A stretch of 14,988 bases of DNA, from contig CAYUTF010000081.1 of the NCBI GenBank assembly GCA_964447495.1, positions 1 through 14,988 on the forward strand, in the 5' to 3' direction. Below the pieces are notes generated by a model that worked only from the letters and a program-made list of their open reading frames with translations, did no database searches and had not been told where the DNA came from. How positions within the stretch are numbered: position 1 is the first letter of the stretch; the number at the start of each line of letters is the position of its first letter. The DNA comes from an uncultured archaeon. GTDB taxonomy: Archaea; Asgardarchaeota; Lokiarchaeia; Sigyniarchaeales; SOKP01. Of the stretch, positions 1 through 14,988 are shown piece by piece. A program made the position numbers and the translations under genes.

Positions 1-44
1 ACAATAATTATAAACGAACAATTTTTTTAATTTATTGATTCTTA

Positions 45-2243
45 ATGCGTAGAAGTAATTTAGTGTTAACAAGATATTTGATTATTTTATTTTTTATAAT
101 AACTCCTCTCTTCGGTTTAATTTCAATTTCAAAGGAATATAATAACAATCATATGATTGAACTAAATAGCTTGGAATTATCAGATAAAATTGCTAATATT
201 GAGTTAACAGATTTGCCTCAAATTGATTATGCTACTCTAAATGATACTTGGTATAATCCCAAAATTGAAATGTTGATAATTTCACCGAATCAAAGTGAAT
301 TCGTTGATGAATTAAAACCCCTTGCCGAATGGAAAAATTATAAGGGGGTAAAAACGGTTATACTCTCTAATTATACGTTATATCCTGGAATAGATGATGC
401 TGAGAAAATTAGAAACATGATTAAGTCATATTATGCTAGTGATAATATCCGATGGGTTCTATTAGCAGGTGATGCTGAAGATGATGTAATCCCAATTCGT
501 TATGTTCTTAATCCTGATGTATTATTGGTTTCACCTCCTGAATCAGAATATTCCAATTTGGATGATTATTATAAACCTACAGATTTTTATTATGCTGAAT
601 TAGATGGTAATTGGAATGAAGATGGAGATGGAAATTGGGGTGAAAATCCTAAAAACAATGCAAATGGGAAAGATGAAATTTCTTGGATTCCAGATGTATA
701 TGTTGGTCGATTGCCAGCGGATAATGCTGTAGAACTTTCAAATATGGTTAATAAATCACTAAAATATGAAATGAATCCAGAAGTTGGAGATTGGATGAAT
801 AAAATGTTATTAGCAGGAGGTATCTCATTATATTATCCCGCAGAAGATGAAGCACGACTTACTGAATATATTTGGCAACATTATACATATCTAAATATGA
901 ATTTTACTAATCTGATAAAAACTACTTCTAGTTTTACTCCAGCTATACCTCCTCCGCCAAACCAACAGGCAGCTCTTAATAATGTAAATTTTGAGGGAGC
1001 TTTTAATGGAGATGCATTTGGTGAAGGAAATTCAGTAGTATTCTTTGCCGGACATGGTGATCCAGGAGTATTTAGTGATGAAAGTGGATCTAATTATTAT
1101 TCTAACACTGATGCTAGCAGTAGCAGTAACTTAAACAAACCATCTTTGGTATACGCAGATGCTTGTACAACAGCTCCTTATGATCTTGATTATAGTGTAG
1201 GAGATAATAATATTGGAGAGAATCTTATTAATCGACCACATGCAGGAGCTATTGGATATATTGGAGGAATACGCGTTAACTGGTATTTACCGGATGATAT
1301 AAATTTAGAAAAATTAAATCGGGGAAATGCGAAACTATTTTTCAAAGAATTCTTCGGGGAAAAAAAGTTCCAACAAGGAAGAGCACTGTTCGATTCTAAA
1401 GTAAGCTACATGAACAGCGACTATTTTCTGAGGGGAGATACCTCAATGGTATTAGAATGGCAAAGAAAAAATATTCTAGCCTATAATCTATTAGGCGATC
1501 CTGAAATTGACATATATACCGATATTCCCACTTCTGTTCCTAATTTCTTTCAAGGAGATATATATGAAGGTCAACTGCTTTCTTTCAATGTTAAAGATAA
1601 TTTAGACAGAACTGTTCCCTATGCACGAGTACATCTAAGAAGTTCAGATGGGAAATATCGGACGGTTTATGCTGATATTAATGGAGACGTTAAATTTAGA
1701 CTGCCCCTCCAAAATAATGAGTTCTATAATGTGACCATCACGGGGCACAATTTAATACCCACTACTTATAATTTTACTACTAAGGAAGATGTAGATTTAC
1801 CTAAGTTGATTACATTTGAAAGTATACCTCATGATTTATCTGTTGATGACCACCTTTACTTTAGCTTAGTTAGTCAAGATAATCATTCAGGAATAGAAAG
1901 TGTATTTATTATATTAACGAAAAATAACTTTGAAGAATACTACGTATATAGAGTTGGGAATAACTTCGATGAGAATCTTCAGGAATTTAATATTACATTT
2001 AATAAGATGGACCCGGGAGATTATTCTTATGCCTTTATTGTTAGAGATTATACGAATAAAACTAAAATTTATTATGAAGAATCGTTTAAATTTCTAATAG
2101 AGACCCCAATTATATATTATATAACGATAATCTCAGTTTTCATGATCGTCGGTATTGTGTGTATCTCAATTTTCTATACTATTTTTAAACTAAACGAATA
2201 CAATAATATAAATCAAAGAATTCCTCCAGATCTCAAAATGTAA
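45..2243 (+). CDS. Peptidase C25 (gingipain-like) cysteine protease, membrane-anchored
   Basis: C25-type motifs LAEWKNYKG, WVLLAGD, PTDFYYAELDG, PDVYVGRLP, catalytic His (FFAGHG) and Cys (YADAC), and YNLLGDP. Hydrophobic N-terminal signal/anchor and a C-terminal TM helix (IIYYITIISVFMIVGIVCISIFYTIF). Confidence 0.9.
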   Translation: MRRSNLVLTRYLIILFFIITPLFGLISISKEYNNNHMIELNSLELSDKIANIELTDLPQIDYATLNDTWYNPKIEMLIISPNQSEFVDELKPLAEWKNYKGVKTVILSNYTLYPGIDDAEKIRNMIKSYYASDNIRWVLLAGDAEDDVIPIRYVLNPDVLLVSPPESEYSNLDDYYKPTDFYYAELDGNWNEDGDGNWGENPKNNANGKDEISWIPDVYVGRLPADNAVELSNMVNKSLKYEMNPEVGDWMNKMLLAGGISLYYPAEDEARLTEYIWQHYTYLNMNFTNLIKTTSSFTPAIPPPPNQQAALNNVNFEGAFNGDAFGEGNSVVFFAGHGDPGVFSDESGSNYYSNTDASSSSNLNKPSLVYADACTTAPYDLDYSVGDNNIGENLINRPHAGAIGYIGGIRVNWYLPDDINLEKLNRGNAKLFFKEFFGEKKFQQGRALFDSKVSYMNSDYFLRGDTSMVLEWQRKNILAYNLLGDPEIDIYTDIPTSVPNFFQGDIYEGQLLSFNVKDNLDRTVPYARVHLRSSDGKYRTVYADINGDVKFRLPLQNNEFYNVTITGHNLIPTTYNFTTKEDVDLPKLITFESIPHDLSVDDHLYFSLVSQDNHSGIESVFIILTKNNFEEYYVYRVGNNFDENLQEFNITFNKMDPGDYSYAFIVRDYTNKTKIYYEESFKFLIETPIIYYITIISVFMIVGIVCISIFYTIFKLNEYNNINQRIPPDLKM

Positions 2244-2474
2244 GTCAATTAACTTAATTTTTATTATTATAGCGTGCAAAAGGAGCCTCATTTTTAATTC
2301 CAATGTTTTTAAAAATGAAATTTTAATTGAGTCAATTCAATTTTGATAAAATTTAATTAATAAGCTACACTATCTCTAAATACTTTAGACCGAATAAGGA
2401 AACATTTCTAATGAAAATATTGATCCTTATTGAATGGTCTCATGTGATAATCTTAACCACTATATTTATCTCGA

Positions 2475-2613
2475 AAAGCGCCGGAAGTTAAACTGTTTCG
2501 CGTTGCATTCAGTACTGTAGTTGCGATCTATGGGAACTTGCAAACTGTAGCTTTGGCTACGGTCATGGTGATCCAGGATATACCCGGTCCCATCCCGAAC
2601 CCGGAATCGCTTT
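2475..2613 (+). other. Bulge-helix-bulge/loop-like splicing-endonuclease motif formed by the two ends of the 5S unit
   Basis: The outer helix 2475-2480/2608-2613 is followed by a 3-nt bulge AAU (2605-2607), a 4-bp central helix CCGG(2481-2484)/CCGG(2601-2604), and AAG (2485-2487) on the opposite strand. The inner side is relaxed. Confidence 0.8.
2487..2606 (+). rRNA. rrf: 5S rRNA, circularly permuted (3' half 2487-~2552, then 5' half ~2555-2606)
   Basis: 5' half is GGCTACGGTCATGGTGATCCAGGATATACCCGGTCCCATCCCGAACCCGGAA, with the loop C hallmark CCCATCCCGAAC. 3' half is GTTAAACTGTTTCGCGTTGCATTCAGTACTGTAGTTGCGATCTATGGGAACTTGCAAACTGTAGCT, with loop E AGTA/GAA and a GCGA-containing loop D. Helices I-V can all be drawn. 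The unit is 120 nt long and GC-rich against an AT-rich background. Confidence 0.93.
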
Positions 2614-2661
2614 CTATATATGTGGTTAAAGATGATCACATATTTCATTACAATTTTTCAA

Positions 2662-2679
2662 AGAAAAACGTTTTTAAAA
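2662..2679 (+). promoter_or_regulatory. Putative BRE-TATA promoter for the 2700 gene (probably leaderless)
   Basis: AGAAAAACG followed by TTTTTAAAA, ending 20 nt before the ATG at 2700; no SD-like motif. The AT-rich background limits certainty. Confidence 0.45.
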
Positions 2680-2699
2680 TATAATTCTAATTTGATCTT

Positions 2700-3242
2700 A
2701 TGTTCGATAAGTTCATCTTAATTCTAAAATCAATTGGTCGAAAATGGTTTCTGTTATTAATATTACTAATTGTGATAATCTTTCTATTCAATCCAGAAAT
2801 TGCAATTTGGATGATAATCATTACGTTAGTTATATATTTAGTTTCATTTATCCCAAACTTATTCTTTTCCAATAAATTTAATAGATATATAAAGAAATTC
2901 CATTCCTTAGAAGATAAAGCTCTCGCAAAAAAATTTAATAAACCTCTTAAATTAATACAAGAAAAATTATTTGATCTCTTCCAAAACCAAGAGAAAAAGA
3001 ACTGGGTCATTATTTATCTTAACAAGCAATACATATTTTATAATCGGGAAAGTGTAGAGAAGTTTATGGAATTATATAATAGTGGTTTTGGAGAAAAAGA
3101 AATTTTAGAAAATCTGCAAGAATATGGAATAAAAACGAGAGCGGAAGTCAAAGCAATTTCGGATATTTTAATAAAATTCAACAAACTTAAAGATAGAGAA
3201 GTTTCAGTTAAAACTTATCGTAATGAACAACGATTTAAGTGA
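2700..3242 (+). CDS. Hypothetical membrane protein (two N-terminal TM helices, basic soluble domain)
   Basis: 180-aa ORF with hydrophobic stretches WFLLLILLIVIIFLF and IAIWMIIITLVIYLVSFIPNLFF. It ends 5 nt from the convergent gene. Confidence 0.75.
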   Translation: MFDKFILILKSIGRKWFLLLILLIVIIFLFNPEIAIWMIIITLVIYLVSFIPNLFFSNKFNRYIKKFHSLEDKALAKKFNKPLKLIQEKLFDLFQNQEKKNWVIIYLNKQYIFYNRESVEKFMELYNSGFGEKEILENLQEYGIKTRAEVKAISDILIKFNKLKDREVSVKTYRNEQRFK

Positions 3243-3247
3243 TTTGA

Positions 3248-4927
3248 TCATGATTGTGTGATTTTATTTATATTCGCAATTTCTCTTAATATGATCAAAA
3301 CAAGTTCAATCTCACCGTTCTTATTTTTTGATGCGATATTTGTGGTGCACCAACACTTAATTTTCAAATCTTTTTTTCCCTGAAAGATATATTCATATTC
3401 ATGAATTTTTCCATCCGTAAAACATTTTTTCGCGATACAGTGCTTGCAGGGTTTATTTGAATTCAATAAGAATTCATAACATTTCTTATCCTCAAATTGA
3501 GAATTAAATAAATTCTGCGTTTCATTATTTACCCAAATAATATTGAATTCCTTGTCAATCAAGATTATGGATTCAGTCAATGAGCAGAGAATAGCGGTGA
3601 GTAATTGATTTGTATTTTTCAAGGTTTCCTCTGACCATTTTCTTTGTAAAGCATTTCCAATAATTTCAGATGAAGTTTTTAGCAAAGTGAAATCATCCCT
3701 TCTCCAGCGCGTTGATCCTTCAAGATCGTCGAATCCAATAAATCCGAGTAATTTTTCATTTATTTTAATTGGAAAAAGTACTAATGATTCAATATTTAAT
3801 TTCTGCAATTCTGCTTTTGTGTGTATTTCCTTTTCTGGAAGATCTGAAACATTTTTTATATACACATATCCTTTTTTTTCATACTCTTTTTGAATCCAAG
3901 GAAAATCATCGACATTTGAGTTTACCAAATTTATTTTATTATGCTTGGTCGTTTCAGAGCAAGAAACTTGCGAATAAAATTCTACTGTTTTGTCTTCATT
4001 ATTGAGTAATAGATATGCGTTGGAAGCACCAATTAATTTTCCCATTTCGATTAATGAATAATCGATCGCATCATCTATATCGATATTACTGATAAACCTT
4101 GAAGAGACAGAGGATATTAATTTTTCTATTTCTAGTTTATGCTCTATCAATTGATTGGCTTGCTTAATTTCGGAAAGATCCAATAGAATTGCTTGTAATA
4201 TCTTTACATCCCTTAGTTTTACAATAGATAATAGCGATGTAATCCATATGATACTGCCATCTTTTTTATATATTTTAAATTCAGTAGGTTTAACTATGAT
4301 TCCATTCCATGTATTCTGTAACCTTTCTTTTAAAAGAGGGAGATATTTCAAGGGATATGCTGATAATTTGAGATAATTTTTATGAATTAAATCTTCTTTG
4401 CTATATCCAAAAATTTTTACAGTAGCCTGATTACAGTCTATTATGCTTCCATTTTGATCTAATAATACAATTGGAAAAGGAGCCTGTTCAAAAAGGTGTT
4501 TGTATTTTTCTTCTGATTGCTTCAAATCCAATTCGATTAATTTCTGCTTACTAATATCATTAATGTAAATAATGATAAGATCATCTGGAACTAAAAAGAA
4601 ATTGATTGAAAGATAGTTTAATTTATCATTAGCTTGTGGAGCATATTTGATCTCTTTGATTTCTCCTTGCTTCTGTAGCATACATTCATTCATTTTTTGT
4701 AGAATAAGGGGGGTTTCTTTAAAGAACTCTGAAGCTGGGGTGTTTAATAAGTTTTTTATATCAATGTTTTGTTCTTTTTCAGCAGCAGCATTATAATCAA
4801 TTAAAATAAAATCATCTTCTATTTTCTGCCAAACATAGGCAGGATTAGGAAAGCTGTCAAAAATAATTTTTAAAATTCCATGGGAGAGAATCGATCTATC
4901 GTCTATTATCGTCATTGACTTTTCCAA
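3248..4927 (-). CDS. PAS-PAS-GAF-PAS sensor protein with no output domain
   Basis: PAS (IFDSFPNPAYVW...DYNAAAE), PAS S-box (SEEKYKHLFEQAPFPIVLLDQNGSIIDCNQAT...FGYSKEDL...KKDGSIIW), GAF (IESLVLFPIKINEKLLGFIGFD...W), and a final PAS (SIILIDKEFNIIWVN...CYE...PCKHC). TTG start, exact start uncertain. Confidence 0.88.
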   Translation of the reverse strand: MEKSMTIIDDRSILSHGILKIIFDSFPNPAYVWQKIEDDFILIDYNAAAEKEQNIDIKNLLNTPASEFFKETPLILQKMNECMLQKQGEIKEIKYAPQANDKLNYLSINFFLVPDDLIIIYINDISKQKLIELDLKQSEEKYKHLFEQAPFPIVLLDQNGSIIDCNQATVKIFGYSKEDLIHKNYLKLSAYPLKYLPLLKERLQNTWNGIIVKPTEFKIYKKDGSIIWITSLLSIVKLRDVKILQAILLDLSEIKQANQLIEHKLEIEKLISSVSSRFISNIDIDDAIDYSLIEMGKLIGASNAYLLLNNEDKTVEFYSQVSCSETTKHNKINLVNSNVDDFPWIQKEYEKKGYVYIKNVSDLPEKEIHTKAELQKLNIESLVLFPIKINEKLLGFIGFDDLEGSTRWRRDDFTLLKTSSEIIGNALQRKWSEETLKNTNQLLTAILCSLTESIILIDKEFNIIWVNNETQNLFNSQFEDKKCYEFLLNSNKPCKHCIAKKCFTDGKIHEYEYIFQGKKDLKIKCWCTTNIASKNKNGEIELVLIILREIANINKITQS

Positions 4928-5108
4928 ACCTTATAAGATGTTAAAACTGTCTGGATGAGTTAATTTGAAATTATCGCACATTATTTTTATGAAAAATTAA
5001 TGCAATATTATTTTAGAGATAAGCCTATATAAGATTATGGTATTTTTAGCATTTTTTTTTAATTTGTTTAATTTTTAGAAGCAAAGAAAAAAAAAGATTT
5101 TGGGAATA

Positions 5109-5387
5109 TTAAATGCTTAAATCTCCGAATTTATAATATTTTCTTACTGGTTTTTTTACTTTCCATTCGCAATTTAATCCTTTTGGAAATTGCACTAAAT
5201 CTCCTTTTTTAAACTCTAGTTTTTCACCCGTAGAGGAATCAGTGACCACCACGTCCCCTTCTAATATATAGCAAGTTTCAGTTTCATCATAAGACCAAGG
5301 GAATTCACTTTTCTCCTTTTCCCATATACCCCATGATTCTACATCTAGCTTCTTTAAAAGTTCTTCAGTTGGTTGTTTCTTTTTCAT
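5109..5387 (-). CDS. Small cupin, DUF861/Cupin_3 (EutQ-like) family
   Basis: WGIWEKEKSEFPWSYDETETCYILEG...GDLVQFPKGLNCEWKV...RKYY is typical of this family. Confidence 0.88.
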   Translation of the reverse strand: MKKKQPTEELLKKLDVESWGIWEKEKSEFPWSYDETETCYILEGDVVVTDSSTGEKLEFKKGDLVQFPKGLNCEWKVKKPVRKYYKFGDLSI

Positions 5388-5445
5388 ATATCTTACCTTA
5401 GTACATTCATTTATTTAATATTACTTATAATACAATTTGGCATAA

Positions 5446-5470
5446 ATAGTCATTGATAATTGATGACTAT
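5446..5470. promoter_or_regulatory. Inverted repeat ATAGTCAT-N9-ATGACTAT in a divergent intergenic region; possible operator
   Basis: Perfect 8-bp arms at 5446-5453 and 5463-5470, between the divergent cupin and GTPase genes. Confidence 0.4.
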
Positions 5471-5654
5471 ACTAATTATTTGAGAGCACGTTACAAATAA
5501 GATTGATTTTTCTGATTGCCTTTAATTAAAAATTTCGCGATATTTTAAATTTAAATTTTCGTAAAACCAAACAATAAAAAATGAAAACTTATATCAAATA
5601 TTTATTAAGTAATTTAATTAAGTTTTAAAACTTAAACTCGCAAAGTTCATCACA

Positions 5655-6176
5655 ATGACTAAAAAATTCATCCTTAAGATTCTTACAGCAGGTGAAGGTG
5701 GTGTTGGAAAAACTACGCTCCTCCATCGATTTGTGGAAGGCCGTTTCTCAGCGGACACACGCATGACAATAGGTGTAGAGTTTTTTCTAAAAGAGTTAGA
5801 GCTCGATGATAAGCATTGTACATTACAGTTATGGGATTTTGGTGGACAAGAGCGATTTCGCTTTTTATTAGAGAGTTATGTATTGGGAGCTAAAGGAGCA
5901 CTATTGATGTTTGATTTAACACGCCCAATTACCTTAGAAAACTTAGAGCAATGGATAAATATTGTACGAAAAGGTGATCCTGACTTGCCGATTCTATTTT
6001 TAGGAACAAAAAATGATTTAGCAGAAGAGATTATGATAGATGATAATTACGCTTTAGCTTTTAAAGATGAATTTAAATTGATAGATTATCTACGCATCTC
6101 AAGTAAGTCAGGAGAAAATGTGGCAAAAGCATTTGATATCTTGACTTCAAGGATATTAGAACGGCAAAGTTATTGA
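5655..6176 (+). CDS. Rab-like small GTPase (Ras superfamily), paralogue 1
   Basis: G1 GEGGVGKT, G2/RabF1 TIGVEF, G3 WDFGGQERF, G4 TKND, G5 SSK. No C-terminal Cys motif. Confidence 0.95.
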   Translation: MTKKFILKILTAGEGGVGKTTLLHRFVEGRFSADTRMTIGVEFFLKELELDDKHCTLQLWDFGGQERFRFLLESYVLGAKGALLMFDLTRPITLENLEQWINIVRKGDPDLPILFLGTKNDLAEEIMIDDNYALAFKDEFKLIDYLRISSKSGENVAKAFDILTSRILERQSY

Positions 6177-6200
6177 AGGTAAAGATGTTATTATTTATTA

Positions 6201-6638
6201 ATGAATGATAATATAGTTGTTATCGATGCTAATTTCATTTTATTACCTTTTCAATTTAAGATAGACTTTTTAAATGAAATAAAGCAGAAGCTTCCCGGAA
6301 AAATAACCTTTATTATTTTCAAGCAAGTAATAGATGAGCTAAAAGCTAAAGAAGAACGAGAATATAAAGCTAATAAATTTTCTAAATTATTCAATTCAGG
6401 CTTATTATATTTGGAAAAGAATGAAGCTGATTATGATATCTTATATAATCCTGTAATTAAAACTAAAAATGAGACATCTGATGATTTTTTATTAAGAAAT
6501 TGTAGAGAATTAAAGATAAATGGCAAAATGGTATATTTAGCAACCAATGATAGTGAATTAAAGAAGAGAGCAAAACAAAACAAAATAAATATTATTTATG
6601 TTAGACAAAAAAAATTTATATCAATTGAGAGGCCGTAA
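6201..6638 (+). CDS. PIN-domain ribonuclease, Fcf1/Utp24-like archaeal type
   Basis: VVIDANFILLPFQFKID, VIDEL, SDDFLL and LATNDSELKKRAK...IIYVRQKK carry the acidic PIN residues and the Fcf1-like C-terminus. Confidence 0.88.
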   Translation: MNDNIVVIDANFILLPFQFKIDFLNEIKQKLPGKITFIIFKQVIDELKAKEEREYKANKFSKLFNSGLLYLEKNEADYDILYNPVIKTKNETSDDFLLRNCRELKINGKMVYLATNDSELKKRAKQNKINIIYVRQKKFISIERP

Positions 6639-6767
6639 AAAAATTTATTATTCTTCGAAATTTCAATTATTATAATTATTTTGTCATTTCTAATTGCTTA
6701 GGAAAGATAGTTAGACAACCTGCATTAGTGTAAAAAATAGAATTAAAATCTGACTCTGAATGGAAAA

Positions 6768-7298
6768 ATGTCAAGATCAAAAGTATTGAAAACCATTATT
6801 ACTGGAGAGGGAGGTGTTGGAAAGACGACTCTGCTGCATAGATATATAGAGGGTCATTTTGATGCTAATACGCGCATGACAATTGGGGTAGAGTTTTTTC
6901 TAAAGGAGTTAAAAGTTGATAATGACTCAATTCTCCTTCAGATTTGGGATTTCGGAGGTCAAGAGCGCTTTCGTTTTCTTTTAAATAATTATACAAAGGG
7001 GGCTAAAGGTGCCTTATTGCTTTTTGATTTAACCCGTCCATTAACTTTAAACACTATAGAAGGATGGGTAAATATTTGCCGTTCAGAAGATCCTGAATTA
7101 CCAATTCTATTAGTTGGTTCAAAAGCTGATTTAGAGGAAATGATTGCAATAGACGATGAGTATATCTCGTCCTTGAAAAACGAGTTCGATTTTTTTGACT
7201 ACCTGCGAATCTCTAGTAAAACGGGAGAAAATGTGGAGAAAACTTTTGAAATAATCGCAAGAGAGATTATAAAACATGTTAAAAAACTACATGGGTAA
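6768..7298 (+). CDS. Rab-like small GTPase (Ras superfamily), paralogue 2
   Basis: G1 GEGGVGKT, TIGVEF, WDFGGQERF, G4 SKAD, G5 SSK. Closely similar to 5655-6176. Confidence 0.95.
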   Translation: MSRSKVLKTIITGEGGVGKTTLLHRYIEGHFDANTRMTIGVEFFLKELKVDNDSILLQIWDFGGQERFRFLLNNYTKGAKGALLLFDLTRPLTLNTIEGWVNICRSEDPELPILLVGSKADLEEMIAIDDEYISSLKNEFDFFDYLRISSKTGENVEKTFEIIAREIIKHVKKLHG

Positions 7299-7303
7299 TT
7301 ATA

Positions 7304-8515
7304 ATGGAAGATATAAGGATTGATTTTAACTTTATAAGTCCAAAAATTATTTTTGGAAGGGGAAAAATAAAAGATCTAGGACAAGAAACTACATCAATTC
7401 TAAAGCATAGGAACTTAAAGAAATTCAATGTCTTTTTAGTTTCAGGCAAAGAATCATTAAAAAAAAGTGGGTATTTAGCGAAAATCGAAAATGTATTTGC
7501 AAAAGAAAGGATTATTCTTCATTTATATAGTGAAGTTGTTAAAGAGCCAGCAACCACGCTCATAAATAAAGGAAAAAACCTTGTTTTAGAAAATCAATGT
7601 CACTTAGTTATTGGAATTGGTGGTGGAAGTGTAATGGACACTGCTAAGGCAATAGCAGGATTGGCAACTAATGGTGGTATAGTGGAAGAGTACCATGCGG
7701 GAAAACAGTTTATCAAACCGCCTCTTCCATTTATTTTAGTACCAACTACCTCAGGAACCGGTTCAGAACTCACAAATAATGCGGTTATTAAGGATGAGAA
7801 ATTAGGGATTAAAAAAAGTATAAGAGGTTTGTGGGCAAACACCGCACTTTTAGACCCAGAAATCACATTAACACTCCCCAAAAAATATACAGCATATTCG
7901 GGTGCCGATGCTTTAGTTCAAGCTATCGAATCTTTTGTATCAAAAAGTGCTAATTTTATTTCTGATTTCTTTGCAAAAGAGGCAATAAAATTATTAGGAG
8001 AGAATTTACCAAAAGTCGTTGATAATTTAAAAGACATTGATATAAGGGAAAAAATGATGCTTGGAAGTTTATTTGATGCTCTTTCATTTTCTAATGGCAA
8101 ATTAGGTGCTGTTCATGGATTTGCCCACCCAATAGGAATAAAACATGACATCGCCCATGGTTTGATATGTGGTACACTTCTACCATATGTAATGGAATAT
8201 AATTTAGAGGTTAAATCCGCTGTAAAAAAATATGCATGGATAGCAGATACTTTTTACACGCAAAATGTACTACCTGGTTATGGAAATTGCCCTAAGCAAA
8301 TCCCTAAAGACAATCTGGGCAAAGCAAGATGGGTTATTGCAAAATTGCGTGATATTTTAAACTATATTGAAATTCCCATGCATTTGAATGAGATTGGGAT
8401 AAAAGAGAGTGATCTTGAGAATATTGTTCAAGATACAAGTGGCAGCTCTTTGCAAAATAATCCAAGAGATACGGATAGGACCTCTTTAAGAACCATTCTC
8501 CTAAATGCGTTATAG
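7304..8515 (+). CDS. Iron-containing (group III) alcohol dehydrogenase
   Basis: GIGGGSVMDTAK, VPTTSGTGSE, ALLDP, DALVQAIES, GAVHGFAHPIG, AHGL, and a C-terminal NNPR. Confidence 0.93.
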   Translation: MEDIRIDFNFISPKIIFGRGKIKDLGQETTSILKHRNLKKFNVFLVSGKESLKKSGYLAKIENVFAKERIILHLYSEVVKEPATTLINKGKNLVLENQCHLVIGIGGGSVMDTAKAIAGLATNGGIVEEYHAGKQFIKPPLPFILVPTTSGTGSELTNNAVIKDEKLGIKKSIRGLWANTALLDPEITLTLPKKYTAYSGADALVQAIESFVSKSANFISDFFAKEAIKLLGENLPKVVDNLKDIDIREKMMLGSLFDALSFSNGKLGAVHGFAHPIGIKHDIAHGLICGTLLPYVMEYNLEVKSAVKKYAWIADTFYTQNVLPGYGNCPKQIPKDNLGKARWVIAKLRDILNYIEIPMHLNEIGIKESDLENIVQDTSGSSLQNNPRDTDRTSLRTILLNAL

Positions 8516-8576
8516 TTAAAAAGTATATAGAACTATTTTATCAATAATTAGAGAAGATACATTCTGGTGTACTATC

Positions 8577-8915
8577 ATAAAAATTGTAAATGAAAATGAT
8601 TTTGAATTTCGAAATGGTGAGACTGGAGTCAAATATTTAATGCGGGGACCAAGCATTGATTGGGGTGTAATTTTGCTCAAACCAGGGGAATTTTTGGCTA
8701 AAAAACCCCATGGTCACAATGAAATTGATGAAACTTTTTATTTTGTTGAAGGTAAAGGTGTAATGATTATCGATAATAAAGAATATGATGCTCCCCAAGG
8801 AAGTGTGTTTCTGGTAGAACCTAAAGAGATGCATAATATCAAAAATACTTCAGAGGATTATGTAAAAATCATCTTTATTAAAGGAGATTTTAAACCGGAA
8901 GACAAAATTGAATAA
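8577..8915 (+). CDS. Cupin_2-type protein; probable start at ATA 8577 rather than ATG 8640
   Basis: Metal motif HGHNEIDETFYFVEG...VEPKEMHNIKN. The open frame extends upstream as (I/M)KIVNENDFEFRNGETGVKYLMRGP, with GGTG 7 nt before the ATA. Confidence 0.85.
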   Translation: MKIVNENDFEFRNGETGVKYLMRGPSIDWGVILLKPGEFLAKKPHGHNEIDETFYFVEGKGVMIIDNKEYDAPQGSVFLVEPKEMHNIKNTSEDYVKIIFIKGDFKPEDKIE

Positions 8916-8950
8916 TATTTATTTTTAAGAATAAATTATACAAACTAATC

Positions 8951-9331
8951 ATGGCAAAAAAAAAGACAGTTCAAAGGAAGAAAGGAAAAGGACCACAAGA
9001 AGAGCCGGTAATTACTCGAGTGAAATATCCCAAAAGAAGTTTAGGAGAAATGTTCGCAAGAGTGGTAGAAATTTATGGAAATGATCGTATGGGGGTATTT
9101 TGTGAAGATGGCAAACATAGAATCGGTAGAATTCGAGGGAAGATCAAAAAACGTGTATGGATTCGAAAAGGAGATTTAATTGTAATAAATCCGTGGGAAT
9201 TTGAAACGGAAACCACTGATAAACTGGGAAAGTGTGAAATTACTTGGCGTTATACTCGCGCGGAAATATCTTGGTTAGAAAGAAATAATAAAGTTCCTGA
9301 GATTTTAGATATTAATAACATTCCTCTATAA
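8951..9331 (+). CDS. eif1a: Translation initiation factor aIF-1A
   Basis: GEMFARVVEIYGNDRM...CEDGKHRIGRIRGKIKKRVWIRKGDLIVINPWEF...WRYT is the eIF-1A OB-fold signature. Confidence 0.96.
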   Translation: MAKKKTVQRKKGKGPQEEPVITRVKYPKRSLGEMFARVVEIYGNDRMGVFCEDGKHRIGRIRGKIKKRVWIRKGDLIVINPWEFETETTDKLGKCEITWRYTRAEISWLERNNKVPEILDINNIPL

Positions 9332-9512
9332 CCTTTCTAAAAGATTTATTATATTTATTAGAATTCCTTTACTAAGATGTTTTTTACTTACTTTATATGA
9401 AAACGATAAATTTTTTAATTTAAGTTTTCTTTAATATCTTAGACTTCTTATCCTAGAAATTTTTAATTCTTTAAATTAAGGAGAATTCAAATAAGGAAAA
9501 TGTGAGAAAAAA

Positions 9513-10259
9513 ATGGTCGATCAAGACGATGAAATAAAAAACGTAGTAAAAGAGCATGATTTAGAGACCTCTGAAGATATTGAAGATGTTGAGGATTTAA
9601 CAACTCTATTTGCTGTAAGGACAACCATCAACCAAGAAAGCAATATCTTGAAACAGATTTTCTATCGCTTCAAAATATTAGATGTTATTCCCGATATTAG
9701 AGCTATGCTTGTTTCTCCTCTACTTCCGGGCTATATATTTTTTGAAGCACCTCAGAAACGCGATGTGCAGATTGCTGTTCAAGGTATTCAACATATTAAA
9801 GGAAGGATTGTTCAAAATATACGATTGACAGAATTGAAGCACGTATTACTCCCACGAAGTGTCACCGAATATTTAGAAGAGGGAGATACCGTTGAAATTA
9901 TAAGCGGTGTATTTGAAGGTGCTAGAGCGGTGGTTATGCGCATGCCGCATGATACCTCAAGTAGTGAAGAAGTTGTTGTACGACTATTACAGGAGGAAAC
10001 TCCAATAACTATTAAAATTCATGGAGATTATTTAAAGCTTGTAGAGAAGAAGGAACCCACCAAGGAGGAAATTCCCGAAATCAAAGTCACTGCGGATTCT
10101 ATTATCACCGATTTGGAAAAAGCAATATCGTTTGATGATGAATTGGAAGACCTTGAAGAAGAATCTCAAGAAACTTCTAAAGCTGATAAATATGAGGAAT
10201 ATAATGATGATGAAGAGGAAGATGACGAGGATGAGTGGGCCAAATTCGATGGCTTTTAA
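9513..10259 (+). CDS. spt5: Transcription elongation factor Spt5/NusG (NGN+KOW) with acidic N- and C-terminal extensions
   Basis: FAVRTTINQE, LPGYIFFEA, GIQHIKG, KOW motif LEEGDTVEIISGVFEG, and PITIKIHGDYLKLV. Confidence 0.92.
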   Translation: MVDQDDEIKNVVKEHDLETSEDIEDVEDLTTLFAVRTTINQESNILKQIFYRFKILDVIPDIRAMLVSPLLPGYIFFEAPQKRDVQIAVQGIQHIKGRIVQNIRLTELKHVLLPRSVTEYLEEGDTVEIISGVFEGARAVVMRMPHDTSSSEEVVVRLLQEETPITIKIHGDYLKLVEKKEPTKEEIPEIKVTADSIITDLEKAISFDDELEDLEEESQETSKADKYEEYNDDEEEDDEDEWAKFDGF

Positions 10260-10503
10260 CTAATTTTTCAAATTTTTATTCTTAAGCGACATTAATAACA
10301 TTTTCGTTAATTTTGGTTTATCAGCTTCCCTATAATTGGAAAGCTTCAAAAAACTAATAAAGGTTTATGAAAATCTTTTTGTGTTTCTATTTTCCGTTAC
10401 CCCCGAATTTAAAAGCTTCGTAATAAAAGAATTTTTAAACATGAAATATCATTAGACAAGTATAGTTTAGATGAAGCCATAGAAAAAATTAAACTGAATT
10501 GTA

Positions 10504-11250
10504 ATGATTAAAAATATCTTCATAATGAAATCAACCGGAGAATTGATTTTTTACAAGACATATGAAGATATATTTAATATTAAACTCACAAGTAGTTTCC
10601 TTAGCGCAATCTTTTCTTTTGTTAAACAGACACTAAAGACAAAAGAATTATCAGAAATAGAAGTTGGCCCATTTAGATTTATCTTCGAAATTGAAAAAGC
10701 AAATTCGAGTGAATTAATGTTCGCACTATTCAGCGACCGAACAGATAATTTAGTTGAGTTACGGAATCAATTACGGGAAATTAAAAGCCAATTTTTAAGT
10801 CAATTTGACCTCCATTTACTAACTGAGAACTTTGATGGGGAGATTTCAATGTATCAGAATTTTGGGAGTAAAATTGACGATATCATGGAAAAAAGTAAAC
10901 AACTTGTATCTGAAGAAATTCAAAATGAATTAATAGAAGTATTTCAAGAATTACATACTTTTTCTACTTTTGTCATTTCTTCAGCGCTATTAACTCAAAC
11001 AGGAAGAGTTATCTTGTCATACCTCGATGCGAACGTGCTATCAGAGATAATACGGCTTTTGGAAAGTAGATTCATCATTGGAAATTCTCGAATCCATGAA
11101 TTAATCTCTCTTGAAGAATACGGCATCCTTTCTCTCGTTGGAATAGATAACTTCATTACCGTAATTCAATTTAAAAGTAAATGTCCCTTCGAATCCGCTT
11201 TAATTATATCCAAAAAATTCTCGAACAGACTGAAAAAACTAATAACGTAA
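10504..11250 (+). CDS. Longin-like N-terminal domain fused to a roadblock/LC7-like C-terminal domain
   Basis: MIKNIFIMKSTGELIFYKTY...SSFLSAIFSF...LSEIEVG is a longin-type start. ELIEVFQEL...VISSALLTQTGRVILSYL is a roadblock-type pattern. Recognised by pattern only. Confidence 0.7.
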   Translation: MIKNIFIMKSTGELIFYKTYEDIFNIKLTSSFLSAIFSFVKQTLKTKELSEIEVGPFRFIFEIEKANSSELMFALFSDRTDNLVELRNQLREIKSQFLSQFDLHLLTENFDGEISMYQNFGSKIDDIMEKSKQLVSEEIQNELIEVFQELHTFSTFVISSALLTQTGRVILSYLDANVLSEIIRLLESRFIIGNSRIHELISLEEYGILSLVGIDNFITVIQFKSKCPFESALIISKKFSNRLKKLIT

Positions 11251-11296
11251 TTTATGGCTATTATACTCTTTTTTAGTCTCTATATTGATGTATCAG

Positions 11297-11381
11297 ATGA
11301 CTAAAGAAATGTTGTTATAGAAACAGGTTAATAACGGTTTTATGAAAATTAGTGCTCTTCTTATAGGATTTCTACAAAAAA
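11297..11381 (+). repeat. Degenerate 85-bp direct repeat, copy A
   Basis: Ungapped match to 12622-12706 at 60/85 nt (manual count), including ATGACTAAA, TTAATAACG and AATTAGTGCTCT at identical spacing. Confidence 0.7.
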
Positions 11382-11429
11382 GCCTCCATTGACTTATTAC
11401 TTGATGAATTTGTTGTTTTGATTGCACGA

Positions 11430-11460
11430 ATACTCCCATATCTATTTAATATGGGAGTAT
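11430..11460. terminator. Perfect 12-bp hairpin between convergent genes; candidate terminator or 3'-end stabiliser
   Basis: ATACTCCCATAT-ctattta-ATATGGGAGTAT, followed by long T tracts (11466-11488). Confidence 0.55.
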
Positions 11461-11522
11461 AATCCTTTTTTATTTTCTTTTTTTTTTAATAAAATTTTAA
11501 AAAAATTAAATTAATTTAAATC

Positions 11523-12341
11523 TCACTTATTTTCGCTTTTAGTCTCATCAACTAGTTTTTGGATACCTTTTACTGTTAACACATCTGTAAAACCTGCTAC
11601 GGGAAGATTTGCTGGTACCATAATAATTGTGCTTTTACCCGTTACTGCTGCTTCATAGAGAAGGTTCATCCATCGTAATTCCATTGCTCTCTCATTTTTT
11701 AAATATTCATCGGCAGCCTCTACCATTTTGAATGATGCTTGCGCTTCAGCTGTTGCTAGAGTTACACGCGCTTGACGCTCCCTCTCCGCTTCAGCTTGCC
11801 GAGCCATCACATCAATTAAATTCTGAGGTAGAGTAACATCTCGAACCTCAACACTAGTGACTTTGATGCCCCATAATTCAGTTTTAGAATCAATTATTTC
11901 TTGTAAATGTATAGCAATTTTATCCCGTTCACTTAGTAATTCATTTAATTCCACTTTGCCCATAACTTCTCTCAATGTTGATTGAGCTGCCCAATTCGTT
12001 GCTACTAAGTATTCTTCAACTTGTAATAATGCTTTTTCTGGGTCTACAACTTTATAATATATTATTGCATCTACACTTATACTTACATTATCTTTTGTTA
12101 AGGATTGCTCACTCCTAAAGGTATAAGTTAGAACTCTGGTTGAGATCTTCATAGGTACCGTATAAATTCCTCTCAAATACCAAATCAAACCTGGCCCTTT
12201 TAACCCTTTATATCGACCAAATTTTAATAACGGCGCTTTTTCCCATTCCTTTATAATTTTAAACCCACTTACAATCCAAATAAAAATGATAAATGCAACA
12301 ATCGAGATTATGCTATAAATAGCTATTTGTCCTATTTCCAT
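11523..12341 (-). CDS. SPFH/band-7 (stomatin/slipin) membrane protein
   Basis: N-terminal TM, GPGL, LTKDNVSISVDA, AQSTLREVMG, ELLSERDKI, WGIKVTSVEVRDV, MARQAEAERE. Upstream GAGGT SD-like motif. Confidence 0.95.
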   Translation of the reverse strand: MEIGQIAIYSIISIVAFIIFIWIVSGFKIIKEWEKAPLLKFGRYKGLKGPGLIWYLRGIYTVPMKISTRVLTYTFRSEQSLTKDNVSISVDAIIYYKVVDPEKALLQVEEYLVATNWAAQSTLREVMGKVELNELLSERDKIAIHLQEIIDSKTELWGIKVTSVEVRDVTLPQNLIDVMARQAEAERERQARVTLATAEAQASFKMVEAADEYLKNERAMELRWMNLLYEAAVTGKSTIIMVPANLPVAGFTDVLTVKGIQKLVDETKSENK

Positions 12342-12621
12342 ATAATTACCTCTTGTATTTTTTTATAATATTAGATTAATACGAAAAACGGTCAGCTCAG
12401 TTAATAAAGATTGACCTAATAAATTCTAGAAATTTTTTCTGAGACAGAAAAAGGTCAACTGCTGAATATTATCGGTAATAATTCATATACTTTTGTGGAA
12501 ATCGATTAATTTTAATACCCAAATCCGTTGGAAAGAAAATAAAACTAATCTACTTTAATATATATAAAATAAACAAGTCTCAAAGTTCTCAATTTTGATG
12601 CGAATGAGATCGAAAAAATAT

Positions 12622-12706
12622 ATGACTAAAAAGCTACACTTGAAGATATAGATTAATAACGAGTTGATTAGAATTAGTGCTCTCATTGTATGATTATTGC
12701 TAAAAA
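12622..12706 (+). repeat. Degenerate 85-bp direct repeat, copy B
   Basis: Partner of 11297-11381; lies in the divergent intergenic region upstream of the stomatin gene. Confidence 0.7.
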
Positions 12707-12841
12707 TTCACTTTTTATTTCTTAATGCATCCAAATTTAGATATTTTATTTTAAAAACATTAAAAAGTTACATATTATTTTTCCACTTAATACTATTTCT
12801 CTTAAATACCAATAAAAAAATAAAAGGGTAGAATAGAAAAA

Positions 12842-14143
12842 ATGTCTGAACAAAAAACTAAATATATGGATAGAGCCATTAAACCTGAGATTCTTGAAAA
12901 AATGAGTCTTAAGAATCGTTACGCCTTTCTCAACACTAACTTAATGACTGTTCTTGAGCCAAAACATTTTAATTTCCTCAAACAAGCACAAAAGTTCTGC
13001 GTACGCTATGAAAAGAAAAACGAGATCATTCATGAATCAGATGAAGATTTATATAAGTGGATTCCTGATTTTGGCAAAGAAGGATTAATCTCACGGGCAC
13101 ATCCCTATACCGAAATTGATATGCAATTTCCTGATTATGGGATGACCATCGAGCTAATGCGCTGTCTTGCATTAAGCTTTTTTGATCCACAATTTTCTAT
13201 GGGTGGTGGGGCGACCGTGCTTGCAATTAACCCCGTTTATTTTCATCATGAAAATATCCCAATTCGATTGGAGATATTAAAGAGTTTCGTGACTGGAGAG
13301 ACTCCTGGGGCAATTCTCATTACCGAACCGGAGCGTGGCTCTGATGCGGTGCATCAATTAACAACCTGCACCCCGCAAGATGATGGGGGCTTTCTCATCA
13401 ATGGAGAGAAAATCTTTAGTACTAATGCACCAAAAGCGGGTTATGTCGTTGCATATGCTTCAGCTGAACCAAATAATGGAAATACGATGGCACAGTTTTT
13501 AATTGATACCTCTTGGGATGGATGGAAATGTAATCGAGTATTCATACCTTGGGTGCCACGCGTATGGATAGGTCACGAGCATTTAACCGATTTACGGATT
13601 CCAAAAGAGTATATATTAGGACCAGTAGGAAAAGGACGCGAACATCTCTTTGAGGGATTAGTGCCTGAACGAATAGGAATAGCTCTTGATGCTACTTCAC
13701 AATGTTGGAATGCTATAGCTCATGCTTCAATTTATGTCAACAATCGTAAGCAGTTTAACCAAGAAGTTTTAAAATTCCAAGGTGTTGGATTTACCCTTAC
13801 AGATCTCTGGGGACGCTTAACAAATGTGACGTTAGGATTGTTACGTTTCTGTGAGACTTACGATGCTAAGGTCGAGAAGTTTGGTGAAGAACTTCCGAAG
13901 AATATAAGCCAAGCTATGGTTGCCAGCGCTTCCCAATTCAAATATCATATAACTTCATTAGCACAGGAAATCTGTTATGAATGCGCTAATCTTATGGGTG
14001 GAGCAGGGCTTTGTGATAATACCTTAATGCACGATTTGATGAACATTTCCAGAATCCAGGAGATTGTGGGAGGATCTAGGCAAATACAATTATATATTTT
14101 ATCAATGGCCATGAGACAACTTTACAAAATGACTGGAATTTAA
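12842..14143 (+). CDS. Acyl-CoA dehydrogenase family protein
   Basis: LITEPERGSDA, INGEKIFSTNA, RKQFNQ...FQGV, NLMGGAG, EIVGGSRQIQ. Confidence 0.92.
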   Translation: MSEQKTKYMDRAIKPEILEKMSLKNRYAFLNTNLMTVLEPKHFNFLKQAQKFCVRYEKKNEIIHESDEDLYKWIPDFGKEGLISRAHPYTEIDMQFPDYGMTIELMRCLALSFFDPQFSMGGGATVLAINPVYFHHENIPIRLEILKSFVTGETPGAILITEPERGSDAVHQLTTCTPQDDGGFLINGEKIFSTNAPKAGYVVAYASAEPNNGNTMAQFLIDTSWDGWKCNRVFIPWVPRVWIGHEHLTDLRIPKEYILGPVGKGREHLFEGLVPERIGIALDATSQCWNAIAHASIYVNNRKQFNQEVLKFQGVGFTLTDLWGRLTNVTLGLLRFCETYDAKVEKFGEELPKNISQAMVASASQFKYHITSLAQEICYECANLMGGAGLCDNTLMHDLMNISRIQEIVGGSRQIQLYILSMAMRQLYKMTGI

Positions 14144-14282
14144 AATCTATTACTTTCCTTTCTTTTTTTCTTTTTTTTATTTTGTATGATGCTTTTTTAA
14201 TAAAAAAAAGGTATATTTAGGGCATAGCATAATAAAAAGTCGTACTAATAACAAAATATATCCTTTGATTTCAATAGTAAAG

Positions 14283-14296
14283 GAAAAGCTTAAATA
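14283..14296 (+). promoter_or_regulatory. Putative BRE-TATA promoter of the 14335 gene
   Basis: GAAAAGC-TTAAATA about 40 nt upstream of the ATG, with a GGGAG SD-like motif before the start. Confidence 0.5.
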
Positions 14297-14334
14297 GATG
14301 TATAGCAATTCAAATCAGAGAAGGGAGAGAAAAA

Positions 14335-14733
14335 ATGGAGAAGCCTAAGAATATCACCGATGAAGAATGGGTTAACTATCAATTGAAATTGAAAAATGGC
14401 AAACCATTTACCGATAAAGAATGGGAGCTATTTCAAAAGGAGTTAAATGAAGCAAGTTCTTACCAAAAAACAATCGGAGTGAACTTTTTTTCAAAAGGTT
14501 TTATCTTCGAAAAAAAAGATGATTCTTCAATTTATATATCATCAGATCCCGGGGGATATTTTCATACATCTAAATACAGGCATTATGATTATTCTTATTC
14601 TAATCCAGTATCGATGATTCCCAAAAAAGAACAGAGGTTTAAATTAACCAAAAAAACACAAAACATTTCTATTATTTTTTTTATTGTTGTAATTATCATA
14701 ATATTGGCGATAATATATTTTTTTAAACAATAG
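14335..14733 (+). CDS. Hypothetical protein with a single C-terminal TM helix
   Basis: 132-aa ORF with promoter and SD-like motif; C-terminal ISIIFFIVVIIIILAIIYFF. Confidence 0.7.
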   Translation: MEKPKNITDEEWVNYQLKLKNGKPFTDKEWELFQKELNEASSYQKTIGVNFFSKGFIFEKKDDSSIYISSDPGGYFHTSKYRHYDYSYSNPVSMIPKKEQRFKLTKKTQNISIIFFIVVIIIILAIIYFFKQ

Positions 14734-14898
14734 CGAAGTATTAACTGGTGATAATTATTGAAACAAGAGAATATAATAGACAAAAAATTCTCTTTTGTTT
14801 GATTATATAATAGTATCTAATGGTCTATATTTTCAAAAAGAAAATCTTTTCCAGTTTTTTCTTTATGCTGAATTAACTACAACCAATTATCAAGGAAT

Positions 14899-14988
14899 TT
14901 AGTAATAGGTATCAGGAATAGAAGGTTTTTTTGGAAAGAGAATTTGGATTAATTTTTCTGATTCTGGTTTTAACATTGAATCTTTGAT
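14899..14988 (-). CDS. Possible 3' end of a gene entering from the right window edge
   Basis: Open frame IKDSMLKPESEKLIQILFPKKPSIPDTYY* runs off the edge; too short to confirm. Confidence 0.35.
   Translation of the reverse strand: MKDSMLKPESEKLIQILFPKKPSIPDTYY

What the first reader, a model, noticed from the sequence alone, without database searches (positions are those of the whole stretch)
2487..2606. Circularly permuted 5S rRNA gene
Seen: the two halves of a 5S rRNA lie in swapped order. The 3' half (GTTAAAC...CTGTAGCT, 2487-2552) comes first, then the 5' half (GGCTACGG...CCCATCCCGAACCCGGAA, 2555-2606). Joining 2606 to 2487 gives GGCUACGGUCAUGGUGAUCCAGGAUAUACCCGGUCCCAUCCCGAACCCGGAA|GUUAAACUGUUUCGCGUUGCAUUCAGUACUGUAGUUGCGAUCUAUGGGAACUUGCAAACUGUAGCU. 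It folds as helix I (2544-2551/2556-2563), II (2568-2576/2493-2501, two mismatches), III (2582-2587 with 2601-2604 and 2487-2488), V (2503-2507/2539-2543), loop E (AGUA/GAA) and IV (2515-2520/2528-2533). Established: BHB-dependent permuted genes are known for tRNAs (Cyanidioschyzon, Thermofilum) and Thermoproteus SRP RNA, and permuted 5S molecules are described in some algal mitochondria. I am not aware of a splice-dependent permuted 5S gene in archaea, but cannot check the literature. Inference: this is a functional gene that standard rRNA finders would miss or call partial.
Basis: partly seen in the sequence, partly recalled or inferred. Interest (0 to 1): 0.97.

Follow-up and report, generated by a model that had tools for sequence, protein, structure and literature searches.

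The report
Circularly permuted 5S rRNA gene
This Asgard archaeon encodes its only 5S ribosomal RNA with the two halves in swapped order, flanked by a splice signal that cuts and re-joins the RNA into a ring, which probably explains why 5S genes have seemed to be missing from most Asgard genomes.

Summary
At 2487-2606 the 3' part of a 5S rRNA comes first, then a 4-nt cap (2552-2555), then the 5' part. The flanks form a 23-bp processing stem and a canonical bulge-helix-bulge (BHB) motif. Its standard cut sites fall exactly at 2486|2487 and 2606|2607, so ligation restores the normal 5S order as a 120-nt circle. RNA contigs from three metatranscriptome studies carry this joined form and none carries it with the flanks; an independent DNA contig runs straight through the genomic order. 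The genome has no collinear 5S, and it encodes two splicing-endonuclease genes and RtcB.

In the family (135 genomes), the only two canonical 5S hits lie on bacterial contaminant contigs. 72 of 82 extracted loci have the strict BHB, at two different break points. 23 of those 72 also carry 29-31-nt BHB introns. Compensatory changes support all helices.

A covariance model of the permuted order finds strong full-length matches in 97 of 151 genomes across 18 of 23 families of the phylum. These are the families without a canonical 5S.

Six literature searches found no report of this. Whether the mature RNA stays circular is inferred, not shown.

The parts
2414..2421 (+). A/T-rich box (AAAATATT), putative archaeal TATA element about 25 nt before the processing stem. 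This is inferred only.
   Evidence: It aligns with the AATATA box at the same distance in genus relatives. Other families show TTTATAT 30-40 nt upstream of their outer stem. The rule for promoter position is recalled, not tested.
2442..2465 (+). Leader: 5' strand of the long processing stem. It pairs with 2616-2641.
   Evidence: The unconstrained minimum-free-energy fold of 2436-2660 has 23 bp here. The AACCAC/GTGGTT core is conserved with compensatory changes in 25 type-a loci: 4 of 7 pairs change on both sides.
2475..2480 (+). Outer helix of the BHB, 5' strand (AAAGCG). It pairs with 2608-2613.
   Evidence: Present in the minimum-free-energy fold. In alignment A1, 3 of 3 aligned pairs have changes on both sides. 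Across 72 loci there are 12 different outer-helix triplet pairs.
2481..2484 (+). Central 4-bp helix H of the BHB, 5' strand (CCGG). It pairs with 2601-2604 and mimics the 5' strand of helix III.
   Evidence: In A1, 100% of cells are paired, and the second pair is C-G in 17 rows and U-A in 8.
2485..2487 (+). 5' bulge AA|G. The predicted endonuclease cut lies between 2486 and 2487.
   Evidence: The geometry is H, then 3 nt, with the cut after the second bulge base (rule recalled). The same geometry is found in 72 of 82 loci.
2487..2551 (+). 3' part of the 5S rRNA: joint to helix II, helix II 3' strand 2493-2501, helix V 2503-2507/2539-2543, loop E, helix IV 2515-2520/2528-2533, helix I 3' strand 2544-2551.
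   Evidence: HMM positions 47-115 of collinear 5S genes match here. Covariation in helices II, V, IV and I.
2552..2555 (+). Cap tetraloop UUUG, closing helix I where a normal 5S has its two ends.
   Evidence: The cap is always 4 nt in the 72 loci: UUCG 28, UUAG 17, UUUG 14, UACG 6, others 7. The RNA contigs span it.
2556..2606 (+). 5' part of the 5S rRNA: helix I 5' strand 2556-2563, loop A, helix II 5' strand 2568-2576, loop B, helix III 2584-2589/2597-2604, loop C 2590-2596.
   Evidence: Rfam RF00001 positions 27-51 at 2582-2606. HMM positions 4-51 match here.
2605..2607 (+). 3' bulge AA|U. The predicted cut lies between 2606 and 2607.
   Evidence: Left unpaired in the minimum-free-energy fold. 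The RNA contigs continue from 2606 into 2487.
2608..2613 (+). Outer helix of the BHB, 3' strand (CGCTTT).
2616..2641 (+). Trailer: 3' strand of the processing stem.
2654..2658 (+). T5 run just after the stem, with a second one at 2671-2675. Putative archaeal terminator; this is inferred only.
   Evidence: Read from the sequence. T-runs follow the trailer in relatives too. The oligo-T termination rule is recalled.

Best explanation
This is the organism's functional 5S rRNA gene, written in circularly permuted order and matured by the archaeal tRNA-splicing machinery.

The proposed pathway is as follows.
1. A transcript of about 210 nt (roughly 2445-2658) folds so that leader and trailer pair into a long stem.
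2. The stem ends in a bulge-helix-bulge motif: outer helix 2475-2480/2608-2613, central helix 2481-2484/2601-2604, and two 3-nt bulges.
3. The splicing endonuclease (EndA) cuts after the second base of each bulge, at 2486|2487 and 2606|2607.
4. RtcB joins base 2606 to base 2487.
5. The product is a 120-nt covalently closed RNA with the normal 5S connectivity. Helix I is closed by a 4-nt cap.
6. The leader's CCGG occupies the 3' strand of helix III until it is cut away, so helix III can form only after processing.

What is shown: the gene order, the BHB and its conservation, the joined RNA, the lack of any other 5S gene, and the presence of the enzymes' genes.

What is inferred: which enzymes act, and that the circle itself, rather than a form re-opened at the cap, is what enters the ribosome. 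I rate that last point about 0.6-0.7.
For: 1. Anatomy. The unconstrained fold of 2436-2660 already contains the stem, the outer helix, helix H and helix I. Forcing both bulges open costs 0.9 kcal/mol.

2. The canonical cut rule gives exactly the junction that restores 5S order. The restored sequence matches an HMM of 9 collinear 5S genes over positions 4-115 (E 1.8e-15). All 72 reconstituted relatives match over 110-115 HMM positions. Native order gives swapped partial hits.

3. RNA. In each of the RNA runs X10, X11 and X12 (3 studies), one 150-nt contig lies on 2481-2606 with 0 differences. Its loose ends read on from loop C before 2481 and into 2487-2498 after 2606. So each contig runs 1.25 times round a 120-nt circle, and 150 = 120 + 30. 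A 151-nt contig of a relative at depth 17.8 does the same. No RNA contig joins the circle to leader or trailer. The DNA run X5, not flagged as a possible source, has a 191-nt contig on 2448-2638, collinear and with 0 differences.

4. No other 5S.
- Own genome: 0 hits over the Rfam cut-off, and the locus is single copy.
- Family f1: 2 of 135 genomes have a hit over the cut-off, and both lie next to bacterial LSU rRNA.
- Sister family f2: 9 of 11 have a collinear 5S.

5. Conservation.
- 21 of 24 other genomes of the genus hold the locus.
- The strict BHB is found in 72 of 82 extracted loci.
- All 72 reconstituted circles were 119-122 nt except one unresolved case (L066, 127 nt), once BHB introns were removed in silico.

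6. Covariation.
- RNAalifold predicts stem, outer helix, H and helices II, V, IV and I de novo; 25 of 46 pairs have compensatory change.
- Named structure on A1 (25 sequences): 96.7% of cells paired, against 87.0% in shuffles (0 of 500 as high). 23 pairs change on both sides, against 10.6 in shuffles (0 of 500). Slid controls pair 32-42%.
- Named structure on A2 (24 type-b sequences): 95.7% against 90.6%, 24 pairs against 7.1, both 0 of 500.

7. In type-b loci the break lies in loop C. There the same cut rule rebuilds a loop C like that of collinear-loop relatives.

8. Enzymes. G000 has two genes with the endonuclease domain (104 and 69 bits) and one RtcB (561 bits).

9. Breadth. The permuted-order model R1 gives full-length hits of 47 bits or more in 97 of 151 genomes and 18 of 23 families. 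It gives only 26-32 bits in the families with a canonical 5S, and no hit in the one f30 genome.
Against: - Rfam's own model gives only a 25-nt partial hit (23.7 bits, below the 38-bit cut-off) on the native gene. I could not score the joined order with a covariance model.
- The RNA evidence is assembled contigs, not reads. Depths are low (2, 6 and 2; 17.8 for the relative). The joints table of read laying lists none, so the junction is read from the 12-nt loose ends (tables 7 and 8). The tool warns that contigs cannot show ends, strand or level, and that RNA libraries can contain DNA.
- That 150 = 120 + k-1 with k = 31 rests on my recollection of how these contigs are built.
- On G000 itself the 5' bulge can also be drawn as 2 nt, with G2487 paired to C2600, so the inner helix is weak.
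- 10 of the 82 loci fail the strict BHB rule: 5 are cut by a locus or contig end, 3 have a 1-bp outer helix, 1 has 3 of 4 pairs in H, and 1 is an odd fragment.
- For type-b loci RNAalifold prefers mature helix III to helix H.
- Nothing shows directly that EndA and RtcB act here, or that the circle sits in ribosomes.
Confidence: 0.93

Rival explanations
1. The gene and the BHB/ligation pathway are as described, but the circle is only an intermediate. A nuclease opens the 4-nt cap, and the ribosome receives an ordinary linear 5S with ends at helix I. [quoted passage not shown]
For: It follows the precedent of known permuted tRNA genes (recalled). It also follows the accepted re-linearisation of circular pre-rRNAs (passage in PMC12918454). 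Contigs cannot show RNA ends (warning), so a linear form is not excluded.
Against: - The cap is always exactly 4 nt in the 72 loci, and 38 of them fit UNCG (UUCG 28, UACG 6, CUCG 3, UCCG 1). UUCG, UACG, UGCG and CUCG caps recur in other families. That fits a retained stable loop better than a disposable spacer.
- The RNA contigs are unbroken across the cap at mean depths as low as 2. So cap-spanning words are not much rarer than the rest; this is weak evidence.
- PMC12918454 reports that circular 23S rRNA does sit in archaeal ribosomes (abstract and passages).
Confidence: 0.3
2. Assembly artefact: the genome really holds a tandem array of normal 5S genes with a 120-nt period. Assemblers collapsed it to a single turn, so that a 3' half followed by a 5' half appears between the flanks.
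For: A collapsed tandem array would also give a closed cycle in a word graph, and an RNA contig that runs round.
Against: - The DNA contig of X5 passes unbranched from leader to trailer (2448-2638), which it could not do if the closing junction existed in that DNA.
- The same single-turn order occurs in 77 independently assembled records. Several carry k141 contig names, where the word length exceeds the period, and two are titled chromosome.
- Both array ends would have to fall at the same phase, inside a BHB that covaries.
- A 4-nt spacer leaves no room for promoters.
- Loci with introns, and loci with a shifted break point, still reconstitute to 119-122 nt.
Confidence: 0.01
3. A decayed 5S pseudogene or a chance resemblance, with the true 5S lying in an unassembled part of the genome.
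For: The assembly has 223 contigs and rRNA genes are often unassembled. Rfam gives only a weak partial hit.
Against: - The locus is conserved with compensatory changes across 49 distinct sequences.
- It is present in closed single-contig genomes of other families that also lack a canonical hit, for example G303, G055, G056, G157 and G042.
- It is seen in RNA libraries of 3 studies in the processed form only.
- 0 of 135 family genomes have an archaeal collinear 5S.
Confidence: 0.01

Closest known systems
Permuted tRNA genes processed through a BHB and a circular intermediate (Cyanidioschyzon merolae, Soma et al. 2007, seen only as a reference entry; Thermofilum, recalled)
   Same: The 3' half is encoded before the 5' half. 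Leader and trailer form a BHB. Endonuclease plus ligase restore the functional junction through a circle.
   Different: Here the RNA is a ribosomal RNA. The piece between the natural ends is a fixed 4-nt tetraloop rather than a spacer removed by RNase P and tRNase Z, so the product may stay circular. The trait is fixed across most of a phylum sample rather than in a few genes of a genome.
Permuted SRP RNA gene of Thermoproteus
   Same: A single essential non-coding RNA gene in permuted order, depending on BHB processing.
   Different: A different RNA and a narrow taxonomic range. Membership was not tested here.
Circular pre-16S/pre-23S rRNA and circular 23S rRNA in archaeal ribosomes (PMC12918454, abstract and passages; preprint 10.1101/2025.04.27.650855, abstract start only)
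   Same: A long processing stem with a BHB flanks the rRNA. The RNA is excised and circularised. Asgard archaea are reported to have circular 16S and 23S transcripts.
   Different: Those genes are collinear, and the BHB lies at the natural ends (helix 1). Here the BHB lies between helices III and II, so ligation is needed to create the 5S connectivity. That paper states that circularisation concerns 16S and 23S 'but not 5S rRNAs'.
Circularly permuted 23S rRNA of Pyrococcus furiosus / Thermococcus (PMC7758197, abstract and passages; preprint 10.64898/2026.03.23.713588, abstract start only)
   Same: An archaeal rRNA whose gene order and mature RNA order differ by a circular permutation made through a circle.
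   Different: The direction is reversed. There a collinear gene gives a permuted RNA after helix 98 is excised. Here a permuted gene gives an RNA of normal connectivity.
Permuted 5S rRNAs of some organelles (PMC4267664, search listing and abstract start only)
   Same: A 5S rRNA whose halves are in swapped order and which standard models miss.
   Different: Those are organellar, and as far as I recall have no BHB or ligation and remain permuted linear RNAs. I did not read the paper's text.
Circular RNAs from collinear 5S genes in Sulfolobus and Halobacterium (PMC12558985, passages)
   Same: Circular molecules containing 5S sequence exist in archaea.
   Different: Those have variable junctions and are suggested to be degradation products. 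Here there is one precise junction dictated by a conserved BHB, and it is the only route to a 5S.

Membership tests
5S rRNA (Rfam RF00001) | Full-length match to the family covariance model at or above 38 bits | tested here: not met
   The native gene gives nothing at gathering score. In E-value mode there is only positions 27-51 at 23.7 bits. The joined order could not be given to Infernal. The failure follows from the gene order, not from the RNA.
5S rRNA (Rfam RF00001) | After restoring the order, end-to-end sequence similarity to collinear 5S rRNAs of relatives | tested here: met
   An nhmmer profile of 9 collinear 5S genes of family f2 matches HMM positions 4-115 at E 1.8e-15 for G000. 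72 of 72 reconstituted relatives match over 110-115 positions. Identity to single f2 genes is 53-62%.
5S rRNA (Rfam RF00001) | Three-way junction with helices I, II/III and IV/V, supported by covariation | tested here: met
   Helices I, II, V and IV are predicted de novo, and 93.5-99.5% of cells are paired, with 3-5 pairs per helix changing on both sides. The four main helix III pairs are paired in 17 of 17 sequences from 5 families.
5S rRNA (Rfam RF00001) | It is the genome's 5S: no other candidate exists | tested here: met
   for G000. 0 of 135 family genomes have an archaeal collinear 5S. MAG incompleteness limits this for any single genome.
BHB-dependent permuted RNA genes | The 3' part is encoded upstream of the 5' part on one strand, in one locus | tested here: met
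   An independent DNA contig confirms the order.
BHB-dependent permuted RNA genes | Leader and trailer form helix / 3-nt bulge / 4-bp helix / 3-nt bulge / helix | tested here: met
   G000. 72 of 82 family loci meet the strict rule. 10 of 14 loci from other families meet it, with outer helices of 3 bp (f15) to 15 bp, 8 bp or more in the other nine. The inner helix of G000 is weak, so the motif is somewhat relaxed on that side.
BHB-dependent permuted RNA genes | Cuts at the canonical bulge positions restore the functional junction | tested here: met
   The cut rule (after the second bulge base) is recalled. Applied blind, it gives 119-122-nt products that match collinear 5S genes.
BHB-dependent permuted RNA genes | The joined RNA exists in cells | tested here: met
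   RNA contigs of X10, X11 and X12 wrap round the junction. These are contigs only, at low depth.
BHB-dependent permuted RNA genes | Splicing endonuclease and RNA ligase are encoded | tested here: met
   PF01974 twice and PF01139 once in G000.
BHB-dependent permuted RNA genes | Cleavage by EndA and ligation by RtcB demonstrated | not testable with these tools
   This needs an in vitro assay or genetics.
Archaeal rRNA processing stems with circular pre-rRNA | A long inverted repeat flanks the rRNA and carries the BHB | tested here: met
   23 bp at 2442-2465/2616-2641, plus the BHB. The stem core covaries.
Archaeal rRNA processing stems with circular pre-rRNA | The BHB lies at the natural ends of a collinear rRNA | tested here: not met
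   The BHB lies between helix III and helix II. The natural ends are joined by the cap.

The most novel reading that the evidence does not exclude
In most Asgard archaea the mature 5S rRNA inside the ribosome is a covalently closed circle. It is made from a permuted gene by the tRNA-splicing endonuclease and RtcB, with helix I sealed by a UNCG-type tetraloop. This permuted state is ancient in the phylum: the same break site occurs in at least 15 families. Collinear genes in a few families, and the collinear eukaryotic 5S, would then be either retained or regenerated states. In one family the break point has moved and BHB introns have been added, so the 5S gene there behaves as a playground for BHB elements.
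Probability: 0.5. Interest if true: 0.97.

Novelty: new variant of a known kind. Interest (0 to 1): 0.93.

Why it matters
5S rRNA is universal, and its gene is normally trivial to find. In Asgard archaea, the closest known relatives of eukaryotes, it has often not been found. [quoted passage not shown]

A permuted gene explains that gap. It has several consequences:
- It yields a simple model (R1-like) for annotating 5S genes in these genomes.
- It bears on genome-quality calls that require a 5S gene.
- It makes the tRNA-splicing endonuclease and RtcB essential for building the large ribosomal subunit in these organisms.
- It would be the first case I could find of an rRNA gene that is permuted at the DNA level in archaea.
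- If the circle is the mature form, it would be the first ribosome with a circular 5S.
- It gives a clean natural system for studying how BHB elements move, since the family shows two break points and three intron sites.
- It bears on what the rRNA processing of the archaeal ancestor of eukaryotes looked like.

Tried and rejected
- **Rfam on the native window.** It gave no gathering-level hit and, in E-value mode, one partial 5S hit. The other four weak hits (snoRNA, miRNA and RsaA families, E 4-6) are chance matches in A/T-rich flanks.
- **ARAGORN.** It found no tRNA in the window.
- **The second weak 5S hit of the genome.** C28:29788-29884 (17.7 bits, E 0.9) is an A/T-rich stretch that shares a short loop-C-like word. 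I rejected it as chance but did not examine it further.
- **The two canonical 5S hits in the family.** G014:C263 and G205:C68 were rejected as belonging to the archaea, because each lies beside a bacterial-type LSU rRNA.
- **The 60-aa ORF on the minus strand at 2466-2648.** It overlaps the RNA gene and was not pursued as a gene.
- **A covariance model with my own full 5S structure on A3.** I dropped this because MAFFT misaligns helices I, II and V between distant families. R1 therefore carries only 16 base pairs and works largely through sequence.
- **The strict BHB scan outside family f1.** It did not catch the loci of families f13 and f3, nor f9, f24, f12 and f32. By eye, f13 has helix H and both bulges, but the outer stem is displaced by a leader hairpin. 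In f3 (L013) the break is in loop B, and its outer helix has one bulged base. These readings are by eye, not scored.
- **Locus L066.** Its intron could not be resolved by my rule; the product was 127 nt.
- **Parts of the stretch without RNA contig cover.** Leader and trailer carry no RNA contig joined to the circle. A contig of X11 on 2613-2759 has 11 differences, and I take it to come from another organism. Missing cover in contigs is not evidence of absence.
- **Supplementary files of papers.** They were not opened. Supplements of PMC12918454 and PMC8813620 could hold 5S observations that I did not see.
- **Literature.** Six searches found no report of a permuted 5S gene in archaea. The library lacks most subscription journals.
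- **Taxon names of anonymous families.** I did not try to put names on the anonymous families or genomes.
Full report
**1. The observation.**
From 2487 to 2551 lies sequence that belongs to the 3' two thirds of a 5S rRNA: the joint after helix III, the 3' strand of helix II, helices V and IV with loop E, and the 3' strand of helix I. Bases 2552-2555 (UUUG) cap helix I. From 2556 to 2606 lies the 5' third: the 5' strand of helix I, loop A, the 5' strand of helix II, loop B, helix III and loop C.

Rfam finds nothing at gathering score in the whole window. In E-value mode on 2380-2720 it finds one 5S piece, at 2582-2606, model positions 27-51, 23.7 bits.

A profile HMM that I built from 9 collinear 5S genes of the sister family gives the predicted picture. 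On the native order there are two partial hits in swapped order: HMM 47-115 upstream and HMM 4-51 downstream. On the order restored inside a script there is one hit over HMM 4-115 with E 1.8e-15. I could not run Rfam's covariance model on the restored order, because no tool takes a joined sequence.

**2. The flanks carry the processing signal.**
It is there.
- The unconstrained minimum-free-energy fold of 2436-2660 pairs 2442-2465 with 2616-2641 (23 bp).
- It then pairs 2475-2480 with 2608-2613, and then 2481-2484 (CCGG) with 2601-2604 (CCGG).
- It leaves 2605-2607 unpaired, and it forms helix I.
- Forcing 2485-2487 open as well costs 0.9 kcal/mol.

This is the helix / 3-nt bulge / 4-bp helix / 3-nt bulge arrangement of the archaeal bulge-helix-bulge (BHB) motif, with each bulge 3' of its strand of the central helix. 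The rule that the splicing endonuclease cuts after the second bulge base is recalled knowledge. It puts the cuts at 2486|2487 and 2606|2607.

The leader's CCGG is a copy of the 5' strand of helix III. It occupies the 3' strand of helix III in the precursor, so helix III proper can form only after the cut. That last point is inference.

On G000 the 5' bulge can also be drawn as 2 nt, with G2487 paired to C2600. The inner helix is therefore weak, and the motif is slightly relaxed on that side.

**3. RNA and DNA from public runs.**
The stretch is held by 20 listed runs from salt-marsh, sediment and wetland samples. I laid three RNA runs from three studies and one DNA run that is not flagged as a possible source.
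- In each of X10, X11 and X12 one contig of 150 nt lies on 2481-2606 without a difference.
- Twelve loose letters before 2481 continue loop C (the letters of 2589-2600).
- Twelve loose letters after 2606 are those of 2487-2498.
- Because 2481-2486 repeats 2601-2606, each contig is the circle read 1.25 times, and it contains both the ligated junction and the cap.
- The length is 120 + 30. A closed cycle gives that length in a word graph with 31-letter words; the word length is recalled.
- X12 also holds a 151-nt contig of a relative (9 differences, depth 17.8) whose ends wrap in the same way.
- No RNA contig links the circle to leader or trailer.
- The DNA contig of X5 covers 2448-2638 in genomic order with no difference and no branch.

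Limits of this evidence: these are contigs at depths of 2-6, the tool's own joints table is empty, and contigs cannot show ends or abundance.

**4. No other 5S in the genome or the family.**
- The genome (3.81 Mb, 223 contigs, 98.4% complete) has no hit over the Rfam cut-off.
- The only other weak hit, on C28, is an A/T-rich stretch.
- The locus is single copy.
- It lies between two ORFs, 45-2243 and 2700-3242.
- Among 41 relatives, a canonical 5S is found in 9 of 11 genomes of sister family f2, but in only 1 of 24 other genomes of the genus.
- Over all 135 genomes of family f1, 2 have a hit over the cut-off. Both lie next to bacterial-type LSU rRNA, one of which carries a group I intron, so they are contaminant contigs.

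**5. Conservation within the family.**
The locus is found by DNA similarity in 21 of 24 other genomes of the genus and in 0 of 16 outside it. A pattern spanning the 3' part, cap and 5' part gives these results:

| Search | Result |
|---|---|
| GTDB species collection | 77 stretches; 65 of the titles carry Asgard taxon names (Promethearchaeota/-ia, some Hermod-, Hod-, Thor- or Odinarchaeota), 11 read 'uncultured archaeon', one is labelled as a bacterium |
| 400 genomes of the phylum | 77 match, all in family f1 (76 of 134 plus G000) |
| The 265 genomes outside f1 | 0 match |
| Backwards control pattern | 0 match |

From 82 extracted loci, a strict search required: a 4-bp central helix beginning C[C/U]GG, 3-nt bulges, and an adjacent outer helix of 2 bp or more. 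It finds the terminal BHB in 72. Of the other 10, 5 are cut by a locus or contig end, 3 have only 1 adjacent outer pair, 1 has 3 of 4 pairs in the central helix, and 1 is an odd fragment.

Two break points exist:
- Type a, 42 loci, as in the window: the break lies after the 3' strand of helix III.
- Type b, 30 loci: the break lies inside loop C, after the 5' strand of helix III.

In type b the leader's copy of the helix III strand pairs with the other strand. The same cut rule rebuilds a loop C like that of relatives whose loop is collinear.

Circle lengths before intron removal are 119-122 nt in 50 loci, 149-152 in 21, and 180 in 1.

The longer circles contain insertions of 29-31 nt at three sites: loop C, the 5' strand of helix IV, and the 3' side of helix IV. 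Each insertion is bounded by its own BHB. After in-silico removal, 71 of 72 products are 119-122 nt; one (L066) stayed unresolved. All 72 products (60 distinct sequences) match the collinear-5S HMM over 110-115 positions.

**6. Covariation.**
On 25 distinct intron-less type-a loci with 48-nt flanks (A1), RNAalifold predicts the following de novo: the stem core, the outer helix, the central helix, and helices II, V, IV and I. 25 of its 46 pairs show compensatory change.

| Measure | A1, 25 type-a loci, 42 pairs | A2, 24 type-b loci, 49 pairs |
|---|---|---|
| Cells paired | 96.7% | 95.7% |
| Cells paired in shuffles | 87.0% (0 of 500 as high) | 90.6% (0 of 500) |
| Pairs changed on both sides | 23 | 24 |
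| Same measure in shuffles | 10.6 (0 of 500) | 7.1 (0 of 500) |
| Slid controls, cells paired | 32-42% | 29-41% |

In A1 the second pair of the central helix is C-G in 17 sequences and U-A in 8, and all three outer-helix pairs change on both sides. In A2 the outer and central helices are 100% paired. On A2, RNAalifold by itself prefers mature helix III to the central BHB helix. That is expected, because the two compete for one strand. The tool warns that relatedness inflates the shuffle comparison; the slid controls do not suffer from that.

**7. The cap.**
Helix I has 8 contiguous pairs in 71 of 72 loci. The loop between its strands is always 4 nt: UUCG 28, UUAG 17, UUUG 14, UACG 6, CUCG 3, and 4 others. 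Caps of UUCG, UACG, UGCG, CUCG and UUUG recur in other families. A fixed-size, often hyperstable tetraloop is what one expects of a retained structural element, not of a spacer to be cut out. Together with RNA contigs that run unbroken through the cap at low depth, this makes a covalently closed mature 5S the more likely reading. It is an inference. I put about 0.3 on the rival, in which the circle is re-opened at the cap.

**8. Enzymes.**
G000 encodes two proteins with the catalytic domain of the tRNA-intron endonuclease, in open frames of 208 and 206 aa, and one RtcB ligase. Two endonuclease paralogues fit a heteromeric enzyme. Such enzymes are known (recalled) to accept relaxed BHB motifs. 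I did not test this.

**9. Beyond the family.**
In 151 genomes drawn evenly from the phylum (completeness 85% or more), a canonical 5S over the cut-off is found in 47:

| Family | Genomes with a canonical 5S over the cut-off |
|---|---|
| f31 | 34 of 37 |
| f19 | 7 of 7 |
| f28 | 2 of 2 |
| f30 | 1 of 1 |
| f2 | 2 of 3 |
| f14 | 1 borderline hit |

Sub-threshold hits in other families turned out to be permuted loci as well. The halves are swapped against the collinear HMM. Sequences show 3' part, cap, 5' part and terminal BHBs with outer helices of 10-13 bp in f27, f20 and f14.

I built a covariance model of the permuted order from 17 loci of 5 families (R1: 149 positions, 16 pairs). On the same 151 genomes it gave these results:
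- Full-length hits with E of 2.4e-9 or better (47-146 bits) in 97 genomes of 18 families: f1 32 of 34 plus G000, f13 18/18, f16 9/9, f21 5/6, f15 5/5, f24 4/4, f27 4/4, f9 3/3, f20 3/3, f14 3/3, f11 2/2, f18 2/2, f8, f10, f12, f26 and f32 1/1 each, and f33 1/2.
- Only 26-32 bits in 22 genomes, all of f2, f19, f28 and f31.
- Nothing in 32 genomes.

The two states are complementary. The only genome with both is the borderline f14 case, where both hits are the same locus at a contig end.

In 14 loci from 14 further families, the strict rule finds a terminal BHB with a 3-15-bp outer helix (8 bp or more in nine) in 10 of them. All 10 are at the type-a site, with circles of 120-129 nt. Several of these genomes are single closed contigs (G303, G055, G056, G157, G042), which rules out an unassembled second gene there, as far as Rfam can see.

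One genome of family f3 has the break in loop B instead (read by eye). Two f31 genomes have a collinear 5S with an insertion of about 30 nt (not analysed).

The families are anonymous, and I did not try to name them.

**10. What is known.**
Six full-text searches found no report of a permuted 5S gene in archaea. What I did find:
- PMC12918454 (abstract and passages) says circularisation concerns 16S and 23S 'but not 5S rRNAs'. It reports circular 23S in ribosomes and circular 16S/23S transcripts in Asgard archaea.
- PMC7758197 (passages) describes the reverse case: a collinear 23S gene that yields a permuted RNA.
- PMC12558985 (passages) reports circular RNAs from collinear 5S genes, with variable ends, suggested to reflect degradation.
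- PMC4267664 (listing and abstract start) reports permuted organellar 5S rRNAs.

Permuted tRNA genes and the permuted Thermoproteus SRP RNA gene are recalled; I did not read them here. The library lacks most subscription journals, and supplements were closed.

**11. Verdict.**
The feature is real and functional. It is the organism's only 5S gene, and a canonical BHB with ligation matures it to a circle with normal 5S connectivity. It belongs to the known kind 'BHB-dependent permuted RNA genes'. It is a new variant of that kind in four respects: the RNA class is an rRNA, the natural ends are sealed by a tetraloop, the break point moves and introns are added within one family, and the trait spreads over most families sampled in the Asgard phylum. 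Confidence in the gene and the pathway is 0.93. Confidence that the circle is the mature ribosomal form is about 0.6-0.7.

Noticed in passing
L059, L060, L064, L069, L086, L090, L093, L095, L097-L099, L109, L110, L117, L119, L122, L125, L131, L133-L135 (family f1 loci): 5S genes with 29-31-nt insertions at three sites: loop C, the 5' strand of helix IV, and the 3' side of helix IV. Each is bounded by a canonical BHB. One locus (L060) has two. Introns in 5S rRNA genes are new to me.
   Followed up: partly
L013 (G026:C63, family f3), around locus 1440-1700, minus strand: A permuted 5S whose break lies in loop B, between helices II and III, and not at the usual site. It has a 7-nt cap and an outer helix with one bulged base. 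Read by eye only.
   Followed up: partly
L165 (G316) and L166 (G317), family f31: Collinear 5S genes of about 150 nt with an insertion of about 30 nt in the 3' domain. They score just under the Rfam cut-off (32 and 37.1 bits). The insertion is possibly a BHB intron.
   Followed up: no
L077 (second match, called L077_1 in my scripts): A second stretch in the same locus carries only the end of the 3' part, the cap and the 5' part of a type-b 5S, preceded by unrelated sequence. It may be a fragment, or a gene with a large insertion.
   Followed up: no
L136 (G205:C68) and L012 (G014:C263): Bacterial rRNA operon ends (23S plus 5S) binned into two Asgard genomes. The 23S in L136 carries a group I intron (65 bits).
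   Followed up: partly
L159:51-215, minus strand (G303, family f27): A tRNA match spans 165 nt just downstream of that genome's permuted 5S, so it is probably an intron-containing tRNA gene beside the 5S locus.
   Followed up: no
G000:C196:3202-3426 and G000:C3:37804-38052: Two separate genes carry the splicing-endonuclease catalytic domain, which suggests a heteromeric enzyme.
   Followed up: no
A1 columns 33-47; window about 2466-2474 in G000; 'GTAGC...GCTAC'-type hairpins in relatives: Many relatives have a small leader hairpin between the distal stem and the BHB outer helix, making a three-way junction. It covaries in type-b loci, where one of its five pairs is G-C in 16 sequences and A-U in 4. 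G000 lacks a clear one.
   Followed up: partly
G000:C28:29788-29884, minus strand: An A/T-rich stretch contains a 12-nt word like 5S loop C and gives a weak full-model Rfam alignment (17.7 bits). I take it as chance.
   Followed up: partly

What the first reader, a model, noticed from the sequence alone, without database searches (positions are those of the whole stretch)
2475..2613. BHB-like splice motif whose predicted cuts regenerate the exact 5S junction and a 120-nt circle
Seen: CCGGAA is duplicated at both ends (2481-2486 and 2601-2606). The self-complementary CCGG copies form a 4-bp central helix next to AAAGCG/CGCUUU, with AAU and AAG 3' of the helix on each strand. Established: archaeal splicing endonuclease (EndA) cuts after the second nucleotide of each 3-nt bulge, and an RtcB-type ligase joins the ends. 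Inference: cuts at 2486/2487 and 2606/2607 release 2487-2606 (exactly 120 nt), and ligation restores the conserved ...GAACCCGGAA-GUUAA... with no extra or missing base. The inner side is non-canonical (a loop, or a 2-nt bulge with GUU/AAC pairing), so a relaxed-specificity EndA may be required.
Basis: partly seen in the sequence, partly recalled or inferred. Interest (0 to 1): 0.9.

Follow-up and report, generated by a model that had tools for sequence, protein, structure and literature searches.

The report
Permuted 5S rRNA gene, circularised
This archaeon encodes its 5S ribosomal RNA with the two halves swapped, and a tRNA-intron-type splice motif in the flanks cuts out the 120-nt piece and joins its ends into a circle, restoring the normal 5S sequence.

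Summary
Window 2487-2606 is a circularly permuted 5S rRNA gene. Its leader (2475-2486) and trailer (2607-2613) pair with the 3' end of the gene into a relaxed bulge-helix-bulge motif inside a long processing stem.

- **Conservation.** In 67 distinct related loci the 4-bp central helix is fully paired in 64, and the outer helix is at least 3 bp in 64. Both helices covary.
- **Cut sites.** Leader and trailer bulge positions vary, while the bases predicted to end up in the RNA never do.
- **Other break points.** Relatives break the gene at other positions. Applying the same cut rule there also regenerates canonical 5S. Many relatives also carry 30-nt inserts that obey the rule.
- **RNA evidence.** Metatranscriptome contigs from four studies carry the predicted junction. 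Three are 150-nt contigs identical to the window and equal to 120 + 30, a closed 120-nt cycle.
- **Enzymes.** The genome has two splicing-endonuclease paralogs and RtcB, but no canonical 5S gene.

The same gene arrangement occurs across the family and in several other lineages of the phylum. Nine literature searches found no report of it. Two things remain unshown: that EndA and RtcB are the enzymes, and that the circle is the form in the ribosome.

The parts
2442..2468 (+). 5' arm of the long outer processing stem (core UUAACCAC 2453-2460)
   Evidence: Inverted repeat I1 (27 nt, 74% complementary) and exact 8-nt core I7. It is part of the minimum-energy fold. Leader-trailer duplexes are stronger than shuffles (z < -2) in 58 of 66 related loci, with covarying core types: AACCACA/TGTGGTT 33, AACCATA/TATGGTT 5, AGCCATA/TATGGCT 2, AACCGCA/TGCGGTT 1 and others.
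2475..2480 (+). Outer BHB helix h, leader strand (AAAGCG)
   Evidence: Pairs with 2608-2613. An uninterrupted run of at least 3 bp next to the central helix occurs in 64 of 67 loci. All 6 pairs show changes on both sides in alignment A1.
2481..2484 (+). Central 4-bp BHB helix H, leader strand (CCGG). This copy is not part of the mature RNA.
   Evidence: Pairs with 2601-2604. Paired 4/4 in 64 of 67 loci. Helix types include CCGG/CCGG, CUGG/CCAG, CUGG/CCGG and CUGG/UCAG. 99.2% of cells are paired in A1.
2485..2487 (+). Leader-side bulge AAG, with the predicted cut between 2486 and 2487. It is not closed by an inner helix, so this side is the loop side of a relaxed motif.
   Evidence: Positions -2,-1 vary in relatives (AA 50, AU 2, AC 2, AG 1), whereas the following G is invariant in 55 of 55.
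2487..2606 (+). The excised 120-nt segment, a circularly permuted 5S rRNA. Model positions 52-120 come first, then a tetraloop, then positions 1-51.
   Evidence: After rotation it aligns end to end with canonical 5S of the sister family. On A1, 97.4% of cells in the five 5S helices are paired and 19 of 30 pairs have compensatory changes. RNA contigs form a closed 120-nt cycle.
2552..2555 (+). Tetraloop UUUG that closes helix I where canonical 5S has its 5' and 3' ends
   Evidence: Read. Relatives have UUCG, UACG, UUAG or UUUG here, and the helix I stem covaries (helix 4: 99.6% paired, 4 pairs with change on both sides).
2582..2606 (+). Helix III and loop C, the only part that Rfam's linear 5S model recognises
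   Evidence: RF00001 model positions 27-51, 23.7 bits against a gathering score of 38.
2601..2604 (+). Central BHB helix H, 3' strand (CCGG). The same bases form the 3' strand of helix III in the mature RNA.
   Evidence: columns 138-141 pair with 13-16 in the precursor model and with 121-124 in the 5S fold.
2605..2607 (+). Trailer-side 3-nt bulge AAU, flanked by H and h (the canonical side). The predicted cut is between 2606 and 2607.
   Evidence: The bulge is present in the minimum-energy fold. AA is invariant in 55 of 55, while the third base varies: A 26, U 19, G 9, C 1.
2608..2613 (+). Outer BHB helix h, trailer strand (CGCUUU)
2615..2641 (+). 3' arm of the outer processing stem (core GUGGUUAA 2622-2629)
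2654..2675 (+). Two runs of five T (2654-2658 and 2671-2675) downstream of the stem, likely the transcript end (inference)
   Evidence: Read. T-rich runs also follow the stem in the related loci printed. Not tested.

Best explanation
Window 2487-2606 is the organism's only recognisable 5S rRNA gene. It is written in permuted order, with the 3' part of 5S first. A 4-nt loop stands where the normal ends would be, followed by the 5' part.

The primary transcript folds so that a long leader-trailer stem (2442-2468 with 2615-2641) carries a relaxed bulge-helix-bulge motif:

- outer helix 2475-2480 with 2608-2613;
- 4-bp central helix 2481-2484 with 2601-2604;
- a canonical 3-nt bulge AAU on the trailer strand;
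- AAG in an open loop on the leader strand.

The archaeal splicing endonuclease cuts after the second base of each bulge (2486|2487 and 2606|2607). An RtcB-type ligase then joins A2606 to G2487. This gives a covalently closed 120-nt RNA whose sequence across the joint is the conserved 5S sequence of helix III and the following loop.

What is shown: the permuted order, conservation and covariation of the motif, the position of the joint, and RNA that contains the joint. What is inferred: which enzymes act, and that the circle rather than a re-opened form is what sits in the ribosome. I put the second point at about 65%, because helix I is capped by a stable tetraloop with no spare sequence to process.
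For: **1. Permuted 5S.**
- Rfam matches only model positions 27-51, ending at 2606.
- After rotation the 120 nt align end to end with canonical 5S of the sister family.
- The five 5S helices are 97.4% paired, with 19 of 30 pairs compensatory and 0 of 500 shuffles as good.
- The genome has no canonical 5S. There are two sub-threshold hits only, while 13 of 14 control genomes score over the cut-off.

**2. Motif.**
- The minimum-energy fold contains the stem, h, H and the AAU bulge.
- Of 67 distinct related loci, H is 4/4 paired in 64 and h is at least 3 bp in 64.
- On 32 intron-free loci, 82.3% of cells are paired against 71.4% shuffled (0 of 500 as high) and 13-47% when the partner is slid. The covariation score is 0.328 against 0.154.

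**3. Cut sites.** Leader -2,-1 and trailer +1 vary, while the retained AA and G are invariant in 55 of 55.

**4. Independent break points obey the same rule.**
- In 12 distinct loci the break lies in loop C. In 11 of them the predicted joint is ACCCGGUC|CCAUCCGAAC, which is canonical loop C.
- A third break point occurs in another family.
- Other lineages show perfect 10- to 15-bp outer helices.

**5. Inserts.** For 30-nt inserts in the gene, 18 of 25 loci have a product-preserving register that obeys the rule, against 12 of 468 control registers.

**6. RNA.**
- Runs X1, X2 and X3, from three studies, each hold one 150-nt contig with no differences on 2481-2606.
- Each contig's 12 loose letters at either end equal window 2589-2600 and 2487-2498. 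The length 150 equals 120 + 30, a closed cycle.
- X5, from a fourth study, has a 231-nt contig with a joint that goes back 120.
- X3 also holds a 151-nt contig of a relative whose predicted circle is 121 nt.

**7. Enzymes.** Two EndA paralogs are present. One has the Tyr-His-Lys pattern and best matches a heterotetramer catalytic chain (E 8e-36). The other lacks the His. RtcB scores 561 bits.
Against: - No enzyme assay exists. EndA and RtcB are assigned by analogy.
- The leader-side cut lies in a loop, not in a closed 3-nt bulge, so the motif fails the strict definition.
- Three of 67 loci have an A.C mismatch in the central helix (L088-L090). In family f4 the outer helix is weak when read by eye.
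- From RNA alone the joint can lie anywhere within the 6-nt repeat (column 'both' = 6). The exact position rests on comparative data and the cut rule.
- The RNA data are assembled contigs of low word depth (2 to 20). They show presence but give no amounts, ends or strand, so they cannot tell a mature circle from an intermediate.
- Two EndA paralogs are found in about 139 of 151 genomes of the phylum sample, including families with a canonical 5S. They permit the mechanism but do not single it out.
- The rule 'cut after the second bulge base' is recalled from the literature. My attempt to calibrate it on this genome's own tRNA introns was inconclusive.
Confidence: 0.88

Rival explanations
1. 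The circle forms as described but is only an intermediate. It is re-opened, for example in or near the helix I loop, to give a linear 5S with conventional ends, as happens with permuted tRNA genes of a red alga and with circular pre-16S rRNA.
For: There are precedents of circular intermediates that are re-linearised (passages in PMC12918454; PMC4267664). The contigs cannot measure the share of circular molecules.
Against: - Helix I is closed by only four bases (UUUG here; UUCG, UACG or UUAG in relatives). No spacer is left to trim, so opening would leave extra or missing bases.
- The closed 120-nt word cycle in three runs means RNA covers both the loop and the joint.
- The closest precedent, the Thermoproteus SRP RNA, stays circular (PMC4731332 abstract).
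Confidence: 0.25
2. The transcript is trimmed but never ligated. A linear permuted 5S with its ends in helix III works in the ribosome, as reported for brown-algal mitochondria.
For: Brown-algal mitochondrial 5S is permuted in both gene and product (PMC4267664 passages).
Against: RNA contigs in four runs read across the joint. The motif that would bring the ends together is conserved and covaries. The break would sit inside a conserved helix.
Confidence: 0.04
3. The joint in the RNA contigs is an artefact. It could come from a head-to-tail DNA repeat in some strain, from template switching by reverse transcriptase, or from mixing of words from two differently permuted genes during assembly.
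For: The data are k-mer contigs of metatranscriptomes, and the tool warns that DNA can be present in RNA libraries.
Against: - The same joint appears in four runs of four studies, at the place predicted beforehand.
- Three contigs are identical to the window over 126 nt.
- None of the 70 annotated loci is a tandem array.
- The differently permuted genes found in this genus are only about 75-76% identical to the window.
Confidence: 0.03
4. The ends are made and joined by other enzymes, and the likeness to a splicing-endonuclease substrate is coincidental.
For: No enzyme test was possible. The leader side is not a canonical bulge.
Against: The 4-bp helix, 3-nt bulge and cut-after-second-base geometry recurs at three or more break points and several insert sites, with different sequences. 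Control registers meet it in only 12 of 468 cases.
Confidence: 0.05

Closest known systems
Permuted SRP RNA gene of Thermoproteus tenax, circularised by the tRNA splicing machinery (PMC4731332; abstract and passages read)
   Same: A universal structured RNA is encoded in permuted order. Leader and trailer fold into a BHB, and a heterotetramer-type endonuclease with relaxed specificity is involved. The ends are ligated into a functional circle, and standard gene finders miss the gene.
   Different: The RNA here is 5S rRNA, a ribosome component. The trait is spread over a whole family and several other lineages of a phylum rather than a few species. The break point moves between lineages, and the gene also carries BHB inserts. 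No biochemical proof exists here.
[quoted passage not shown]
   Same: The gene halves are swapped and the order is restored through cleavage and ligation of the precursor.
   Different: There the circle is an intermediate that is opened again at the tRNA ends. Here the old ends are fused by a tetraloop with nothing to remove.
Circular pre-16S/23S rRNA and circular or permuted 23S rRNA in archaeal ribosomes (PMC12918454 and PMC7758197 passages; 10.64898/2026.03.23.713588 search listing only)
   Same: A BHB sits in a long processing stem, with EndA-type excision and ligation of an rRNA. In some lineages a circular large-subunit rRNA is present in the ribosome.
   Different: Those genes are colinear and circularisation joins the natural ends. 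The introduction of PMC12918454 states that this pathway concerns 16S and 23S 'but not 5S rRNAs'. Here the gene itself is permuted and ligation creates an internal 5S sequence.
Permuted mitochondrial 5S rRNA of brown algae (PMC4267664, passages read)
   Same: The 5S gene has helix I closed by a hairpin and new ends elsewhere.
   Different: It is organellar and is permuted in the final product too, with no ligation and no BHB. Its Rfam-type model gives no hit here (no match of any family at gathering score).
Minor circular isoforms of ordinary 5S rRNA in Halobacterium and Sulfolobus (PMC12558985 passages)
   Same: 5S-derived circles exist in archaea.
   Different: Those come from colinear genes, have variable ends, and are suggested by the authors to reflect degradation. 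Here there is one defined joint that is needed to rebuild the 5S sequence.
Engineered circularly permuted 5S fused into 23S rRNA in E. coli (PMC7283268, abstract in search listing only)
   Same: It shows that a 5S with re-connected natural ends can work in a ribosome.
   Different: It is artificial and bacterial, and is linked to 23S rather than being a free circle.

Membership tests
5S rRNA (Rfam RF00001) | Linear sequence reaches the family's gathering score (38 bits) | tested here: not met
   Only model positions 27-51 match, at 23.7 bits. No match of any family at gathering score in the whole window. This is expected for a permuted gene. The rotated sequence could not be given to the Rfam tool.
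5S rRNA (Rfam RF00001) | Three-armed fold with helices I-V kept by covariation, plus the conserved loop C and loop E sequence blocks | tested here: met
   The rotated circles align end to end with canonical 5S of the sister family. The circular consensus fold gives the five helices. 97.4% of cells are paired, 19 of 30 pairs are compensatory, and 0 of 500 shuffles are as good.
5S rRNA (Rfam RF00001) | It is the genome's 5S, with no other copy | tested here: met
   The own genome (98.4% complete) has no hit over the cut-off and one match to the permuted-core model. The only canonical 5S in the genus lies beside a bacterial 23S on a contaminant contig.
Bulge-helix-bulge substrate of the archaeal splicing endonuclease | Central helix of exactly 4 bp | tested here: met
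   2481-2484 pairs with 2601-2604. Paired 4/4 in 64 of 67 distinct loci and 99.2% of cells paired.
Bulge-helix-bulge substrate of the archaeal splicing endonuclease | A 3-nt bulge flanked by the central helix and an outer helix (at least one such bulge, per PMC4731332 passage) | tested here: met
   AAU 2605-2607 lies between H and h. The outer helix is at least 3 bp in 64 of 67 loci, with covariation.
Bulge-helix-bulge substrate of the archaeal splicing endonuclease | A second 3-nt bulge closed by an inner helix h' (strict hBHBh' form) | tested here: not met
   After AAG, U2488 would face C2600. Only a 2-nt bulge with GUU/AAC is possible. The loop C break-point class likewise has no h'. This is therefore the relaxed bulge-helix-loop form. 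The name and its link to heterotetrameric enzymes are partly recalled and partly.
Bulge-helix-bulge substrate of the archaeal splicing endonuclease | Cleavage by the endonuclease at the two bulges | not testable with these tools
   Indirect only: joint position in RNA, invariant versus variable bases around the cuts, and the same rule working at other break points and inserts.
Bulge-helix-bulge substrate of the archaeal splicing endonuclease | Endonuclease and RtcB ligase encoded in the genome | tested here: met
   PF01974 hits twice (104 and 69 bits). One paralog has the catalytic pattern and one lacks it. RtcB scores 561 bits.
Permuted RNA genes restored through a circular RNA (SRP RNA of Thermoproteus type) | Gene order 3' part then 5' part, with the natural ends fused | tested here: met
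   plus the helix I tetraloop.
Permuted RNA genes restored through a circular RNA (SRP RNA of Thermoproteus type) | RNA molecules that carry the joint | tested here: met
   Contigs in 4 of 4 runs laid, from four studies. These are contigs only, with no raw reads.
Permuted RNA genes restored through a circular RNA (SRP RNA of Thermoproteus type) | The circle is the mature, functional form | not testable with these tools
   Suggested by the 4-nt cap on helix I and by the closed word cycle. Contigs cannot give amounts or ends.

The most novel reading that the evidence does not exclude
A covalently circular 5S rRNA is the normal ribosomal form in a large part of the Asgard (Promethearchaeota) archaea.

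- **Distribution.** The permuted, BHB-flanked gene is old and widespread in the phylum. Canonical 5S was found in only 49 of 151 sampled genomes. Permuted forms were seen in at least ten families: f1, f3, f4, f8, f9, f13, f24 and f26 by the permuted-core model, and f10 and f18 by eye.
- **Plasticity.** Because the product is a circle, the break point can drift around the molecule. At least three or four positions were seen. The gene also tolerates splicing-endonuclease introns at several sites.
- **Consequence.** The tRNA splicing machinery would then be an essential ribosome-biogenesis factor in these organisms.
Probability: 0.5. Interest if true: 0.92.

Novelty: new variant of a known kind. 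Interest (0 to 1): 0.9.

Why it matters
5S rRNA is universal and is described as a linear molecule that, unlike archaeal 16S and 23S, does not pass through a circular stage (PMC12918454, introduction).

Here a whole lineage of the archaea closest to eukaryotes has no colinear 5S gene. It must rebuild the molecule with the tRNA splicing machinery, and probably keeps it as a circle.

- **Annotation.** This explains why standard models fail to find 5S in most genomes of this phylum: 49 of 151 are found.
- **Biology.** It ties tRNA splicing enzymes to ribosome assembly.
- **Evolution.** It offers a natural experiment on how a circular RNA lets a gene's break point and introns move.
- **Testability.** The prediction can be tested directly in the cultured and enriched members of the group, by junction RT-PCR, RNase R treatment and ribosome structures.

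Tried and rejected
1. **Rfam on the linear sequence.** No family reaches gathering score in the window. I used alignment to canonical 5S and pair counts instead.
2. **tRNA scan of the window.** None found.
3. **Calibrating the cut rule on this genome's own tRNA introns.** ARAGORN in intron mode gave 15 calls among 56 tRNAs. Most looked unreliable, and only 2 of the 13 examined fitted the rule in a product-preserving register. This was inconclusive and was dropped.
4. **Single-sequence circular fold of the 120 nt.** It is no more stable than mononucleotide shuffles (z -0.66) and does not give the 5S fold. Only the alignment-based fold does.
5. **Two EndA paralogs as a correlate of permutation.** Rejected, because about 139 of 151 genomes of the phylum sample have two or more matches, including families with canonical 5S (my count from its table).
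6. **Cover of the flanks by RNA contigs.** No contig lay on 2380-2480, and only one divergent contig in X2 lay on 2613-2720. Following the tool's own advice, I draw nothing from uncovered parts.
8. **Inserts that do not fit the rule or were ambiguous.**
   - L086/L087: an insert in helix I that may be an extension of the capped helix rather than an intron.
   - L102: 3 of 4 pairs.
   - L103, L072, L080, L100: the alignment splits the gap.
   - L098: no single gap of at least 20.
   - The two loci with 181-nt segments (L088, L109) were only half analysed.
9. **Family f4.** The break point and central helix were read by eye and the outer helix is weak.
11. **Supplementary files of papers are closed.** The circRNA tables of PMC12558985 and PMC12918454 might list 5S circles of Asgard genomes, and I could not check them.
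12. **Literature.** Nine searches found no report of a permuted or intron-bearing archaeal 5S gene. The library lacks most subscription journals.
Full report
**What is in the sequence.** The window comes from a 3.8-Mb, roughly 30% G+C archaeal genome that is 98.4% complete in 223 contigs. The window encodes two Ras-family GTPases among other genes. The nearest homologues of the genome's splicing endonuclease carry the source names Lokiarchaeota or Promethearchaeota archaeon.

- CCGGAA lies at 2481-2486 and 2601-2606.
- AAAGCG 2475-2480 faces CGCUUU 2608-2613.
- CCGG 2481-2484 faces CCGG 2601-2604.
- AAG and AAU follow the central helix on each strand.
- 2487-2606 is 120 nt.

The hexamer repeat by itself is not unusual: 5 copies in the window against 3.65 expected. 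A longer stem (2442-2468 with 2615-2641, core UUAACCAC/GUGGUUAA) encloses everything. The minimum-energy fold of 2440-2650 contains this stem, both helices and the AAU bulge. Its z-score is -3.9, and none of 200 shuffles folds as well.

**It is a permuted 5S rRNA gene.**
- Rfam finds nothing at gathering score in the window. At a relaxed threshold it matches only 2582-2606 to positions 27-51 of the 5S model, stopping at 2606 (23.7 bits).
- The bases that should follow in 5S (GUUAA...) stand at 2487.
- I cut the predicted segments out of the window and its relatives, rotated them in a script to start in the helix I loop, and aligned them. They align end to end with canonical 5S genes of the sister family.
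- On 32 intron-free loci, the five 5S helices are 97.4% paired and 19 of 30 pairs show compensatory change. No shuffle of 500 is as good, and slid controls give 33-45% paired.
- Where canonical 5S has its two ends, the gene has a tetraloop: UUUG at 2552-2555 here, and UUCG, UACG or UUAG in relatives.
- The genome has no other 5S.
- The single canonical 5S found in the genus lies next to a bacterial 23S rRNA on a contaminant contig.

**The motif is conserved and covaries.**
- A DNA search found the colinear, permuted arrangement in 21 of 24 other genomes of the genus and in none of 16 genomes of other families of the order.
- It was then found in 114 of 134 other genomes of the family, covering 11 of 13 genera.
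- I extracted 72 loci. Two that were truncated at contig ends (L018, L025) were dropped, 70 were annotated, and 67 were distinct.
- The central helix is 4/4 paired in 64 of 67. The three exceptions have an A.C pair next to the bulge. The outer helix is at least 3 bp in 64 of 67.
- Central-helix types in the loci that share the window's break point: CCGG/CCGG 29, CUGG/CCAG 16, CUGG/CCGG 4, CCGA/CCGG 3, CUGG/UCAG 2, UCGG/CCGG 1.
- The pair-counting tool, run on alignment A1, gave these values:

| Measure | Observed | Control |
|---|---|---|
| Cells paired | 82.3% | 71.4% shuffled (0 of 500 as high); 13-47% when the partner is slid |
| Covariation score | 0.328 | 0.154 |

- All six outer-helix pairs change on both sides.
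- One caveat applies. The central helix's 3' strand is also the 3' strand of helix III, so its covariation is shared with the mature fold. The informative point is that the leader copy, which is not in the mature RNA, follows it.
- The outer processing stem is stronger than shuffles (z < -2) in 58 of 66 loci and has covarying core types.

**Where the cuts fall.** In the 55 distinct loci with this break point:
- The two leader bases before the predicted cut vary: AA 50, AU 2, AC 2, AG 1.
- The base after the cut is G in all 55.
- The two bases before the trailer cut are AA in all 55.
- The base after the trailer cut varies: A 26, U 19, G 9, C 1.

Selection therefore acts on the 3' copy of AA and on the leader-side G. 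That is the pattern expected if A2606 is joined to G2487.

**Other break points and inserts obey the same rule.**
- In twelve distinct loci, from this genus and three other genera, the break lies in loop C. The same kind of leader (C[C/U]GG plus two bases) pairs with the other strand of helix III. In 11 of the 12, cutting after the second bulge base gives ACCCGGUC|CCAUCCGAAC, which is canonical loop C.
- A locus of another family (f3) breaks in loop B, with a 4/4 central helix.
- Lineages outside the class break one base away from the window's site. They have perfect outer helices of about 10 and 15 bp.
- Twenty-eight of the 67 loci carry inserts of about 30 nt at several sites (loop C, helix IV/V, the loop D side, helix I). 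I placed the insert boundaries by pairwise alignment alone. In 18 of 25 single-insert loci a product-preserving register obeys the 4-bp helix and second-base rule, against 12 of 468 control registers. The exceptions are listed under Tried and rejected.

**RNA.**
- Seventeen RNA runs hold part of 2440-2650. Three hold 0.55 of its sampled words.
- I laid four runs from four studies on 2380-2720.
- X1, X2 and X3 each have one 150-nt contig with no differences on 2481-2606. Each has 12 further letters on either side, equal to window 2589-2600 and 2487-2498.
- The length 150 is 120 plus 30. That is what I expect a word-graph assembler to return for a closed 120-nt cycle, taking k = 31 for these contigs from recall.
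- X5 has a 231-nt contig, 95-99% alike, whose two parts lie on 2487-2600 and 2481-2597. Its joint goes back 120 and can be placed at six equivalent positions.
- X3 also has a 151-nt contig, with 9 differences, of a relative whose predicted circle is 121 nt.
- RNA therefore exists that reads across the predicted joint and across the helix I loop.
- These are contigs of low word depth. They prove presence, not abundance, ends or strand.

**Enzymes.**
- The genome has two PF01974 genes. One is 201 aa with the Tyr, His and Lys pattern, and best matches the catalytic chain of a heterotetrameric enzyme (E 8e-36). The other is 205 aa and lacks His at the aligned position.
- RtcB is also present.
- According to the passages read in PMC4731332, a BHB is a 4-bp helix flanked by at least one 3-nt bulge, and heterotetrameric endonucleases are the most relaxed. 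This fits a motif whose leader side is a loop.
- Two paralogs are nearly universal in the phylum sample, including lineages with canonical 5S. They allow the mechanism but do not mark it.

**Distribution.** I built a covariance model of the fused-ends core: the loop E side, helix IV, capped helix I and the helix II 5' strand, 70 positions in all.

| Sample | Permuted-core model hits | No hits |
|---|---|---|
| Order | f1 118 of 131; f3 1 of 1; f4 3 of 4 | f2 0 of 14 (has canonical 5S) |
| Rest of the class | none | 0 of 7 |
| Phylum, 151 genomes | f1 23 of 25; f8 4 of 4; f13 3 of 5; one genome each in f9, f24 and f26 | other families |

- In the same phylum sample, the canonical model passes its cut-off in 49 of 151 genomes. 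All of these lie in families with no hit to my model.
- About 68 genomes match neither model. Two of them, one a closed 2.8-Mb genome, turned out to be permuted when read by eye.

**Comparison with what is known.** The closest precedent is the permuted, BHB-flanked SRP RNA of Thermoproteus, which is circularised by the splicing machinery and works as a circle. Other relatives of the idea:
- permuted tRNA genes of a red alga;
- circular pre-16S/23S and circular 23S rRNA in archaea;
- linear permuted 5S in brown-algal mitochondria;
- minor circular isoforms of ordinary 5S;
- an engineered permuted 5S in E. coli (listing only).

Nine searches of the held library found no report of a permuted or intron-bearing archaeal 5S gene. 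A 2026 paper states in its introduction that the circular pathway concerns 16S and 23S but not 5S. Supplements were closed and most subscription journals are not held, so prior description cannot be excluded.

**Verdict.**
- Shown: the permuted order, conservation and covariation of the motif, the position of the joint, and RNA containing the joint.
- Inferred: EndA and RtcB as the enzymes (about 85%), and the circle as the mature ribosomal form (about 65%).

The mechanism is a new variant of a known kind, applied to a universal ribosomal RNA in the archaeal phylum nearest to eukaryotes.

Noticed in passing
L023, L024, L095, L097, L104-L108, L111, L112, L127, L131 (other genomes of the family); variant L076: A second break point of the permuted 5S gene, in loop C. 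The leader C[C/U]GG plus two bases pairs with the 5' strand of helix III. The predicted joint ACCCGGUC|CCAUCCGAAC is canonical loop C in 11 of 12 distinct loci.
   Followed up: yes
L040:1400-1590 (- strand), sister family f3: A third break point, in loop B, with central helix CCGA/UCGG and a GCG/CGC outer helix. Rfam sees only model positions 20-59 (37.6 bits).
   Followed up: partly
L014-L017, L019-L022, L066, L072, L079, L080, L086-L089, L093, L096, L098, L100, L102-L109: Inserts of about 30 nt inside the permuted 5S gene at several sites, and two loci with two inserts. Most have their own 4-bp helix and 3-nt bulges, and their removal restores canonical 5S. These look like splicing-endonuclease introns in a 5S gene. 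The helix I insert (L086/L087) may instead be an extension of the capped helix.
   Followed up: partly
L138-L145, L146, L148 (other families of the phylum): Permuted 5S genes with long, perfect outer helices (about 7 to 15 bp) and central helix CGUG/CACG or CAGG/CCUG. They occur in small and closed genomes of other lineages. In L146 the leader holds two CGUG copies separated by a hairpin.
   Followed up: partly
Phylum sample of 151 genomes: The canonical 5S model passes its cut-off in only 49 of 151 genomes. 34 match the permuted-core model, with no family in both groups. About 68 match neither, so further unrecognised 5S forms are likely.
   Followed up: partly
window 2388-2438: A conserved inverted repeat lies just upstream of the processing stem (AATAAGGA 2393-2400 with TCCTTATT 2424-2431, flanked by AGACC/GGTCT). 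The pattern ACCAnATAAG ... CTTATnnnATGGT recurs upstream of the gene across the family. It may be a promoter region or an extra leader structure. It was not analysed.
   Followed up: no
Leaders of many related loci (for example L004, L013, L074, L090): A small hairpin (such as GUAGC-loop-GCUAC) sits in the leader between the outer stem and the BHB outer helix. It is absent from the window's own leader.
   Followed up: no
L039 (G014:C263): A contig of a genus member carries a bacterial 23S, 5S and a tRNA. It is a contaminant contig in that assembly.
   Followed up: yes
G072:C109:5308-5374 and G111:C211:1-65: Second, weaker or truncated matches to the permuted-core model in two genomes. These may be extra or decaying gene copies.
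   Followed up: no
window 5655-6176, 6201-6638, 6768-7298: Two Ras-family small GTPase genes (E 6.5e-40 and 4.5e-41) flank a PIN-domain gene. This is typical of Asgard archaea.
   Followed up: no
window 45-2243 and 3248-4927 (- strand): A 732-aa peptidase family C25 protein lies upstream of the 5S gene, and a 559-aa PAS/GAF sensor protein lies downstream. A 180-aa ORF at 2700-3242 has no Pfam family.
   Followed up: no

What the first reader, a model, noticed from the sequence alone, without database searches (positions are those of the whole stretch)
2544..2563. Natural 5S ends are fused by a C(UUUG)G tetraloop, so the mature 5S may stay circular
Seen: helix I (ACUGUAGC/GCUACGGU) is closed by only UUUG (2552-2555), with no spacer between the conventional 3' and 5' ends. 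Established: c(UUNG)g loops with a C-G closing pair resemble the stable UUCG tetraloop family, whereas permuted tRNAs have a linker that is removed after circularisation. Inference: ribosomes may carry a covalently closed 5S rRNA, like the circular Thermoproteus SRP RNA, or one nicked in helix III if ligation does not occur.
Basis: partly seen in the sequence, partly recalled or inferred. Interest (0 to 1): 0.8.

Follow-up and report, generated by a model that had tools for sequence, protein, structure and literature searches.

The report
Circular, permuted 5S rRNA in Asgard archaea
The hairpin is the capped end of a 5S ribosomal RNA gene whose two halves are encoded in swapped order and rejoined by the tRNA-splicing machinery, giving a closed 120-base RNA ring that is probably the form used in the ribosome.

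Summary
An 8-bp helix (2544-2551 with 2556-2563) is closed by UUUG (2552-2555). It is helix I of a circularly permuted 5S rRNA gene: the 3' part lies at 2487-2551 and the 5' part at 2556-2606.

[quoted passage not shown] Ligating those ends rebuilds the canonical 5S sequence as a 120-nt circle.

- **Cap:** in 62 genomes it is 4 nt in 61, with G4 in 61/61 and U1 in 59/61, mostly UUCG.
- **Structure:** 93% of cells paired, against 36-43% in slid controls.
- **BHB:** found at the rebuilding position in 58 of 61 loci.
- **RNA:** three metatranscriptomes each hold a 150-nt contig that is a closed 120-nt cycle, identical to the window. It crosses both the 2606->2487 joint and the tetraloop, without leader or trailer. 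Two further contigs show the same for relatives.
- **Enzymes:** the genome has two EndA-domain genes, RtcB, and no canonical 5S.
- **Distribution:** in 151 Asgard genomes, 36 have the permuted gene and 49 the canonical one, never in the same family.

A circular RNA is shown. That it stays circular in the ribosome is likely (about 0.7) but not shown. I found no prior report.

The parts
2427..2437 (+). putative archaeal promoter (TATA-like TTATTGAATGG), about 20 nt upstream of the outer stem
   Evidence: The block aligns with a conserved TTATAAAATGG-like block at the same distance in relatives (printed flanks). Its function is inferred, not tested.
2453..2460 (+). outer processing stem, 5' strand (TTAACCAC), pairs with 2622-2629
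   Evidence: Paired in the minimum-energy fold of 2445-2640. Both arms are conserved in genus relatives.
2475..2480 (+). BHB outer helix, leader strand (AAAGCG), pairs with 2608-2613
   Evidence: Relatives keep the pairing with other letters (ACG/CGT, CGC/GCG).
2481..2484 (+). BHB central 4-bp helix, leader strand (CCGG), pairs with 2601-2604
   Evidence: It covaries in relatives (CTGG with CCAG, CGTG with CACG, GTCG with CGGC).
2485..2487 (+). leader 3-nt bulge AAG; predicted cut between 2486 and 2487
   Evidence: The RNA contigs join 2606 to 2487. The rule of cutting after bulge nucleotide 2 is recalled, not from a call.
2487..2551 (+). 3' part of 5S rRNA: loop B 3' side, helix II 3' strand (2493-2501), helix V (2503-2507 with 2539-2543), loop E (AGUA 2511-2514, GAA 2534-2536), helix IV (2515-2520 with 2528-2533), helix I 3' strand
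   Evidence: nhmmer model 47-116, E 9.7e-5. Pair counts. Covariance model R1 scores 109.4 bits.
2544..2551 (+). helix I, 3' strand (ACUGUAGC)
2552..2555 (+). UUUG tetraloop that replaces the natural 5' and 3' ends
   Evidence: crossed by RNA contigs
2556..2563 (+). helix I, 5' strand (GCUACGGU)
2556..2606 (+). 5' part of 5S rRNA: helix I 5' strand, loop A, helix II 5' strand (2568-2576), helix III and loop C (2582-2606)
   Evidence: RF00001 positions 1-51, 27.6 bits. Positions 27-51 score 23.7 bits. nhmmer E 7.8e-5.
2601..2604 (+). BHB central helix, trailer strand (CCGG); the same bases form the 3' strand of helix III in the mature RNA
2605..2607 (+). trailer 3-nt bulge AAU; predicted cut between 2606 and 2607
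   Evidence: Bulged in the minimum-energy fold; RNA joint.
2608..2613 (+). BHB outer helix, trailer strand (CGCTTT)
2622..2629 (+). outer processing stem, 3' strand (GTGGTTAA)
2654..2675 (+). two T5 runs (2654-2658, 2671-2675), putative archaeal terminator
   Evidence: Sequence. A GTTTTTAAA-like block recurs downstream in relatives. Inferred only.

Best explanation
Positions 2544-2563 are helix I of the organism's only 5S rRNA gene, which is circularly permuted. The gene encodes the 3' part (2487-2551), then a UUUG tetraloop where the natural ends would be, then the 5' part (2556-2606). The primary transcript starts near 2453 and folds leader onto trailer: an outer stem, a 6-bp helix, a 4-bp CCGG/CCGG helix and two 3-nt bulges, which together make a relaxed bulge-helix-bulge motif. 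The tRNA splicing endonuclease cuts at 2486|2487 and 2606|2607, and RtcB joins A2606 to G2487. This restores the canonical ...CCCGGAA-GUUAAAC... junction between helix III and loop B and yields a covalently closed 120-nt 5S rRNA. The UNCG-like tetraloop is a permanent cap on helix I. The ring is most likely not reopened and is the form built into the 50S subunit. Shown: gene order, structure with covariation, the BHB by sequence, the enzyme genes, and RNA that is continuous across both the joint and the loop. Inferred: which enzymes act, and that the ribosomal form is the ring.
For: Permuted order is shown, and the genome holds a single copy. The 5S fold is supported on 34 distinct sequences: 93.2% of cells paired against 36-43% when slid, and 16 of 27 pairs change on both sides. 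A BHB at the position that rebuilds canonical 5S is present in 58 of 61 loci, with covarying central and outer helices and 10-16 bp G+C-rich outer stems in other families. The window's own BHB is recovered in the unconstrained fold. For RNA, 3 metatranscriptomes hold 11 of the 14 sampled words. X1, X2 and X3 each have a 150-nt contig with 0 differences over 2481-2606. The 12 letters before and behind it continue round the ring, so the contig is 120 + 30, a closed k=31 cycle. There is no depth on leader or trailer in X1 and X3. In X1 the mean word depth is 2, so cover is even across loop and joint. A 151-nt contig in X3 (depth 17.8) and a 150-nt 'goes back 100' contig in X4 show the same for relatives, and 121 nt is the ring size predicted for the UUCG-type relatives. 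The cap is 4 nt in 61 of 62 genomes, with G4 in 61/61 and U1 in 59/61; UUCG occurs 36 times and UUUG, UACG and UUAG 7 times each. C(UUUG)G has the same tabulated energy as C(UUCG)G. Two EndA-domain ORFs (104 and 69 bits) and RtcB (561 bits) lie in the genome. No canonical 5S is found in the genome or in 0 of 25 sampled family members. Precedents: an engineered E. coli 5S with its native ends joined by a 4-nt connector works (PMC7283268, passages read); the circular permuted SRP RNA (PMC4731332, passages read); circular 23S in archaeal ribosomes (PMC12918454, passages read).
Against: All RNA runs are Logan contigs, so read ends, strand and local depth are invisible, and the depths are low (2, 6 and 2 for the exact contigs). 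A mixture of a ligated-then-reopened form with uncut intermediates could also close the k-mer cycle. Nothing ties the ring to ribosomes. The BHB lacks an inner helix in most loci (0 bp in the scan), and 3 of 61 loci fail the outer-helix criterion. The 3' part alone gives no Rfam hit, and the full gene scores below the RF00001 cut-off. Circular pre-16S/23S RNAs and permuted tRNAs are normally reopened. UUUG lacks the C3 of the classical UNCG loop.
Confidence: 0.7

Rival explanations
1. The ring is only a processing intermediate. A nuclease opens or removes the UUUG cap, giving a conventional linear 5S with ends at the tip of helix I, as happens with permuted tRNAs and circular pre-16S/23S.
For: This is the general precedent for reopening circular archaeal precursors (PMC12918454 background passage; permuted tRNAs as cited in PMC4267664). 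Contigs cannot show ends.
Against: The cap is always 4 nt and UNCG-like rather than a variable linker (61 of 62 genomes). RNA contigs cross the loop in closed cycles in 4 runs, and in X1 the mean depth equals the assembler's apparent floor, so loop-spanning words are not visibly rarer. No leader or trailer words that would mark precursors appear in X1 or X3. A 4-nt connector is tolerated in working ribosomes (PMC7283268).
Confidence: 0.12
2. Cleavage occurs but ligation is partial or dispensable. The ribosomal form is a linear permuted 5S with ends at the helix III/loop B junction, held together by base pairing, like the permuted mitochondrial 5S of brown algae.
For: Permuted linear 5S molecules exist in brown-algal mitochondria (PMC4267664, passages read). 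The ends would lie next to paired helices II and III.
Against: Joint-spanning words are present in all 4 runs laid, at the exact predicted joint. In 12 of 61 loci the break lies inside the conserved loop C (type B), where an open nick would disrupt a functional loop. RtcB is present.
Confidence: 0.1
3. The ring is reopened at some other site, giving a linear 5S with new ends elsewhere.
For: Not excluded by contigs. The 23S of Pyrococcus is reopened at a different site (PMC7758197, search listing and abstract only).
Against: The k-mer cycle is complete in 3 runs for this species, so no position lacks spanning words. No conserved excisable element is present in the window's gene.
Confidence: 0.05
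4. The locus is a non-functional relic or an assembly artefact, and the real 5S lies elsewhere or is unassembled.
For: The genome is a 223-contig draft. One other weak RF00001 candidate exists at 17.7 bits.
Against: That candidate lies antisense inside an ORF of more than 956 aa. The permuted gene is conserved with covariation in 62 genomes and is expressed. Families with it have 0 canonical 5S genes and families with canonical genes have 0 permuted ones in the same 151 genomes.
Confidence: 0.02

Closest known systems
Circular, permuted SRP RNA of Thermoproteus (Plagens et al. 2015, PMC4731332; passages read)
   Same: The gene is permuted. Leader and trailer form a BHB cut by the tRNA splicing endonuclease. 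The ends are ligated to restore a functional element. The circular RNA is the functional form.
   Different: The RNA is different (5S rRNA, a ribosome component). It is spread over at least 11 families of a phylum rather than found in two species. The break point moves between relatives. Many copies also carry BHB mini-introns. No biochemistry has been done here.
Circular 23S rRNA within archaeal ribosomes (PMC12918454; passages read)
   Same: A BHB-excised rRNA is ligated and then kept as a ring in the mature ribosome.
   Different: The 23S genes are colinear and the ring joins the natural ends. Here the gene is permuted and the natural ends are replaced by a tetraloop. That paper states that 5S rRNAs are not processed through circularisation.
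Low-level 5S rRNA circles in Sulfolobus, Halobacterium and Pyrococcus (PMC3326292, PMC12558985, bioRxiv 10.64898/2026.03.23.713588; passages read)
   Same: The whole 5S is seen as a circular RNA.
   Different: Those come from colinear genes without a BHB. They are minor species with variable ends and are discussed as possible degradation products. Here circularisation is required to restore the molecule.
Permuted mitochondrial 5S rRNA of brown algae (Valach et al. 2014, PMC4267664; passages read)
   Same: Helix I is a closed hairpin and the chain ends lie elsewhere.
   Different: The product stays linear and permuted, with an open three-way junction. There is no BHB and no ligation, and the setting is an organelle.
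Engineered cp5S rRNA in E. coli (Huang et al. 2020, PMC7283268; passages read)
   Same: The native 5' and 3' ends are joined by a 4-nt connector, the molecule is opened in loop C or D, and the ribosomes work.
   Different: It is artificial, it is fused into 23S rRNA, and it is not circular.
Permuted tRNA genes of Cyanidioschyzon merolae (as cited in PMC4267664; otherwise recalled)
   Same: The halves are swapped, a BHB is present and there is a circular intermediate.
   Different: In tRNA the linker over the natural ends is removed to give a linear tRNA. Here the link is a conserved 4-nt tetraloop that RNA contigs run through.

Membership tests
5S rRNA (Rfam RF00001) | Score at or above the curated cut-off (38 bits) on the colinear model | tested here: not met
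   There are 0 hits at gathering threshold in the window. The best is 27.6 bits for the 5' part searched alone. The 3' part alone gives no hit. The shortfall is expected for a permuted gene and concerns the model, not the molecule.
5S rRNA (Rfam RF00001) | Helices I-V in a three-way junction, supported by covariation | tested here: met
   27 pairs in 5 helices are 93.2% paired, against 36-43% in slid controls. 16 pairs change on both sides, and 0 of 500 shuffles reach the observed values.
5S rRNA (Rfam RF00001) | Conserved loop C / helix III sequence, and loop E AGUA/GAA | tested here: met
   Positions 2582-2606 align to model positions 27-51 with nearly all letters identical. GTACT and GGGAA are invariant in 34 sequences. 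The naming of the loop E motif is recalled.
5S rRNA (Rfam RF00001) | Homology of both halves to canonical 5S of the nearest lineage | tested here: met
   nhmmer with 6 sister-family genes gives E 7.8e-5 and 9.7e-5, in swapped order.
BHB-processed circular permuted non-coding RNA (Thermoproteus SRP RNA type) | Leader and trailer form a 4-bp helix flanked by 3-nt bulges, placed so that ligation restores the canonical RNA | tested here: met
   Found in the window and in 58 of 61 loci; 3 loci fail on the outer helix. The inner helix is mostly 0 bp, so the motif is a relaxed form.
BHB-processed circular permuted non-coding RNA (Thermoproteus SRP RNA type) | RNA carrying the ligated junction | tested here: met
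   Closed-cycle contigs in X1, X2 and X3 (this species) and in X3 and X4 (relatives) carry the joint 2606->2487.
BHB-processed circular permuted non-coding RNA (Thermoproteus SRP RNA type) | Splicing endonuclease and RtcB ligase encoded | tested here: met
   PF01974 matches twice (104.2 and 68.6 bits) and PF01139 at 561 bits.
BHB-processed circular permuted non-coding RNA (Thermoproteus SRP RNA type) | Cleavage by the endonuclease at the bulges, and function of the circular form | not testable with these tools
   This needs an in-vitro cleavage assay and ribosome preparations.
UNCG tetraloop | 4-nt loop with U at position 1 and G at position 4, closed by C-G | tested here: met
   The window has C(UUUG)G. 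Across 61 four-nt loops, U1 occurs in 59 and G4 in 61. The closing pair over 62 rows is C-G 33, G-C 20, A-U 8, U-G 1.
UNCG tetraloop | C at position 3 | tested here: not met
   The window has U3. Among relatives, 46 of 61 have C3 and 15 have U or A. The loop works like a UNCG cap in the energy table (+3.7, equal to UUCG) but is not a strict member.
Permuted tRNA type (linker over natural ends removed after circularisation) | The linker is excised, so mature RNA lacks linker-spanning sequence | tested here: inconclusive
   RNA contigs span the loop, which argues against removal, but contigs cannot quantify or show ends.
Circular rRNA in mature ribosomes (23S type) | The ring is present in purified ribosomes | not testable with these tools
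   No ribosome-derived data are on hand.

The most novel reading that the evidence does not exclude
A large part of the Asgard archaea (at least 11 families, and all 6 genera of the window's family sampled in the phylum survey) has given up the linear 5S rRNA. Their only 5S gene is circularly permuted, often interrupted by 30-nt BHB mini-introns, and matured by the tRNA-splicing machinery into a covalently closed ring. That ring, with a UNCG-type tetraloop where every other organism has the 5S ends, is the 5S rRNA of the working ribosome. This would be the first natural circular 5S rRNA.
Probability: 0.65. Interest if true: 0.92.

Novelty: new variant of a known kind. Interest (0 to 1): 0.88.

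Why it matters
5S rRNA is regarded as a universally linear, free-ended molecule. Recent work on circular archaeal rRNAs explicitly leaves 5S out (PMC12918454).

- **Biology:** a ring-shaped 5S as the sole 5S of whole Asgard lineages would extend the circular-rRNA idea to the third rRNA. It would show that helix I needs no free ends in nature, as ribosome engineering suggested. It would also make ribosome biogenesis in the closest archaeal relatives of eukaryotes depend on the tRNA splicing endonuclease and RtcB.
- **Annotation:** Rfam and standard annotation miss these genes. None of the 25 sampled family members reaches the RF00001 cut-off, so such genomes are scored as lacking 5S rRNA.
- **Evolution:** the moving break point and the 5S introns give a natural series for studying how permuted RNA genes arise.

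Tried and rejected
- **Rfam at gathering threshold on the window:** nothing found.
- **ARAGORN:** no tRNA or tmRNA, so this is not a permuted tRNA.
- **Rfam on the 3' part alone:** no hit. Homology was shown with a profile of sister-family 5S genes instead.
- **Second weak RF00001 candidate in the genome** (contig C28, 17.7 bits, E 0.9): it lies antisense within an ORF of more than 956 aa. Rejected as a chance match.
- **Thermodynamic folding:** it does not recover the 5S fold and gives no signal (circular minimum free energy -27.8 kcal/mol, z = -0.6 against 200 mononucleotide shuffles). The structure rests on covariation instead.
- **Unconstrained BHB scan:** it picked spurious A+T-rich helices in many loci. 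It was replaced by a scan restricted to positions that rebuild 5S.
- **blastn outside the family:** the 146-nt region found nothing convincing in the 24 genomes from other families (best E 0.07). The covariance model was needed.
- **Parts of the laid stretch without RNA cover** (2380-2475, and in X1, X3 and X4 also 2608-2720): noted only. Contigs cannot prove absence.
- **Literature:** nine searches gave no report of a permuted or BHB-circularised archaeal 5S. Subscription-only papers are not covered.

Full report
**Observation.** The window reads ACTGTAGC (2544-2551), TTTG (2552-2555), GCTACGGT (2556-2563). This is an 8-bp stem with one G-U pair, closed by C-G, capped by four bases, with nothing else between the arms. 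Such a hairpin is not rare by itself in this 31% G+C DNA. There are 11 hairpins of this size on the + strand, against 11.2 +/- 3.6 in 300 resamples. The strict C(UNNG)G form occurs once against 0.11 expected. The case rests on what the arms are.

**It is a permuted 5S rRNA gene.**
- Rfam at its curated cut-offs finds nothing in the window, and ARAGORN finds no tRNA.
- At relaxed thresholds, RF00001 positions 27-51 (helix III and loop C) match 2582-2606 almost letter for letter at 23.7 bits.
- Searched alone, 2556-2606 matches positions 1-51 as a 3'-truncated 5S (27.6 bits, E 1.3e-4). The stretch 2487-2551 alone gives no Rfam hit.
- A profile built from six canonical 5S genes of the sister family hits the unaltered window twice. 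Model positions 3-51 fall at 2557-2606 (E 7.8e-5) and 47-116 at 2482-2550 (E 9.7e-5). The 3' part of 5S is therefore encoded upstream of the 5' part, and the finding's hairpin is helix I with the natural ends replaced by UUUG.
- The gene sits between a Peptidase_C25 ORF (45-2243) and an ORF with no Pfam match (2700-3242).

**Structure.**
- I aligned the common core (window 2487-2589) with homologues. I used 34 distinct sequences from 41 loci. Identical rows were dropped, and L026 was left out because the contig end cuts it.
- I wrote the 5S fold onto the MAFFT alignment: helices II, V, IV and I, 27 pairs in all.
- 93.2% of cells pair, against 36-43% when partners are slid by 1-3 columns. 16 pairs change on both sides. 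No measure is reached by any of 500 shuffles.
- Helix I is 95.6% paired and three of its pairs show compensatory change. Most of its unpaired cells come from two rows of another family that MAFFT shifted by one column.
- GTACT and GGGAA, the two sides of loop E, are invariant.
- Thermodynamic folding alone does not recover the 5S fold (z = -0.6).

**How the halves are rejoined.**
- In the minimum-energy fold of 2445-2640, TTAACCAC (2453-2460) pairs with GTGGTTAA (2622-2629). AAAGCG (2475-2480) pairs with CGCTTT (2608-2613). The leader CCGG (2481-2484) pairs with the trailer CCGG (2601-2604), and AAU (2605-2607) is bulged.
- With the leader bulge AAG (2485-2487), this is a bulge-helix-bulge motif. 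Cutting after the second bulge nucleotide (a recalled rule) gives a 5' end at G2487 and a 3' end at A2606. Joining them writes ...CCCGGAA-GUUAAAC..., the canonical sequence between helix III and loop B, in a ring of 120 nt.
- A scan restricted to positions that rebuild 5S finds such a motif in 58 of 61 loci: a 4-bp central helix, two 3-nt bulges and an outer helix of at least 3 bp. Three loci fail on the outer helix.
- The helices covary. The central helix appears as CCGG/CCGG, CTGG/CCAG, CGTG/CACG and GTCG/CGGC. The outer helix appears as GCG/CGC, ACG/CGT and CGC/GCG.
- Other families have 10-16 bp G+C-rich outer stems.
- The inner helix is mostly absent, so the motif is the relaxed kind.
- The genome encodes two ORFs with the tRNA-intron endonuclease catalytic domain (208 and 206 aa; 104 and 69 bits) and an RtcB ligase (561 bits). 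I read the two paralogues as a heteromeric endonuclease of broad specificity. That reading is from recall, not from a call.

**RNA evidence.**
- Three metatranscriptomes from three studies hold 11 of the 14 sampled words of 2470-2620.
- Laid on 2380-2720, X1, X2 and X3 each give one 150-nt contig with no difference over 2481-2606. The 12 letters before it are 2589-2600 and the 12 behind it are 2487-2498.
- Because 2481-2486 equals 2601-2606, the contig is 2589-2606, then 2487-2606, then 2487-2498. That is 120 + 30 letters with identical 30-letter ends, which is how a k=31 assembler writes a closed cycle.
- The contig therefore holds both the joint 2606->2487 and the tetraloop, and nothing of leader or trailer. 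X1 and X3 have no depth outside 2476-2607. The X2 contig over 2613-2720 differs at 9 places and belongs to a relative.
- A 151-nt contig in X3 (depth 17.8) and a 150-nt contig in X4 ('goes back 100', depth 7.85) do the same for relatives. The UUCG-type relatives are predicted to give 121-nt rings.
- The joined form does not exist in the window's DNA, so it is RNA.
- Limits: these are contigs, the depths of the exact contigs are 2, 6 and 2, and ends, strand and local depth cannot be read.

**The cap across relatives.**
- A covariance model of the permuted core gave 62 genomes with the gene, counting the window.
- The loop is exactly four bases in 61 of the 62. The count is UUCG 35, plus one more that the model misaligned (L050, read by eye). 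UUUG, UACG and UUAG occur 7 times each, CUCG twice, and UCCG and UAUG once each.
- Position 4 is G in 61 of 61 and position 1 is U in 59 of 61.
- The closing pair is C-G in 33, G-C in 20, A-U in 8 and U-G in 1, changing together with the stem.
- One genome (L076) has 31 extra bases beside a UUCG, with no BHB that I could find.
- In ViennaRNA's Turner-2004 table, C(UUUG)G costs +3.7 kcal/mol, the same as C(UUCG)G. Loops not in the table cost 4.5-5.5. Three rows with inserts or misalignment and the canonical genes were left out of that calculation.
- A linker destined for removal would not be expected to keep this length and these two bases. That step is an inference.

**Distribution.**
- By blastn, 32 of 36 other genomes of the genus have the gene at E <= 1e-12. 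The four without are 71, 81, 95 and 95% complete.
- In one sample of 151 genomes of the phylum, the permuted model hits 36. These are the window's own genome and 23 of 25 further genomes of its family, plus 12 genomes in nine further families. RF00001 passes its cut-off in 49, in seven other families. No family has both.
- Counting f6, which a class-level search added, eleven families in all carry the permuted gene.
- In that class-level sample, 8 of 101 genomes pass the RF00001 cut-off. Six are in the sister family. The other two are genomes of the window's family whose hits look bacterial to my eye, and one of them (G014) also has the permuted gene.
- The window's genome has one permuted copy and no canonical one. 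The only other candidate lies inside a long ORF.
- Named records closest to the neighbouring C25 peptidase gene are MAGs labelled Promethearchaeia, Promethearchaeota and 'Candidatus Hodarchaeota' (49-60% identity), so the organism is an Asgard archaeon.

**Mechanism and odds.** I take as shown the gene order, the fold, the BHB by sequence and covariation, the enzyme genes, and an RNA continuous over both joint and cap. I take as inferred that EndA and RtcB do the work and that the ring is the ribosomal form. I give the whole statement 0.7. The rivals are reopening at the cap (0.12), an unligated nicked form as the working one (0.10), reopening elsewhere (0.05), and a relic or artefact (0.02).

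**Comparison with the literature.**
- The closest system is the permuted, BHB-circularised SRP RNA of Thermoproteus (PMC4731332).
- Circular 23S rRNA in archaeal ribosomes is the closest ribosomal precedent, and that paper excludes 5S from circular processing (PMC12918454).
- Low-level 5S circles from colinear genes without a BHB are known and are thought to be possible degradation products (PMC3326292, PMC12558985, bioRxiv 10.64898/2026.03.23.713588).
- Brown-algal mitochondrial 5S is permuted but linear (PMC4267664).
- E. coli tolerates a 4-nt connector over the native ends (PMC7283268).
- For all of these I read passages found by term search, not whole texts. PMC7758197 was seen only as a listing and abstract.
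- Nine full-text searches found no report of a permuted or BHB-circularised archaeal 5S. Papers outside the open library could hold one.

**Verdict.** The hairpin is the visible tip of a larger finding that appears unreported: permuted, intron-bearing, circularised 5S rRNA genes across much of the Asgard archaea.

Noticed in passing
L031, L064 (same genus); L043, L044, L047, L048, L049, L051, L070, L074 (genus g18); L041, L046: A second permutation point. In 12 of 61 loci the BHB cuts inside loop C (...GGUC|CCAUCC...) instead of after helix III, and it still rebuilds the canonical sequence. Both types occur within the window's genus and within g18, so the break point has moved repeatedly.
   Followed up: partly
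L019, L021-L025, L027-L030, L032, L047, L052, L067-L070, L074, L075: About a third of the permuted 5S genes (20 of 61 loci) carry an insert of about 30 nt. In 19 of them it lies at one of three sites: helix IV, loop D or loop C. In the 11 loci examined, each insert is flanked by a 4-bp helix and two 3-nt bulges, and predicted splicing restores the insert-free consensus exactly. These look like BHB mini-introns in 5S rRNA, which I do not recall having been described. No RNA check was possible.
   Followed up: partly
L076 (G073), at the helix I cap: A 31-nt G+C-rich insert sits beside the UUCG cap of helix I, with no BHB found. It may be an extension of the helix I tip. If so, it would fit a closed, solvent-exposed tip.
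   Followed up: partly
leaders of L005-L016, L031, L043-L051 and others; absent in window 2461-2474: Many relatives have a leader hairpin of the form GTAGC-NNNN-GCTAC just upstream of the BHB. It resembles the helix I cap and is followed by the last bases of the 5' part. This could be a remnant of a tandem or multi-round copy, for example a duplication or reverse transcription of a ring. This is speculation.
   Followed up: no
phylum sample of 151 genomes: Canonical and permuted 5S genes are mutually exclusive by family: 7 families have only canonical genes and 10 have only permuted ones in this sample. About 10 families have neither, which may hide further divergent or differently permuted forms. 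Standard 5S detection fails on all of the permuted genes, which affects genome quality labels.
   Followed up: partly
L033 (G087:C68) and L040 (G014:C263): Two genomes of the window's family carry a high-scoring colinear 5S (80.8 and 51.9 bits) on other contigs. Their sequences look bacterial to my eye, so they are probably bin contamination.
   Followed up: no
L036 (G044:C1, about 1399892-1400758): A closed 4.4-Mb sister-family genome has three canonical 5S genes in tandem, about 375 bp apart. This is the kind of array from which a permuted gene could arise.
   Followed up: no
G000 contig C28:29788-29884 (-), L002: A 97-nt stretch inside a long ORF carries a loop-C-like CCCATCCCGAAC and could pair at its ends. 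It scores 17.7 bits on RF00001. I judged it a chance match.
   Followed up: yes
window 45-2243 (+), 3248-4927 (-): The neighbouring ORFs are a Peptidase_C25 family protein (194 bits) and a PAS/GAF sensor protein. The ORF at 2700-3242 has no Pfam match.
   Followed up: no
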